Positions 1 through 64,000 of a DNA stretch of 64,000 bases are shown here, piece after piece. The first letter of the stretch is position 1; each line of letters starts with the position of its first letter. The translations under genes and the position numbers were made by a program. The notes below the pieces were generated by a model. The model did not search any database. It was not told where the DNA came from and was given only the letters and a program-made list of their open reading frames with translations. The stretch comes from Spirochaetia bacterium (GTDB lineage: Bacteria; Spirochaetota; Spirochaetia; UBA9216): contig OY776510.1 of assembly GCA_963675665.1 (NCBI GenBank), positions 1,184,001 through 1,248,000 on the forward strand, in the 5' to 3' direction.

Positions 1-163
1 AAATATTAGACAGGGTAAAATCCGCCGCTTTCGCGATTTTCTGCAGGGTAATTTTATCATAGGCTTCAGTGCGAAAAAGCTTTTCGGCTGCAGCAAGAAG
101 ATCTCCGGTTCGCTGTTCGATCTGTTCACTTTTTCGCGCGCGCTGCCAGTTCTTTCTGCTCAT
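1..163 (-). CDS. TetR/AcrR family transcriptional regulator (3' part runs off the window)
   Basis: Not in the ORF track. Manual translation from ATG at 163 gives MSRKNWQRARKSEQIEQRTGDLLAAAEKLFRTEAYDKITLQKIAKAADFTLSNI, a typical TetR N-terminal HTH. It starts 7 bp after the SDR stop. Confidence 0.85.
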   Translation of the reverse strand, partial: MSRKNWQRARKSEQIEQRTGDLLAAAEKLFRTEAYDKITLQKIAKAADFTLSNI

Positions 164-170
164 TTCTCTA

Positions 171-998
171 TTACAGCATTGATGATATCATTATGTCAAA
201 GATCCTGTCGCTTAAAATTTTTCTCAGAAAAATTGAAGATCCGGCCATATGTCCTGTAGCATATCTTGTTTTTGGCCTTTTTGCCTTTATGGCCTTTAGA
301 ATTGTTCCTGAAACTACTGATGCATCAGACAGACTGCCTCCCCGGTACATCTTTTCGAGCCTGTCGGCCGACAGGACGGCTGATTCGGCATATGCTCCTT
401 CAGCTGAGGTTTTTTTCAGGTTTTCCGCGGCAATTATTCCCCAGTCGGTTTTTATTCCGCCCGGTTCAATAATAATCGCGTCTATTCCGAACCCTTTGGT
501 TTCAAGTCTGAGACAGTCGGTCAGCCCTTCCAGCGCATGTTTTGTTGCGTGATACCAGCCCCCGAACGGAGAATAGATTTTTCCCGCCATTGATGAAATA
601 TTCACAATTTTACCGTACCTGTTTTTTCTCATTCCCGGCAGGACAAGCTGGGTTATCCGTGCCAGGCCGAAGATGTTAACCTCAAACTGCCTTTTTGCTT
701 CTTCAATTGGAACATCCTCAATTGTTCCGTATGACCCGTATCCCGCATTGTTGACAAGAATATCAATGGAACTCTCTTTATTAAGAATTGAATTAATTCC
801 TGTTTTTATGGATTCTTCATTTGTTATGTCCATTGAAACAGGTACAGCGCCTTTTGCAGCAAGATCGTCCATTTTTTCTACCCGTCGGGCTGCAACATAA
901 ACCTTTGCTCCTGTCTTAAGCAGTTCTTCTGCTGTGGATTTTCCTATACCCGAGGATGCACCTGTTACCAGGACTGTTTTTCCCTGTATTGACGGCAT
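171..998 (-). CDS. Short-chain dehydrogenase/reductase (SDR) oxidoreductase
   Basis: TGASSGIG, NNAGYG, YHATK (YxxxK), IEPG motifs; RBS GGAGGG upstream. Confidence 0.95.
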   Translation of the reverse strand: MPSIQGKTVLVTGASSGIGKSTAEELLKTGAKVYVAARRVEKMDDLAAKGAVPVSMDITNEESIKTGINSILNKESSIDILVNNAGYGSYGTIEDVPIEEAKRQFEVNIFGLARITQLVLPGMRKNRYGKIVNISSMAGKIYSPFGGWYHATKHALEGLTDCLRLETKGFGIDAIIIEPGGIKTDWGIIAAENLKKTSAEGAYAESAVLSADRLEKMYRGGSLSDASVVSGTILKAIKAKRPKTRYATGHMAGSSIFLRKILSDRIFDIMISSML

Positions 999-1026
999 TT
1001 TTCCCTCCGTTGATTAATCTTATAAA

Positions 1027-1091
1027 AGAAACTGTTTCTCTTATAATTTTAAAATAAGTGAAACAGTTTCTCTTGTCAAGAGAAACTGTTT
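1027..1091 (-). promoter_or_regulatory. SDR-tetR promoter with three GAAAC(T/A)GTTT operator palindromes flanking a TTGACA -35
   Basis: AGAAACTGTTTCT at 1027-1039. A perfect 15-bp inverted repeat AAACAGTTTCTCTTG-t-CAAGAGAAACTGTTT at 1061-1091 is centred on a minus-strand TTGACA (1074-1079). Confidence 0.7.
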
Positions 1092-1105
1092 ATAAAACTG
1101 TAAAT

Positions 1106-1135
1106 AAAAAAAAACCGCCTCCTGTCGGAAGCGGC
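1106..1135 (-). terminator. Rho-independent terminator after pstS
   Basis: Minus strand CCGCTTCC-GACA-GGAGGCGG hairpin followed by a T-run. Confidence 0.8.
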
Positions 1136-1175
1136 TGTTCACTTTTTTGTTATGAATGACTGAGTTTAAGTATAA

Positions 1176-2012
1176 CTATGGAAGGGCAATAAACCCTTCG
1201 TCTTCAGCGATAGTCTGTCCGTCGGAACCGAGAAGGTAGCCGATGAATTCGGCGGCAAAACCTTCGGGTTTGCCGAGGGTGATAACATTGAGTTTTCTTG
1301 AAATTTTATATTCTCCGCTGAGAATGTTGGGAACTGTGGGTTCTGAACCGTCTATAAGAACAGTTTTTGCACCGCTGCTGATTGCTTTATCAACATAACC
1401 GAGACCGCAGAACCCGATTGCATCGGGTGTTGACCCGACCTTTGTTACCATGTCTCCGTTGGATTCAACAGTAATCGCATCCTTGATAAATTCAGCCTCT
1501 TTTCCGAAAACCTTGTGAAGGGTAAGTTCCATAAAAGCTACTCTTGTTCCCGAAGCTTCATCCCTGTTTACTACAACGATAGCTTTATCCGCCCCGCCTA
1601 CCTCTTTCCAGTTTGTAATCTCTCCTGTGTAGATTCCGGCAATCTGTTCCCGGGTAAGGTTGTCAACAAGAACACTGTTGTTTGCTACTACAGCAATACC
1701 GTCAAGAGCGATGGGAGTTGCAACTGCTCCTGCTTCAATTTCCGCATCTTTGAGTTCTCTTGATGCTCCGCCGATGATATACACACCGTCGATTGCTCCC
1801 TGAACGCCTACTGATGAACCCTGGGCTTCATAAGAAAGCCGAACGGAAGAATCAACGGCTTCGTATGCTTCAATAGCGCTTCTTATTATCGGTTCAACAG
1901 TAGTAGAACCGCCCATAGCATAGCTTACTGAGGCAGTTTCCTGCTGTCCGCCCGCAATGACACCTGCAGTTACTACTGTAAGAGCAATTAAAATCATTAT
2001 AAATTTCTTCAT
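1176..2012 (-). CDS. pstS: Phosphate ABC transporter substrate-binding protein
   Basis: GGSTTV, QGSSVG, ASRELK, IALDGIAV, RDEASGT motifs; signal peptide; candidate Pho box upstream. Confidence 0.92.
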   Translation of the reverse strand: MKKFIMILIALTVVTAGVIAGGQQETASVSYAMGGSTTVEPIIRSAIEAYEAVDSSVRLSYEAQGSSVGVQGAIDGVYIIGGASRELKDAEIEAGAVATPIALDGIAVVANNSVLVDNLTREQIAGIYTGEITNWKEVGGADKAIVVVNRDEASGTRVAFMELTLHKVFGKEAEFIKDAITVESNGDMVTKVGSTPDAIGFCGLGYVDKAISSGAKTVLIDGSEPTVPNILSGEYKISRKLNVITLGKPEGFAAEFIGYLLGSDGQTIAEDEGFIALP

Positions 2013-2061
2013 TTTTCTCTCCTTATAGAGTAATATTCATAGAGGCATCATGGGTGCTGAC

Positions 2062-2100
2062 TGTAATCAATTTGTTAGTGTTATGTTAAATAAATGTTAA
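2062..2100 (-). promoter_or_regulatory. Putative Pho box (four hexamer direct repeats, 11-bp period)
   Basis: Minus strand TTAACA-n5-TTAACA-n5-CTAACA-n5-ATTACA, about 10 bp upstream of a CATGAT -10-like hexamer before pstS. Confidence 0.7.
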
Positions 2101-2132
2101 AAGATAAAATTCTTTAAAAAAGGAAGGTTCTT

Positions 2133-2942
2133 ATGAACTGGTTTCTGGCGCAAAACCATATTATGCAGGCTTTTTTAGCGACATTATTCACCTGGGCGGT
2201 GACCGCCCTCGGATCAGCAGTTGTCTTCTTTTTTAAGTCAATAAACAAAAAGGTTCTTGATGCCATGCTCGGATTTGCGGCGGGCGTTATGATTGCTGCA
2301 AGTTACTGGTCGCTTCTGGCGCCGGCTATTGAGATGTCTGAAGCCCGGGGAGGAACCCCATGGATTCCGGCGGTAATAGGATTTTTGCTTGGCGGTGTTT
2401 TTCTGTTTGCCGCTGACAAACTGATACCTCATGTTCATCCGGGATTTAAAAAGGGTGAAACAGAGGGGCCAAAAACAAGTCTTCAGCGGAGCGTGCTTCT
2501 GGTACTTGCAATAACCCTTCATAATTTTCCCGAAGGCCTGGCCGTCGGTGTTGCCTTCGGCGCCGCTGCTGCGGGACTTCCTTCGGCCGCAATAGGCGGT
2601 GCAATTGCGCTTGCAATAGGTATAGGAATACAGAACTTTCCGGAAGGCGCAGCTGTTTCCATCCCGTTGCGCCGTGAGGGATTATCGCGGCGAAGGGCCT
2701 TCATGTATGGCCAGTCCTCGGGGATTGTTGAGCCGATTGCGGGTGTACTGGGTGCCTTTGCAGTTGTCAGGATGGAACCGATTCTCCCGTATGCGCTTGC
2801 ATTCGCCGCCGGTGCGATGATCTATGTGGTTATAGAAGAACTCATACCCGAATCACAATCAGGCAGGCATTCCGATATTGCCACAATAGGTACGATGCTG
2901 GGGTTTTCCGTAATGATGCTGTTAGATGTGGCGCTGGGTTAG
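2133..2942 (+). CDS. ZIP family metal (zinc) transporter, GufA/ZupT-like
   Basis: [29 protein letters not shown] motifs; multiple TM segments. Confidence 0.93.
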
Positions 2943-3308
2943 AAAAAGCCCGGCTGCAGCTGCAGCTATCCCGATACCGAAATTAAGACCCACATTAAGA
3001 ACGGCATTGAACCCGCTGCTTTTTTGAAACAGTTCCACAGTTTCAACCGAAAAAGTGGAAAAAGTTGTAAGCGCCCCGAGAAAACCTGTTCCGATCATAA
3101 GTTTTACGCCCGGGGAAATGTTCCATGAGGACGAGCTTCCTGCAAGAAGCCCCAGTAAAAAGCAGCCTGCAGCGTTGACTGTAAGCGTGCCCAGCGGAAA
3201 GGTTCCGCCGGAAAGACGGATCACAAGAACGGATATCCAGTAACGGGCGTTGCTTCCGATGAATCCGCCGATGCCGAGAAAGAGAATTTTTCTTAATGCT
3301 TCCGTCAT
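2922..3308 (-). CDS. crcB: Fluoride efflux channel Fluc/CrcB
   Basis: [31 protein letters not shown] motifs. Confidence 0.95.
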
Positions 3309-3417
3309 AAGCCGATGATAACATTTAACTTATGCTTGTTCCAGAAGTATTGAAAAAGTGTACGGCAGATGCCGGTGAAAAACGGATAGAGTTTAATTAA
3401 ACGGGATTGCTGAGCGG

Positions 3418-3960
3418 TTACGGTTTCAGGAGTTCGAATTTGCCCTCGTTTTTGTTTTTACGCACATTGTCCCAGCTGAATACCGAAGCATTCATAACGA
3501 TATAAACCCCCGGGGAAAGAAGCTGAACGGCTGAAAACGCCGAACCCAGGTTAAACAGCGCGTCCGATCCTGAAATCGTGTACGGAACCATTGCTCCGGT
3601 CAGCACAATAGTCTTGTCCGAAAGACTGCCGCAGGAAGCCGGTTCACTGTATCTGAAAGCTTCACCAAGCAGTTCCGCTGTTCTGCACATTGTGTCTGTG
3701 CCGTGGGTAATGATGATCCTGTTCTGCCCGGACATTTCACATGAATAAATTATGCTTCTTCGTACATCATCCGTCATCTCAAGACTGTCAATCAGAATAC
3801 GGTTTTCAATTTCTATCCCGGTATTGGGGCGCACTATATTCAGAATTTCCGGGAGGTGTGTTTCCTGAAAATCGAGGACTCCCTTTATAGCATCATATTT
3901 TTTATCAAAGGTTCCGCCTGTGGCAATAATCCTGATGCCTTCTGTTTTTTCAGATGCCAT
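3418..3960 (-). CDS. Asparaginase domain protein (short, N-terminal domain only)
   Basis: ATGGTFDK, THGTDTM, VLTGAM motifs. Confidence 0.88.
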   Translation of the reverse strand: MASEKTEGIRIIATGGTFDKKYDAIKGVLDFQETHLPEILNIVRPNTGIEIENRILIDSLEMTDDVRRSIIYSCEMSGQNRIIITHGTDTMCRTAELLGEAFRYSEPASCGSLSDKTIVLTGAMVPYTISGSDALFNLGSAFSAVQLLSPGVYIVMNASVFSWDNVRKNKNEGKFELLKP

Positions 3961-3988
3961 GAATACTCCTGTTTGCAGGTTGCGGGTT

Positions 3989-4564
3989 TTACCTCAGACG
4001 ACCGCCGGATCCGTTAATCAGGCTGAGAAATTCAAGCCTTGTAGCTTCGCTTTTCCGGAAAGTTCCCAGCACGGAAGATGTCGTCATTACCGAATTCTGT
4101 TTTTCAACACCGCGCATCATCATGCACATGTGCCGACATTCCATGACTACGCCTACGCCTTCGGGAGCAACTGCGTCGGAAACTGCTTCGGCGACCTGTT
4201 CGGTAAGGTTTTCCTGTATCTGGAGCCGGCGGGCGAAGTGATCAACTATACGGGCAAGCTTGCTTACCCCTATGATCTTGTCGCTGGCCACATAACCGAT
4301 ATGACATTTACCGAAAAAAGGCAGCATATGATGTTCGCAAAGGCTGTAAACCTCAATGTCGCGCACGATTATCATATTATTGGATGTTGACTCGAATACT
4401 GCATTATTAATTACAGTTTCAAGATCTCCCCGGTACCCGCCGGTCAGGAACTGCCAGGATTTTGCCGCCCGTTCGGGTGTGTTCAAAAGTCCTTCGCGCT
4501 TCGGATCTTCTCCAATCTCAATCAGCAGCTCACGGATTAATCCTTCAACCTTTTTTAAGTTCAT
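3989..4564 (-). CDS. folE: GTP cyclohydrolase I
   Basis: [39 protein letters not shown] motifs. Confidence 0.97.
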
Positions 4565-4569
4565 TTCCG

Positions 4570-5178
4570 TTAAATCCTGACAAGCGCCGCATCTATTTCG
4601 GCGGCAAGCTCGGTATAGTTAAGCGCTACCGGAAGGTCCGGGTTTTCCTCTATTATGCTTTTGGGCGGGGTAAAAAGAATACCCGCATCGGCTTTTCTGA
4701 TCATTGAAAGGTCGTTGTAGGAATCGCCGGCGGCAATAACCTTCATGCCCATAGAGTGAAACCCTTCTACGGCTTTACGTTTGCCGTCCTTCTGTCTGAG
4801 CCTGTAACCGGAAATTCTTCCGTCAGCCGCAACTTCAAGGGTGTTACAGAAAAGGGTCGGCCAGTCAAGCTTTTTCATCAGCGGTTTTGCGAACTGCTCA
4901 AATGTATCGGACAGTATGATTACCTGCGTTTTGGCGCGCAGGCCGGCAATAAAATCCACGGCACCGTCAAGCGGATCCATTCCGCCGATAACCCTCTGGA
5001 TATCAGGAAGTTTAAGTCCGTTCGCATCCAGAATATCAATCCTGTAGTTCATCAGTTTGTCATAATCCGGTTCGTCCCGGGTTGTTTTTTTCAATTCGTC
5101 AATACCGGTATCAATTGCAAAATTGATCCATATTTCGGGGACGAGGACCCCTTCAAGGTCAAGGCATACAAGTTTCAT
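4570..5178 (-). CDS. thrH: Phosphoserine phosphatase / homoserine phosphotransferase
   Basis: [32 protein letters not shown] motifs. Confidence 0.95.
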
Positions 5179-5239
5179 TATTCCTCCAATTCATTCCGCC
5201 GTGTTAAACAGGTTTAAGTTTGAACCTGGATCTTCAAGG

Positions 5240-5974
5240 TCAGTAACCTTTGTTCGGCAGAGCTCCGGCTACAATGGCCCAGAGTCTTTCACTAAGCTGT
5301 TTCCGCTCTTCATCATTAAGATTCACGGTATCAATATAAGGGTGGACCGTCAGCGACAACTCCGCCGGCCATATTTTTTTTCTTTCCTCATAGGTTTTAT
5401 AAGTTCCGTTTATTGTTACGGGAACTATGGTTAATCCGGCTTTTGCCGCGAGCAGAATGCTGCCGGGTTTAAACGGGGCCATTTTCTCACATCTGCTTCG
5501 TGTTCCTTCCGGGAAAATTACCTTGGGGTATCCTTTGGTTGCTTCTGCAATTCCGACTTCAATGTCGCGCATTGCCTTTCTGAAATTACCGCGATCAATA
5601 AACATGCAATGAACGGCCCTCATCCATAAACCGAGAATAGGCACCTTGCTGAGTTCGCGTTTGGCAATGAATCCGATTGTCGTCGGCAGATTGGCCATCA
5701 TGAACGGAATGTCCGCGTATCCCTGGTGGTTTCCTATGTAGATTATACGGTTGTGTTCCGGAAGGTTTTCCAGCCCTGTTACCGTCATTTTACAGCGGGC
5801 AAGGAGAAATACGAATTTACCCCAGGTTGAAGTTGCCCAATGCGTGAACCGGTTGAATCCTTTTTCCATTCGAAATAATTTCAGCAACCAGTACGGTATA
5901 AACAGCAAAATTGAAAGCAGCATGAATATGCCGAAAAACAACCCGAAAAACACCGTATTTAGCGTATATTTCAT
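5240..5974 (-). CDS. plsC: 1-acyl-sn-glycerol-3-phosphate acyltransferase
   Basis: NHQGYAD, FIDR, FPEGTRS motifs. Confidence 0.92.
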   Translation of the reverse strand: MKYTLNTVFFGLFFGIFMLLSILLFIPYWLLKLFRMEKGFNRFTHWATSTWGKFVFLLARCKMTVTGLENLPEHNRIIYIGNHQGYADIPFMMANLPTTIGFIAKRELSKVPILGLWMRAVHCMFIDRGNFRKAMRDIEVGIAEATKGYPKVIFPEGTRSRCEKMAPFKPGSILLAAKAGLTIVPVTINGTYKTYEERKKIWPAELSLTVHPYIDTVNLNDEERKQLSERLWAIVAGALPNKGY

Positions 5975-6053
5975 GCTCGAATCTTACTTTATTGTCGTAT
6001 GCTTGGCAATCCCGTTTAAGGGCTGTATACTGGTTGCCGATCCGGAGGGAAAT

Positions 6054-7178
6054 ATGCAGTTGTTTAATGATATAAAATCACACAACCCTGAGCTTTATAA
6101 GGCTGCGGAGATTGCAGTACGTGATGTTCTGTGTGTTAAAAAAGATGAAAAGGTCCTGATTGTAACAAATCCGACAGGCGATGTGGCCGAGATCTCATAT
6201 GCGCTCTATGATGCGGCGCTGAAAGCCGGGGGAAGACCGGTTCTGATGTTTCAGCCGGTAAAGGATCAGATGAGCTTTGCTTCAGACGAGGTAATAGGGG
6301 CTATAAAATCCGAACCTGAAATTATCATTTCAATGAGCGCCGATAAAATAGGAAAGGATAAGGCGGCCATTGTTAATCCGTATACAACCGAAGAGGGTAA
6401 AAAGATTGATAATACCTTTCACTACCTGATGGAAACAAAGAAAACACGTGCTTTCTGGTCGCCGGGAGTAACCAAAGATTTGTTCAAAAGTACAGTGCCG
6501 ATTGACTACAAGAGGCTGAAAACAGAAGCGGATGCGGTAAAGGATATTTTAAACAGGGCTGTTTCGGTCAAAATAACCAGCCCGGGCGGAACCGATCTGA
6601 CAATAGGGCTGAAAGGCCGCGAGGCTATGCTGGACAACGGGGATTTCTCGGTTCCCGGTGAAGGCGGGAATCTTCCCGCAGGCGAAACTTTTATTTCTCC
6701 CGAACTCGGAACATCGGAAGGCCGGCTCGTTTTCGACGGCAGTATCTCGCTGTATAACGGAGATATGCTTTTAAAGGATCCTGTTGTTCTAAGTGTTGCC
6801 GGCGGCTTTGTTTCTGAAATCAGCGGCGGTGAGGGGGCGGCCAAACTTCTCGAAACTATAGAGCTGGGTGAAAAAAATGCGATAGAGTTTGAGAAGGCCG
6901 GAAAAACTCCTTCCGGAAGCGGTGAAATGTATAAAAAGAATGCCCGCAACCTGGGCGAACTCGGAATAGGACTGAATCCGGCTGCCGGCATAATCGGTAA
7001 TATGCTCGGCGATGAAAAAGCATACAGGACAATACATATTGCAATAGGTTCGAACTATGATGATGACGCAAAGGCGTTAATTCACTGCGACTGTCTTGTA
7101 AAAGATCCGACGGTTACGGCAAACTTTGCCGACGGCAGCAAGACTGTTTTTCTTGATAACGGAGAGCTTAAGCTTTAG
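6054..7178 (+). CDS. Aminopeptidase, M29 / thermophilic metalloprotease family
   Basis: NLPAGE, ELGIGLNP, DEK...HIAIG, IHCD motifs. Start moved to ATG 6054 behind the GGAGG RBS because the track start overlaps plsC. Confidence 0.85.
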   Translation: MQLFNDIKSHNPELYKAAEIAVRDVLCVKKDEKVLIVTNPTGDVAEISYALYDAALKAGGRPVLMFQPVKDQMSFASDEVIGAIKSEPEIIISMSADKIGKDKAAIVNPYTTEEGKKIDNTFHYLMETKKTRAFWSPGVTKDLFKSTVPIDYKRLKTEADAVKDILNRAVSVKITSPGGTDLTIGLKGREAMLDNGDFSVPGEGGNLPAGETFISPELGTSEGRLVFDGSISLYNGDMLLKDPVVLSVAGGFVSEISGGEGAAKLLETIELGEKNAIEFEKAGKTPSGSGEMYKKNARNLGELGIGLNPAAGIIGNMLGDEKAYRTIHIAIGSNYDDDAKALIHCDCLVKDPTVTANFADGSKTVFLDNGELKL

Positions 7179-8466
7179 GCGGTTCTTCAGCCTGTTTTCC
7201 GGAAGTTTTGTTTTTGCTTTTCCTCAATTCTTTTGTGTTTAAAAGAATAATTGAGACTATCCGGTTTTTCTCGGTTTCTTCGATTTCGAGACAGTAATGT
7301 CCAATTGAGAGCTTATCTCCTTTTACCGGAATTCGATCAAGTTCTTCAACTATATATCCGGCAATTGTCTCGGCGTATTCAGTTACGGGCATCTCGATAT
7401 CGAAAGTGTCCGTAAACTGGTGAAGGGAAGTGTCTCCCATGACACGCCAGCTGTTATCACCGGTTTTCTGAATTCTTTCTATCCCGTTGTCTTCGTTTTC
7501 ATCGTAGAGCTCGCCGAGAATTTCCTCGATTATATCCTCTCGCGTGACGAGTCCCGCAAGCCCTCCATATTCGTCCAGAATTATCGAGATGTTCAGCATC
7601 TCCTGTTTCAGAAGATAAAAAAGTTCATGAAGTTTGCGGGTAGCCGGAATGAATATCGGTTCATGCATTATATCGGCAAGTCTTAAATTCCCTTCGCCCT
7701 TTAAAAGACAGGCTGTGACGTCGTTCGACAGTACGATTCCGGTGATATTTTCCGGTTCCCGCTCATAAACAGGAATACGTGAAAATCCGCTTGCGCTGAT
7801 GTCCGCGGCTGCCTCTTCAATAGACCGGTTTTTATCCAGACTGAAAACATCAGTTCTGTGAGTCATTATAGCCTGTACCGAAACATCGTTGAGCCGGAAC
7901 ACGCTTTTTACCATTTCGGATTCATAGTTTTCTACAACACCTTCTTCTTCGGCGGCATGCATCATATGCAGCAGCGCCTCGAATGAAATGGTTGTCTTGT
8001 CTTTTGGAATGATAAAACGTGTGATGAGCGAGCTTAATCCGCTTATCAGGAAAATAACAGGCCGAAGAATTGTTGACAGTACCCAGACCGGCCATGCGGA
8101 AATGAGACTGAATCGCACGTTCCAGGCTATCGCGATGCGTTTCGGAGTAAGCTCGGAGAATATCAGGATGATCAGGGTAAGAATGCCCGTCATTGCCCCG
8201 ATAAGCCTGGAGCCGAACAGCTGAATCGTCAGGTTTGTTGCTATTGCTGAAGCCGCAATATTGACCAGGTTGTTTCCCAGCAGGATTGTGGTCAGAAGCC
8301 TGTCCGGGTTTTCAGCCAGCTGTTTGACAAGTCTTCCCCTTCTGCCGTGTTCGCGGCCGATCTGTCTTATCTGGATAGAGGATAATGAAGTGTAGGCAGT
8401 CTCTGTGGCTGAAAAAAAGCCTGAAAGAATCAGCATAACTACCAATCCCGTAAACTGGGTAATCAT
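7168..8466 (-). CDS. HlyC/CorC (CNNM) family transporter: DUF21 + 2xCBS + CorC domain
   Basis: FFSATETA, LLTTILLGNNLVN, FSELTPK, FSRIPVY, DEYGG, EDIIEEILGE motifs. Confidence 0.93.
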   Translation of the reverse strand: MITQFTGLVVMLILSGFFSATETAYTSLSSIQIRQIGREHGRRGRLVKQLAENPDRLLTTILLGNNLVNIAASAIATNLTIQLFGSRLIGAMTGILTLIILIFSELTPKRIAIAWNVRFSLISAWPVWVLSTILRPVIFLISGLSSLITRFIIPKDKTTISFEALLHMMHAAEEEGVVENYESEMVKSVFRLNDVSVQAIMTHRTDVFSLDKNRSIEEAAADISASGFSRIPVYEREPENITGIVLSNDVTACLLKGEGNLRLADIMHEPIFIPATRKLHELFYLLKQEMLNISIILDEYGGLAGLVTREDIIEEILGELYDENEDNGIERIQKTGDNSWRVMGDTSLHQFTDTFDIEMPVTEYAETIAGYIVEELDRIPVKGDKLSIGHYCLEIEETEKNRIVSIILLNTKELRKSKNKTSGKQAEEPPKA

Positions 8467-8546
8467 AAGTCTTTACTCTCCGCCGGGATGCTGGTGCTGT
8501 ATATTACAAAAGAGAAATAAGGTTCAGGGTAAGGGTCGTCATCCAT
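8463..8546 (-). CDS. Putative 27-aa leader peptide MDDDPYPEPYFSFVIYSTSIPAESKDL (MgtL-like)
   Basis: Manual translation. Its TGA overlaps the CNNM ATG (ATGA). The acidic/Pro N-terminus resembles MgtL. A TTGATT-18-TAATCT promoter lies just upstream. Confidence 0.55.
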   Translation of the reverse strand: MDDDPYPEPYFSFVIYSTSIPAESKDL

Positions 8547-8670
8547 AACTACTTTGAGATTACAGGATCTGAAGGATTAAAATCAAGTAGGGAAAAACTA
8601 ATGCCGGTTTTCATTGTGTTTATTCTGAATATCAATTCAAATTGTTGCAGAAAGATGATAAAGTAAAATT

Positions 8671-9327
8671 ATGAAAAATATTTTATGTTTCGGCGATTCG
8701 AATACCTGGGGTTTTGACGGGGAAACCGGCGAGAGGTTTCCATTCGAGCAGCGGTGGACCAGTATTGTTCAGAACAGTCTTGGCGCCGGTTATAATATTA
8801 TTCCGGAAGGATTAAACGGCAGGACGACAGTCTGGGAAGACCCGTTCGGTCCATGCAGAAATGGTGCGGAAGCGTTGCCCTACTGCCTGCTTTCGCACGC
8901 GCCGCTGGATCTGGTTGTTATTATGCTGGGCACGAACGATTCCAAGAACTTTTATCACAATACTCCTTTTTCAATAGGCAAGGGGATAAGAAGGCTGGTT
9001 GAAATCATACAGGCCTCCGATTCAGGCCGCGGCGGCAGCGCCCCTCCTGTGCTGCTGGTAAGTCCTGCTCATGTCGGCGCCGGAAATCCGGATACCGCCG
9101 CTTTTGACATCCGCGAGTTCATGAATATCGATGGGCATGATCCGGTAATCGTTTCAAAAGGGCTGGCTTCGGAATATCAGAAAAAGGCGGAAGAATTCGG
9201 CTGCGATTTTCTGGATGCGGCAAATGTTGCCGTTGTCGGCGCTGCAGACGGAGTTCATCTGGGTGCTGCCGGCCATAAAAAACTGGCTGAATCAATTGCG
9301 GCAAAAATCAGACAGATGGAGATATAA
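8671..9327 (+). CDS. SGNH/GDSL hydrolase (arylesterase-like)
   Basis: FGDSNTWG, EGLNGRTT, MLGTND, DGVH motifs. Confidence 0.93.
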   Translation: MKNILCFGDSNTWGFDGETGERFPFEQRWTSIVQNSLGAGYNIIPEGLNGRTTVWEDPFGPCRNGAEALPYCLLSHAPLDLVVIMLGTNDSKNFYHNTPFSIGKGIRRLVEIIQASDSGRGGSAPPVLLVSPAHVGAGNPDTAAFDIREFMNIDGHDPVIVSKGLASEYQKKAEEFGCDFLDAANVAVVGAADGVHLGAAGHKKLAESIAAKIRQMEI

Positions 9328-9331
9328 AATA

Positions 9332-10123
9332 ATGAATCGGTTAAAACAAGGCATATTTGCATGTTTTATATTGTTTTTGGTTTCAGCGGCATCAATTCAG
9401 GCGCTGGATTTAACTATAATCGGGCCTCCCGGTTCCCTGCTGACCATGGAAGACGGAAGAACGGCGAAGCTTGATCAGGCCGGAAATTATATAGTGCATG
9501 ATCTGAATCCGGGAGATCTTGTAGTTTTTTCTACCGACATCCCGGGATACTACCCGGGCGATTACGCTGTCGAGATCGGCGAGCTGTCGAAGACATACAG
9601 AATTGCGCCTGATCCCACCGGGATAGCAGCAATCGAGCTGAAGCTGACCGATTCCGGGTTTTGTCCGGCTCTCGGAACAGAGCTGTACTTTAAGCCTGAA
9701 AATTCCTATATTTCCATTGATCTGTATCAGTCCTTTATTGCGCTGTCTCCGCTTTTTACCGGAACGCCGGAGGATTTAAGCACCAGATACGTAATGCCGA
9801 TGTTGGGCGCCGGGTTTTACATACTACCGTTTGATTCGCTTGTCAGAATCAACCTCGGCGCATCAGTCGGCGGCGTTTTCGGGAGCGAATTACCGCACCC
9901 CCTCTTTGCCGCGGAGGCTTCTGCGGGAATCGAGTTCAAATTCCTTGATCATTATATTCTTTTTGCGGAAATCAATCCGAGGCTGCTGATGCCGATCAGC
10001 GGAGGCTGGGACGATTATACCGATATCTTCGGCAGTTCGAGGGCCGCCTATATGAATGCTCTCGGCAGTTGGCGGATGTTCGGCTTTCCGTCAACCTGGT
10101 TCGGATTCAAGTACAAGTATTAG
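9332..10123 (+). CDS. Hypothetical exported protein, probable C-terminal outer-membrane beta-barrel
   Basis: Signal peptide from ATG 9332 (MNRLKQG...SIQA); amphipathic strands ending in WFGFKYKY. Confidence 0.65.
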   Translation: MNRLKQGIFACFILFLVSAASIQALDLTIIGPPGSLLTMEDGRTAKLDQAGNYIVHDLNPGDLVVFSTDIPGYYPGDYAVEIGELSKTYRIAPDPTGIAAIELKLTDSGFCPALGTELYFKPENSYISIDLYQSFIALSPLFTGTPEDLSTRYVMPMLGAGFYILPFDSLVRINLGASVGGVFGSELPHPLFAAEASAGIEFKFLDHYILFAEINPRLLMPISGGWDDYTDIFGSSRAAYMNALGSWRMFGFPSTWFGFKYKY

Positions 10124-10242
10124 AGGCTGTATTGCAGGAAAGAATTAAAATTACTGCTGATTTGGTTTGCCGATAAGCTGTTTTTTTATTATATTTTTTT
10201 CACATCACACAAATTTTTATTACCTTAGGGAGAGGCTGAACC

Positions 10243-12114
10243 ATGTCCAAAAAGAAGTTTAAGACGGAAATATCACAGCTGCTGGACCTGATTATTCACT
10301 CGCTGTATTCACATAAAGAAATCTTTCTGCGAGAACTTGTTTCCAACTCGTCGGATGCGCTTGATAAGCTGAAATATCTTACGCTTACCGATGACGAGTT
10401 TAAAAAACTGGATTTTGATCCGCGTATAGATATTACTTTTGACGCCGATGCGAAAATGCTGACGGTTTCGGATAACGGAATCGGAATGAGCGCAGAGGAC
10501 CTCGATTCAAATCTGGGTACAATTGCGCGTTCGGGAACGAAGAATTTTCTTAACCAGCTTTCAGGCGACGCAGTAAAAGACTCCAACCTGATCGGGCAGT
10601 TCGGGGTAGGGTTTTATTCAAGCTTTATGGTTGCCGATAAGGTCACGGTCATTACCAGAAAGGCCGGAGAAGATCAGGCCTGGAAGTGGCAGAGCGACGG
10701 TAGAAGCAACTACAGTGTTGACGAAGCAGAGCGGGAAAAGCAGGGCACAACAGTACAGCTTCATCTGAACGATAACGGATCCGAGTACACAAACCGGTGG
10801 AGCATAGAGCAGCTTGTCAAGAAATATTCCAATCATATTGCATTCCCGATTTTTCTCGAGTTTGACGATACCAGGTGGGAAGGCGAGGGCGATGATCGGA
10901 AAGAAATCAAGGAACACAAGATTGAGCAGATAAACAGCGCGTCGGCACTTTGGAAGAAATCCAAATCGGAGCTTACCGATGAAGATTATAATGAATTTTA
11001 CAAGACGATAGGTCATGATTCCGATGAACCGCTTCTTTACCTGCATACAAAGGCAGAGGGAACGCAGGAATATACAACGCTCTTTTATGTTCCGAAAAAA
11101 GCACCGTTCGATATGTACCAGGCAGATTACAGGCCGGGTGTTAAACTCTATATCAAACGGGTATTTATTACGGATGACGAAAAGGAGCTGATGCCGGTTT
11201 ACCTGCGCTTCCTGCGCGGCGTAATCGACTCCGAAGATTTACCGCTGAACGTCAGCCGTGAAATCCTGCAGCAGAACAGGGTACTCGAAGCAATCAAGAG
11301 CTCTTCCGTTAAAAAGGTGCTTGGGGAGTTTCAGAAAATATCCGAAAACAATCCTGAAAAGTACAAAGAATTCATCGAACAGTATAACCGCCCGCTCAAA
11401 GAGGGTGTTTATTCCGATTTTTCCAACCGCGAGACCCTGCTTGAACTCATCCGCTATAAATCAACCGAAGAAGAGGGCTGGACAAGCCTTGCCGCCTATA
11501 AAGAGCGTATGAAGGATGATCAAAAGGCTATTTATTTCATTACCGGAGACAATGAAGCTACGCTCCGAAACTCTCCGCTGCTTGAGGCATATAAGAAGAA
11601 GGGGATTGAGGTCCTGATTATGGATGACGAGATAGACGAGATAGTCGCCCCTTCGATCATGAACTACAAGGAAACTGAGTTGAAAGCGGTCAACAGAAGC
11701 GGCTCCGCCGACGATCTCAAGACCGATGAGGACAAGGAAAAAGAGAAGGACCTTGAACCGATCCTGAAGAAGATCAAGGATGTGCTCGGCGACAAGGTCA
11801 AGGACGTAAAAGCGTCGTCACGCCTGTCTGATTCGCCGTCATGTATTGTTGCCGATGAAAATGATCCTACCATGCAGATGCAGCAGATGATGCGTGCAAT
11901 GGGACAGACCGATATTCCCGAGATTGTTCCTATTCTTGAGATAAACCCGGATCATGTAATTGTTGAAAAGCTGAAAAATACCGGCGACGATGCGGTTTTT
12001 GAGGATGTCAGCTTCCTGCTGTTTGAACAGGCCATGCTTGTTGAAGGCCAGCAGCTGAAAGAGCCGGCCGAGTTCGTTAAAAGGCTCAACAGGGTAATGG
12101 AGAACGCTGTATAG
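10243..12114 (+). CDS. htpG: Molecular chaperone HtpG (Hsp90)
   Basis: IFLRELVSNSSDA, DNGIGM, IGQFGVGFYS, DLPLNVSRE motifs. Confidence 0.98.
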   Translation: MSKKKFKTEISQLLDLIIHSLYSHKEIFLRELVSNSSDALDKLKYLTLTDDEFKKLDFDPRIDITFDADAKMLTVSDNGIGMSAEDLDSNLGTIARSGTKNFLNQLSGDAVKDSNLIGQFGVGFYSSFMVADKVTVITRKAGEDQAWKWQSDGRSNYSVDEAEREKQGTTVQLHLNDNGSEYTNRWSIEQLVKKYSNHIAFPIFLEFDDTRWEGEGDDRKEIKEHKIEQINSASALWKKSKSELTDEDYNEFYKTIGHDSDEPLLYLHTKAEGTQEYTTLFYVPKKAPFDMYQADYRPGVKLYIKRVFITDDEKELMPVYLRFLRGVIDSEDLPLNVSREILQQNRVLEAIKSSSVKKVLGEFQKISENNPEKYKEFIEQYNRPLKEGVYSDFSNRETLLELIRYKSTEEEGWTSLAAYKERMKDDQKAIYFITGDNEATLRNSPLLEAYKKKGIEVLIMDDEIDEIVAPSIMNYKETELKAVNRSGSADDLKTDEDKEKEKDLEPILKKIKDVLGDKVKDVKASSRLSDSPSCIVADENDPTMQMQQMMRAMGQTDIPEIVPILEINPDHVIVEKLKNTGDDAVFEDVSFLLFEQAMLVEGQQLKEPAEFVKRLNRVMENAV

Positions 12115-12164
12115 ATGTAATCTTCGTACTGCATACTGCCGGATTTTTCCGGTTTCATATAACG

Positions 12165-12193
12165 GGCAGCCTCATCCGGGGCTGCTTTTTTTT
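12165..12193 (+). terminator. Rho-independent terminator after htpG
   Basis: GGCAGCCTC-ATCC-GGGGCTGCT hairpin followed by a T-run. Confidence 0.8.
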
Positions 12194-12213
12194 AGTGCAG
12201 CCGTATAATGGCG

Positions 12214-13680
12214 TCAGCCCCTGATTTCAGTCTGTACTTCATCAAAAACTTTATCCATCTCCGCGTCATCCTGTTTAACGACAGCGTTTACGATAACCAT
12301 CACTATAAAGTTGGCGATAAAACCGGGGACAATTTCGTACATTGCCGATCCCAGGCCGACTTGTTTCCATAATACGCAGACAACGGCACCCGTGACCATG
12401 CCGAACAGGGCCGATTTCCAGCCGGTCTTCTTCGAGAAAAGCGCCATCAGGATTACCGGGCCGAAAGCGGCGCCGAATCCGCCCCATGCGTAGGAAACAA
12501 GCCCGAGGATTGTATTGTCCGGTTTCAGCGCAAGAAGCATTGCGATAATAGAGATGATTATTACGCTTATTCGGCCGATCATGATAAGTTCTTTTTCCGA
12601 CGCGTCTTTTTTGATTATTTTCTGGTAAAAATCTTCAGTAAGCGCGGACGACGAGACGAGAAGCTGGGAATCGATGGTGGACATAATCGCCGACAGGATT
12701 GCCGCCAGCAGGATTCCTCCGATCCACGGGTTGAAGATATCGTTGATCATGTAGATAAAGACCTTTTCGGCATCCCCGCCGGGAGCGTCTTTATACATGG
12801 CCGTTCCGATTAAACCGACTAGAATTGCGCCTGCAAGCGAAATAAATACCCAGACCGTTGCGATTACGGTGGAACGGGGGATTTCTTTGATATTTTTTAT
12901 GCTCATAAAGCGAACAAGTATATGCGGCTGGCCGAAATAACCCAGTCCCCAGGCCATTGTTGAAATTATTCCAAGCAGCGCGCCGGCTCCGACCCCGGGA
13001 ATGATGCTTGTGGAAATTCCCTTTGCGATGACAGCGGTGTTTATTCCGCTGAACCCGCCGACTCCCCTGAGGGCGGCAAGCGGTACTATCGCTATCGAGA
13101 TAAACATCAGGGCGCCCTGGAAGAGATCGGTCCAGCAGACCGCCATAAACCCGCCGAGCATTGTGTAAAGAACTATCACCGCGCACCCTATCAGGACGGC
13201 CAGGGTGTAGTTAATTCCGAACATTGCTTCAAACAGTTTGCCGGCCCCGGCCATTCCCGAAGAGGCATAGATCGCAAAAAATATAAGCGTAATTATGGCG
13301 CAGATAATCCGCAGAAGGCCGGTCGGATCTTTGAAACGCGCTTCGAGAAACGACGCCATCGTAAGAGAACCGGTTTTCTCGGTATAAACACGCAGCCTCG
13401 GGGCGACAAGTATCCAGTTTAGAAGGGTTCCTATAAAAAGCCCAATCGCTATCCAGCTCTGGTTGATCCCGTAAAGGAATACAGCGCCGGGCAGTCCCAT
13501 CAGCAGCCAGCCGGACATATCGCTTGCCTGGGCGGACAGGGCCGTAACCCATTTGCCCATTCCGCGGCCGCCGAGCAGGTAGTCTTCAATATTCGATGTT
13601 TTTCTGTAAAAATAAAAACCGACCCCTAAAAGAAAAATCAGATAAATAATAAATGTAATCAGAGTTGCAGTATCAGCCAT
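12214..13680 (-). CDS. putP: Sodium/proline symporter
   Basis: YLLGGR, ASDMSGWLLMGLPG, LGYFGQPHILVRFM, AIMSTIDSQLL motifs. Confidence 0.95.
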   Translation of the reverse strand: MADTATLITFIIYLIFLLGVGFYFYRKTSNIEDYLLGGRGMGKWVTALSAQASDMSGWLLMGLPGAVFLYGINQSWIAIGLFIGTLLNWILVAPRLRVYTEKTGSLTMASFLEARFKDPTGLLRIICAIITLIFFAIYASSGMAGAGKLFEAMFGINYTLAVLIGCAVIVLYTMLGGFMAVCWTDLFQGALMFISIAIVPLAALRGVGGFSGINTAVIAKGISTSIIPGVGAGALLGIISTMAWGLGYFGQPHILVRFMSIKNIKEIPRSTVIATVWVFISLAGAILVGLIGTAMYKDAPGGDAEKVFIYMINDIFNPWIGGILLAAILSAIMSTIDSQLLVSSSALTEDFYQKIIKKDASEKELIMIGRISVIIISIIAMLLALKPDNTILGLVSYAWGGFGAAFGPVILMALFSKKTGWKSALFGMVTGAVVCVLWKQVGLGSAMYEIVPGFIANFIVMVIVNAVVKQDDAEMDKVFDEVQTEIRG

Positions 13681-13810
13681 ACTTTCTTCCTGTGTTTTTG
13701 ATGTGTAATTTTAAATAGAAACATCGGAATCTGCAAGACAAATTAATTTACTGTCGGAAGAAATTGCGGTCGGCCTTGCAGAAAATTCCACGGTTTTGTA
13801 CTATCATGTC

Positions 13811-14290
13811 ATGGTTAAACTGAACAACCCGTTTATCGGAGTAAAAGATTACTGCTGTTTCGGCTGCGCGCCTGATAACGAACACGGACTCAGGATGGAG
13901 TTCTTTGAGGACGGCGATGAGGTTGTGTCCGTCTGGGATGCGCCGGATTATTTTCAGGGCTATAACTACATTCTCCACGGCGGAGTCCGGGCTACGCTGA
14001 TTGACGAGCTTGCAGCCTGGGTTGTTTTTGTAAAGCTTAAAACAGCCGGCTATACCATCCGTCTTGAGGTGGATTATACCGGCGCCGCTTACACAAACCG
14101 CGGCAAACTGACCCTTCGCGGCAGAATAGCCGGAATGAAGAAAAATATTGCCGTGGTGGATGTGGATCTGTTTAACGAGAATGGTGAGATTGTAACATCA
14201 GGCACCGCCGAATATTTCACTATTCCGGAAAAAATTGCCAGAAAAAAGATGATGTATCCCGGAATCGAGGCTTTTTACCCGGATAAATAG
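13811..14290 (+). CDS. PaaI family thioesterase (hotdog fold)
   Basis: CFGCAPDN..GL and ILHGG...LIDE motifs; start placed at ATG 13811, 6 nt after a -10 box. Confidence 0.88.
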   Translation: MVKLNNPFIGVKDYCCFGCAPDNEHGLRMEFFEDGDEVVSVWDAPDYFQGYNYILHGGVRATLIDELAAWVVFVKLKTAGYTIRLEVDYTGAAYTNRGKLTLRGRIAGMKKNIAVVDVDLFNENGEIVTSGTAEYFTIPEKIARKKMMYPGIEAFYPDK

Positions 14291-14354
14291 AAAACCGCTG
14301 GTTTTTTTGCGTATAACCCCACTATGTATAGGACTTATCACGCAATTCATGCAT

Positions 14355-15386
14355 TTAACTCCTGATCCCGGTTATTATTCTGCAGATTTCATCGACATCG
14401 TTCCGGCTTATACCCAGGTTTGTAACGAGTCTTACCTTCTCCGGGCCGTCGGCACCGCCCAGAATTCCCTGTCCGGCAAGTTTTTCAACGATTTCTCCGG
14501 ATTTGCCTTTTTCAGTTTTAAAGTAAATGATGTTCGTTTCAACATCTGCCGGATCGATATCGGCCCAGCTGCATTCAGCCAGTGCTGCCGCTATCCGGAA
14601 TGCTCCGGCATGGTCGTCCGCCAGCCTTTCAACATTGTTTTCAAGCGCGTATATTCCTGCGGCGGCAAGCACACCGGCCTGTCTCATTCCGCCTCCGAGC
14701 ATTTTTCGTATTCTCCGCGCTTCAGCAATGAATTCGTTCGTACCGCAGAGACAGCTGCCGACGGGAGCTCCCAGCCCCTTCGACAGGCAGAAGGTGACCG
14801 AGTCGGCGTATGACGAAATCTCCGAAACGCTCATCCCGGAAGCAAGTGCAGCATTGAACAGACGTGCTCCGTCAATGTGAAGCGATATCCCGCGGCTTCG
14901 GGCAAATTCCGATATGTCTTTCAATTCCTCTTTCCGGTAAAAGACCCCGGCAATAGTGTTTTCTATCTCGATCATTCCCGATCTGCAGGAGTCATAGTGA
15001 CTTCCGTTGTTCTGGTCAGGTCTTATAGAATCTTCAAGAACATCCGAAGAGATTTTGCCCCGGCTGCCTTCAAGTCCGATTAAAGCGGCTCCTGCAAGTG
15101 CCGATCCTGACGACAGTTCGTGATGAATGATATGACTGTCTTTGTGACAGAGCACTTCACGTCCCCGGCCGGCATGGATGAATATTGAAATCAGGTTGCC
15201 CATGGATCCTGAAGAAACAAACAGGGCCGCTTCTTTAGCCGTCAGTTTTGCGGCAAGTTTCTGAAGCCGGTTGACGGTCGGGTCTTCACTGTATACATCA
15301 TCGCCGACCTCGGCTCGCATAATGGCTTTACGCATTGCGTCGGTCGGTTTTGTAATCGTATCGCTTCGCAAATCAAAGGTTTTCAT
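14355..15386 (-). CDS. ltaE: Low-specificity L-threonine aldolase
   Basis: DLRSDTIT, VGDDVY, HIDGAR, CLSKGLGAPVG, GGGMRQ motifs. Confidence 0.95.
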   Translation of the reverse strand: MKTFDLRSDTITKPTDAMRKAIMRAEVGDDVYSEDPTVNRLQKLAAKLTAKEAALFVSSGSMGNLISIFIHAGRGREVLCHKDSHIIHHELSSGSALAGAALIGLEGSRGKISSDVLEDSIRPDQNNGSHYDSCRSGMIEIENTIAGVFYRKEELKDISEFARSRGISLHIDGARLFNAALASGMSVSEISSYADSVTFCLSKGLGAPVGSCLCGTNEFIAEARRIRKMLGGGMRQAGVLAAAGIYALENNVERLADDHAGAFRIAAALAECSWADIDPADVETNIIYFKTEKGKSGEIVEKLAGQGILGGADGPEKVRLVTNLGISRNDVDEICRIITGIRS

Positions 15387-15492
15387 GAATCGATTTTAAC
15401 CCGAATACGTATTGATGTCAGCAAAAAGCCGGATAATTGCATTTGAGTCTTGGACATATTATAGTTTATATTTGGTATGACGGAGGGAATTA

Positions 15493-17082
15493 ATGCCGGA
15501 AAGCTCTATCCATGAGGCATTCATGGAAGAAAGCAATGAAATTCTTGAAGATTTTGAAAAGGCTGTTCTCGAGCTTGAATCCGACCCGGGAAATAATGAA
15601 CTGCTTAATCGCGCTTTTCGCGATCTGCATACTCTTAAGGGTTCTGCAGGAATGTTGGGGCTGGAGCTGCTGGAGAATTTTGCCCATGAGGCTGAAAACG
15701 TATTTTCCGAAATCCGTTCAGGCAGGTCGGAAATAACTTCGGAGATTATTCAATGGAGCCTTGATGCAGTAGATATTCTTCACCGGCTTGTCAATGACGC
15801 TTTCTCGGACACCGGCGCGGGAAAGGAACTTCAGGCTGATATGGAAGAACTTATCAGTGAAGCGGAACTGGATATAGAAGAGCAGAAAACTGCAAGCAGG
15901 ACCGTTGAACTGCGTCAGGGTAAAAGGGGTGTTCGCAGTATAAAGGTCAAAACCGAACGTCTGGAAGATCTGCTTAAACTTGTCGGGGAAATGGTTGCTC
16001 TGCAGCTTAATCTGGCCCATCTTTCAAAGCAGAAAGAAGATGATGAGTTTACCGGTTTGAGCGACAGGATGGAGAGGGTTTTAAGAGATCTGAGGATTCT
16101 GTCCAACGAACTTCATATGACGCCTATAGGAGATCTTTTCTCAACCTACAGGCGTTCGATACGCGACATCGCTTCAAAGTCAGGAAAGAAGGTTAATCTT
16201 GTAACAAGTGGAGAGGGCACTGAATTCGACCGCAGCATCTATGAAGGCCTGTCTGAATCGCTGCTGCATCTTATACGTAATGCCGTCGACCACGGAATAG
16301 AACCGGCAGACGACAGAATAACAAAAGGGAAGAGCCCCGAAGGCGAGATTCTTCTTGAGGCATTTTACAGTGGTCTAAACGGGGTAATCCGTATTAAGGA
16401 CGACGGGAAGGGGATTGATCCGGGAGCAATACGCAACAGGGCATTATCAAACGGGCTTATTGCCGAAGATGATAATTTATCCAGGGAAGAAATATTCGAA
16501 TTACTTTATCATCCGGGATTTTCAACGGCTGAAAAAGTAAGTTCAGTTTCAGGCCGGGGCGTAGGAATGGATGCCGTCAGAAGAAGAATCCAGGCCCTGC
16601 ATGGGAAAATAAACATTGATTCGATAAAAGGGGAAGGCACCGAAATTACAATAACGCTTCCCCTTTCAATTTCTTCCACTGACAGCATGCTTGTTCTTGT
16701 AGATAATACCAATTATCTGATACCGCTCGGCTATGTTCAGGAATGTATCAGTATTGAAAGAGAAAATTGCGGGCGTGCAATGATACGGTACAGGGATCGG
16801 ATGATCAGCAGTATTGCCCTGAAAGATTTTTTTGGAGACGGCAGCCCTTCGGAAAATGCCGGCAAAGAAGCCGTTATCGTTCGGAATGAAAGTACGGAAG
16901 CGGCCCTTGTCGTTGACGAGATAAAGGGAATTTATGCGTCGGTAATCAAGCCTCTTCCTGATATGTTTAAGGAGGTGAGGTACCTGTCGGGGTCTGCACT
17001 CCTCGGAGACGGGAGTACAGCCTTTGTTCTGGAAATTCTTAATTTAATCAGTGAAGCTGAAACATCAGACCGCTGCCGTTGA
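15493..17082 (+). CDS. cheA: Chemotaxis histidine kinase CheA (Hpt-dimer-HATPase-CheW; P2 absent)
   Basis: FRDLHTLKGS, HLIRNAVDHGIE, DDGKG, PGFSTA, SGRGVGMD motifs and a C-terminal CheW-like domain. Confidence 0.93.
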   Translation: MPESSIHEAFMEESNEILEDFEKAVLELESDPGNNELLNRAFRDLHTLKGSAGMLGLELLENFAHEAENVFSEIRSGRSEITSEIIQWSLDAVDILHRLVNDAFSDTGAGKELQADMEELISEAELDIEEQKTASRTVELRQGKRGVRSIKVKTERLEDLLKLVGEMVALQLNLAHLSKQKEDDEFTGLSDRMERVLRDLRILSNELHMTPIGDLFSTYRRSIRDIASKSGKKVNLVTSGEGTEFDRSIYEGLSESLLHLIRNAVDHGIEPADDRITKGKSPEGEILLEAFYSGLNGVIRIKDDGKGIDPGAIRNRALSNGLIAEDDNLSREEIFELLYHPGFSTAEKVSSVSGRGVGMDAVRRRIQALHGKINIDSIKGEGTEITITLPLSISSTDSMLVLVDNTNYLIPLGYVQECISIERENCGRAMIRYRDRMISSIALKDFFGDGSPSENAGKEAVIVRNESTEAALVVDEIKGIYASVIKPLPDMFKEVRYLSGSALLGDGSTAFVLEILNLISEAETSDRCR

Positions 17083-18399
17083 TTTAAGCATTTCGAAAAA
17101 ACCGGGATACGTGATGTCGACTGCTTCCGCATCGGTGATAACTGTTTCGCCCTCTGCCGCAAGACCTGCAACCGCGAGAGACATGACCACCCGGTGGTCT
17201 CCATGTCCTTCAACACGGCAGCCGCGAAGCTTCCTGCCGCCCCGGATAACCAGGCCGTCGGGCATTTCACCGATATCGGCCCCGAGTTTTGACAGCTCCT
17301 GCTTCATAACGCTGATTCGGTCTGTTTCTTTCAGACGGGCCTGGGGCACGTTGAAGAGTTTTGTTTCTCCTTCGGCAAAACAGGCAGCGACTGCCATTGC
17401 AGGAAGCGCGTCGGGAGTATCGTTGAGATCGATAGCTGCCGCTTTCAGTTTTTCCGTCCCCGTTATCGTGATTAGTCCCCCGGAAACGCCGTCCGCGGAA
17501 GGCGCGTCAATCGAAATAACGCAACCCATTTTTTCAAGATAACCCAGAACGGCCTTATCTCCCTGACTGTCGGTTATATCGAGGCCGGCAAGCCGCAGTT
17601 TCGAGCCTGTAATAGCCGCGGCGCACAGCGGGAATGCAGCGGACGAAAAGTCTCCTGGAATGACGCTTTCAAAGCATTGATATTTTTGTCCGCCTGAAAC
17701 TGTGAATCTTTTAAAGTCTTCGTTTGAGTATTTTATCTGCTGTTTTTCAAGCCAGCGCAGGGTCATTTCCACATACGGTTTTTCCATCAGCATCGGCACA
17801 TTGATAACGGATACAGGTGGCTTGCTTCCTGCTAAAGCAAGCGGGGTGCAGATCAGAAGAGAGGACAGGTACTGGCTTGTAGGACACTCAATGGATGTTT
17901 CTCCACCTTTGAGAGGACCTTTTACTGTGAACGGCGGACAGCCGTCCGTTCCGGTGATGTTTATTGCAGCGCCGAGGTCCGCCAGCGCATCAAGCAGCGG
18001 TTTCGCCGGGCGGCGGCGTATCTGTTCGTCACCGGTGAAGCGTGCCTCTGAACCTGAAAGGGCCGCAATGCCGGCGGCCAGGTAAAGACTGGTGCCCGAA
18101 TTGCCGACATCGATAGTCCCGATATCTTTCGGAAAAATACCGCCGTTGCCGCGGACTTTCCACATCGGAAGTCCTTCAGGGGTAGTGTTTTCTGTAAAAA
18201 CAGACGCCCCGAATTTCCGGCAGGCATCCATGCAGGAACGAGCATCGGCTGAATCAAGCGGGTTTAAAAGCATGCTTTCGCCCCCGGCCATCGATGCAAT
18301 CAACAGTGCTCTGATAGTATGTGATTTTGACGACGGAACTGTAATGGCTGCAGCATTATTCAGTTTTTTTCCATTCAATCCGGTTATCTTAACATCCAT
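17065..18399 (-). CDS. aroA: 3-phosphoshikimate 1-carboxyvinyltransferase
   Basis: PSSKSHTIR, VGNSGT, SQYLSS, GDFSSA, KETDR, DHRVVM motifs. Confidence 0.97.
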   Translation of the reverse strand: MDVKITGLNGKKLNNAAAITVPSSKSHTIRALLIASMAGGESMLLNPLDSADARSCMDACRKFGASVFTENTTPEGLPMWKVRGNGGIFPKDIGTIDVGNSGTSLYLAAGIAALSGSEARFTGDEQIRRRPAKPLLDALADLGAAINITGTDGCPPFTVKGPLKGGETSIECPTSQYLSSLLICTPLALAGSKPPVSVINVPMLMEKPYVEMTLRWLEKQQIKYSNEDFKRFTVSGGQKYQCFESVIPGDFSSAAFPLCAAAITGSKLRLAGLDITDSQGDKAVLGYLEKMGCVISIDAPSADGVSGGLITITGTEKLKAAAIDLNDTPDALPAMAVAACFAEGETKLFNVPQARLKETDRISVMKQELSKLGADIGEMPDGLVIRGGRKLRGCRVEGHGDHRVVMSLAVAGLAAEGETVITDAEAVDITYPGFFEMLKSTAAV

Positions 18400-18519
18400 G
18401 GCTCAGTATACATTACAAGCTGTAAACACCTCAACTGAAGAGTATGCCGGGATACAGGTTTTTTATAAGTTCTTCCCGTACTTGGATTAAGAAAATTAAA
18501 AGGTTATACTTGGGCGCTG

Positions 18520-19425
18520 ATGACTATGACTGAAAAAAGAATGAATTCCCAATTATTGCCCCCCCTGTTCATGATAATTTCGGCCCTGTGTTTTGCGCTG
18601 ATGAGCGCTGTTGTTAAACAGGCGCAGGATATTCCATTTATGCAGAAAGTTTTTTTCAGAAATTTCGTAATGGCTCTCCTTGTTCTGCCGGTCCTTTTTC
18701 AAAGGGCCCATGGAGGGGGCGGAAAAAAGGTTTTTTTCGGCTCGCCCGGGAACAGATCCCGCCTTTTAATCCGCTCATTATCCGGATTCCTGGGGGTTAT
18801 TCTGTATTTCTTTTCGGTAGAGAGGCTTCAGCTGGGCGATTCGGCAATGCTTAACAAGTTGTCGGCTTTTTTTGTTATTATCCTTTCGGCCGTCTTTTTA
18901 GGCGAGCGAATTCGGAGGTATCAGCTTCCGGCGCTTGCCGCGGCATTCGGCGGAGCTTTGCTGATCATCAAGCCCGGATTTAATATGCATATAATACCGG
19001 CTGTTGCAGGGTTAAGCGCAGCTGTTCTGGCGGCAGTTGCATATACGATTATTTCATCTCTTAAGGGGAGGGAAGACTCGCTTACCATTATTTTCTGGTT
19101 TTCAGCCATATCAACAATCGGATCGCTTGTTCCTGTTCTGATCATCTGGCAATCTCCCGATACGGCAGAACTGGTTTTTCTTGTTCTGACCGGAGTTTTT
19201 GCCGGGGCCGGCCAGTATTTTCTGACGCTGGCATACTCTACCGGCCCCGCCGGGGAGGTTTCGATCTATAACTATACGCATGTTGTGTTTTCCGCAACGG
19301 CAGGCTTTGTTTTATGGAGGGAGGTTCCGGATCTGTTTTCAATATGCGGAGCCTTGCTGATAATCGGCGCGGCGATTTTTCTTTATCTTATGAGAAGGGC
19401 AAAATATGAATCTCAGGCGAATTAA
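18520..19425 (+). CDS. DMT/EamA family transporter
   Basis: About 10 TM helices in two EamA repeats; FLGER motif. Confidence 0.9.
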   Translation: MTMTEKRMNSQLLPPLFMIISALCFALMSAVVKQAQDIPFMQKVFFRNFVMALLVLPVLFQRAHGGGGKKVFFGSPGNRSRLLIRSLSGFLGVILYFFSVERLQLGDSAMLNKLSAFFVIILSAVFLGERIRRYQLPALAAAFGGALLIIKPGFNMHIIPAVAGLSAAVLAAVAYTIISSLKGREDSLTIIFWFSAISTIGSLVPVLIIWQSPDTAELVFLVLTGVFAGAGQYFLTLAYSTGPAGEVSIYNYTHVVFSATAGFVLWREVPDLFSICGALLIIGAAIFLYLMRRAKYESQAN

Positions 19426-20389
19426 AAACTCCTGGTTTTTCTCAAACAGACATTATCTGATACCGGTTTTTCTTTTGGCTGCCGCAGTAAACGCCGGAAT
19501 CGCAATTGCCTTTGCGTTTGCGGCTATAGGCATTTGGGTCCTCAATAAAATGCGGGCCAGGCTTCCGATTGATTCCAACCCCGAACAGGAAGCCGAAACT
19601 ATAGTATATCGGACCACAGGAAACACCGGGCTGCGGCTTGATTTATGGAGGCCCGCCGGCGGCAGACCCGGAGCAGCAACAATTATTTTTGCCCACGGAG
19701 GGGGATGGATTAGCGGTTCGCGCAATCAGCCCAATAATGTTTCATGGTGCAGATTTCTTGCTGACAGGGGGTTTTCAGTCGCCTCTATAGACTACCGGTT
19801 TGCATATACGAATAAAATGGAGGACATTATAGATGATTTTTCCACAGCAGTTGATTATATAAGGGAAAACGCGGGCGCGCTGGGACTTTGTAAAAAACTG
19901 GTTTTAATGGGATTGTCCGCGGGGGGACATCTGGCTTTATGTCATGCCGCTTTTAATACATTCAGTCAGGGGAAAACCGCAAAGAAAGCCATGGAAGGTG
20001 TTTGTGGTGTGGTTGCATATTATTCTCCTTCTGATTTGGCGGATCTGTTTTCACCGGACGATAAATCATTCTTTGCCCGCTTCAGCGTCGGAACCGCCAT
20101 GAAGAGTTTTCCTCGATTTGATGAAGAATCGTATGAAAAATATTCGCCGGTTAACAGTTTCACAGAGCGGATGGTTCCGGTAATGGCCGTGCACGGCAGG
20201 CTTGATGAAACAGTGCCGTATTATTCATCGGTGAAAATGATACGAAAGCTGAAGGAACTGGGCGTATCCTGCCGGTTTCTTGTTCACAAGACCGGGGGAC
20301 ACGGTTTTGAGGTCCGCCTGAAAGACTACCGGACAACTCTGATTCTTGAAGAAACGGTAAGATTTATAAGGACGCTGACGTCCGGCTGA
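19406..20389 (+). CDS. Membrane-anchored alpha/beta hydrolase (HSL-like esterase/lipase)
   Basis: HGGGW oxyanion motif, GLSAGG nucleophile, HG..D..VP, GHGF; N-terminal TM. Confidence 0.9.
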   Translation: MNLRRIKNSWFFSNRHYLIPVFLLAAAVNAGIAIAFAFAAIGIWVLNKMRARLPIDSNPEQEAETIVYRTTGNTGLRLDLWRPAGGRPGAATIIFAHGGGWISGSRNQPNNVSWCRFLADRGFSVASIDYRFAYTNKMEDIIDDFSTAVDYIRENAGALGLCKKLVLMGLSAGGHLALCHAAFNTFSQGKTAKKAMEGVCGVVAYYSPSDLADLFSPDDKSFFARFSVGTAMKSFPRFDEESYEKYSPVNSFTERMVPVMAVHGRLDETVPYYSSVKMIRKLKELGVSCRFLVHKTGGHGFEVRLKDYRTTLILEETVRFIRTLTSG

Positions 20390-20402
20390 TGATACAGCCG
20401 GA
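20381..20402. terminator. Hairpin between convergent genes
   Basis: TCCGGCTG-ATGATA-CAGCCGGA; no strong U-tract. Confidence 0.45.
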
Positions 20403-20409
20403 TCAGGGA

Positions 20410-22212
20410 CTAATTTACAGTCAGAACATACCAGTCGATATCCGAATCTGCAAGGGCGCGGTTATATATTCCTCCCACCCCTATATTGACGGGACTATCC
20501 GGGACTCCGTCCGTCATCGAATCATCGCTCTCGTAACTGTCTATCCAGGGAGATTCGGCAGGATTTGTTTCGGTAAAATAGCTGTAGGACGTTGACGGTT
20601 CGCTTACTATCCTTATTCCGTAGGGGCCGATCTGGTTTGATGACGAGCCGCGTACTTTAATGTAGTAGGTGCCGGGGCTTAACCCGTCAGGGAAATCAAT
20701 ATAGGAATATAATAAATGGCTCGGGTTGGAGTTATCATCCGCCGAAAGAGCTCCCGCATCATCATAGGGTGTTTCCGGAGCGGGATCACCGTTTGAATCG
20801 AATACGGCTATGCAGGTGTCAGTATATGTAGTATAGAGTCCCGTAGGTGAAAAAGTTTCAATTACGATACGACTGCTGTCGGAGATTATGCTGACGATGC
20901 CGCTCAAATAATTATTATCTTCGCTGCTTTCTTCAATTTCGGAATCGGCATCGGCAACGGCAAAAATATACCATGTACCTATCACGTCGATTGAGAAAGA
21001 TGTGCTCCATACGTCGTCGATATAACTGCCCGCAGGGATAGAGCCGATGGATTTGCTTCCTATCAGGGTGTCTTCCGTGATATCCAAAACTTCATCTGTG
21101 CTCAGATAGTATTTTAAAGTACTTTCGCCGGAATCTGCTGTGTCGTCTATATTCGATACTCTTGCACCAAGCTCCCATATATCGGAGGGCAATTTGGATG
21201 TGTCCGGAACAGTTATTGATGTAATTGTCAGATCGGGCCCGGTTTCGGGTTCCGTGTCCTGATTAATGGTGAGAACCCCCCGCCGGAAGTCAATTCCGGC
21301 TGTCGCCGTTGTTCCCGACTGGTCAGTTCCCCGAACCAGATACATTTCATTTTCTTCGTCATAGTTTATGCTTTCGGCTTCTGTCAGGTATGTTTCAAAC
21401 CAGTCCAGGAAGAACAATCTTAAACGGTTTAATCTTCGTGAACGGAAATCCGGTCGTCGTTTTTCGTGACCGTAAGGGAAGGGGGCTTTCTTTATTCCTA
21501 TAACACGGGCCCTGCTTACGCTGTACTCTATATCGGCATCCGGCTTCCATAGCCTCCAGTACACTCCTACCGTGGTGCCGGGATCAATAGTCCATTTGCC
21601 GCGGGTGAAGCCTTCTTCATGAACAGCGTTGCCGATTACCATTTTTCCGTCATCGCTGATGCCTGCTACTTCATAGGTCCAGCCGAAACTGTTTTTGAGG
21701 TAGTTCATTCGCTCTGCAGAATCGGGCAGGACGGACGTTCTGTTTTCTGTTTCTTCATTCCATGGAGAATGTATGCTGTCGTCTTTGTGAATTTCCCAGA
21801 TTCCGGGCAGACCGTCCTCGCGTTTGCCGACTATAATTGCTTTAACCGCTGTATCGGGGGTGTCTTCGGGGCTTTCGGGAGGCGTCAGGACGGCAATATC
21901 GACAGCCTCGATACATTTAAAAACCTCTCCGGATGATTCGTCTATGCTTTCTATATCGATATAAAGCCCTTTTTCATTTATATATACGCCTTGAGTCCGG
22001 CCGGTGTCGGTGTCTATAGATAGGGTTCCGGTTTCAGTAGTATTCTCTGCGTCAGCTGCAGGGTTTAAACCGGTTGCGGTCCCGGAATCGCCAGATATTT
22101 CGGTTTGTTGATTCTCCTGAGTTAGAAGGTCTTCGGAAAGCTGAGGCATTGCACATGCCGCTAAAAGAAAAATAAATGAAGCAAATATGTTTATTTTACC
22201 TTTAATTTTCAT
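20410..22212 (-). CDS. Lipoprotein with CARDB (Ig-like) and PPC-like C-terminal domains
   Basis: Lipobox LLAA-C; CARDB pattern PDLTITSI...ADADSEIEESSEDNN; PPC-like DT.IAVFDSNG...LSPGTYYIKV...D.DWY. Confidence 0.75.
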   Translation of the reverse strand: MKIKGKINIFASFIFLLAACAMPQLSEDLLTQENQQTEISGDSGTATGLNPAADAENTTETGTLSIDTDTGRTQGVYINEKGLYIDIESIDESSGEVFKCIEAVDIAVLTPPESPEDTPDTAVKAIIVGKREDGLPGIWEIHKDDSIHSPWNEETENRTSVLPDSAERMNYLKNSFGWTYEVAGISDDGKMVIGNAVHEEGFTRGKWTIDPGTTVGVYWRLWKPDADIEYSVSRARVIGIKKAPFPYGHEKRRPDFRSRRLNRLRLFFLDWFETYLTEAESINYDEENEMYLVRGTDQSGTTATAGIDFRRGVLTINQDTEPETGPDLTITSITVPDTSKLPSDIWELGARVSNIDDTADSGESTLKYYLSTDEVLDITEDTLIGSKSIGSIPAGSYIDDVWSTSFSIDVIGTWYIFAVADADSEIEESSEDNNYLSGIVSIISDSSRIVIETFSPTGLYTTYTDTCIAVFDSNGDPAPETPYDDAGALSADDNSNPSHLLYSYIDFPDGLSPGTYYIKVRGSSSNQIGPYGIRIVSEPSTSYSYFTETNPAESPWIDSYESDDSMTDGVPDSPVNIGVGGIYNRALADSDIDWYVLTVN

Positions 22213-22479
22213 TTTGTAACCTCTTTACCATACTTAAATAATAACCCAATATCTGCATGTTTTCAATCAGGAATCATTTTAAAACAGTCAGTGTCCGGGC
22301 CGGATAGTCCCCTGTTATGCCGTTTTATAGTAAAGCTTAATATGCCGATCTGATAAATAAAGCGATTTAGTTTCAGGAATTAAACATATACAGTTGATTT
22401 AAATAAATGTCCTTAAAAATTGCGGTTTTTAAGTTATAATGATAAAGAAATACAATTGAAAATATTGCAGGGGATAATA

Positions 22480-25400
22480 TTGAGCAGATTCCGTAAAATT
22501 AGCTTTGCCTTGATCTCTTTTTTTATCGCAAGCACCTCAGCTTATACTCTCGATTATACCTGGACCGGAGGCGGGGCTGATGATTTATGGTCTACCGACG
22601 CCAACTGGGATCTTGCCGGATTTCCGGACGATGTAACCGATACCGCAACTATTAACGAGACAGCAATTAACGGAATACCCCAGATTGATAATAACTATAC
22701 AATTAACGCAATTACGGCAGCAGACGGAACGGATATCGATGTTTCGGGAGGCCCCTGGAACCTTATTGTCAGCGGTGACGTTACACTCGGAACGGGAAGT
22801 CTTTCCGCAAGTATCCGGATTGTTATTAATGCCGCATCCACTCTCAGTTCCGATCGTACACTCGAGGATCTGCTTGTCGGAGCTGCAGTTGTTTTGGGAA
22901 CGGATCTTGCCCTGAACGGAGATCTTCAAATCTCGGCAGGTTCTCTGACAACCGGCGCACATTCGCTGGCAGTCGGCGGCACATGCACGGTAGGAGCAAC
23001 TCTTGTCGCTTCCGGGCAAACCGCCGCTGAAGCGACGACCCTGACGGGAGATCTTACTGTTACAGGAACTTTCACTGCAGGAGCCGGAGATATTAACGCC
23101 GGATCTGATGTTGTTTTTACAGGCGGAACATTTACTGCCGGAACAGGCACGTTTAATTTTACCGGCGGGAACGTACAAAGCGTTACAGCAGCCGGCCAGT
23201 CTTTTAACGCGATTCATGCCGGCAAGACAGGGGGTAGTCTGACCTTTTCCGACGCCCTGACCGCATCAGCCGTAACTACCGCGGCGGCGGCTTATGATGT
23301 TGCGTTTAACGGCGCAACCACGACGGTAACGGCCGATGCAAACTTTCTGAACACGGGGACCGTAACCTTCGGCGACGACGGAGACAGCCTCACCTTTACC
23401 GGGGGCCTTTCCACAACGGCTGTGACCGGCGGAACAAATCTTTTCGGAACAGTTTCAACAACTGATACGCAGATGGATCTCGGCGCAGTTACTCTTGACG
23501 GTAATTCAACCGTCGTGGCCGGAACCGGGGCAATAAACATGGCATCGGCGACGGACGGGGCCGGAAGTTTTTCACTGGATCTGCAGAACGGCGCAGCAAC
23601 CGGAACGGTGACGTTTACCGGCAATGTAACAATAAATGATCTGAATACCTTTTCAAGCGGATATTCCGTTGTTTTTCAGGGTGCTTCGAATACAATCGAC
23701 ACTGATACGGACTTTTTGAACACAGGCGGCCTGACCCTCGGCAACGGCGGCGACAGTCTTACCTTCGACGGCGGGCTTTCCACAACGGCTGTAACCGGCG
23801 GAACAACCGTCAACGGAGATATAATTACATCCAACGATCAGATTGATTTCGGGGCCGTGACTTTGGGCGGGGCCTCTGTGATAGATTCCGCCGGCGCAAT
23901 AATCAATATAACCTCGGTGACCGGGGCCGGAAACACCCTCGGGCTTGACGGAGGGGCTACCGGCGCAATAACGGTCAGCGGAGCGGTTGATAACATATTA
24001 CTTCTCACGGTGACCGACAGCGCGAGCATGACCTTTGCAGGAACGGTCGGCGCAGGAACTTCCGGTGCTGTAACGCTGACCAATACCGCAGGAACTGTAT
24101 CTTTTCAGAATAATACTGATATAACGACCCTAACAACAACGGGACAGGGATATAACCTGTCGTTTACCGGCACAGCCACATCGATAAGCAATACGGCAGT
24201 ATTCAACAACACCGGCACGCTTACCCTCGGTAATGCCGGCGATACGCTGACTTTTCCCGGGGGACTTGATTCTTCCGGCGGTCCGGTCGGGACCATTTCC
24301 GTCGGAGGAACAATAAATGCAAACGGCGGAAATGATATAATCCTCGAGTCGGACGACACCATTACAGTGACTGCACCCATGAGCGTAAACGGCGCCGGCA
24401 CGGTCAGTCTCAGCGCCGCCGACGGTATCAGTCTTACAGCCGCAGAAAGCGATATTTCAACTGTCGGCAGAACAGTTACGATTAACGCCGACAACGACGG
24501 GAATAATACCGGCGACTGGACACAATCCGACGCAGGATCGGCAGTGACGAGCTCGGGAGGGGCCGTGTCGATAACGGCTGCGGATATTGCGTTGACAGGT
24601 ACAATCAGTTCCGGCGCCGGGGATATTACCCTGCGTCCGTCGACCGACGCCCGAACAATTGCCCTGAACGACGCAACAGGCAGTTTTTCGCTGGATGCTG
24701 CGGAACTGACGCAGCTTGATTCCTCCGGAACGGTTACCGTCGGACGCACAACCGGAACGGGCACAATAAGCGTCGGTTCGGCGGGAACGCTGAATCTGAG
24801 CGGTGAGACTTACGACCTGACGCTTGAAGGCGCGACATCCGTTACCGACTTTAATTTTGGAGGCGGTAATACGCTTACCCTTGTAAACGGCGGAACTTTA
24901 GATCTTGCAGCCGGAGGAAACGTGACGGCTTCAGGTGTGACCGATGTGACTATTTCGGGCGGGACCCTGCAGCTTTCTTCGGCAGGCAGCGTAACACTTG
25001 TTACCCAGGTTGCTGATCTCGGCGCCGGCACGACTACGGGAGCTGTCGATCTCACCAATACCGATCTCAGCCTTGATGTAACCGGCGCCTTCTCTGCGGG
25101 AAACAACAGTATAACAGTAAACACAGGCACCGGCACCTTTTCCAATTCAACAGGAACTTTTTCAGCCGGAACCCAGTCGGTATCGATAACGGCGGATGAT
25201 GTTAATCTGTACCAGACCCTGACGGGTACCGCGGGCGTTACCATCCAGGCTTCCACCGCCGCCCGGACGATTGATATAGGTACGGATTTAAACCTCGGGC
25301 TGACGGACTCCGATCTCGACAATATATCAACGAATATTCTGACTATAGGTGATGCCCTGGCCGGAGCGGTAACCGTAAGCGCGGCTGTCTCTCCGTCGTC

Positions 25401-28400
25401 GGCAGCTACCCTGCACCTGGTAAGCGACGGCGGGTATACCGACGGCGCCGGAGGCACAATTTCAGTAACGAACCTTGCCGTCAGCGCAGGGGGCGATGTT
25501 GTTCTGGATGCCGGACATTCGGTATTAACGGTTGCAATAAGCGCCCCCGGGCAGGCAATAACCTTTACTGAAGCCGACGGATTTACAGTTGGAACGGTGG
25601 CCGGGGTAGCCGGATTTGACGGAAGCACCGTAACAATAACGGGCGTCGACGGTCATGTTGCCGTTAACGATACGGCCGCAGCCAATGATATTAACGGTAC
25701 GGGCGCAGTTTCCTTCATCCTGCAGGGCGTAAACCGCAGGCTGACTGTGGACGCAGGCGCGGATATTGAAACAGCTGCGGACGGGCTGATTATTGAAGCG
25801 GACAGGATGACCCTGAACGGTTCCGTAACCGGAACAGGCCAGTCAGTAGTGTTGCGGCCCCATACGGCGGGAAGACTGCTTGACCTGGGCGGAGCGGATG
25901 TCATTGCTACGACCCTAGGTCTTACGGATGCCGAGCTTGATAACGTAACGGCGGGAGTTCTTACCATCGGAAATGCCGCAATGGGGGCAATAGACGTATC
26001 GGCGGCGGTTTCCCCCGCCGGAACAAATACCCTTCACCTGATCAGTGATGAGGGCTTTACCGACGATGCGGGGATTACCGTTGCCAATTTAGCCGTTGAC
26101 GGAGACGCGGCTGCAGTACTCGATGCGGGGCATGACGTGGATACCCTGGCCTTTATCCTTACCGACAACGGCGCGGGTTTTACCTTCGTAGACACCGACA
26201 CTCTTGCTGTAGGATCAGTTGACGGTGTAACGGGGGGCGTTACCAACAACGGCGCAATCTCAATTTCTACCCAGGACGGAAGTCTTACTGTAAACCAGGC
26301 GATCAACGCGGGAACACAGACTGTTCAGCTTGAAGCCGGCGAGTCGGTAGAAGGAACCACGGCAAACCTTGTTCTTGATGCGAATATCACCGGCAGTTCG
26401 GTCGCTCTGATCGCAGGAGACGCGCTTAATCAGACGGGGGGTGCGATATCGGCCTCTTCACTTGGAATAGAAGCGGAAACCGTTACCGCGCTGACCCCGC
26501 CGGCAAACCTGTCGACCCTTGCGTTCAATATCACAGGGGCAGGAAATTTCACTTTTACGGATCCTGATGACTTTGCCGTCGGAACGGTAGGGACCGTAGT
26601 AGGCGGAACAACGGCCGACGGAAATATAAGCCTGACTGCTACCAACGGAACGATAACCGTATCGGATAATATAACAGCGGGGGGGACCGGGACGGTTTTA
26701 CTCGATGCAAACGGCGGAACATCCGATATTTCAGTCGGGGCGGTAATAACCAGCAGCAGCGGGATAATTACTCTTAATGCCGATAACGACGTCGGTTTCG
26801 GGGCAGCCGGGTCGATTTCCTCAACTTCCGGAAATGTATCGGTAACAGCCGATGCCGATGCGGCCGCAACAGGAACCAGCGGCGCTGTAACCATGAACGC
26901 CGCATCCTCCGTGAACGCCGGAAGCGGAACCATAAGCCTTTCCGCCGACGAGGGAATTACGCTGTCCCTGCTGCAGACAACGGACAATACGGGAAGCGCC
27001 GTAAGCGTAGTTTCGGGCAACGGAGCGATTGAAGAGGACGGAGATGCCGGGATTGACATTGTCGCCAATTCCGTCGGCGCTGAGGTTACCCTTCAGGCTG
27101 ATACCGGAATCGGGAACGGGGGAACCATTGAGACACAGGCGGCGGCAATAGACGCCCTTAACGGAACAACCGGAGCAATTCAGCTTGATGAAGCCGACGG
27201 ACTGATTATTCTGCAGGCACGGAATGCCGGCGCAGGGGCGATAACCATCAGTACTGCAGGGACAACAACCGTTCAGGCTGCCGGAGGCGGCGTCGTAACC
27301 GGAGGAACCGATGCCGTATCAATCAGTGTCGGCGGCGACGCCTCTCTGACGGTAAATGACGCTGTTGCCTCCGGAGGAAACACAATAAGTCTCAGCGCCG
27401 ATGACGATATAATTTTCGGGGCCGACGGAGACGTCAGTTCAAACGGCGGCGTTGTGACAGTAACTGCCGATAACGACAATGACAATAACGGCAGCGGCGG
27501 CGCTTTGAGCATGAACGACAATACTCTTGTAGACGCCGGCAATGCTGCAATAACATTTAGCGCAGATGAAGATATAACACTCGGTTCAGTTGTAACTACC
27601 GGGGTTGTGGTTGTCGGCTTGACATCCAAAAACGGGGCCGTAGTCGACGGCGGCGATTCTCTTGTCGATGTCGACGCCGCGGCGGCAACCCTGAGTATTG
27701 ATGCTGAAACCGGAATCGGGGACGGCGGCGCAATCGATACGATGGTTGACGTCCTCGATGCTGTAAACGCGACATCAGGGGCCCTTCAGGTGACGGAAAC
27801 AGCCGCAGGAGGGGCGCTGCAGGTTTATCAGGCAGCCCAGAGCAGCGGAGGCAATGCAGTAAATGTGCAGACCGTCAACGGAGATCTTACGGTCACTGCC
27901 GGACAGAGCGGAATCAGTGTGTCCGGCGCGGCTACTGTTACGCTGACGGCCGGAGACAACGACGCTTCAAATGACGATGATCTGATAATCAACGATACCG
28001 TAACGGCCGGAAGCCTGCAGATAACCCTGACATCCCAGTCCAATGACGTAAGATTTGGCGCCGACGGAGACGTAAGCACTGCCGGCGGTGAAATTGAAGT
28101 GAACGCCGGTGCTGCGGGCGCCGGGCTTGTTACCCTGGCAAACGGAACAGTACTGAACGCAGGCGCCGGGCTTATTGATATTAACGGTATCGGAAACGTC
28201 ACCCTCGGACGGCTTGTTACGTCCAACAATACGGCTTCAGCTGTAGATGTTCTGAGCTCGGCCGGGCAGATAATTGACGGCGGAAATTTGGGCGGGGCGG
28301 ACATCGCAGCGACCTGGGCAAACGCCGTAGTAAACCTGAATGCCGCCGGAGCAATAGGCGTCGGGGATGCAATTGATACGGACATAGTTACCCTTACAGG

Positions 28401-31400
28401 ATCGACCACAGCGGCCGGAAACGTGGAAATTTCGGAGACCTCGGATATAACGATACAGTCTTTTACCGTGTCAAACGGATCTTTTACGCTTGATGCCGGC
28501 GGGGCCGTGACGGCAACCAGCGTTGTGCTTTCTTCCGATGCTGAATTAAACGACATCAGCATCGCCAGCGGGGGCGGCGGAAACATCACAGCCGGAATTC
28601 TTACTGCCGGAACGGGGACTCTTAGCGATGTATCGCTCAACAGCGCCGGGATCGTAACCGATGCAGCCGGCAAGATTACGGCGCAGGTACTTACCGCCGA
28701 TGCGGCCGGCGCGATGACCCTGGATACAACAGCGGTAAGCATAGATGCAGGAGCCTCTGCAGTCGGGAATATTATTATTACGGAAACCGACGCGGTAACG
28801 CTTACCGATATCGATACGAGTAACGGAGACATAACGGTAACGGCTGCGACAGGCAATATAAACGCAGGCGCGGTGGACGATCTGGACGGGGGAAATACCG
28901 TAACTATAACAGCCGATGACGGAGCGATAAACGGCGTGAGTCATGACGCGACAGCAGATATCAGCGCGGCAACTATAACCCTGAAGGCGGACAGCGGCGG
29001 CATCGGAACGGGAACAATACTTGATGTAAATGCGACGGTTCAGCTTAATGCCGATACGACAGTTGATAACGGAAGTATTCTTATTGAGGATGTGACCGGA
29101 AACCTGCCGATCGGTACCATGACAACCGGAGGCGCGCCAGGAGATATCACTCTTTGGGCTGATAATGCTGATCAGGACGTAACAGACGCAACCGGCACGG
29201 TCACCTGCGGGGTCCTGACAATCAGGGCCGGAGGAGATATAGGCGCGTTGACAACCTTTTTCCCGGAAGCAGGTTTTACTCCGATAAACACAACAGCATC
29301 AAACCTTGATCTGCGTTCGGGAATAATAGCCGGGGCCGGCTCTGTAATAGCCGTCAGCGACAGTGCATCGCCAGGGCTGACCCGGGTGGACGCATCGCCT
29401 GCTGCCGCGGGAACCGCGCTGATCAAGGCGGTTGTAAACCTTACCGGAACTGCAACAGCCGGTTTTGAGGCTGCCGACGACATCGGACTGGTATCGACCG
29501 GCGGAGCGGGGACCGTTACCGTTCCTGCCGGAATGGATGCGGACGACCTGCGACTTGATGGAAACGATCTGGCCGACAGCAACGGCGGCGATATTGATCT
29601 TGATGCGCTGAACTATCTTCTTAAATCCGGCGGAGCGGAAAGTTTTACGATAACAACTGCCGGGGGCTGGATAGACGCCGAAACAACCGGCGCTTTGTCG
29701 GTAACAAACGACGGCGGAGCTATAGTTGTAGATGATAATACGACAAGCGGGTTCGGGCTTCTAACAACTGCCGCCGGCGATGTTGTATTTAATTCGAGCG
29801 GCGATATAAGCCTGACTACCGACGGAAATATAAGCGTAAACAACGGAAATCTTACTATTTTGGCTGATTCCGATGATTCTAACGATGACGGTTCTTTTAT
29901 TATGGCCGCAGGTTCCTCGATAGATGCCGGAACCGGCACAATAGAAATAGACACAAGGGATGAAATAACGCTGACAAGCCTTGTCTCTACGAACGGAACA
30001 GCGACTGCTGCCGATATCTACAGTGAAAACGGGAACATTGTATTCGACAGCATCACGACCGGGGCCGCAGGCGATATTACACTAGTCACGGATGCCGGAT
30101 CTGTAAACGAAACAGACGATGTCGGAGTGGATTTGAGCTGTAACGATCTGGTTATCACTGCAAGCGCCGAGATTGGAAGCACGGCGACCGATCTTGATAT
30201 AGAAACAGACGTTGATACGATGAATATAAGTAGCACCTTAGCCGGGGATATAGTGATAACAGAGGCCGACGGGGTAACGCTCAGTGATGTTGATACGGTA
30301 AACGGAAATATAACAATAACTGCCGGTGCAGTCTCTGTCGGAGATGTTGATGCTCCCGGGCGGTCTATTACTTTAACGAGTTCGGCCGCAGTAAATGATG
30401 CAGCAGCTGATGCTGTTACCGACTTTTCGGCTACCACACTTATAATCAACGCAGCCAGCGGTATTGGAAACACCGCAATTCTTGAAACTGAAGTTGATAC
30501 ACTCGATATTGATAACGGCGCTGGAGCAAATGACATCGTAATTGATGAAACTGACGCTGTAATAATTATCGATGCTGAGCAGTCTACGGGGGGTGCAATA
30601 GATATTTCCACTGCTAACGGTACCATTACTGTCAATGGCGCAATAAATGCCTCCGGCGCCGGTAATATTGTTCTGACAGCCGGCGGACTTAATAATGATC
30701 TTGATATCAATTCAAATATAGACGGCGGGACCGGTCAGATATCTTTGAGTCCTGCTGATATTATATATCTTGGTGGTGATGTTACTACTACCGGAAGTGA
30801 TATTGATTTCAATGCGCCGACAATTGTTACGGATGATACTGCTTATAGCGTAAGTACTGGAGGGCTATCCGCCGGTAATATCACTTTTACATCTACACTT
30901 GACGGTGATGATGCAAACTTTAATGATAGTCTCGTCTTGACCGCAGGAACAGGCAATATCGACTTCCAGGGCGCCGCAGGCGTTGCCAATGATATCGGCG
31001 ATGTGGATATAGTAAGCGCGGCAGATGTGACAACAGCCGCCGCCGGGTTCCGGTCCGACACGTTTTTACAGCAGGCGGGAAGCGGGACGACGACGCTGAA
31101 CGGAGCGATGATAATAAACGACGCCGGTGTCGGAGCCGGGACAGCTCTTGATATAACTGCTGTAAACATACTGGTGAACGATACGATAACGACGCTGAAC
31201 GACGGGCCTGCGACCTTTACGGTAGCAACGCTACTGGATGTGGCGCCCGGGGCAGACATGAACCTTGCCGGGGCATTTCTGCAGGATGGAGCGGGGAATG
31301 TGCAGACTGCCGGGAACATCATAACCTCCAACGATGCAGTAGACTTCACCGGAACAGTGAGGCTTACCGACAGCGAATCTGTTGTAATAAACAGCGCCGG

Positions 31401-34400
31401 CGGAGACATAACCTTTGCCGATACTCTGGATGCGACAACCGATTTTGACGAGGATCTGCAGCTGACGGCTGCCGGGGGAAGCATCGACTTCCAGGGCGCC
31501 GCAGGCGTTGCCAATGATCTCGGCGATGTGGATATAGTAAGCGCGGCAGATGTGACAACAGCCGCCGCCGGGTTCCGGTCCGACACGTTTTTACAGCAGG
31601 CGGGAAGCGGGACGACGACGCTGAACGGAGCGATGATAATAAACGACGCCGGTGTCGGAGCCGGGACAGCTCTTGATATAACTGCTGTAAACATACTGGT
31701 GAACGATACGATAACGACGCTGAACGACGGGCCTGCGACCTTTACGGTAGCAACGCTACTGGATGTGGCGCCCGGGGCAGACATGAACCTTGCCGGGGCA
31801 TTTCTGCAGGATGGAGCGGGGAATGTGCAGACTGCCGGGAACATCATAACCTCCAACGATGCAGTAGACTTCACCGGAACAGTGAGGCTTACCGACAGCG
31901 AATCTGTTGTAATAAACAGCGCCGGCGGAGACATAACCTTTGCCGATACTCTGGATGCGACAACCGATTTTGACGAGGATCTGCAGCTGACGGCTGCCGG
32001 GGGAAGCATCGACTTCCAGGGCGCCGCAGGCGTTGCCAATGATCTCGGCGATGTGGATATAGTAAGCGCGGCAGATGTGACAACAGCCGCCGCCGGGTTC
32101 CGGTCCGACACGTTTTTACAGCAGGCGGGAAGTGGGACGACGACGCTGAACGGAGCGATGATAATAAACGACGCCGGTGTCGGAGCCGGGACAGCTCTTG
32201 ATATAACTGCTGTAAACATACTGGTGAACGATACGATAACGACGCTGAACGACGGGCCTGCGACCTTTACGGTAGCAACGCTACTGGATGTGGCGCCCGG
32301 GGCAGACATGAACCTTGCCGGGGCATTTCTGCAGGATGGAGCGGGGAATGTGCAGACTGCCGGGAACATCATAACCTCCAACGATGCAGTAGACTTCACC
32401 GGAACAGTGAGGCTTACCGACAGCGAATCTGTTGTAATAAACAGCGCCGGCGGAGACATAACCTTTGCCGATACTCTGGATGCGACAACCGATTTTGACG
32501 AGGATCTGCAGCTGACGGCTGCCGGGGGAAGCATCGACTTCCAGGGCGCCGCAGGCGTTGCCAATGATATCGGCGATGTGGATATAGTAAGCGCGGCAGA
32601 TGTGACAACAGCCGCCGCCGGGTTCCGGTCCGACACGTTTTTACAGCAGGCGGGAAGCGGGACGACGACGCTGAACGGAGCGATGATAATAAACGACGCC
32701 GGTGTCGGAGCCGGGACAGCTCTTGATATAACTGCTGTAAACATACTGGTGAACGATACGATAACGACGCTGAACGACGGGCCTGCGACCTTTACGGTAG
32801 CAACGCTACTGGATGTGGCGCCCGGGGCAGACATGAACCTTGCCGGGGCATTTCTGCAGGATGGAGCGGGGAATGTGCAGACTGCCGGGAACATCATAAC
32901 CTCCAACGATGCAGTAGACTTCACCGGAACAGTGAGGCTTACCGACAGCGAATCTGTTGTAATAAACAGCGCCGGCGGAGACATAACCTTTGCCGATACT
33001 CTGGATGCGACAACCGATTTTGACGAGGATCTGCAGCTGACGGCTGCCGGGGGAAGCATCGACTTCCAGGGCGCCGCAGGCGTTGCCAATGATCTCGGCG
33101 ATGTGGATATAGTAAGCGCGGCAGATGTGACAACAGCCGCCGCCGGGTTCCGGTCCGACACGTTTTTACAGCAGGCGGGAAGCGGGACGACGACGCTGAA
33201 CGGAGCGATGATAATAAACGACGCCGGTGTCGGAGCCGGGACAGCTCTTGATATAACTGCTGTAAACATACTGGTGAACGATACGATAACGACGCTGAAC
33301 GACGGGCCTGCGACCTTTACGGTAGCAACGCTACTGGATGTGGCGCCCGGGGCAGACATGAACCTTGCCGGGGCATTTCTGCAGGATGGAGCGGGGAATG
33401 TGCAGACTGCCGGGAACATCATAACCTCCAACGATGCAGTAGACTTCACCGGAACAGTGAGGCTTACCGACAGCGAATCTGTTGTAATAAACAGCGCCGG
33501 CGGAGACATAACCTTTGCCGATACTCTGGATGCGACAACCGATTTTGACGAGGATCTGCAGCTGACGGCTGCCGGGGGAAGCATCGACTTCCAGGGCGCC
33601 GCAGGCGTTGCCAATGATCTCGGCGATGTGGATATAGTAAGCGCGGCAGATGTGACAACAGCCGCCGCCGGGTTCCGGTCCGACACGTTTTTACAGCAGG
33701 CGGGAAGCGGGACGACGACGCTGAACGGAGCGATGATAATAAACGACGCCGGTGTCGGAGCCGGGACAGCTCTTGATATAACTGCTGTAAACATACTGGT
33801 GAACGATACGATAACGACGCTGAACGACGGGCCTGCGACCTTTACGGTAGCAACGCTACTGGATGTGGCGCCCGGGGCAGACATGAACCTTGCCGGGGCA
33901 TTTCTGCAGGATGGAGCGGGGAATGTGCAGACTGCTGGGAACATCATAACCTCCAACGATGCAGTAGACTTCACCGGAACAGTGAGGCTTACCGACAGCG
34001 AATCTGTTGTAATAAACAGCGCCGGCGGAGACATAACCTTTGCCGATACTCTGGATGCGACAACCGATTTTGACGAGGATCTGCAGCTGACGGCTGCCGG
34101 GGGAAGCATCGACTTCCAGGGCGCCGCAGGCGTTGCCAATGATCTCGGCGATGTGGATATAGTAAGCGCGGCAGATGTGACAACAGCCGCCGCCGGGTTC
34201 CGGTCCGACACGTTTTTACAGCAGGCGGGAAGTGGGACGACGACGCTGAACGGAGCGATGATAATAAACGACGCCGGTGTCGGAGCCGGGACAGCTCTTG
34301 ATATAACTGCTGTAAACATACTGGTGAACGATACGATAACGACGCTGAACGACGGGCCTGCGACCTTTACGGTAGCAACGCTACTGGATGTGGCGCCCGG

Positions 34401-37400
34401 GGCAGACATGAACCTTGCCGGGCCTTTTTCACAGGCCGGAGCGGGCGAAACGGAGCTTGCCGGCGATATAATCACATCCTCCGACGATATTGATTTTATT
34501 GGAACGCTATGCATAGACGGCGGGCTGACAATATCGACAACCGGTGGTATGGCCCTGACATTCCCCGTTGATATTCATATCTATGCTCCGGGAGGCACAA
34601 TAACGTTGCCTGTTGACAGCCTGACATGCGATAACCTGGTTCTCTACGCAGGAACCCTTGATATGGGCGGCAACGATCTCCGGACCAATGAGGACCTCGT
34701 TTTACTGGGCGGAATCGGAGGGCCCACAACTTATGATGATGATGATCCGACAGGAGCCGCCGATGTATTTGCCTATGACAATCCACAGCGAAATTCAATC
34801 GAACCGGCGTTGTATAACCCTCTAGGTCCTGTTGATTTCCTGGCTGATTACAACGTTAATCTCATAGGAACTACCCCCTCTGGCACGGCATTTGCCGAAG
34901 CGGATTACGATGGGACGGTGGACGATCTTACCGATTCAACCGTAACCGTCGACGGGAATTTTTATACAAACGGCTGTTCCCTTCTTGCTTCAGGGGCCTG
35001 GTGGCTTCAAGTACGCAAAAATGATGATGCATCATCAGCATTTGCGGAGGCCTACAATATGACTGTTCAGAATTGTACGGTCGAAGAAAATCCTCTTGAT
35101 GATACAGGTGTGCTTATTGATGATTCGGGCGACATTGCCGCCGTGGAAAATGTTACGGTTCTGCCTGCCGATGCACACTGGCAAACCTCCCGGACTGCAC
35201 GGGTTGCGGCGGGAGTCTACACGGTTTATGACAATGTTATCCGGGTTGAATTTGATACTCCGATAGAGAACTCAAACGGGGAAATATCCAGTGTAATCGG
35301 TGAAATATATCTTGATGCTGGAAACACATTGCCTTTTACGGATGTCTACAGTGATATGGAGTGTCAGAATACACTGACTTCAGCCGACGGGGATGTATCC
35401 GTTTTCTATATAAGGATAGCAGGTACTACCTGGAATACTGACGCCTTGAGTGATGATCCGGGAGACGGAAACAGTACCGACAGGCATGATGTTCATCAGG
35501 CAACGCTTCCACAGATACATTTTGTGAAGAGTACCGGCACGGCGGATCCGAATCGTTCTTATATCCTGGTCGATCAGTATAAAAACAGAATCGAATCAGT
35601 TGCCCTTTCCGGCGCCGGCGATATAACCGATCATTGTCGTCCCGTTCTTCTCGAGGTTGCGGCGGGAATAGAAGCCCACGACAGCCCGCCGAGCGGCGCA
35701 ATGACCGAGGCTGATGCACATAACTATTTTGACCTCCGCTATTCCGAACCGGTAAATATCGGTACGGTTTCAACCCTGGCCAGCGGTTCGGATACCGCGC
35801 ACAACCGAAGCAGCGATGTACTGACGTTGTCTGGCTGGGACATAAACGGGGCCGGTACGGTAAGACTTGACAGCTTTTTTGATTATACGGGGACCATGAG
35901 TGCATTTTCATGGGATGCTTCGTCGACAAACAGTATTTACCGAGATGCAACCTTCCTCGGCGGGAATACCCACGGGGTACGAATCTATATAGCGGGTTAT
36001 TCAACAGCCGGGGCTGCTCCGGATTTTTACTGGCCGGGGTATATAATCACCGCAACGGATCCGGACCTCCAATCGGCGCTGGCTTTTTCGGATCCCGACG
36101 TAACTGATACAGCAACAGCAAGCAACCAGGTAGAGAAGGCAGATGATGACTATGACTTGGTGGAAGACAAGGGCGATCCGGCAATAGCAGGAAACTGGGA
36201 TGTGGATCCGCCGGGTTTTGCGCCGTACTCAGGAACATCGAGAGAGATAGTCAGCCTCGCCGACGCGATAACCGGTAAAATTAACCGGCTGGAGTTTCAT
36301 ATACTGGATGATTATACAGCGGACAGTGGCGGTTGGGATCCTGTCGGCAACCCGGCTATACACCCGGACCTTACGCACGGGGTTCGAGATTCAAGCCTGA
36401 ATGATGTCGATGCATTTTATATCGAAGAAGACAGTGTTGAGCCTAGAACTAACGCTTACAATATTGATTTTGTAACGGACGTAAACAACACGCTGTTTCT
36501 TACGCAGACCGGTCAGGATGATCCTTACTTTGCGATGAATATTTCAACAGCCGGGCACGACTGGAATTTGCTTTCCGAGTTGGTTGTCGAATATAATTCG
36601 TCTCTTGGTCGAATAACGGACCTGGCAGGAAACCTGCTGCCGAGTCAGGCCACTCCTATTTTCTGTATAGAAAGGGTCCCGCCCTATATCAGTCTTTCTT
36701 TGGGCGTAGTCGGGGGAACCAAAGTTTATGTTAAATTCTCGGAACCGGTTTTCGGATACGACGGATCGAATACCTCCGCTCTTACCATAGGCCATTTTAA
36801 TTCATCGGTCGGAAACGGGACCATACTAACCGGTATGGATGTTATTTCATACGGCGACAACGGGGGAGTCCTTGAAGCGTTCCTGTATCTGAATGAGCCG
36901 CTTTCCGAGAATGTTTCTTTATCAGGAACATTAAAGTCAAATGTCGATTCGATATCGGACCTTCTAAAAAATGCAATGATCAGCACCCGGCTGCACCGCG
37001 TAACGGACGTAGCCGCAGGGGTTGTTGAGCCGGTCTGGGCTTCCGACGGTGTGCATGCCGACTCGGACACCGGCAGCACCACAACTTCCGCGCTCAGGGC
37101 TTTTGACGGGACCGGAAAACTGATGGATCGGGACATAACCATTGAGGCCTCTGTATTGGCGAGCGGATATTCCGGACTGCCTGTTCAGCTTTTCTATGAT
37201 GCAAACCCGTCTGAGGATGTTGTTAACGACAACGGTCTCTGGCTGCCGTCTTTCGTTTCAATAGAACTGCCGACGCCTAATGAAGCCGCCAGGGGGCTTT
37301 CGTCCGTCCGTTCTGCAGGCGCTGTAAGGGATTTTATAATTCCGGCTTCAGATCCGGAAATGGCGGCAGGCAACGATATTGAGTTTGTTCTCAAGCTCGG

Positions 37401-37773
37401 AAATCTGTTCTCCATGCGAAGTCTGGATGTAAATGATCCGAGACTGTTGTCGCCCTGGATTATACCGATCGAAGACATCGTTCGTCAAAGCAGCGGGGTT
37501 ACAATCCTGAATAACGTGATTAACCCGACTCTTGGCGATAAAACGGTCATTACTTATGATCTCAAACAGCAGGGTATGGTTACCATAAACATCTTCAATC
37601 TTTCCGGCGACCTGATAAAAATCCTGTACCGCGGGGCGCAGGGTACGGGCAGTTACACCTATACCTGGGATGGAACCAACAGGGCCGGAAACCAGGTTGC
37701 CAGAGGGATTTACTTTATCCGTGTAGTAGCGCCGGGAATTGACGAGTTCAGAAAGGTAATGGTTGTAAAATAG
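22480..37773 (+). CDS. Giant (~5100 aa) secreted beta-helical adhesin / filamentous-hemagglutinin-like protein with C-terminal FlgD-Ig / T9SS-CTD-like domain
   Basis: Uninterrupted 15.3-kb ORF. Sec signal peptide from TTG 22480 (track start 22420). G/A/T/D/V-rich beta-helix-type repeats, a 175-aa tandem repeat, and a terminal NNVINP...WDGTN...RGIYFIRV...KVMVVK. Confidence 0.85.
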   Translation: MSRFRKISFALISFFIASTSAYTLDYTWTGGGADDLWSTDANWDLAGFPDDVTDTATINETAINGIPQIDNNYTINAITAADGTDIDVSGGPWNLIVSGDVTLGTGSLSASIRIVINAASTLSSDRTLEDLLVGAAVVLGTDLALNGDLQISAGSLTTGAHSLAVGGTCTVGATLVASGQTAAEATTLTGDLTVTGTFTAGAGDINAGSDVVFTGGTFTAGTGTFNFTGGNVQSVTAAGQSFNAIHAGKTGGSLTFSDALTASAVTTAAAAYDVAFNGATTTVTADANFLNTGTVTFGDDGDSLTFTGGLSTTAVTGGTNLFGTVSTTDTQMDLGAVTLDGNSTVVAGTGAINMASATDGAGSFSLDLQNGAATGTVTFTGNVTINDLNTFSSGYSVVFQGASNTIDTDTDFLNTGGLTLGNGGDSLTFDGGLSTTAVTGGTTVNGDIITSNDQIDFGAVTLGGASVIDSAGAIINITSVTGAGNTLGLDGGATGAITVSGAVDNILLLTVTDSASMTFAGTVGAGTSGAVTLTNTAGTVSFQNNTDITTLTTTGQGYNLSFTGTATSISNTAVFNNTGTLTLGNAGDTLTFPGGLDSSGGPVGTISVGGTINANGGNDIILESDDTITVTAPMSVNGAGTVSLSAADGISLTAAESDISTVGRTVTINADNDGNNTGDWTQSDAGSAVTSSGGAVSITAADIALTGTISSGAGDITLRPSTDARTIALNDATGSFSLDAAELTQLDSSGTVTVGRTTGTGTISVGSAGTLNLSGETYDLTLEGATSVTDFNFGGGNTLTLVNGGTLDLAAGGNVTASGVTDVTISGGTLQLSSAGSVTLVTQVADLGAGTTTGAVDLTNTDLSLDVTGAFSAGNNSITVNTGTGTFSNSTGTFSAGTQSVSITADDVNLYQTLTGTAGVTIQASTAARTIDIGTDLNLGLTDSDLDNISTNILTIGDALAGAVTVSAAVSPSSAATLHLVSDGGYTDGAGGTISVTNLAVSAGGDVVLDAGHSVLTVAISAPGQAITFTEADGFTVGTVAGVAGFDGSTVTITGVDGHVAVNDTAAANDINGTGAVSFILQGVNRRLTVDAGADIETAADGLIIEADRMTLNGSVTGTGQSVVLRPHTAGRLLDLGGADVIATTLGLTDAELDNVTAGVLTIGNAAMGAIDVSAAVSPAGTNTLHLISDEGFTDDAGITVANLAVDGDAAAVLDAGHDVDTLAFILTDNGAGFTFVDTDTLAVGSVDGVTGGVTNNGAISISTQDGSLTVNQAINAGTQTVQLEAGESVEGTTANLVLDANITGSSVALIAGDALNQTGGAISASSLGIEAETVTALTPPANLSTLAFNITGAGNFTFTDPDDFAVGTVGTVVGGTTADGNISLTATNGTITVSDNITAGGTGTVLLDANGGTSDISVGAVITSSSGIITLNADNDVGFGAAGSISSTSGNVSVTADADAAATGTSGAVTMNAASSVNAGSGTISLSADEGITLSLLQTTDNTGSAVSVVSGNGAIEEDGDAGIDIVANSVGAEVTLQADTGIGNGGTIETQAAAIDALNGTTGAIQLDEADGLIILQARNAGAGAITISTAGTTTVQAAGGGVVTGGTDAVSISVGGDASLTVNDAVASGGNTISLSADDDIIFGADGDVSSNGGVVTVTADNDNDNNGSGGALSMNDNTLVDAGNAAITFSADEDITLGSVVTTGVVVVGLTSKNGAVVDGGDSLVDVDAAAATLSIDAETGIGDGGAIDTMVDVLDAVNATSGALQVTETAAGGALQVYQAAQSSGGNAVNVQTVNGDLTVTAGQSGISVSGAATVTLTAGDNDASNDDDLIINDTVTAGSLQITLTSQSNDVRFGADGDVSTAGGEIEVNAGAAGAGLVTLANGTVLNAGAGLIDINGIGNVTLGRLVTSNNTASAVDVLSSAGQIIDGGNLGGADIAATWANAVVNLNAAGAIGVGDAIDTDIVTLTGSTTAAGNVEISETSDITIQSFTVSNGSFTLDAGGAVTATSVVLSSDAELNDISIASGGGGNITAGILTAGTGTLSDVSLNSAGIVTDAAGKITAQVLTADAAGAMTLDTTAVSIDAGASAVGNIIITETDAVTLTDIDTSNGDITVTAATGNINAGAVDDLDGGNTVTITADDGAINGVSHDATADISAATITLKADSGGIGTGTILDVNATVQLNADTTVDNGSILIEDVTGNLPIGTMTTGGAPGDITLWADNADQDVTDATGTVTCGVLTIRAGGDIGALTTFFPEAGFTPINTTASNLDLRSGIIAGAGSVIAVSDSASPGLTRVDASPAAAGTALIKAVVNLTGTATAGFEAADDIGLVSTGGAGTVTVPAGMDADDLRLDGNDLADSNGGDIDLDALNYLLKSGGAESFTITTAGGWIDAETTGALSVTNDGGAIVVDDNTTSGFGLLTTAAGDVVFNSSGDISLTTDGNISVNNGNLTILADSDDSNDDGSFIMAAGSSIDAGTGTIEIDTRDEITLTSLVSTNGTATAADIYSENGNIVFDSITTGAAGDITLVTDAGSVNETDDVGVDLSCNDLVITASAEIGSTATDLDIETDVDTMNISSTLAGDIVITEADGVTLSDVDTVNGNITITAGAVSVGDVDAPGRSITLTSSAAVNDAAADAVTDFSATTLIINAASGIGNTAILETEVDTLDIDNGAGANDIVIDETDAVIIIDAEQSTGGAIDISTANGTITVNGAINASGAGNIVLTAGGLNNDLDINSNIDGGTGQISLSPADIIYLGGDVTTTGSDIDFNAPTIVTDDTAYSVSTGGLSAGNITFTSTLDGDDANFNDSLVLTAGTGNIDFQGAAGVANDIGDVDIVSAADVTTAAAGFRSDTFLQQAGSGTTTLNGAMIINDAGVGAGTALDITAVNILVNDTITTLNDGPATFTVATLLDVAPGADMNLAGAFLQDGAGNVQTAGNIITSNDAVDFTGTVRLTDSESVVINSAGGDITFADTLDATTDFDEDLQLTAAGGSIDFQGAAGVANDLGDVDIVSAADVTTAAAGFRSDTFLQQAGSGTTTLNGAMIINDAGVGAGTALDITAVNILVNDTITTLNDGPATFTVATLLDVAPGADMNLAGAFLQDGAGNVQTAGNIITSNDAVDFTGTVRLTDSESVVINSAGGDITFADTLDATTDFDEDLQLTAAGGSIDFQGAAGVANDLGDVDIVSAADVTTAAAGFRSDTFLQQAGSGTTTLNGAMIINDAGVGAGTALDITAVNILVNDTITTLNDGPATFTVATLLDVAPGADMNLAGAFLQDGAGNVQTAGNIITSNDAVDFTGTVRLTDSESVVINSAGGDITFADTLDATTDFDEDLQLTAAGGSIDFQGAAGVANDIGDVDIVSAADVTTAAAGFRSDTFLQQAGSGTTTLNGAMIINDAGVGAGTALDITAVNILVNDTITTLNDGPATFTVATLLDVAPGADMNLAGAFLQDGAGNVQTAGNIITSNDAVDFTGTVRLTDSESVVINSAGGDITFADTLDATTDFDEDLQLTAAGGSIDFQGAAGVANDLGDVDIVSAADVTTAAAGFRSDTFLQQAGSGTTTLNGAMIINDAGVGAGTALDITAVNILVNDTITTLNDGPATFTVATLLDVAPGADMNLAGAFLQDGAGNVQTAGNIITSNDAVDFTGTVRLTDSESVVINSAGGDITFADTLDATTDFDEDLQLTAAGGSIDFQGAAGVANDLGDVDIVSAADVTTAAAGFRSDTFLQQAGSGTTTLNGAMIINDAGVGAGTALDITAVNILVNDTITTLNDGPATFTVATLLDVAPGADMNLAGAFLQDGAGNVQTAGNIITSNDAVDFTGTVRLTDSESVVINSAGGDITFADTLDATTDFDEDLQLTAAGGSIDFQGAAGVANDLGDVDIVSAADVTTAAAGFRSDTFLQQAGSGTTTLNGAMIINDAGVGAGTALDITAVNILVNDTITTLNDGPATFTVATLLDVAPGADMNLAGPFSQAGAGETELAGDIITSSDDIDFIGTLCIDGGLTISTTGGMALTFPVDIHIYAPGGTITLPVDSLTCDNLVLYAGTLDMGGNDLRTNEDLVLLGGIGGPTTYDDDDPTGAADVFAYDNPQRNSIEPALYNPLGPVDFLADYNVNLIGTTPSGTAFAEADYDGTVDDLTDSTVTVDGNFYTNGCSLLASGAWWLQVRKNDDASSAFAEAYNMTVQNCTVEENPLDDTGVLIDDSGDIAAVENVTVLPADAHWQTSRTARVAAGVYTVYDNVIRVEFDTPIENSNGEISSVIGEIYLDAGNTLPFTDVYSDMECQNTLTSADGDVSVFYIRIAGTTWNTDALSDDPGDGNSTDRHDVHQATLPQIHFVKSTGTADPNRSYILVDQYKNRIESVALSGAGDITDHCRPVLLEVAAGIEAHDSPPSGAMTEADAHNYFDLRYSEPVNIGTVSTLASGSDTAHNRSSDVLTLSGWDINGAGTVRLDSFFDYTGTMSAFSWDASSTNSIYRDATFLGGNTHGVRIYIAGYSTAGAAPDFYWPGYIITATDPDLQSALAFSDPDVTDTATASNQVEKADDDYDLVEDKGDPAIAGNWDVDPPGFAPYSGTSREIVSLADAITGKINRLEFHILDDYTADSGGWDPVGNPAIHPDLTHGVRDSSLNDVDAFYIEEDSVEPRTNAYNIDFVTDVNNTLFLTQTGQDDPYFAMNISTAGHDWNLLSELVVEYNSSLGRITDLAGNLLPSQATPIFCIERVPPYISLSLGVVGGTKVYVKFSEPVFGYDGSNTSALTIGHFNSSVGNGTILTGMDVISYGDNGGVLEAFLYLNEPLSENVSLSGTLKSNVDSISDLLKNAMISTRLHRVTDVAAGVVEPVWASDGVHADSDTGSTTTSALRAFDGTGKLMDRDITIEASVLASGYSGLPVQLFYDANPSEDVVNDNGLWLPSFVSIELPTPNEAARGLSSVRSAGAVRDFIIPASDPEMAAGNDIEFVLKLGNLFSMRSLDVNDPRLLSPWIIPIEDIVRQSSGVTILNNVINPTLGDKTVITYDLKQQGMVTINIFNLSGDLIKILYRGAQGTGSYTYTWDGTNRAGNQVARGIYFIRVVAPGIDEFRKVMVVK
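30958..34422 (+). repeat. Intragenic tandem repeat, 525-bp (175-aa) unit, 6.6 copies, near-identical
   Basis: GACTTCCAGGGCGCC recurs at 30961, 31486, 32011, 32536, 33061, 33586 and 34111; I found only three variable positions. Confidence 0.97.
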
Positions 37774-37777
37774 AGTA

Positions 37778-38944
37778 TCAGTCGAAGCTGCCGTCGGCTG
37801 AATATTCCAGATAAGGTTCCGATATCAGAACGCTTCCGACATCGAAACCGTGGCAGCCGCACTGGGTATTTGTCGGAACTACGGATATTAATAATACCGG
37901 TTCAAGGATGTTGCCGGAGTTGTCAATCTGGATGCTGCCTGTTTCAAGGTAGACCTTGGTCCAGCTTGTCCATCCTGAACTGGACTCCGGCTCAAAAGTC
38001 TCGTAATATGATTTGTTATTCAGTTCGTTCTGAAGCGACTTAACTGAAAGCGTAACGTTTTCCGATGCCATTCGGTTGAGTCCGTTGGCATTCGGACTGA
38101 TTTCCGGATCGTTCAGGACTTTAATTGAAAACCTGTAATAGCCGGAAAGAAGATCCGGTCTTGAGCCTGTCAAATCGTTGAATGGCACCCTGAAGGCCAG
38201 GGCTGCTCCGGTATCTGTTCTTCCGACCCGAAGGTTGTCTATATAACCTTCCTGAATCGGACTTTGTGCTGCTGTTTTTCCAATAGTGAAATAAGTGCCT
38301 GTGCTGTTATATGTAAATGAGCTGTCGACATAGTCAGTAAAGGCTTCCGGAACAAGGTAAAGGCTGCTGAACGTAGAGATAGTAAGCGACCATAATTCCT
38401 GGTCGCCGGCTTCTCCCGGCCACTGTTCGAAAGCGATGTTGCTTGAAAGAGATTTAAGACCGAATCTGAGCACATAATTGCCATCCGATGAAAATCCGGA
38501 AAGATAGCTGTTAAGATTAAAATCTATACGATCTTCAGGGTCTGGAATGTCAAAATGATAAACATTTCCGGCTATATCGTTCGGCACCACACCGGCTTCG
38601 ATCGCTCCTGTAGGAACCCCGCCTGTACCGCCGCCGTCTATTGAGTTTCCCGTAGCTGTTCCTGATTCAAACCCGCCGTCGTTCATAAGATTAACCAGTT
38701 CAAGCCGGAAGACTGTCGAAGTTGTGTCGTCAAGCCCGGTTGTTGTGTACGAGGTGCTACCTATGTCTACAGCTACAAGGTAGTCAAAGCTGGTCGTGAC
38801 ATCATATTCCACGTTCCATGATGAAAATGATAAATCAGGTGATGTCAGAATTTGAGATTGTTCCAGTTCCTCAAAATAGTTTCCCGACAGGCAGGAGATT
38901 AAAAGAGAAATAGATAATATTGATAAAAGCAGCAGTCTTCTCAT
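37778..38944 (-). CDS. Hypothetical lipoprotein
   Basis: MRRLLLLSILSISLLIS-C spirochete-type lipobox; NLMNDGGFE resembles the start of a carbohydrate-binding-like domain. Confidence 0.7.
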   Translation of the reverse strand: MRRLLLLSILSISLLISCLSGNYFEELEQSQILTSPDLSFSSWNVEYDVTTSFDYLVAVDIGSTSYTTTGLDDTTSTVFRLELVNLMNDGGFESGTATGNSIDGGGTGGVPTGAIEAGVVPNDIAGNVYHFDIPDPEDRIDFNLNSYLSGFSSDGNYVLRFGLKSLSSNIAFEQWPGEAGDQELWSLTISTFSSLYLVPEAFTDYVDSSFTYNSTGTYFTIGKTAAQSPIQEGYIDNLRVGRTDTGAALAFRVPFNDLTGSRPDLLSGYYRFSIKVLNDPEISPNANGLNRMASENVTLSVKSLQNELNNKSYYETFEPESSSGWTSWTKVYLETGSIQIDNSGNILEPVLLISVVPTNTQCGCHGFDVGSVLISEPYLEYSADGSFD

Positions 38945-39030
38945 GTACTAATTAATATATCTCTTATTATTGAAAAAGTCTAAAGTCTTTTCTTGTAAGA
39001 ATTAATAAAATTCTGCTATTATTGTCACAT

Positions 39031-39927
39031 ATGCCTGAAATTACAGTAATAATTCCTGTTTACAACCGTCCCGAAATGCTTCGGCAGGCAGTAGAGTCGG
39101 TATTTGAGCAGAGCTTTGCCGATTTTGAACTGATTATAGTTGACGACGGCTCCACTGACACGACCGGGGCCGTTGCCGCCGGGCTGGCCGCTGCCCCTGC
39201 GGCACGGGGGCGCTGCCGGGTTATAACAACGAAGCACCGCGGTTACCCCGGGGCGGCCCGCAACCGTGGAGCGGAAGAGGCTTTAGGTCGTTACCTGGCT
39301 TTTCTTGATTCTGATGATATCTGGACGCCCGAAAAACTTGAGATGCAGTCTTCATTTATGCATGAAAACCGCAGTGTTATAAGCCATACCAGAGAGCTGT
39401 GGCTGCGCGGGGAAAAGACGGTCAGCCAGAAAGGGCAGAAGCATAAACGTGAGGGGCACATTTTTGAAAATGCCCTTAAAAAATGCATAATAGGGCCTTC
39501 TACGGTTATGATGGAACGGGATTTTTACCTTCAGACCGGGGGATTTAACGAGAATCTTGAAATAGCCGAGGATTACGAGTACTGGTTGCGTATAACCTGT
39601 GGATATCCTGTGGGTTATGTGAATGAAATGCTTACGCATAAACGTGCGGGATCCTGGCCGCAGCTGTCGGAAAAATACGGAAAGATAGAATGGTACAGGC
39701 TGTGCGCACTTGCCGGACTTCTCGGGATTGATGTTCCGGGGGGTAACACGTCACATGAATATATGCCCGGCTACGAATGGATGGGCTTCAGCGGAGAAAA
39801 CCTTGCCGCTGCAACAGACGAGTTTATATTCAAATGTAAAGTCTGGTCGGACGGATGCAGAAAACGCGGAAAAATACACGAAGCTGAACAATTCGATGAT
39901 ATAATCAGGACATGCAAAACGAAATAA
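39031..39927 (+). CDS. Glycosyltransferase family 2
   Basis: VIIPVYNR, VDDGSTD, AARN.G, FLDSDD, EDYE motifs. Confidence 0.92.
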   Translation: MPEITVIIPVYNRPEMLRQAVESVFEQSFADFELIIVDDGSTDTTGAVAAGLAAAPAARGRCRVITTKHRGYPGAARNRGAEEALGRYLAFLDSDDIWTPEKLEMQSSFMHENRSVISHTRELWLRGEKTVSQKGQKHKREGHIFENALKKCIIGPSTVMMERDFYLQTGGFNENLEIAEDYEYWLRITCGYPVGYVNEMLTHKRAGSWPQLSEKYGKIEWYRLCALAGLLGIDVPGGNTSHEYMPGYEWMGFSGENLAAATDEFIFKCKVWSDGCRKRGKIHEAEQFDDIIRTCKTK

Positions 39928-40958
39928 TTAAAGAAACGAACCTTCTTGACGTTAGGGGCAATATCGCCGAACCTGGGTGGGCGCGAAAGTCATTATATAA
40001 ATACGACAGAAGCGCAATCAGGGCCCCCGGATTCAGAATCAAGGAATGGGACTATTACTGCGTTATGTCGGCGGAGTACGGGCTTGCTCTTACTGCGGCG
40101 GACAACGGATATATGGGTTTTTTTGCGGTTACGTTGTTTGATTTCAGAAAATGTTCTGAAACTTCCGGAACAGTTATGACGTTTCTTCCGCTCGGTAAAT
40201 ACGGCATGCCTTCTTCTACGGTTACAGGTGATGTGCTTGTCGATGAACGGGCAATCAGGATGTCATTTGTTCACGAGGGGCGAAAAAAGGTGTTGCGGCT
40301 CGATTATCCGGCCTTTGACAAAGGCCGGGGTATTACGGCCGAACTGGAGCTTTTCCCTCCTGCAGAAGATTATGACCGGATGGTGATTGCTACTCCGTTC
40401 AACAAACGCGGCAGATTCTATTTCAATGAAAAGCACAATTGCCTCAGCGCGTACGGTAAAGTTGAAAGCGGAGATTTTAAATATGTTTTCGGGGCGGATG
40501 ATTCGTCAAAGGCCATGGCTGTTCTGGACTGGGGGCGCGGAGTCTGGACGTATAAAAATACATGGTACTGGGGTTCTGCTTCAGGAGAGGTCGACGGAGT
40601 GCCTTTCGGATTTAATATCGGCTACGGTTTCGGAGACACTACGGCAGCCACCGAGAATGCACTTTTTTACAACGGAAGGGCACATAAGCTTGAGCACGTA
40701 AGCTTTAATATTCCCGGTGAGTCGGAAGGAAACGAACGTTATATGGAACCCTGGAAATTTACCAGTTCGGACGGACGCTTTGAAATGGATTTTGAGCCGG
40801 TCCTCGATCGTTTTTCCGATACCAATGTTATTATTATCCGAAGCAGCCAGCACCAGGTGTTCGGCCGCTTTTCAGGTAGGGCTGTGCTTGATGACGGTAA
40901 AATCATTGATTTGAAAGATTTTCCGGGCTTCGCCGAGAAGGTCTTCAACAGGTGGTAA
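39912..40958 (+). CDS. DUF2804 family protein
   Basis: KEWDYY, LDWGRGVW, W.W.S, ATENA, HQVFG, GFAE motifs. Confidence 0.8.
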   Translation: MQNEIIKETNLLDVRGNIAEPGWARKSLYKYDRSAIRAPGFRIKEWDYYCVMSAEYGLALTAADNGYMGFFAVTLFDFRKCSETSGTVMTFLPLGKYGMPSSTVTGDVLVDERAIRMSFVHEGRKKVLRLDYPAFDKGRGITAELELFPPAEDYDRMVIATPFNKRGRFYFNEKHNCLSAYGKVESGDFKYVFGADDSSKAMAVLDWGRGVWTYKNTWYWGSASGEVDGVPFGFNIGYGFGDTTAATENALFYNGRAHKLEHVSFNIPGESEGNERYMEPWKFTSSDGRFEMDFEPVLDRFSDTNVIIIRSSQHQVFGRFSGRAVLDDGKIIDLKDFPGFAEKVFNRW

Positions 40959-40986
40959 GAAAAAGAACCCGGGCATGTGCCCGGGT
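40958..40986 (-). terminator. Terminator between convergent DUF2804 and lipoprotein genes
   Basis: ACCCGGGCA-TG-TGCCCGGGT (40967-40986) with a T-rich tail on the minus strand. Confidence 0.7.
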
Positions 40987-41020
40987 ATCTGAAGAGTGTT
41001 ACATGTTTATCTGTACTTTA

Positions 41021-42070
41021 TCAATAAACGGCAACAGGCGCTCCTGAGCTGATTACTGTACCGCTGTCGTCTGTTTCGTAATTTGCGGTAAAAGTAACAA
41101 TGGATCCGCCGGTGATTTCATCCAGCAGCTGGGTTTTGGTTTTAACAGTCTTTTTCCCGTTGGGCCTTATTTCATAGCGGATTACCGTTTCAGACGCTTT
41201 AATTACAAAATCGGCTCCGGAGAAAAGATAATCCGTTAAGGCTGATATCTTGGTATCGAGATTCTGAACTGCAGCCTCCCGGGTAAATGTTCTTTCGTAG
41301 GCCAAAGATGTTTTTGTCGGTTTGGTAAGATCGCCGTGCTCGGTATAATACCGGGTTCCAACTATAATTGTATAATCGGAATAGAAGTTAAGCGGATCGC
41401 CGTATTCCTGCACATAATTTACCATACTGGAGTAGTTTGCATCGGTATCCGCAGGCGGTGTATAGGTTGTGCCGGATGGAAAAACAAGGTCGCCGTTTAT
41501 ATCGAACGGAGCGTATTGAAGATTGCTGCCGTCAAGGGTATTGGCGGCCACCTTTTCGTAGCGGATCGAACCGTCGGCATATTCCGTTTCGAAAGCAATG
41601 CGGTAATTGGTGTTTATTGTGCCGTCTGCTTCGCAGATACTGTCGTGGTTATTAAGATAGCCGTCCCCGTTGTCTTTGATGTAATACGATTCGGTAGTGC
41701 TTACAATGGCATCCTGCCTGGGGTAGGTTGTTACGTTGACTACTGTGTAAATGTTGTTGCCGACATCTTTACCGGTAATGGTTACGTTGGTGTTCTGCCC
41801 TTTCTCCGGGTAATTGTTGCTTTTTGACGTAGTTGTCGCGCCGTCTGTTGCCGGCAGTAAGACTTCTTTCGTGTAGTCCCAGGCCGCCCGGCTGTCAGCC
41901 AGCTCAGCGTCGCCGCGCAGCATGAAATATGAGCTCAAAAGGTAATCTTCGATAGTTTTGACCTCGTCAGTTGATAGTCTTCCGGTTGTTCCTTCGCCGC
42001 ATGAAGCAAACAGCAAAGCGGTTATAACAAGAAAAATTGCCAACAGGCTTGTTTTATATCTATTTGTCAT
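41021..42070 (-). CDS. Hypothetical lipoprotein
   Basis: ATG 42070 after a GGAGGA RBS; MTNRYK...LLFAS-C lipobox. Confidence 0.75.
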   Translation of the reverse strand: MTNRYKTSLLAIFLVITALLFASCGEGTTGRLSTDEVKTIEDYLLSSYFMLRGDAELADSRAAWDYTKEVLLPATDGATTTSKSNNYPEKGQNTNVTITGKDVGNNIYTVVNVTTYPRQDAIVSTTESYYIKDNGDGYLNNHDSICEADGTINTNYRIAFETEYADGSIRYEKVAANTLDGSNLQYAPFDINGDLVFPSGTTYTPPADTDANYSSMVNYVQEYGDPLNFYSDYTIIVGTRYYTEHGDLTKPTKTSLAYERTFTREAAVQNLDTKISALTDYLFSGADFVIKASETVIRYEIRPNGKKTVKTKTQLLDEITGGSIVTFTANYETDDSGTVISSGAPVAVY

Positions 42071-42234
42071 AATGTCCTCCTGTAAAAAAATCCACACAAA
42101 AGCTGCAAAACAGCTTCGGTAGCAAATATCGGTAAGGCTGTGTACACTATATATTAGAAAAACAATAAGCCAAACCAGATTATTAATGCCACAAAAAAAT
42201 AAAAAAACAACTTTTTTTTAAAAATAATTCATTT

Positions 42235-43620
42235 TTACCTTCTTGTAAGGATATAACGGTCCAGTTTTGCAATATCTGCTTTAAGAAAAAGCCATGCAGC
42301 AGCCGAAGCGACCGCAGTTCCGGCCAAGTAGGAAAATCCTGCGTGAAGAGGAATGATTGAAAATACTGAAAGCAGGGCAAGAATACCGTTTACTGAAAAA
42401 AACACCAGTGCTGAAAAAAATGCATGACGGTATTGTTCGATATAAAACAGATAATTAATTAACGTCAGAAGCATCAGGTGGAAAAAGACTGCGGCAAGCG
42501 TTGTTCTGAGTATTGTGTCTGATGCAAAAATTATTATTACCAGTGTTACTACCGCCTGAAGAAGGCTTTGTTCCTTGACGGATTCTCCGGTTACCCGAAA
42601 AACAGCTTTTCTGGCTGATACAATCGCAGAGTATCGGCCTCGGGCGATTGTCAGCAGAAAACGCTTAAGTACCGTATAAAATTCGGTTTCGGAGAATACT
42701 ACAAAGAACACCAGGCCCGGTATCATTGTCAGATTGGCAAGATAAACGGGTATGTCGTAAACCTGATAAAGCCGTATAAATGTGCCTGATACGGACTCGC
42801 CGTAAGCAATCCAGAATATCAGCTTGTCAACCCATATTCCGAAATAGTAGACGGCCCCGGCTCCGAAAAGATACCGGTGTCTGATCATATACCTTATAAA
42901 GCCGGAAAACCCCCTGGTTAAGGCAAAACGCGCGGTTGACGGGGTTATGTCTGTCGGAGGTGACGGTTTGGCGGGTTTCCAGGCTGAACGGCAGAGAATT
43001 ATCAGCAGTATTACTATAAGCAGATGGCCCAGGCTGAAGCCCAGCAGTGCTCCTGCAAGTTTGAATGTCGGTAAGAGCAGGTAAATCAGCAGCAGGGATG
43101 AAGCAAGCCCCGCGGTATATACAAGCATGATTTTTATATACCATTTGAGGACCGACACAAAAAGCATGATAATCCACATACAGTTTATTGTAACGAAGAT
43201 AAGGCCTGTTGATGCGCGGAAAAGCAATGCATATTCAATGTTCAGATCCAGGGAAAAAGCTGCCGGCAGCGCGATTGCAGCCGATATCAGTCCTACCGGG
43301 ATGCAGATTCCAAGCACATAACCGAAGGCTTCGTCTTCTTTTTTGAAATAAAGCAGGTCGCTCATCCTTCTGGTGAAAAGGTAATGGAACCCTCCGAAAA
43401 TAAACAGCGAGAAGGCGTATGAATAGATGACCACTCCCATGAACAGCTCTGTTCCGCCGTAGAGCGCCTGTTTAAAGAATGTCTGGATCAGTGATATTGT
43501 GATGATGGATAAAATCCAGGGGCCTGCGACAATCATTGCTCCGGACATTGCTATCTGGAAAAATGACGCTATCCCGCCTTTGCTTATGACCTTTCTGAGT
43601 TCGAACCCGATACCTGCCAT
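42235..43620 (-). CDS. pelG: Pel exopolysaccharide membrane protein PelG
   Basis: Diagnostic N-terminus MAGIGFELRK, AGPW, TRR.SD, WVDKLIFW, YDIP; many TM helices. Confidence 0.93.
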   Translation of the reverse strand: MAGIGFELRKVISKGGIASFFQIAMSGAMIVAGPWILSIITISLIQTFFKQALYGGTELFMGVVIYSYAFSLFIFGGFHYLFTRRMSDLLYFKKEDEAFGYVLGICIPVGLISAAIALPAAFSLDLNIEYALLFRASTGLIFVTINCMWIIMLFVSVLKWYIKIMLVYTAGLASSLLLIYLLLPTFKLAGALLGFSLGHLLIVILLIILCRSAWKPAKPSPPTDITPSTARFALTRGFSGFIRYMIRHRYLFGAGAVYYFGIWVDKLIFWIAYGESVSGTFIRLYQVYDIPVYLANLTMIPGLVFFVVFSETEFYTVLKRFLLTIARGRYSAIVSARKAVFRVTGESVKEQSLLQAVVTLVIIIFASDTILRTTLAAVFFHLMLLTLINYLFYIEQYRHAFFSALVFFSVNGILALLSVFSIIPLHAGFSYLAGTAVASAAAWLFLKADIAKLDRYILTRR

Positions 43621-45050
43621 CAGTTCGGCTCCTTTCTCTTCCGGAGGGGAACTGTCGGGTTTTGTTTGGTACTGAAATCGGAATAGATCCGATGATACCT
43701 CCGGTGCAGGTCAGTTTTATTGTAGTAGGTGACGGCTTTCGACTTGTTGGCTTCGTTAATCTTTTTCATTTCGCCGGGGTGATCATGAATATACTGAATG
43801 CATTCCGCGAGTTTAACGGAGTCTTTTGACGCAGCCAGGAACCGATCATCGTAATCAAGCATTTCAGGGATATTTCCTACGGCTGTGGCAACTGCCGGTA
43901 CGCCGCCGCAATATCCTTCGAGAATGACCAGAGGCTGTGCTTCGCGAACCGAGGTCAGAACCAGTACGTTCAGAAATTTATAATAATCAAGAACATTCTG
44001 TCTTCCGGTGAAAATAAAACGGTCTTCTATTTTAAGACTTTTAACAAGCACCTCGCAATCCCGGTAATAGCCGGGATCTTCATCGGTGGGTCCTATACAG
44101 TAAAATATGGCCTCCGGAATACGTTCGAGAACTATTTTGGCGGTTGAGATGTAGGTTTTAATATCCTTAATTGGCACAACCCGTCCTACCAGGCCGACAT
44201 GAAAGCCTTCTTTTTCCTCACGCTCGATTGAGAAGCGGGGCAGATCAATTCCGTTGGGGATAACTTCCGTAATTTTGGGATCGGCTCCGAGTTCATGCTG
44301 TTTGCGACGGTTTTCTTCAAACAGGGAGATGATCAGGTCGGCCTGTGAGTAACAGATGCGGCTGAACGCGTTATAAAGCCTTATCCACATGTCTCGCTGA
44401 TATCCGCGGATGAGTTTTGATTTACGGATTTCCATTTCGCGTTCCTTGTGGTAAAGACCGTGTTCCGTCAATACAAGCGGTTTGTTTTTTCTTACCCTTG
44501 CCGCCGCCGCTGCAATTCCGGCATATCCGGTCGAGACAGCATGATAGATATCAGCGTCCGGAAGCGCTGCTCCAAGTATTGTAAAGAGCATATCGTGGGC
44601 GGATTTCCAGGCCCAATAATAATCGGTAAATGCGTAGGTCGGATTGTGTTTTGTATTGGCTTCGACAATAAGTTTCCAGCCCGGGTCGCTTTTTACGGAA
44701 TCGTCATACATGAAATAATTTTCGGGAAGAAGTTTAACAAGCCCTTCGAAATCTGCCTTGTTTCCCGTCAGAAACATTGAGTGAAGCAGCTGTATTGCCC
44801 GGAGCAGCTTTTTTTTTGACCCCGGTTTTGCGGTTGACTGGTAATGCTTGTTAAGAACAATATCCTTATGTTCAACTACGTTGACTGGAAGTTTGTAGCG
44901 AAGTTCCATGTTTTCTTCCGGTGATATTGTGAACAGGACAAAATCTATTTCCGGCAGATTAATAATAAGATCATGGGTCCAGGCTGATACGCCCCCGGTT
45001 ATAAAAGGGTAGGAACCTTCAAGTACAATGCATACGCGGGGTTTCTTCAC
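43620..45050 (-). CDS. pelF: GT4 glycosyltransferase PelF (DUF3492 + GT4)
   Basis: EGSYPFITGGVSAW, STGYAG, LTEHGLY, GRVVPIKDIKT, EAQPLVILE motifs; overlaps pelG. Confidence 0.94.
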   Translation of the reverse strand: MKKPRVCIVLEGSYPFITGGVSAWTHDLIINLPEIDFVLFTISPEENMELRYKLPVNVVEHKDIVLNKHYQSTAKPGSKKKLLRAIQLLHSMFLTGNKADFEGLVKLLPENYFMYDDSVKSDPGWKLIVEANTKHNPTYAFTDYYWAWKSAHDMLFTILGAALPDADIYHAVSTGYAGIAAAAARVRKNKPLVLTEHGLYHKEREMEIRKSKLIRGYQRDMWIRLYNAFSRICYSQADLIISLFEENRRKQHELGADPKITEVIPNGIDLPRFSIEREEKEGFHVGLVGRVVPIKDIKTYISTAKIVLERIPEAIFYCIGPTDEDPGYYRDCEVLVKSLKIEDRFIFTGRQNVLDYYKFLNVLVLTSVREAQPLVILEGYCGGVPAVATAVGNIPEMLDYDDRFLAASKDSVKLAECIQYIHDHPGEMKKINEANKSKAVTYYNKTDLHRRYHRIYSDFSTKQNPTVPLRKRKEPN

Positions 45051-45769
45051 GTCCCCTCCGTCCAGAAATCGATTATTAAAGTCTGGTTTGAGTCCATTCG
45101 CGAACGCAGTTTTTTAAATTCGTTCATTATTCTGTAAAGTTCATTGAAATTGCGTTGTCTGTACGCTATTTCGGCAAGAATAAATCCTGCGTCTATGCCC
45201 TTTATATTATTATCCCTGATAATATTCTTCGCCTGTGAAAGCAGGTTCAGTTTTATTAATATCCGGCTCATATTCAAATGATCTACGGGGTTCAGGCCTT
45301 CAGCCTTGTCCAGTTGTCTGTAGCTTGTAAATGCTTCCCGCAGATAGAAATTCCACAGGTCGGTGACGGCCTTGTTGAGTTCGGCCATTTCCGAGTACAA
45401 TTCGGCTCTTTTGCGGTATTGATTCTCTTTCAGGTTTTCCACAGCCTGGCTGTAATCATTTTCAATCGCATTAATACTCTCGGCAGCGAACAGGGCAATT
45501 TCCTTGTCCGGGTTTTTTATAAGTTTATTTAATAAATTTACAAGAAGAAGATTTGTTTCAAGGTCACGGCCTTTTTGCCCGAGTATACGCTCAATTTCTT
45601 CAAGATTATCCGGGTGATCGAATATCGGTTCTATTGCCGCTGCCTTGTAAATAAAAGCTTCCGGCGGAAGCAGGCCTTCTTCAGCAGCTCTCAGTGCTGC
45701 GAACGGTGTTTTGGGTTCATAATACATATGCCGGGTTTTAACGTATTCGAATCCCTTATTTTTTATCAT
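45047..45769 (-). CDS. pelE: PelE-like HEAT/TPR protein (no obvious N-terminal TM)
   Basis: Lies between the pelD-like gene and pelF with overlapping start/stop codons; NPDKEIALFAAESINAIE HEAT-like motif followed by TPR-like helices. Confidence 0.6.
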   Translation of the reverse strand: MIKNKGFEYVKTRHMYYEPKTPFAALRAAEEGLLPPEAFIYKAAAIEPIFDHPDNLEEIERILGQKGRDLETNLLLVNLLNKLIKNPDKEIALFAAESINAIENDYSQAVENLKENQYRKRAELYSEMAELNKAVTDLWNFYLREAFTSYRQLDKAEGLNPVDHLNMSRILIKLNLLSQAKNIIRDNNIKGIDAGFILAEIAYRQRNFNELYRIMNEFKKLRSRMDSNQTLIIDFWTEGT

Positions 45770-47169
45770 ATTTTCTGTATCTCCAGGAGGTGTTCGGCAT
45801 GCTGTATAAGCCCGTCGGCGTCCTGTGCGTTTTCTCCGAGAGAGGAATAGCCGATAATCATTTCAGTAAAAACTTCTGAACCGTTTATCAGCCAGCTTGA
45901 AGAATTAATCAGCTCAAGAATTTCCAGGCATAAAAGTGAAGCGCCTTCCGAAGAAAGCCCCGGCACCAGAACAGCCATCTGGTTGTCGGATTTGTACATG
46001 AAAAATTCCGCCAGGCCTGCAGTTTCAAGAAGGATCTCGTCGGTCAGTTTAAGAAAAAGTTTTTTCAGCTCGGCTGCAGGAAAATCAGTCAGAAGATTTG
46101 AATAATTCTGGATTTCTATAATCAGCAGGCTGATTCGGGCGCCTTCTTCGGTTGATGAGGCAATATGTCTTTCAAGTACGCTGAAAAGCTGCGAAAAAAG
46201 CGGAAGCTTTGTATCGGTATCGGTTTCGCTCTGCTGAATTTGTCTGTCGTGCTCAACCGCCCGGGTCAGCGCCGGTCCGGCCAGACTGATAATTATTTCC
46301 AGCAGCCGTTCGGTATGCCGGTTGTATTTCACAAACGGCATTTCTTCGATGTTAAGAACTCCCCAGACCTGTTTGTTCAACGGAATGGGAAGGGTAATAA
46401 GGTTTTTCCCGGTATCCATTCGCTGAAGATGTTCAAAATTGTTAATCATCCTGGCCGAAACGATTCGGTTGTTACGAAAAACCCAGCCTTCAATACTGCC
46501 GTCGATGCCCAGGAGTGAGGATGAATCGTATGTGCTGTTTATGTGTACCGATGCGGGCGAGTAAAGAAACCCGGCAGTCTGGCTTTGTGCCCAGATGGTA
46601 ACGGCAGTAGCCTCAGTGAAAAGCAGAACGGTTTCAAGCAGGGTGTCGAGAGATTTTCCCAGGTTCAGACTGTCCATCCGGTGCATCTGGTTGTACAGGG
46701 TAGTTATGGACAGCCTCTGTCCTGTTATGCGCTCTTCAAGTTCACGGTTAATTTCAAGCTGTGCAGATGATATTTTTCTGGTGCGGTAAAGTTCTTTTAC
46801 TGTTTTTTTAAGATGTTCTCTGGTTTTCTGTAATTTTAACCGGTCTGATTCACGGATTGTACCGAAAAGATAAACAAGAATAACTGCTGCAGACAGGATT
46901 ATTGCGTCTTTTGTGTGAAAATCCCGGATTATTACGATAGAATCTAGGCTGCAGTATACAGCAACGGCTGCAGCGGCAGTCAGAATTGTGAGAAAGCCGA
47001 ATCTTCGGCTGAAAAATACTGCCGAGAACAGTGCAACTGTTATATACGGTGTATACAGTAAGGCGGAAAAACCCGGATCATCCGGATCAAAGATAATGTT
47101 AAGGCAAAACACTGCGGCAGTAATCGCAATTGTTTCTGCGGCCTGTCTTAACTTTCTATTTCGGTTCAT
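45766..47169 (-). CDS. pelD: PelD-like membrane protein (TM, coiled coil, GAF, degenerate GGDEF)
   Basis: About four N-terminal TMs, a coiled coil, a GAF domain (LPIPLNKQVWGVLNIEEMPF) and a degenerate GGDEF domain; first gene of the pelDEFG-like operon. Confidence 0.75.
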   Translation of the reverse strand: MNRNRKLRQAAETIAITAAVFCLNIIFDPDDPGFSALLYTPYITVALFSAVFFSRRFGFLTILTAAAAVAVYCSLDSIVIIRDFHTKDAIILSAAVILVYLFGTIRESDRLKLQKTREHLKKTVKELYRTRKISSAQLEINRELEERITGQRLSITTLYNQMHRMDSLNLGKSLDTLLETVLLFTEATAVTIWAQSQTAGFLYSPASVHINSTYDSSSLLGIDGSIEGWVFRNNRIVSARMINNFEHLQRMDTGKNLITLPIPLNKQVWGVLNIEEMPFVKYNRHTERLLEIIISLAGPALTRAVEHDRQIQQSETDTDTKLPLFSQLFSVLERHIASSTEEGARISLLIIEIQNYSNLLTDFPAAELKKLFLKLTDEILLETAGLAEFFMYKSDNQMAVLVPGLSSEGASLLCLEILELINSSSWLINGSEVFTEMIIGYSSLGENAQDADGLIQHAEHLLEIQKI

Positions 47170-47212
47170 TTGTAATATATTATATCTGAATGGACACGGG
47201 GGATAAAGGAAA

Positions 47213-50200
47213 ATGTTTCGAAAGAATGTATTTATAATATTATTTTTTTTATTTTCAGCAGTATGGCTGTTTTCTCAGGACAACCTGCTGAAGCCGGTAT
47301 ATCCCGAAAGCAGCACCGGGTTGATATATCTTGAAGGTGAAGATGCGGTTTCGACGAATTTTGCGAATCAGCCGGTATCAAATTTCGGGTGCTCCGGCTT
47401 CCAGGCGGTTCAATTAAACCGGAATACCGGGCTGCAGGGCGGCGCTGCCTTTTTTGCCGAGTTTGTTTTTTATGTTGAAGAGCCGGGCGAGTATGAATTC
47501 TGGTACGGCGGAACACCTCCGGGCCCTTCGGATGAATTAAGTCCGTCGTACGCAAGTCCTTTCCGGTTCAGGATAGATGAGGATGAACCGGTGAAAGTGT
47601 ACCGTGAAGACATCCATGTCATAGAGGGGTATTCTCCCTCATACTACTGGAATAAATGTATAGTCGTGAATTTAACCGAAGGATCGCATCGTCTGAGGAT
47701 AGAAGTGACTGAAAAGCGGGGATTCGACAGCAGGTATTATTTTTATCTGGACAGTCTCTTTTTTCTGAATCGTGCAAAAGTTGACGAAATTGAAAAAATC
47801 AAACCGGCCGTTTTTCCGACGGTCCTTGACAGCGATGCTATTGATAACCCGTTTATGTCCATAACCGATTACCAGAAATATATAAATCTGCATCCGGACG
47901 AGAAAGATGCATATATTGAACTGTCTCTTGTTTTTTCGCTTGTCGGTGACTATCAGGGAGCTCTCAAGACGCTTGCCAAGGCAATGGCGCTGGATGCTTC
48001 CGATTCATACCCGATTGTACTTGCTGCAAAGAACCGTCTCTGGAAGGGGGATGTAAGGGAAAGTCTTGCCCTTTACGACAGGGCTTTGTCGGCAAACCCG
48101 GAAGATCGCGCGCTTTGGGCTGAAGCCGGAAAGGTTGCGGCCTGGACGGCTGAATATGATAAATCGATTGGGTTTTTCACCCGCGGAATCGAAAGGTTTC
48201 CGGATGATCTGAACATGAGGGTCAATCTTGCGCTGACATATCTCTGGATGGCAAGAGATGCCGATGCCGAAGAAGCTTTTTCCATGGCGTTTAAAACCGC
48301 TTCGACCGATCCTGAAAAACTCGGAGAGCTTGGCTGGATAGAGGAAGCCAACGGCTATCCTGAATATGCTCGGGATGTATACCTTCAGTCGATGGAACTT
48401 TATCCTGAATATCTTGAATTCTACCTGTTGCTTCAGAGTTCATACCTGTCTTCCGGGGACCGTGAAGCTGCTGATGATATAGGAAGAAGAATTGAATCAA
48501 CTTTTATCCCATCAGTCAGGCTTCAGAACGAGCTGGCTGTTTACAGGAAGAAACTCAGTCTTCGCGATGAAGTTATTGCGTCATATCTTTCCAGACTGAA
48601 GGAGGAGCCGGGAAATCTTGAACTGAGGCAGGAACTTGCGCAGACTTTTTTCTGGAACGGTATGAGTATTGAGGCCATAGAGCAGATAAAATATGTAATT
48701 ACAACATATTCCTACCGTGCTGCCGAAACCTGGGTTCGCAGGAGCGCCGATGTTCTCAGGCTGATTGACCAGACGGCAGCGCTTGTTCCGTTTTTTGAAA
48801 ATTATAACAGCACCTCCTCAGCAGCTTTAAAAGCGTTGAATTCTGCCGCCGGAATACTGGTAAAGGCGGAAAAAGCAGCGGCAGCCTCCGAAGGGAAAGA
48901 GCAGGAGGACTCGGCCCAGGCCAAAGCAGCATTGCGTGAGGCCCGGCAGAAATTTGCCGATGCTGTAGCGGCGGCCAGGCAGATTGGTACGGAAATGGAA
49001 CTTGTAACCGACGTTGCGGATACTTATAAAAAGGCTGTTGAAGATATTCTTGTCCTTGAAAAAGAGAAAGACGAAGCTTTTACCGGAGTTATCGGTGCAA
49101 GCGGGTGGAGTTGGGCCAAATCATGGCAGATTGACGAACTGACCAGGATAATGACGGTTGAAAAAGCCCTTGCTTCATATATGCTCAGCCGCGTACTTAT
49201 GACTGAAGGAGAGTACGACAGGGCTGCGGAAGTTCTGATGCCGATCCGGGAGGAGGGCATTGTAATTATTGAAACTGCGGAGGATGCGGCAGCGGTTGAA
49301 GCGGCGGAAGCGTCTTCCGGAGAGATAGCAGCTGAAGTTTTGAATGCATATGATTACTCTTTAATGAATACTGATATTCTGTATTCGTTATATCAGGCCC
49401 TTCTTCTCGGAGGCAGGGATGAAGCACGTTCCGTATTATTTGAAAAGGAACGGGATCGGCTGACCGCTGATTATGCTCACCTGATTGATGTAGAGGAAAA
49501 GCTTAAGCTGGCGGAAAATCCGATCGGAAATTCTCCGGCCGGTGTATATTATGATGGGCTCGGTTCCGAAACCGGAGATGTTATAAAAACACTTGAGGAT
49601 TATAAACAGACTGCCTCGGAATATTATAATACGGTTGACAGGCTTTTAAAGCAGTTGAAGGCGGTTGAGGCCAATGAGCTGGAGCGAGCCAACTATTACC
49701 TTGAATCCGACACTTACCTTATTCGTTATGAGCTTGGAAATTACTATCTTGATGAAAGCATGAATGTTGAAGCATCCGAACAGTTTCGAAGGGTAATAGC
49801 TGTTGATCCGTGGAACATCTCGGCTGCATACAAGCTGGGTATTGTTGAGCAGCGTTACGGCAACTGGTCCGAAGCGATGAAATTTTACAAAAAGGTTTAT
49901 CAGCAGGATCCGGCATATGAAAATTCAGTATATTATTACAACCAGCTTGCCCGGGCTCATTCCGATCGAACATCAACGGCTTTTCAGCTAATTAATACCC
50001 CGTCCGAAATCGCTTTTTCAGGAACGCTGGGATGGAGCACGGAGTTTAACAGCACTGTGGGACTGGGCATTGATTATACCCTTGATCAGCAGCGTTTGTA
50101 CCGTGAGCCTTCTAACGAGACCAAAAACACGTTTCAGGTTCATCTTGTTGAAGCATCGTTACCGTTCAGTTTGGGCCGGACAGGTATAAAGGTTACCCCT

Positions 50201-50971
50201 CAAGTCGGTATGTATGCCGAAAGCGTTTTTTATAAGGAAGATGCGTATTTTTCTGACGATGACAGCGTAACCGCCGGGGAATATCTTGATTCGATTTCCA
50301 CTTACATTAAATACGGGGCTAAAGCAGGGTGGAAGTGGAATTTTCTTACTGTTGATGCGTCGTGGGAAAATGCAATCGAGCCCGATACCTTCTATGTGGA
50401 TCGGAATATTGTTCGGAAAAATGATATCGAGCTGAATATAAATACATGGTTTAATTTCGAAGAAGACCTGTTCGGTCCGCTGACAACCAGGACATACGGA
50501 CGACTTCAGCTGTCGAATGATAATAATGTGCGCGGCCAGGTTTTTCAGGATGTAATGTTTGGTTTTAACCTGCTGAGTAATCCTGTTATCAGGCTGTCGC
50601 CTGCAGTTTCGTTTAATTATGAAAACTCGCTTCCGATGCAGGTTAGCGACTATTATGCGCCGAGGAATGTAATTGAGGCGAAGGGCGGATTGCGTTCAGC
50701 TTTTACATTTCCGTCGTCAGATTGGAGCAGGGCTTTTGAAGCGGTTTTATGGTGTGCCGGAGGCGGATACTGGTCGGGGCTGGGTAGTGATTCAGCCTTA
50801 AGCAGCGCGAAAGCGGAAGCCGGCTTGGGCGTTACCTGGGTTAAAAACAGTAATATGTATTATCTGAACCTTAACGGAGCGGGGACTTTCATCGACGGTG
50901 AGAATAATTATTGGGAAATCAGTGTTTCGCTCGGATCAAATCTGGCTTTACCGGGGCTGCTTTCTCCGTAA
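47213..50971 (+). CDS. PelB-like exported TPR protein with N-terminal carbohydrate-binding-like domain and C-terminal beta-barrel
   Basis: Signal peptide; IYLEGED...EEPGEYEFW...LTEGSHRL...YLDSL beta-sandwich; two TPR clusters; about 330 C-terminal aa of amphipathic strands; 43 bp from pelD, divergent. Confidence 0.7.
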   Translation: MFRKNVFIILFFLFSAVWLFSQDNLLKPVYPESSTGLIYLEGEDAVSTNFANQPVSNFGCSGFQAVQLNRNTGLQGGAAFFAEFVFYVEEPGEYEFWYGGTPPGPSDELSPSYASPFRFRIDEDEPVKVYREDIHVIEGYSPSYYWNKCIVVNLTEGSHRLRIEVTEKRGFDSRYYFYLDSLFFLNRAKVDEIEKIKPAVFPTVLDSDAIDNPFMSITDYQKYINLHPDEKDAYIELSLVFSLVGDYQGALKTLAKAMALDASDSYPIVLAAKNRLWKGDVRESLALYDRALSANPEDRALWAEAGKVAAWTAEYDKSIGFFTRGIERFPDDLNMRVNLALTYLWMARDADAEEAFSMAFKTASTDPEKLGELGWIEEANGYPEYARDVYLQSMELYPEYLEFYLLLQSSYLSSGDREAADDIGRRIESTFIPSVRLQNELAVYRKKLSLRDEVIASYLSRLKEEPGNLELRQELAQTFFWNGMSIEAIEQIKYVITTYSYRAAETWVRRSADVLRLIDQTAALVPFFENYNSTSSAALKALNSAAGILVKAEKAAAASEGKEQEDSAQAKAALREARQKFADAVAAARQIGTEMELVTDVADTYKKAVEDILVLEKEKDEAFTGVIGASGWSWAKSWQIDELTRIMTVEKALASYMLSRVLMTEGEYDRAAEVLMPIREEGIVIIETAEDAAAVEAAEASSGEIAAEVLNAYDYSLMNTDILYSLYQALLLGGRDEARSVLFEKERDRLTADYAHLIDVEEKLKLAENPIGNSPAGVYYDGLGSETGDVIKTLEDYKQTASEYYNTVDRLLKQLKAVEANELERANYYLESDTYLIRYELGNYYLDESMNVEASEQFRRVIAVDPWNISAAYKLGIVEQRYGNWSEAMKFYKKVYQQDPAYENSVYYYNQLARAHSDRTSTAFQLINTPSEIAFSGTLGWSTEFNSTVGLGIDYTLDQQRLYREPSNETKNTFQVHLVEASLPFSLGRTGIKVTPQVGMYAESVFYKEDAYFSDDDSVTAGEYLDSISTYIKYGAKAGWKWNFLTVDASWENAIEPDTFYVDRNIVRKNDIELNINTWFNFEEDLFGPLTTRTYGRLQLSNDNNVRGQVFQDVMFGFNLLSNPVIRLSPAVSFNYENSLPMQVSDYYAPRNVIEAKGGLRSAFTFPSSDWSRAFEAVLWCAGGGYWSGLGSDSALSSAKAEAGLGVTWVKNSNMYYLNLNGAGTFIDGENNYWEISVSLGSNLALPGLLSP

Positions 50972-50978
50972 TCGGTTT

Positions 50979-51806
50979 TCAGGTTAATCCGAACAGGCTG
51001 CTGCACTCTTTAAACATTGGCTGCTCTGCAAGGCTGTTGCAGAACTCATTAATGTAAAACTGCTTGTCCTCATTTTTAAGGTTTGTTCTCATTAATATAG
51101 CATCAAGCAGCGCTTCATTGGTTTCAGCCAGAGGGCTGTCGGTATAATAGCCTGAAAGAAGATCGGCTGCCGACACTATAAGAATAAGCGTCTTGTGAGA
51201 AGATGTAATGTTCAGACTCTTGTGCTCGCGGGCCGTGTCTACATAGACGGTCGGAAAATTCCAGCTGTTGAGAATTGCTTCTCCGACTTCTTTGTGGTCT
51301 GCTCCGAAGGCGCGTTTTTCGTCGTCCTCGTTTCTTACCGCCATGTATAGTTCGTTGTCGGACTGGTACATGGCTGCGCGGCCGATATCGTGCAGAAGCC
51401 CTGCAAGAAAGGCTTCGTCATGAAGTCGTTTGAATCCGGCTTTGACGGCAATATTCTGCGCCAGAAAAGCGGTTGTGATTGAATGTTTCCAGAAGTACCG
51501 GTAAAAAACGGTTTCTTTTCCGCGTTTAAACATGTTTGAGGCTGACACCAGAAACACGAGACTTTTAATTGTCTTGAAGCCGAGCATTGTGATTGCTATT
51601 TGAAGCGAAGTTATCTCTTTCTGCCTTGCATACATTGCAGAGTTTGCCACTTTCAGTATTTTTGTCGTAAGGCCGGGATCAACCTTAATCAGGTTTTCCA
51701 GGTCCTTGAATGATATGTTAATATTATCTTCAGGAATGCTGACTATTTTTGTGGCGATGTCCGGCATCACCGGCAGAGCATTAAGATATTTTTCGTAGGC
51801 CTTCAT
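50979..51806 (-). CDS. Stand-alone HDOD domain protein
   Basis: LPVMP, DPGLTTKILKVANS, FWKHS, AGLLHDIGR, WNFP motifs. Confidence 0.92.
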   Translation of the reverse strand: MKAYEKYLNALPVMPDIATKIVSIPEDNINISFKDLENLIKVDPGLTTKILKVANSAMYARQKEITSLQIAITMLGFKTIKSLVFLVSASNMFKRGKETVFYRYFWKHSITTAFLAQNIAVKAGFKRLHDEAFLAGLLHDIGRAAMYQSDNELYMAVRNEDDEKRAFGADHKEVGEAILNSWNFPTVYVDTAREHKSLNITSSHKTLILIVSAADLLSGYYTDSPLAETNEALLDAILMRTNLKNEDKQFYINEFCNSLAEQPMFKECSSLFGLT

Positions 51807-51864
51807 ATATTGATGTTCGGCATGAATACGAACATCATTAATCTATATTTACCTGAAGTGAGCA

Positions 51865-51891
51865 GCGGGACTGTTTGCTTTTCAGTCCCGC
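51865..51891. terminator. Hairpin downstream of the DUF2089 operon
   Basis: GCGGGACTG-n9-CAGTCCCGC. Confidence 0.5.
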
Positions 51892-51905
51892 CGGGTTTAA
51901 TTATT

Positions 51906-52331
51906 TTATCTGCAGAACACCTTGATGGCGGCATCTTCGGTGTCGATGTCGACAGAAAGCTCTTCAAGGGCCGTCATCAGTTCCTGAATGTTTTCGGGTT
52001 TCATGTCGTTAAGGTTGAAATTAATACCTTTTTCATTCATTGATGAGTTTATCTTGTCCTGCGCATCCTGCGGGATAAGACCGGCAACATTCAAGCCTGC
52101 TTTAAGAAGACCGAACGGGACCTTTACCGAAACCTTGTCGGAGCTTTTCCCTTCTTTGGGTTCAACCTGGACGTAGAGATTTTTATTCTCCATTGAATCC
52201 AGAAAGGATTTGCCTGTTTCGGTTTTTGGCGGGTTCTGTTTGTCAACTGCGTTAAGCAGTTTTTCAGCTTCTTCCGGGGAAATTTTTCCCTCTGAAAGCA
52301 TTGTCAATATTCTCTTTTTTTCGTCAGCCAT
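51906..52331 (-). CDS. SHOCT-like (YvlB/LiaX N-terminal) domain protein
   Basis: EKKRILTMLSEGKISPEEAEKLLNA motif; typical neighbour of DUF2089. Confidence 0.8.
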   Translation of the reverse strand: MADEKKRILTMLSEGKISPEEAEKLLNAVDKQNPPKTETGKSFLDSMENKNLYVQVEPKEGKSSDKVSVKVPFGLLKAGLNVAGLIPQDAQDKINSSMNEKGINFNLNDMKPENIQELMTALEELSVDIDTEDAAIKVFCR

Positions 52332-52345
52332 TATTTATACTCCAA

Positions 52346-52618
52346 TCATTTTATAAAAAACATAACATCGGCATCATTCGAATGAACTTCTACCTCGGTT
52401 CCTTTCGCTGCGTACAGCAGCGAAGGCGCATGAAACAGAAGCCTCATATATGTACGAACCTCTTTCGTCTGCTGTGGTGATGCAAGCATGATCGCATAAA
52501 CAATCGTTGCCATAACAAATACCGGAAGCAGAAGCAGGTAAAGCAGGATTAACGGGAAATAAAATCCGAATGATGCATCTTTGCTCTTTACCCTGATTCT
52601 AAGAATCATTGGTAACAT
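52346..52618 (-). CDS. Small hypothetical membrane protein of the DUF2089 operon
   Basis: RBS TAGGAGG; one long hydrophobic segment; C-terminal GTEVEV motif. Confidence 0.75.
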   Translation of the reverse strand: MLPMILRIRVKSKDASFGFYFPLILLYLLLLPVFVMATIVYAIMLASPQQTKEVRTYMRLLFHAPSLLYAAKGTEVEVHSNDADVMFFIK

Positions 52619-52639
52619 CTTTTCCTCCTATGGAAACAT

Positions 52640-52722
52640 CCTGCCATGAACTGCGAAGTAACACCCAAGGTTCGGCAGGTTACAGAGGTGAAGTTTGATG
52701 AGCACTGCTTATCAAACTTCAA
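52640..52722 (-). repeat. Structured intergenic element, copy 1 (candidate cis-regulatory RNA or REP-like repeat)
   Basis: Long hairpin TGAAGTTTGAT...ATCAAACTTCA plus a CCTGCC/GGCAGG-closed junction just upstream of the RBS; homologous to 53924-54003. Confidence 0.7.
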
Positions 52723-52749
52723 CATAAATCAGGACAGAATTGTTCCGAT

Positions 52750-53115
52750 TTATTCCATTTCCTTCAGGGCGTCGGATACGTCTATCTCGCCCTGTTCAAG
52801 TTTATCCAGGATACTTGATACCGATTGCCTTATGTCAACTTCGACATCAACTATATCTATCTGTTTTGCAATGGAATTTAACCTGTTTTTTACAGTAGGG
52901 TAGCTGATTCCGAATATCGTTTCCATTTGTTTTATGGATCCGTGGGTTTTTAAAAAAGCGGCTGCAAACAGCTGATCTTCCATGCTGAGCTCAGCAAGCG
53001 GCGGGAGTTGAAAGTTTCCTTCGATGTCGATGTGATCTTCAGGAATGTGCACTTTACTTATAAGGAACTTCTTTCCGCCTGCCATGGTGATCAGTTTTTT
53101 CCAGCTATGGTACAT
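52750..53115 (-). CDS. DUF2089 family HTH protein (probable regulator)
   Basis: IEGNFQLPPL, FLKTHGSIK.ME..FGISYPTVKNRL and a C-terminal SHOCT-like segment; ATG 53115 after GGAGGA. Confidence 0.85.
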   Translation of the reverse strand: MYHSWKKLITMAGGKKFLISKVHIPEDHIDIEGNFQLPPLAELSMEDQLFAAAFLKTHGSIKQMETIFGISYPTVKNRLNSIAKQIDIVDVEVDIRQSVSSILDKLEQGEIDVSDALKEME

Positions 53116-53135
53116 AAATATCCTCCGATATTGAC

Positions 53136-53164
53136 AATGTACCACCGGCAGCCGGATAAATCAA
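53136..53164 (-). promoter_or_regulatory. Sigma70-type promoter of the DUF2089 operon
   Basis: TTGATT-17 bp-TACATT with an extended TG. Confidence 0.55.
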
Positions 53165-53193
53165 GAGCAAAATTAAAAAAATAAATAAAAATA

Positions 53194-53226
53194 CGCAATA
53201 TTATTAATTAAATTAATAATATTGCG
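53194..53226. terminator. Perfect 16-bp AT-rich inverted repeat (peroxiredoxin terminator and/or operator)
   Basis: CGCAATATTATTAATT-A-AATTAATAATATTGCG followed by a T-rich run on the minus strand. Confidence 0.6.
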
Positions 53227-53255
53227 CTAAATAATGATTAAAACTTAGTTTTGGC

Positions 53256-53903
53256 TTATAGCTCCCTGTGACAGAACCACCAGTCATAGCCGTCATATTT
53301 ACTCAGGCGTTCAGAAGCATCTTTCTGATTGTTCGGCGGCGGAATAATTACCCTGTCGCCGATAAGCCCGTTTTCCGGCCAGTTTGCCGGGCAGGCAACC
53401 TTGTTCTTGTCGGATACCTGTAATGCTTTAACCGCACGGACCACCTCGTCCATATTTCTTCCTATTTCCTGCGGGTAGTACAGGACAAGCCTTACCTTTC
53501 CTTCCGGGTCGCCGATGAATACCGCACGAACGGTGTTTGTGCCTTTTCCGGGATGCAGCATTCCGAGCTTGTTTGCAATGGTGTCGTTTGCCGCAACTAC
53601 GGGAAATGTTATCTCAACGTCCAGTTTTTCTTTAATCCATTCGATCCATTTAATATGGCTGAAAACCTGATCTACCGACATTCCGATCAGCTTTACGCCC
53701 ATCTCGTCAAATTCCTTCATCTTTTCCTGAAAACCGACAAACTCGGTTGTGCATACAGGGGTGAAGTCGGCCGGATGGCTGAAGACTACAAACCAGCTTC
53801 CTTTAAGATCGCCCGGCAGGCTCATTGGTCCGTGTGTGGTTGATACGTCCATCCGGGGGAAGTCGTCTCCCAGAAGGGGCATATTAATTTTGTTTTCTTC
53901 CAT
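53256..53903 (-). CDS. Peroxiredoxin (Prx6/TDXH type)
   Basis: [28 protein letters not shown] motifs and C-terminal WWFC. Confidence 0.95.
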
Positions 53904-53923
53904 GTCTTACTCCTATAACTTTT

Positions 53924-54003
53924 CACCATGGACTACGAAGTAGCACCAAAGGTATGGTGTTTTGTGTGATGAAGTTTAATGAGCAATACTTATCAAACTT
54001 CAA
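53924..54003 (-). repeat. Structured intergenic element, copy 2 (peroxiredoxin 5' UTR)
   Basis: Blocks 24/28 and 31/34 identical to copy 1; closing stem CACCAT/ATGGTG. Confidence 0.7.
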
Positions 54004-54032
54004 AACTTTATTTGTTTTACACCTTCATATAA

Positions 54033-54049
54033 AGCATTATCCGTGCCAA
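54033..54049 (-). promoter_or_regulatory. Sigma54 (-24/-12) promoter of the peroxiredoxin
   Basis: Minus strand TTGGCACGGATAATGCT, GG-N10-GC; next to a divergent sigma54 activator. Confidence 0.8.
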
Positions 54050-54133
54050 ATTATATTATTGAAACCTAAGTTGTTTGTGGGTAAAGATCTATCATGTGTT
54101 TATCCGTTTCGTTAAAATTTTAATATTGTTCTG

Positions 54134-54190
54134 CACCGAAATATCGGTTATAATACAGCTAAATATCGGTGTTACACCGAAATGTCGGTG
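54134..54190. promoter_or_regulatory. Three enhancer-like palindromes CACCGA-N4-TCGGTG
   Basis: CACCGAAATATCGGTT (54134), CAGCTAAATATCGGTG (54156), CACCGAAATGTCGGTG (54175); 85-140 bp upstream of the sigma54 site. Confidence 0.7.
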
Positions 54191-54199
54191 GGAGAAAAA

Positions 54200-55672
54200 G
54201 TGACAAACTATTTTATGAATCCCCTTAAAGCGGAAGAATTTCTGGACCTGATACTGAAAGCTCTCAGTGATCTGGTGGATTATGAGCTTGCAGTAATACT
54301 GAAGATGCAAAGTTCGACCGTTCTTGCTGTGCAGAAGGCCAGGGGGCGACTTTTACCGGAAAAGCTGTCGGATTATAGTATTTCGCTTAATGAGCGCAGT
54401 GATATTGCATTGCTTATGAAGGGAAACGAACCTTACCTCTTCCGTGAGGATGAAGAACATGAAGACACATACGCTGAAATTCTCGATCTGCCTGAGGGCC
54501 ATTCCTGCCTTGTTTCTCCACTGAAATTTCATGATCAGCTGATCGGTATGCTTACGCTGGATCATACTGCCTGTAATATGTTTTCGCCTGAAATTGTTAA
54601 ATTTGTCGGCACAATCTCAAAGCTTATTTCAATAATACTTGTTCAGAGTGATTCGTCCGCAATGATGATTGAACAGCAGAAGGTTTTAACTGAAGAAAGG
54701 AATTTGCTGCTTTCGACAGATTCGGTAAAATTTGCAAGAGTCATCGGTCAGTCCCGCGAATGGAAGAATGTATTGGAATCAGTACGAATGGTAGCCGGTT
54801 CGGATGTTTCTGTTTTACTTCAGGGTGATACGGGAACAGGCAAGGAAGAAATAGCCCGGCTCATCCACAGCCTCAGTCCGAGGGACAGCGAGCCTTTTGT
54901 GGCGGTGAACTGTTCAACCCTTACTCCTTCTCTTGCCGAAAGTGCATTATTCGGGCATGAAAAGGGGGCGTTCACAGATGCCTACACCCGCAGAAAGGGA
55001 CAGTTCGAACTTGCCGACGGGGGAACGTTGTTTCTTGACGAGATAGGCGATATGCCGCTTGAGATACAGCCGAAGCTTCTGCGGGCGATACAGGAAGGAA
55101 GTTTTGAGCGTGTAGGCGGAGAACAGGAAATCAAGTGCGATGTGCGGATTATAGCGGCAAGCCATATTGATCTGCATGAAGCGATAAAAAGTAAAACATT
55201 CAGAGAAGACCTGTTTTATCGTATCGGGGTGTTTCCGATCAGGCTGCCTGCGCTCAGGGAACGTGAGAATGATGTGATTCTGCTTGCCGAGCATTTTTTA
55301 AAAACAATGGACGGAGGAAAATACGGTAACCTGCTGCAATTTGCACCTTCGGCTGTTGAGTACCTGCTTGAGCATCGCTGGCCGGGAAATGTTCGTGAGC
55401 TTCAGAATTCTGTAAAACGTGCCGCCCTGCTGGCCGGAAACGGGTTAATTGAACGAAAAGATCTCAGCCAGGATTATAATATACTGCGGGTCGGGATTAT
55501 AGATGACTCCGAACCTGAATCGTTTTCTTCTCTGGATGAAGCGATAAAGAAACATATTGAAAAGGCCCTGGTTTTTTCAGGCGGAAAGATATACGGGGAG
55601 AGCGGAGCTGCCGGGCTTCTCGGAATGAAACCCTCGACCCTGCAGAGCCGTATGAAAAAACTTGGAATATGA
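54200..55672 (+). CDS. Sigma54-dependent transcriptional activator, NorR/FhlA-like (GAF-AAA+-HTH)
   Basis: GDTGTGKE, GAFTDA, FLDEIG, FREDLFYR, WPGNVREL motifs and an HTH; NorR-like GAF. Start set at GTG 54200 after GGAG (ATG 54215 is an alternative). Confidence 0.9.
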   Translation: MTNYFMNPLKAEEFLDLILKALSDLVDYELAVILKMQSSTVLAVQKARGRLLPEKLSDYSISLNERSDIALLMKGNEPYLFREDEEHEDTYAEILDLPEGHSCLVSPLKFHDQLIGMLTLDHTACNMFSPEIVKFVGTISKLISIILVQSDSSAMMIEQQKVLTEERNLLLSTDSVKFARVIGQSREWKNVLESVRMVAGSDVSVLLQGDTGTGKEEIARLIHSLSPRDSEPFVAVNCSTLTPSLAESALFGHEKGAFTDAYTRRKGQFELADGGTLFLDEIGDMPLEIQPKLLRAIQEGSFERVGGEQEIKCDVRIIAASHIDLHEAIKSKTFREDLFYRIGVFPIRLPALRERENDVILLAEHFLKTMDGGKYGNLLQFAPSAVEYLLEHRWPGNVRELQNSVKRAALLAGNGLIERKDLSQDYNILRVGIIDDSEPESFSSLDEAIKKHIEKALVFSGGKIYGESGAAGLLGMKPSTLQSRMKKLGI

Positions 55673-55749
55673 ACGGAGATCTTTGCAGATAAATATTGCT
55701 TTTACTGTTTTATTTGCTAAAATTAAATAAAGGACAAGGAGAGTTCGAT

Positions 55750-55911
55750 ATGCAGAAAGAAATTACCATAAAGGAATTCACGGCAGAGCTAGTTGATAGA
55801 ATCGACAGGGAAAAGGGTATAGACTGCTGTAAAGAAGAAATCAAACGTTTTGCCGAAATGGCTTCGGTAAAGATGCCCGATGAGAAGATCCTGGTAACCT
55901 GGAAAGATTAA
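55750..55911 (+). CDS. Small (53 aa) hypothetical protein with a CC motif
   Basis: AGGAGAG RBS, ATG 55750; MQKEITIKEF...GIDCCKEEIK. Confidence 0.7.
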   Translation: MQKEITIKEFTAELVDRIDREKGIDCCKEEIKRFAEMASVKMPDEKILVTWKD

Positions 55912-55941
55912 GCTGAAGGTGATTTAAACTCCGGCTTTCCG

Positions 55942-57735
55942 TCAGAGTTTAAATCTTTTAATTTCCTCTTTCATTTCCCCGGCATTTATGCTCAACAGTT
56001 CCACTGTTTGAACAAGCTGTAACATGGAATTACGGATGTCGTCGCTCAGAGTTCCCGTCCGGTTCTCAAGCTCTTCCATTATGCTGATTGCCTCAAGGCT
56101 TGAATCAACAACCCGGTTGAGGTTCTGCTGCTGGTTCGCGATGTCATCTGAGCTGTCTTTTACGCTTTCAGTGACTTCCTGAACTTCATTTATTGCTTTC
56201 ATTATTTCTTTGCTGCCGATAGTCAGTTCTTCGGTACTGGAGGCTATTCCGTAGAGTCCGTCAGCGACGTTGTTTACCGCACTTGCAATCCTGGTAAAGG
56301 CCTCTTTTGAAGATTGGCCGGAAGCTTCAGTTTTCATAATTGTTGCAGTTATCATTTTTATTGAATCGCTTATCTGTTTTGATTCGGCTGATGATGTTTC
56401 TGCAAGATTTCTGATTTCTTCAGCTACAACGGCAAACCCCTTTCCTGCTTCGCCCGCATGAGCAGCTTCAATCGCGGCGTTCATTGACAGCAGATTGGTC
56501 TGTGAGGCAATATCCTCAATCATCTGGGCGAATTCCTGGATCTGATCAACAAGGTTTCTGATTGAGGTTATCTGTTCGGTTGTTTCTCCGATTGTGGCGT
56601 CTCCGCTTTTGGAAAGTTCCACAAGTTCGGTTGTCAGTTTTTGCCTGTCCTGAACAACCCTGTTAACGCTTTCAAGCGACGCAAGCATTTCTGTTATTCC
56701 CGCTGAGGATTCTTCTACTATGGCGGAAAGCTGCGCTATGCTGTTTTTAAAATCATCCAGCCTTGTATCGATTACGCCTGTGTATTCTTTTGTGCTTTCG
56801 ATTTCGCGGCTGGTAACTACAAGCTGTTCCTTGCTGGCTGAGACCGATTTGGAAATTGTATCAGTCGCTTTCATTGTGCGGTCTGATACTTCTGAAAGCG
56901 CATTGCTGTTTTTCTCGGTGCCTATTGAAACCTCCCGGGTTTTACTGATTATTTCGGAGAGGTTTTCCATAAAGAGGTTGAAATTGCCGGCAATGGTCCC
57001 AAGCTCGTCATTACGCTTTATCTTTATCCGGTGAGTTAGATCACCACTGCCCTTTGATATTATTTCAACCGCTTTATCTAGCCTTTTTACCGGCCTGATG
57101 ATGAATTTGAAATTCCAGAACATCAGGATAGCCAGGATGGCTATGTTCAACAGTCCCATAAGAATTATAAGCTGTATTTTTGTTCTGTTATTTTCCGCTA
57201 TCTGTCCGGAGATGTCCTGAATGAAAATATAAAAACCAACAATCTCATTGCGAAAATCATGTATCGGGATATAGCTTGTCATATAATTATCTTTTCTTGC
57301 ATAAATTTTTCCGCCGCTGCTTTTGGCTTCTTTAATTATTTCTTTTGAAACAAGATTCTGAGGGTCAATCCAGTCTGAAGAAACATAGGAGATCATCTGA
57401 GATCCGATCTCGCCCATGTTGTAATATTCATTCAAATCGTCTTCAAAAATAATCTTCAGAAGCTGTTCTCTGTCGGCAAGAAGTACCATTCCTGTTTTTG
57501 TATTGTCAAGTTTCATCATCTCGAGAAGCGCCTGGGGCTGAAAATACATTTCAACCGAGCCGGCTGTGCCTTTTTGCGTTTTTATGGGATGAACCCCCCT
57601 TATAACCATTCCCCCTTTTCCGAGCTCAATGCCCCGGATAGGTTTTCCGGTTGAAATTACTTCGTTGACCGTATGTCTGAATGAGCTCAGATCATCTCCG
57701 GCCTTGTCGGTCCAGGTTCTGTAAAGGCTTCGCAA
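55942..57735 (-). CDS. Methyl-accepting chemotaxis protein, apparently 5'-truncated (partial Cache domain, TM, HAMP, signalling domain)
   Basis: [34 protein letters not shown] and a HAMP domain. It begins mid-Cache domain, with an in-frame stop two codons upstream and no first TM. Confidence 0.8.
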
Positions 57736-57762
57736 GTCTTATCTGTTTTGTTATAATACGCA

Positions 57763-58380
57763 ATGATTTTTGAACCGTATTTGAAAGGACTTGCGGCCGG
57801 GGCCGGATTGATAATTGCTATAGGAGCACAGAACGCATTTGTTCTGAGCCAGGGAATCAGACGAAAATATAATCTTATTATTCCGCTGATATGCAGTCTT
57901 TCCGACGCTGTTCTGATATCGGCCGGGGTTCTGGGGGTCGGCGGCTTTTTTTCCTCAAATCCCGGACTGATTAAATGGGCATCCTGGGGCGGGGCGATTT
58001 TTCTGACCTTTTACGGAATCAGAAGCCTAATCTCTGCGTTCGGAAAAAACTCGATGGATGCTGAAGATTCGGGTCCGTTATCGTTAAAAGCCGCAGTTAT
58101 TACAACCCTGGCTGTTACTTTGCTTAATCCGCATGTTTACCTGGATACGGTTGTACTGCTTGGAAGTATAAGCTCAAGTTTTCCCGGAAGCGGGCGTTAT
58201 CTGTTCGGGGCGGGTGCTGTTTCAGCATCCTTTATCTGGTTTTTTCTGCTCAGTTTGGGAGGCAGAAGGCTTTCGCCCTTTTTCCGGAAGCCTGTTTCCT
58301 GGAAGATTCTTGATCTGGGAATTGCGGTTGTAATGTTTTTTATAGCGTTCTCTCTTGTCAGGGGAAGCCTCAATCTGTAA
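57763..58380 (+). CDS. argO: LysE/ArgO family amino acid exporter
   Basis: LIIAIGAQNAFVL.QG and TLLNPHVYLDTV motifs. Confidence 0.9.
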   Translation: MIFEPYLKGLAAGAGLIIAIGAQNAFVLSQGIRRKYNLIIPLICSLSDAVLISAGVLGVGGFFSSNPGLIKWASWGGAIFLTFYGIRSLISAFGKNSMDAEDSGPLSLKAAVITTLAVTLLNPHVYLDTVVLLGSISSSFPGSGRYLFGAGAVSASFIWFFLLSLGGRRLSPFFRKPVSWKILDLGIAVVMFFIAFSLVRGSLNL

Positions 58381-58383
58381 AAC

Positions 58384-59898
58384 TCAGTCTGTGGGTTGTG
58401 TTGAAGCTTTTTGAATCCGGTCGTTTACAGCCTTTCCGAGCCCCTTTTCAGGAAGCCGGTATGCTACGATCTTCTTTAACCCGAGTTTATCAAGTCTGCG
58501 CATTGCAGCATAAAGGTTGACAGCAGCCTCTTCGGTGCTTCCCCGGGGGCTCAGTACTTCGACTGGTCCCGCGCTTGTGATTTTCACTGTTTTAAATAAC
58601 AGCAGTCCTGTTTCGGGATCATTATTCGACTCAACATCTCCTTCTTTCAGAATAAACGGAGTCCGGGGAGAGTAGTGGCTGGCAAGGAGGCCTGGGCTTT
58701 CAAGGTTTTTCAGCTGCGGTTTTTCCGCAGGATAAACCGGGCCTGTAATTTTCTCTATTTCCTCAACCGAAAGGCCGCCGGGCCGCAGAAGAACGGGATG
58801 TTCATGCACAAGCGACAGAACTGTTGACTCGACGCCTACGCGGCTTGCGCCGCCGTCAATAATCTTATAGCCGTATTCTCCGAGCTGTTCGGTTACATGA
58901 ACAGCGGTTGTAGGGCTGGTTTTTCCAAAGGCGTTTGCGCTTGGCGCAGCTATCGGGGTCCCTGCTTTTCTGATTAGTTCGATTGCCATCGGGTGGGCCG
59001 GCATCCGTACTGCAACCGTAGGGTTTCCTCCGGTAACAATATCGGGAACAGCCCCCAGTTTTTTGAAAACCAGGGTCAGAGGGCCCGGCCAGAATGCCTT
59101 TATAAGTTTTCGGGCTGTCCCGCTTATTTCACCGGTCAGCATGCCGAGCATTTCCATTCCCGATATATGTGCAATCAAAGGGTTAAACAGCGGCCGGCCT
59201 TTAAGTTCGAATATACGGGCAACCGCTTCCGGGTTGAACACATCGGCGCCCAGACCGTATACGGTTTCGGTCGGAAAAGCAACTATGCCGCCGCTTCTGA
59301 GAAAATCGGCTCCATCGTCAACATCGCAGTAATTTATGCCTTCGGCAGTGCCGGTTTGAGCTGTTTCGGACAGAATCCGCGCTGCTGCATCAGTCAGGTT
59401 ATGGAAGACGGGAACTTCCTGCGGCAATTCGCCGATATGGCCGGCGCCGTGCCCTGTCAGAACATAGAGTCCCCTTGCCCCGCCGTTGGCCGCGAATTCA
59501 ATATCGTGCGGATGATCGCCGATTACCCATGATGCAGTCAAATCCAGGCTGTATTCTGCAGCCGCTTTATGAAGAAAATAGGGTTTCGGTTTCTTGCAGT
59601 CGCAGTTGTCGGAAGTCTCATGCGGACAGACATACCATTCTTTTATGATTATTCCATTGTCACGAAGAACAGAATCGATATATTTATTTACAGTATGAAC
59701 TTCCTTTCCGGTGACAAGTCCTTTTCCAATGCCGCTCTGGTTGGTTACTACAAAAAGTTCATAATCATTCTGCAGGTGTTTGAGAGTTTCAAATGTATCA
59801 TCAAAAAATTCAACGGCATCAGGATTTCCTATATACCCGGAATCCTGAATAATTGTGCCGTCTCGATCGAGAAAAACAGCTTTCTTTATTCCTGACAT
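58384..59898 (-). CDS. sua5: Fusion of GmhB-like HAD-IIIA phosphatase and Sua5/TsaC2 L-threonylcarbamoyl-AMP synthase
   Basis: N-terminal FLDRDGT, TNQSG, CPH..CDCKKP, IGD; C-terminal FPTETVYGLGA, KGRP..NPLI.H, AAPSAN, GVEST, SPG...HYSP. Confidence 0.9.
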   Translation of the reverse strand: MSGIKKAVFLDRDGTIIQDSGYIGNPDAVEFFDDTFETLKHLQNDYELFVVTNQSGIGKGLVTGKEVHTVNKYIDSVLRDNGIIIKEWYVCPHETSDNCDCKKPKPYFLHKAAAEYSLDLTASWVIGDHPHDIEFAANGGARGLYVLTGHGAGHIGELPQEVPVFHNLTDAAARILSETAQTGTAEGINYCDVDDGADFLRSGGIVAFPTETVYGLGADVFNPEAVARIFELKGRPLFNPLIAHISGMEMLGMLTGEISGTARKLIKAFWPGPLTLVFKKLGAVPDIVTGGNPTVAVRMPAHPMAIELIRKAGTPIAAPSANAFGKTSPTTAVHVTEQLGEYGYKIIDGGASRVGVESTVLSLVHEHPVLLRPGGLSVEEIEKITGPVYPAEKPQLKNLESPGLLASHYSPRTPFILKEGDVESNNDPETGLLLFKTVKITSAGPVEVLSPRGSTEEAAVNLYAAMRRLDKLGLKKIVAYRLPEKGLGKAVNDRIQKASTQPTD

Positions 59899-59929
59899 GA
59901 GTTATTCATATGATCCTGAGAAGAAAAAA

Positions 59930-61081
59930 TCAAGGTGCCGGCCTGTTGTTTGAAGCCCTCAGAACGGTAAATCTGGTATCGTGCAGAACGGTACGGGTAT
60001 CGGAAAAATATTTTTTTAAGTGTTTATGGTAACCAAGATGATTATTGCCGACTATCTGAAGGATTCCGCCCGGCTTCAGAACCCTGCGGGCTTCGCTGAA
60101 CATGAATTCTGCGGGTTCAATTGTCTGGATGTTCTGAAAGTGGAAAGGGGGGTTGCACAGTACCAGATCCAGGCTGTTGTCGGTTATTCCTTCAAGCCCG
60201 TTTGTTACTCGAAATTCCGCCCTCGTGTCGAATCCGTTGAGTTCGGAATTCACAGAAGCCGCCTGGACTGCAAGGTAAGATTCGTCGTAAAAAAATATTT
60301 TTGCTTCAGGGTTCAGCTGTGCCGCGCAAAGCCCGAAAATACCTGATCCGCAGCCGAGGTCGGCAATTCTTTCAGCGCTTTTTACTTCCTGTTCCGGGAA
60401 AGCCCCGAGAAAGGCCGCAGTTCCGGGGTCGATGGCCGCGGAAGAAAAGACTGCCGGTGAGCTGCACAATTTTACCGCGTATTTTTCAAGCGTCCAGACA
60501 CGGCTGTCGGGCCTGGGGTGCGGGCTGGTTTTACCCCGGGAAGGTTTTGTACATTGAATCCATCTTGAGTGGCGTTCAAACGGAAATATCTCTGATACAA
60601 GAAGGAATTGCTCCATGAGCTTTCCGACGCTTTTATTCCAGCGTCTGTCCATTCCGCCAAGCCATATTTCTGTGCCGGCTGAGGCATATTCAAGCGAAAG
60701 ACGAACGTATATTTCGAGAAGTTCAAGGCTTTTGGGCAGCCGAATGAAAATTATGTCAGCAGCAGAAGAATTCCCTGTGCGCGAAGAAGTGGTACCGGTT
60801 TTTTCAAGCCTGCCGACAGCTGTTTCAGGGTTAAGCCTGCGGTTTTTTTCCAGGGCATTCAGCGATAAAAACGAGTCGTTCAGCGCGGTAATGTCTGATT
60901 TTCCCCAGGTCGTACCGAGCACGCCGAAAGCTTCTCCGGCTATAAGTATATTGGCCGGGGGGGCGGGAAACCGTCGCAGTATCCATTCGTCGGCTGCATC
61001 CCATGCCTGGTGGCTTTTGTCGCCCGGAAACGGGAAGCGTTCAAGGTTTAATTTTCCTGCGGGGCTTTCCCATGTTTTCAT
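59930..61081 (-). CDS. rlmG: 23S rRNA guanine-N2 methyltransferase RlmG-like
   Basis: QAWDAADE, DLGCGSG, DESYLAV, CNPPFH, N.HLGYH motifs; start at ATG 61081 (track start 61120). Confidence 0.8.
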   Translation of the reverse strand: MKTWESPAGKLNLERFPFPGDKSHQAWDAADEWILRRFPAPPANILIAGEAFGVLGTTWGKSDITALNDSFLSLNALEKNRRLNPETAVGRLEKTGTTSSRTGNSSAADIIFIRLPKSLELLEIYVRLSLEYASAGTEIWLGGMDRRWNKSVGKLMEQFLLVSEIFPFERHSRWIQCTKPSRGKTSPHPRPDSRVWTLEKYAVKLCSSPAVFSSAAIDPGTAAFLGAFPEQEVKSAERIADLGCGSGIFGLCAAQLNPEAKIFFYDESYLAVQAASVNSELNGFDTRAEFRVTNGLEGITDNSLDLVLCNPPFHFQNIQTIEPAEFMFSEARRVLKPGGILQIVGNNHLGYHKHLKKYFSDTRTVLHDTRFTVLRASNNRPAP

Positions 61082-61154
61082 GACCGAATCATACAGCATT
61101 TTTCCGGCTGTGTCGCCCATTGAGCGTAAAGCTGCTTCCTGCTATTATATATTC

Positions 61155-62216
61155 ATGATTGAGATTAGTACCCACATAAAAATAGCCGTTGCCGGATGCG
61201 GAAGTGCCGGACGGCATGACATAAGAGAATTTATGAAGACGGACGAGGTTGAGATAGTCGCCTGCTGTGATTCTGAGGAAGCAATTGCCCGGTTTACTTC
61301 AAAGGAATTCGGAATACCTTCATATTATACCGATATTGCAGGAATGCTTGATGCTGAGTCGGTTGATGCGCTTATTGTTGCGGTTCCGGACGGAGAGCAC
61401 CTGAAGGCTGCTTCAGAGGCGCTTAACAGGGGAGTACATGTGTTTTGTGAGAACCCTCTGGCCTCCAGCTATGCCGAGGCTGTAGAGATGACCAGGATGG
61501 CGCGTGACTCCGGTTTAATCGCGGTAGTGAACAGAACAGCGCTTGATACGCCCCTGATGAGGTCGGCTGTCAAATATGTCAAAACCGGCTCTCTTGGGCG
61601 TATAAGGTATTTTGAAGCTTCATTTATGCAGAACAGGCTGGATTCGGCTGTTCTGGATGATCCGTACGAGGAAAAGCGGCTCATATGGCGTCTTTCTTCT
61701 GCCGCAGGGTCAGGAGGAGCCATAGGGGAACTGGGATCAGTGCTTTTTGAGCTTGCCGCCTCGGTCTGTGGAGATCCTGCCGAGGTGTCGGCAATGATAA
61801 GCAATATTGGCGGTTTTGATGAAATTGATGAATACCGTGAGCTTGAACTGAATGCCGGCGACACATTTATCTGTCAGCTTGGTTTTGCCGGAGGTGCTGC
61901 CGGGGTAGTCCGGGGAAGCTGGATGTCCGGAGGCCCTTATGAACAGCTTACAATGGCGGTTTTCGGTGATAACGGAATGATTAAGCTTGATACCGCCGAA
62001 TCTGAAAATGAATTCAATTTGATTACGGCCGAAAGCAGCGTAAAAATTCCGGCGGACAGGACTGAAACCGGAATTTACGATAACTTCATCTCGGCTGTTA
62101 AGGGGGAGGCTGCGGCAGAATCAGGTTTTGATGAAAATCTTAAAATGCAGTATTTTATTGAGCAAAGCAGGCTGTCTGCCGACGGAGGCCTCAGGCTCGA
62201 GTTTGATTATCTGTAA
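61155..62216 (+). CDS. Gfo/Idh/MocA family oxidoreductase-like protein
   Basis: GCGSAG Rossmann motif, HVFCENPLA, GGAIGELGS; start ATG 61155 (the track extension is antisense to rlmG). Confidence 0.85.
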   Translation: MIEISTHIKIAVAGCGSAGRHDIREFMKTDEVEIVACCDSEEAIARFTSKEFGIPSYYTDIAGMLDAESVDALIVAVPDGEHLKAASEALNRGVHVFCENPLASSYAEAVEMTRMARDSGLIAVVNRTALDTPLMRSAVKYVKTGSLGRIRYFEASFMQNRLDSAVLDDPYEEKRLIWRLSSAAGSGGAIGELGSVLFELAASVCGDPAEVSAMISNIGGFDEIDEYRELELNAGDTFICQLGFAGGAAGVVRGSWMSGGPYEQLTMAVFGDNGMIKLDTAESENEFNLITAESSVKIPADRTETGIYDNFISAVKGEAAAESGFDENLKMQYFIEQSRLSADGGLRLEFDYL

Positions 62217-62917
62217 TCGGAAAAGCTTGTAATCGCTTCAAAACGTCTTTTTATTATCAGCATGTTAACCTTTCCCGACATCTTAAGCTGGTCGAGTACC
62301 CATTGTCTGCTGTCGCCTGTTTTGTATTCCAGGCCGATATTCATCTCTTCGACAAACGGGAAAAGCGGTTCGATTCGGTATTCAATGCTGACTGCCTGAC
62401 CGTTTTGTTTGTTTATCCAGACTGTGCCTATGCCGTTGTATTTATCGTTAAGCCTAATTTTAAACTCCCACACTGTACAGTACTGGTTGTTTCTGTATTC
62501 TGATCTGCCGGTATTCACGGCATAAACATCCTCCTGAATTCCCGGATCCAGCGGGTGCTTCTGCATGCCTTCCGTATCGGTACCTTCAGGCGGGCCGCCG
62601 CGGCTTTTTCCGTCGTTCTTCTCCAGCTCTCTTAGTTTCTTTACGGTAATATCCTTTCCGTCTTCCGTCGCTCTTAAAAGCTGCTGTACAGTTTCTCCGC
62701 TGCTGTCGTAGCTCAGTCTGTAAACCTGTTCTTCCGTTTTTTCCAGATTGCCTTTTCCGTCATATGTTTCCGAGAATATTACCATCCTGTAGGGTTTTAA
62801 TTCGGCACTTTCGCTGTAGACCTCTACTGCCCTGTCCCAGTCCGATACAGCATAAACCGGCGATACGGTCGTAATTATGAGGATGCAAAATATGGATATA
62901 ACTGAAGTTTTCAACAC
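62207..62917 (-). CDS. Hypothetical exported protein
   Basis: Signal peptide ending in VYA; beta-rich mature part ending FSDYR. Confidence 0.7.
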   Translation of the reverse strand: MLKTSVISIFCILIITTVSPVYAVSDWDRAVEVYSESAELKPYRMVIFSETYDGKGNLEKTEEQVYRLSYDSSGETVQQLLRATEDGKDITVKKLRELEKNDGKSRGGPPEGTDTEGMQKHPLDPGIQEDVYAVNTGRSEYRNNQYCTVWEFKIRLNDKYNGIGTVWINKQNGQAVSIEYRIEPLFPFVEEMNIGLEYKTGDSRQWVLDQLKMSGKVNMLIIKRRFEAITSFSDYR

Positions 62918-62999
62918 GATGTTTTAATTATAACCCGAAATTTACTTTTTACATTATGGGAATCACTAAAAAATGCAGTTTTCAGAGATTTGCCTTACT

Positions 63000-64000
63000 T
63001 TATTCAGAAAATAGCGGAAGCATAACAATAAAACAATTACCTGTATCTTTGCCGCATTCCAGCCGTATTTCACCCTGATGGAGTTCTGCAATCTTTTTTG
63101 CTATCGACAGGCCCAGGCCGCGTCCCGGTTCATTGTTTTCAAAACTAGTCCCGGTTCTGAAAAACCGATCGAATATCTTTTCGCGGTAATCAGAATTTAT
63201 TGCCTGCCCTTCGTCACAAACGCTGATCTCAATGCTGCTGTTGTTCTTTTTAACACCTACGGTGATTCTGCTTCCGTCCGGAGAATATTTGATTGCATTT
63301 TTAATCAGGTTGCCGAGCACTGTGCTGATTCTGATTACGTCGATGTTTAAAGAAGGCAAATTGTCAGGGAGTTTCCCGACAGCGAGTATATGGTTTCTCA
63401 CTGCCGCCTGCGGGATCCACCGGGCTGTTTCTTCGGAAATCAGTCTGTCTATCGGGAATCTCTCCAAATTCAGTTTGTATTCGCCGGAATCCGTTTCCGC
63501 GAGCCAGTCGAGATCGTAAACAATATTATTTAGCGAGTCGACCTCGTTTATGATCTGAAGAGCTGCTTCTCCGGACGGCACCAGTTCATCCAGCAGACCG
63601 CGGGCCTCAAGGCGAATGTTGTTAAGAGGGGTATTTATCTCGTGGGAAACATCGGAAAGCAATTGTTTTCTGGATTCCCGCTGGTTTTGCAGGGACGTGA
63701 GCATTTGAATGAAAGCCCTGCTCAGACGTCCAAGTTCATCCGAAGATGAAGGCATAACGGGTATACTGCTTCTTTTTTCGGTTATTGCCTGTGCTGCTTC
63801 TGTCAATTTTATTACCGGCCGCGTTATCCGGCGTGAAAAGAGAAGACTTAGAAAAATCGCAATGGCTGCAGTAATTAAACCCTTATAAATCCCGGATTTC
63901 AACAAATTCGAGATGTACACGCGTGAATGCTCGATAATATAATCTCGGCTGATATAGATAGTTACAATACCTACTGTTTCAGAAGTTCTGAAATCGATAA
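63000..64000 (-). CDS. HAMP-domain sensor histidine kinase (BaeS-like), 5' end outside the window
   Basis: SDVSHEINTPL H-box, NLIKNAIKYS, DEG, FDRFFR, GLGLSI; the frame stays open to the window edge. Confidence 0.92.
   Translation of the reverse strand, partial: IDFRTSETVGIVTIYISRDYIIEHSRVYISNLLKSGIYKGLITAAIAIFLSLLFSRRITRPVIKLTEAAQAITEKRSSIPVMPSSSDELGRLSRAFIQMLTSLQNQRESRKQLLSDVSHEINTPLNNIRLEARGLLDELVPSGEAALQIINEVDSLNNIVYDLDWLAETDSGEYKLNLERFPIDRLISEETARWIPQAAVRNHILAVGKLPDNLPSLNIDVIRISTVLGNLIKNAIKYSPDGSRITVGVKKNNSSIEISVCDEGQAINSDYREKIFDRFFRTGTSFENNEPGRGLGLSIAKKIAELHQGEIRLECGKDTGNCFIVMLPLFSE

Follow-up and report, generated by a model that had tools for sequence, protein, structure and literature searches.

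The TD motifs are candidate RNAs that have stayed orphans since 2007. TD-2 was described by Weinberg et al. 2007 (PMC1950547), and the sections of that paper dealing with the motif report it from Treponema denticola only and without a 5′ regulatory configuration. TD-1 is placed by the same sections in a 5′ regulatory configuration before many unrelated genes, and overlaps reverse complements of TD-2 (PMC1950547). We also saw one such overlap of TD-1 with a TD-2 reverse complement. REP and BIME sequences are dispersed extragenic palindromes of enterobacteria and pseudomonads. IS900 reportedly targets ribosome-binding sites, an observation attributed to Doran et al. in 1997. For IS110, the available sections of one study describe mini-elements with intact ends that move with the transposase and non-coding region in trans (PMC11187229), and the accessible part of a preprint proposes Csr/Rsm binding for the AYGGAY loops of TwoAYGGAY (bioRxiv 10.64898/2026.09.22.753630).

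We analyzed two elements in a 64,000-nt stretch of a Spirochaetia genome (contig OY776510.1, positions 1,184,001 to 1,248,000; hereafter the window), which a sequence-only reading had presented as a candidate new cis-regulatory RNA. The window copies are not a new gene-specific riboswitch; they are diverged copies of a TD-2-related palindromic repeat. The explanation we prefer, and consider probable, is that both belong, as diverged members, to a modular palindromic repeat dispersed across the genome, a REP/MITE-like and SD-coupled variant of a known family. Below, G000 denotes the genome of the window and other G-numbered genomes its relatives.

The window copies and the family around them

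Both minus-strand copies, at 52640-52722 (copy A) and 53924-54003 (copy B), are present as first read and are 82% identical in a 131-column alignment. Both stop 8-10 nt short of ATAGGAG(G), which is followed by ATG (52618 and 53903), and the minimum-free-energy folds of both contain the long hairpin UGAAGUUUGAU-A-AGY...GCU-C-AUYAAACUUCA. Shuffled sequences never folded as well as copy A (83 nt, −30.0 kcal/mol, z −3.82; 0/200) or copy B (80 nt, −22.6 kcal/mol, z −4.05; 0/200). The proposal that stem differences become G-U pairs in the mRNA sense was borne out by two such pairs, both in copy B, and the closing stem of the 3′ domain does covary, through double substitutions at two pairs (U-A to C-G and G-C to A-U). 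The three-way junction drawn for this domain could not be established: its 3-bp ACC/GGU arm is invariant, with A.C in 2/5 genomic copies, and both RNAfold and RNAalifold prefer a bent hairpin. The ~80-nt copies are real, but their extent was underestimated, as copy A adds an upstream hairpin, P1 (52753-52724), and what had looked like a private duplicated pair belongs to a family of ~100 copies.

The family was delimited with model R1, a covariance model trained on 40 further units from this genome that did not include the window copies. R1 detects 100 genomic units at E ≤ 2.2e-4 (150 of 3123 candidates scored) and matches both window copies (Table 1), while the next match within the window, at E 0.024, is the reverse strand of copy B.

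Table 1 Positions in the window of the parts of copies A and B and of the promoter motif upstream of copy B
Feature	Position	Strand	Evidence
Copy A, whole unit P1-P2-P3-spacer-SD-ATG	52616..52770	-	R1 match 58.4 bits, E 1.4e-12
Copy A hairpin P1 (AUAAAUCGGAACA / UGUCCUGAUUUAU, loop AUUC)	52724..52753	-	Sequence and minimum-free-energy fold
Copy A hairpin P2 (UGAAGUUUGAU-A-AGC...GCU-C-AUCAAACUUCA)	52689..52721	-	Fold and R1 match
Copy A hairpin P3 (CCUGCC...GGCAGG) with 27-nt insertion in hexaloop	52640..52679	-	
Copy A SD AGGAGG (52629-52624) and ATG (52618-52616) of 90-aa ORF	52616..52629	-	
Copy B	53901..54051	-	R1 match 39.1 bits, E 1.2e-7
Copy B hairpin P2, two G-U pairs in sense strand	53970..54002	-	Sequence and fold
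Copy B hairpin P3 (CACC...GGUG), 27-nt insertion as in copy A	53924..53959	-	
Copy B SD UAGGAG (53915-53910) and ATG (53903-53901), 1-Cys peroxiredoxin gene	53901..53915	-	
Sigma-54-type motif TGGCAC-N5-ATGCT upstream of copy B	54033..54048	-	Sequence; kept in G003

Copy A sits between a DUF2089 gene and a 90-aa membrane-protein gene, and the 5′ arm of its P1 overlaps the DUF2089 TAA stop (52752-52750). Its P1 loop does not contain the UCCAU of the family, its P2 subtype is found at 8 genomic places, and the 27 nt inserted in P3 consist of ACC-UUG-GGU plus GUUAC-UUC-GCAGU. Copy B lies, as had been read, between a sigma-54 motif and the peroxiredoxin start; we take TGGCAC-N5-ATGCT to be a sigma-54-type promoter motif from its resemblance to the consensus, and a divergent sigma-54 activator gene (54182-55672) lies beyond it. 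Comparison with the orthologous leader of the closest relative, G003, whose peroxiredoxin is 90% identical and whose leader does not carry copy B, shows that the real parts of copy B are P2, P3, spacer, SD and ATG only. The segment that R1 aligns to P1 is native sigma-54 leader, and copy B is thus without P1.

Architecture, orientation and TD-2 matches of the units

Units share a fixed order of an AU-rich hairpin (P1), a second hairpin (P2), a GC-rich hairpin (P3), a U-rich spacer and an SD, often with an SD-like AGGAGGAAU on the 5′ side before P1. The AU-rich stem of P1 carries the loop YUCCRU and is followed by a U-run, P2 has the arms GAAGUUUG..CAAACUUC and a tip of variable length, and the stem of P3 carries the loop RUCCAU, after which come AAUUUUUUAU, AGGAGG and the start codon. 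The YUCCAU loop is common to P1 and P3, and its letters are near-invariant in both. In the unit alignment, 91.7% of cells were paired compared to 76.0% in shuffles, both-sided changes occurred in 25/31 pairs, and slid controls were 39-49% paired. Shuffles reached none of five structure measures (0/500). Hairpins other than the 27-nt insertion are also inserted in P2 tips and P3 loops elsewhere in the genome.

Orientation was strict. An SD and start codon followed 82/100 units, the next unit 9/100 and an insertion sequence (IS) 6/100, and in the remaining 3/100 the start codon was recognized by eye. In an independent check on TD-2 matches, an SD and start codon lay on the opposite strand in 22/33 cases versus 0/33 on the TD-2 strand. 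The distance from unit to start codon is fixed, 72/90 array heads lie between co-directional genes, and tandem arrays reach 5 units (1652325-1652905). A REP/MITE-like family, mentioned in the sequence-only reading as an alternative, is nearer to the evidence than its main reading, but the random orientation expected of such a family was not found, with 100/100 units facing a downstream start codon. Among the downstream proteins, 35/40 of those scanned had a Pfam match, and the families are unrelated (transport, his, pur, met, malic enzyme, AOR, Lgt, CheX and others). Dispersed units are mostly 70-80% alike and only 3 pairs are at least 90% alike, so recent mobility must be rare.

Sense-strand G-U bias was absent (G.T/T.G in 16 versus A.C/C.A in 29 of 1176 cells), such that the fold may belong to either strand, or to DNA rather than RNA. 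Predicted SD accessibility did not differ either, with an unpaired probability of 0.41 in 64 units and 0.38 in 150 control genes (p = 0.35). Two further candidate functions were rejected: a leader peptide starting at the P1-loop AUG, which would lie ~18 nt from its SD and in a frame that is not conserved (1679794 differs), and a sigma-70 promoter in P1, for which the spacing of 19-20 nt is unconvincing and a scan of the window region gave no such site.

TD-2 (RF03162) has 42 matches at E ≤ 1 in the genome, 18 of them above the Rfam gathering cut-off of 48.7 bits, and all lie on the antisense strand. The window copies gave no TD-2 match at E ≤ 10 or at the gathering cut-off because their P3 holds the 27-nt hairpin insertion. 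Of the three TD-2 hairpins, copy A has all, with P1 loop AUUC and a split P3 loop, while copy B has no P1. No other Rfam family matched the window copies either, at E ≤ 10 or at gathering; sibling units do pass TD-2. The proposal of a new cis-regulatory RNA was supported in part: these are structured sense-strand leaders with compensatory change, but the unrelated genes and the TD-2 siblings speak against a new and gene-specific one. The best whole-genome match to TD-1 (RF03155) reached 28.6 bits against a cut-off of 64.5, with none in the window, and the sole match to TwoAYGGAY (RF01731), at a TD-2 locus of G043, was sub-threshold (38.7 bits versus a cut-off of 43). In G043, which belongs to another genus, the same P1 and P3 loops are kept and TD-2 is not tied to gene starts (2/20 versus 4/20 on the other strand), in agreement with the 2007 description.

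Presence between species and ends shared with an IS

The presence of units varies between species. Among 12 orthologous loci of G004 and G000 (at least 75% protein identity), 8 have the unit in both genomes and 4 have it in G004 only, with a plain SD in G000. At the locus of copy A, the unit is present in G003, G004 and G005 with P2 arms fully re-paired, degenerate in G001 and absent in G002; with G000, this makes it an old unit, shared by at least four species. The 27-nt insertion is specific to G000, and the orthologous P3 of G003, G004 and G005 has a plain hexaloop. Empty sites comprise the 4/12 loci above plus the site of copy B and the G002 locus. Where units are retained, many compensatory changes have preserved their hairpins, and such long retention argues for a function at the level of the host, which the dispersed-repeat explanation specifies only vaguely. 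Units are flanked by direct repeats of 7-16 nt and variable length, and the longest word shared within a locus averaged 6.2 compared to 5.4 (0/200 permutations), a modest excess.

The IS is 1.4 kb long, occurs in 15 identical copies in the genome and belongs to the IS110 family by Pfam (DEDD transposase, PF01548 and PF02371; E 9e-18 and 1e-17), with a left non-coding region of ~200 nt upstream of its gene; no Rfam family matched it. Candidate guide loops are the sequences around two copies of UAGGAGA. All 15/15 copies lie in an SD and are co-oriented with the following gene, and 7/15 directly follow a unit. Its ends, AGGAGGAAUGAUAAAAAGUCUUC on the left and GACUUUUUAUAGGAG on the right, are shared with units over ~23 nt and ~12 nt, respectively. 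Allowing at most 2 mismatches, 39/100 units have the left terminus, 54/100 the right and 33/100 both; in two units, 14 nt of P1 are exactly identical to the IS left end, and copy B has no left end.

These observations led us to a tentative proposal, which we regard as somewhat doubtful, that TD units are the non-autonomous cargo of a guide-RNA-directed recombinase of IS110 type that targets the SD itself, and that the host then kept them for their fold. Each insertion would split the SD, rebuild it at the 3′ end of the unit, with an SD-like scar remaining on the 5′ side, resulting in a three-hairpin leader plus a standard ribosome-binding site before ~2% of genes. However, G003, G005, G043 and G070 are rich in units yet gave no PF01548 match, and the IS protein was likewise not found in the other unit-rich genomes searched, so the IS cannot be the general mobilizer. 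The single IS110-type element of G004 has unrelated ends, a search for solo P1 mini-elements (units without the IS) found none, and the long and variable flanking repeats are a misfit with simple IS110-type insertion. The IS may simply have adopted unit-like ends. RAYT/Y1 (PF01797) was not found in G000, G004, G043 or G070. It is present once in G003, with internal stops.

The dispersed-repeat explanation would have the units fused to the ribosome-binding site in this genus and spread by insertion or recombination at the SD, by tandem duplication and by gain and loss between species, a pattern that points to REP/BIME/MITE-like cassettes rather than gene-specific sensors. The P3 loop of copy A would have taken up the 27-nt hairpin in G000. 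Copy B would be a P2-P3 fragment of the copy A subtype. Its likeliest source is copy A itself, at a distance of 1.3 kb, and only this lineage would have received it in the sigma-54-dependent leader of the peroxiredoxin gene. The units are presumably transcribed within leaders or intercistronic RNA, where their hairpins could act generically by protecting RNA ends, by insulation or by providing a ready-made SD, and their conserved loops might be read by one common factor. Spread could have proceeded via an IS110-type, guide-RNA-directed recombinase.

Competing explanations and known systems

The best-surviving rival to a dispersed repeat is a global cis-regulatory leader, in which host-selected mRNA elements would place ~100 genes under common post-transcriptional control through a single trans-acting factor that binds their two identical hairpin loops and the GGA-containing SD copies on either side. 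It would account for near-invariant P1 and P3 loop letters that are kept in a distant genus, for compensatory changes that keep the hairpins at orthologous sites in four species and for the fixed start-codon distance, and the genome has a CsrA gene. However, no theme unites the downstream genes, close species differ in which loci carry a unit (the peroxiredoxin gene among them), the element is not tied to gene starts in the other genus (2/20 versus 4/20) and sense-strand G-U bias is missing, and we judge this explanation unlikely. We have similarly little expectation that the reader is CsrA at two AGGAGG sites, or another loop reader of YUCCAU: CsrA was present in 5/5 genomes, including the unit-free G014, which renders its presence uninformative.

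It is very improbable that the TD-2 strand is the functional one, encoding antisense small RNAs that act through two AYGGAY loops as Csr/Rsm-type sponges. The antisense-only Rfam TD-2 matches, the 29 A.C cells (G-U when read antisense) against 16 G.T cells, the weak TwoAYGGAY match in G043 (38.7 bits, cut-off 43) and the Csr/Rsm proposal for AYGGAY loops in the accessible preprint text (bioRxiv 10.64898/2026.09.22.753630) are all consistent with it. Yet every unit of this genome abuts a co-oriented downstream SD and start, so an antisense RNA could be made only from a promoter within the start of a coding sequence, and the G-U pairs of copy B are on the sense strand.

The main proposal of the sequence-only reading, a specific riboswitch-like three-way-junction RNA for the peroxiredoxin and membrane-protein genes, is now hardly credible. 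The 27-nt insertion does occur at 5 genomic places and shows compensatory change at one pair of its 5-bp arm and at two pairs of the closing stem, and both window copies are directly upstream of an SD. Against it, the orthologous units of G003, G004 and G005 do not have the insertion and G003 does not have copy B, the small arm shows no covariation and a bent hairpin is the favored fold, the genes behind the 5 carriers are unrelated (a LolA-like gene among them), and other inserted hairpins occupy P2 tips and P3 loops elsewhere. Scarcely more tenable is a double-stranded DNA operator with palindromes as sites for a dimeric transcription factor. P2 is indeed a near-perfect inverted repeat and G-U is scarce (16/1176 cells), but stem interiors and variable tips covary freely, the conserved letters are in loops rather than arms, and three different palindromes in fixed order by an SD are not operator-like.

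For the orphan TD motifs, a second lineage gives testable hypotheses, with units that are locked to ribosome-binding sites, opposite to the Rfam strand and variable in presence, and whose ends recur in an IS110-family element that targets SDs. If the recombinase link is true, 5′ leaders across the genome would have been rewritten by guide-RNA-directed insertion in a natural setting. In annotation, structured and covarying leaders in these spirochaetes should be taken as repeat cassettes and not as riboswitches. The literature searched, a limited collection, gave neither an SD-coupled TD variant nor a link between TD and IS110.

Compared with known systems, the units resemble REP and BIME sequences as dispersed extragenic palindromes in mosaics and tandem arrays of hairpins, mostly between co-directional genes, but differ in their strict orientation and start distance, their own SD and the RAYT/Y1 that was not found in the four genomes named above. 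As in MITEs, their termini are shared with an autonomous IS of the same genome, and the likeness to IS110/MITE systems extends to an SD-inserting IS110-family element in one orientation, whereas the units are abundant in genomes that gave no IS110-family gene, are mostly old and diverged, and have flanking repeats longer than this family would lead one to expect. TwoAYGGAY, according to the accessible part of its description, is similar in its two AYGGAY-loop hairpins, copy-number variation and mobile-element-like expansion, and differs in its basal stem and taxa and in that the AYGGAY strand of the units is antisense to genes. TD-1 shares with them the 5′ configuration before many unrelated genes. 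The nearest likeness is to TD-2, which has identical hairpins in the same order, AYGGAY loops that read RUCCRU on the sense strand, multiple copies in spirochaetes and variable stem length. Unlike TD-2, which the relevant sections of its report give for T. denticola only, the units fill another genus, have their match antisense to the gene and continue into a U-rich spacer plus an SD whose distance to the start codon is constant; they probably represent the TD-2 motif family, read from the complementary strand.

Structured leader units in the source genome

Copies A and B are variant members of a known, functionally unexplained motif family, which is here in a repeat-like form coupled to the Shine-Dalgarno sequence (SD). 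Both stretches fit their earlier description as minus-strand structured elements, with 82% mean column identity over a 131-column alignment and folds matched by none of 200 shuffles (copy A, 83 nt, −30.0 kcal/mol, z −3.82; copy B, 80 nt, −22.6 kcal/mol, z −4.05). Either copy ends 8–10 nt short of ATAGGAG(G) and its start codon, and copy B is indeed placed after a sigma-54 motif, which a divergent sigma-54 activator gene adjoins. Neither copy matched an Rfam family at E ≤ 10 (2 kb) or at gathering (whole window). The observation behind the sequence-only reading is real but incomplete: covariance modeling and genome search placed both copies in a dispersed family of at least 100 units, preceding genes without a common theme, and a new gene-specific regulator was not supported.

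A BLAST search of the source genome with copy A returned more copies of the first hairpin, and reading the matched places revealed a longer common architecture. Units often carry AGGAGGAAT on their 5′ side and consist of P1 (AU-rich stem of 10–13 bp, loop YTCCRT, then a T-run), P2 (GAAGTTTG..CAAACTTC, tip of 5–31 nt, then a short linker) and P3 (GC stem of 5–6 bp, loop RTCCAT), ending in AATTTTTTAT, AGGAGG and the start codon, with 39–59 nt, mostly 45–50 nt, from P2 to the start. In an alignment of 40 units, window copies left out, paired cells reached 91.7% vs. 76.0% in shuffles, slid controls were 39–49% paired, 25 of 31 pairs were changed on both sides, and any of the five measures was reached by 0/500 shuffles. 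R1, the covariance model built from this alignment, recovered both window copies and gave at least 125 genomic matches at E ≤ 1, a lower bound because scoring covered only 150 of the 3123 candidates.

Position was assessed with the 100 R1 matches at E ≤ 2.2e-4. An SD and start codon (ORF ≥50 codons) followed 82, the next unit of a tandem array 9, and an IS110-family insertion element (IS) 6; the remaining 3 failed the pattern, with a start codon visible by eye. Since R1 itself includes SD and ATG, we repeated the test with TD-2 (RF03162), an Rfam motif read on the opposite strand that includes neither. An SD and start codon lay within 70 nt on the strand opposite the TD-2 match in 22 of 33 cases and on the TD-2 strand in 0 of 33, and 7 of the remaining 11 were inner array units. 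As 72 of 90 array heads start no more than 150 nt from where a co-directional ORF ends, many units are intercistronic, copy A among them. Pfam families were assigned to 35 of 40 downstream proteins scanned, without a theme common to them (ABC and branched-chain transport, SpoU, YbaB, BtpA, ferredoxin, HisB/HisC-type enzymes, malic enzymes, AOR, MetH, MetK, PurC/PurE, Lgt, CheX, ETF, LolA-like, LemA and others).

Coordinates of units and neighboring features; positions without a contig name are in the window (1184001-1248000 of the single 5.15-Mb contig, C1, of source genome G000)
Feature	Position	Strand	Remark
Copy A	52640-52722	minus	R1 match 52616-52770, 58.4 bits, E 1.4e-12
Copy B	53924-54003	minus	R1 match 53901-54051, 39.1 bits, E 1.2e-7
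ORF after copy A	52618-52346		90 aa, no Pfam family
Gene after copy B	53903-53256		1-Cys peroxiredoxin
Sigma-54 motif	54048-54033		TGGCAC-N5-ATGCT
Apparent operon with copy A	51906-53145	minus	
ACCGA(T/C)ATTTCGGT palindromes	54134-54190	minus (reading)	three copies
GAF/sigma-54-activator gene	54182-55672		divergent
A/T palindrome, T-run	53193-53227		
Weak R1 match	996-1159	minus	14.6 bits, E 0.21
Weak R1 match	55905-56038	plus	14.4 bits, E 0.23
Five-unit tandem array	G000:C1 1652325-1652905		period ~112 nt, units 90-99% alike
Other arrays	2973049-2973380, 836226-836467, 4576520-4576766 (G000)		
Lone P2-type hairpins	G000:C1 88043-90244		rRNA/tRNA operon spacers
..CATAGCTGTCCAAAACAATCATAACAGCTCCA.. 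repeat	G000:C1 45489, 344885, 4416264		at least 7 more places
IS, example copy	G000:C1 242903-244347		~204-1648 of locus L096; 14 further copies
Locus L129	G043:C1 1639881-1640381		TD-1 132.6 bits (plus) overlaps TD-2 65.8 bits (minus)

Several neighboring features were also recorded. The apparent operon comprises a DUF2089 HTH protein, copy A, the 90-aa ORF, which encodes a membrane protein, and a SHOCT-like DUF2089-C protein. The ACCGA(T/C) palindromes, likely activator binding sites, lie 5′ of the sigma-54 motif, in the interval separating the activator gene from the peroxiredoxin promoter, and are also found in G003, a comparison genome. Right after the peroxiredoxin stop codon, a 16-bp perfect palindrome, almost pure A/T, and a T-run form a terminator-like element, whose miRNA/snoRNA matches in Rfam are at chance level. 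Elsewhere, the five-unit array lies upstream of a BtpA-family gene, and the two weak R1 matches could be decayed units or chance. Short P2-type hairpins (GAAGTTTN-loop-NAAACTTC) recur as isolated copies in the rRNA/tRNA operon spacers, including just 5′ of the 16S 5′ end, and may reflect separate use of the P2 module, e.g. as processing stems. The ..CATAGCTGTCCAAAACAATCATAACAGCTCCA.. repeat, with at least 10 identical copies, surfaced as weak P2 matches and probably represents the terminus of another insertion sequence.

The P3 insertion and the probable origin of copy B

The 3′ domain of copies A and B is P3 with 27 nt between hexaloop letters 2 and 3 (AU / ACC-NNN-GGY GCUGC-UUC-GCAGU / CCAU), an insertion found in five copies in G000. 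Across these, the compensatory change read in the closing stem holds, with two pairs altered on both sides; one pair of the 5-bp arm is altered on both sides, and the 3-bp arm is invariant, with A·C in two of the five copies. The proposed three-way junction was not established; RNAalifold and RNAfold prefer a bent hairpin, and the 3-bp arm lacks variation. Different hairpins interrupt P3 or the tip of P2 in other units. Only copies A and B combine their P2 subtype with the P3 insertion, and they are therefore mutual closest relatives. Copy B lacks P1, and the stretch aligned there by R1 is native leader, alignable with G003. We infer that the simplest origin of copy B is local copying of P2–P3 from copy A.

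Gain and loss of units, and an SD-targeting IS

Six R1 matches share one identical 3′ sequence, which is the IS, a ~1.4-kb element assigned to the IS110 family by Pfam (PF01548 + PF02371) and present in 15 copies whose 370-aa proteins are 100% identical. All 15 lie within an SD and point in the direction of the downstream gene (host ..TTTAT-AGGAGG-AATGATAAAAAGTCTTC.. at the left junction; ..TTGACTTTTTAT-AGGAG-spacer-ATG, with the ATG that of the host gene, at the right), and the right end rebuilds the SD at each copy. IS900 reportedly targets the RBS–start interval. At its left end the IS of G000 has the consensus unit 5′ terminus (SD-like copy plus P1 5′ arm), and at its right end the P1 3′ arm plus unit 3′ end. 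Allowing up to two mismatches, 39 of the 100 units contain the left end, 54 the right and 33 both, and 7 of 15 IS copies come directly after a unit. A 14-nt left-arm string occurs 18 times (15 in the IS, 2 in units, 1 in something else), and no solo P1 elements without the IS were found in G000. Two similar hairpins lie in the left non-coding region of the IS, both with TAGGAGA after them, a candidate arrangement that would fit the guide segments of bridge/seek RNAs. According to PMC11187229, a long non-coding region precedes the transposase gene in IS110-type elements, RNA from this region picks the target, and mini-elements with intact ends move given transposase and RNA in trans. Against the IS as general mobilizer of the units, PF01548 was not found in G003, G005, G043 or G070, the ends of the one element in G004 are unrelated, identity reaches ≥90% in only 3 dispersed unit pairs, and flanking direct repeats (7–16 nt) differ between loci.

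We also searched G000 for proteins downstream of 20 G004 units, dropping 8 loci (5 without a match, 3 at 27–43% identity). At 8 of the 12 G004/G000 loci (75–92% identity), the unit is in both species, one of them with P2 missing in G000, and 4 have a unit in G004 and a plain SD in G000. The G003 peroxiredoxin orthologue is 90% identical and keeps the sigma-54 motif, with the SD 25 nt after it and no unit, such that copy B is confined to the G000 lineage. At the copy A site, G003, G004 and G005 have a unit, each folding into P1, P2 and P3, with a plain P3 hexaloop and P2 arms that still pair despite nearly complete replacement; G001 has a degenerate unit, and in G002 the flanking genes overlap and the unit is absent. 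These patterns indicate gain or loss of units on the species scale, and folds are maintained wherever units are kept.

Relation to TD-1, TD-2 and other known motifs

TD-2 matched 5 of 7 typical loci, two above cut-off, and genome-wide 42 places in G000 at E ≤ 1 (18 above cut-off), all on the strand opposite the downstream gene. TD-1 (RF03155) was not found in G000 (best match 28.6 bits, cut-off 64.5). Among 151 genomes of the class, 10 had TD-2 matches, including 3/3 in the genus of the window, 1/2 in the sister genus, one in family f33 (single weak match, E 8.8e-5), and four complete 2.7–2.8-Mb genomes of a distant genus with 21–25 scored matches each. R1 was present in 5/5 genomes of the genus, 9/10 of the family and 1/30 of other families. 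Units of G043, from the distant genus, have three hairpins and loops as in G000, without the SD and start codon after them (2/20 units vs. 4/20 on the opposite strand, at a permissive 25-codon ORF limit chosen for the short flanks), which makes RBS fusion a feature of the window's lineage. L129, ending in UUUUUAUUGGAG and then AUG, is, among 20 G043 loci examined, the only one arranged with the SD as is usual in the genus of the window. No description of an SD-coupled TD form or an IS110 link was found in the literature searched.

In Weinberg et al. 2007 (PMC1950547), TD-1 (28–29 copies, usually 5′ of genes) and TD-2 (36 copies, 17 not 5′) are reported from Treponema denticola only, seven TD-1 copies overlap TD-2 reverse complements, and no function is proposed. 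The “modular / variable-length stems” of these motifs likewise fit the inserted hairpins of G000 units. G·T/T·G cells (16) vs. A·C/C·A cells (29), of 1176, do not favor the sense strand, and either strand, as RNA or DNA, may be the one that folds; predicted SD accessibility of the units is ordinary. The conserved loops, shared by two distant genera, suggest a common reader. CsrA is encoded in G000 and also in a genome without units. The AYGGAY loops of the opposite strand resemble those of TwoAYGGAY RNAs, which are proposed targets of Csr/Rsm binding.
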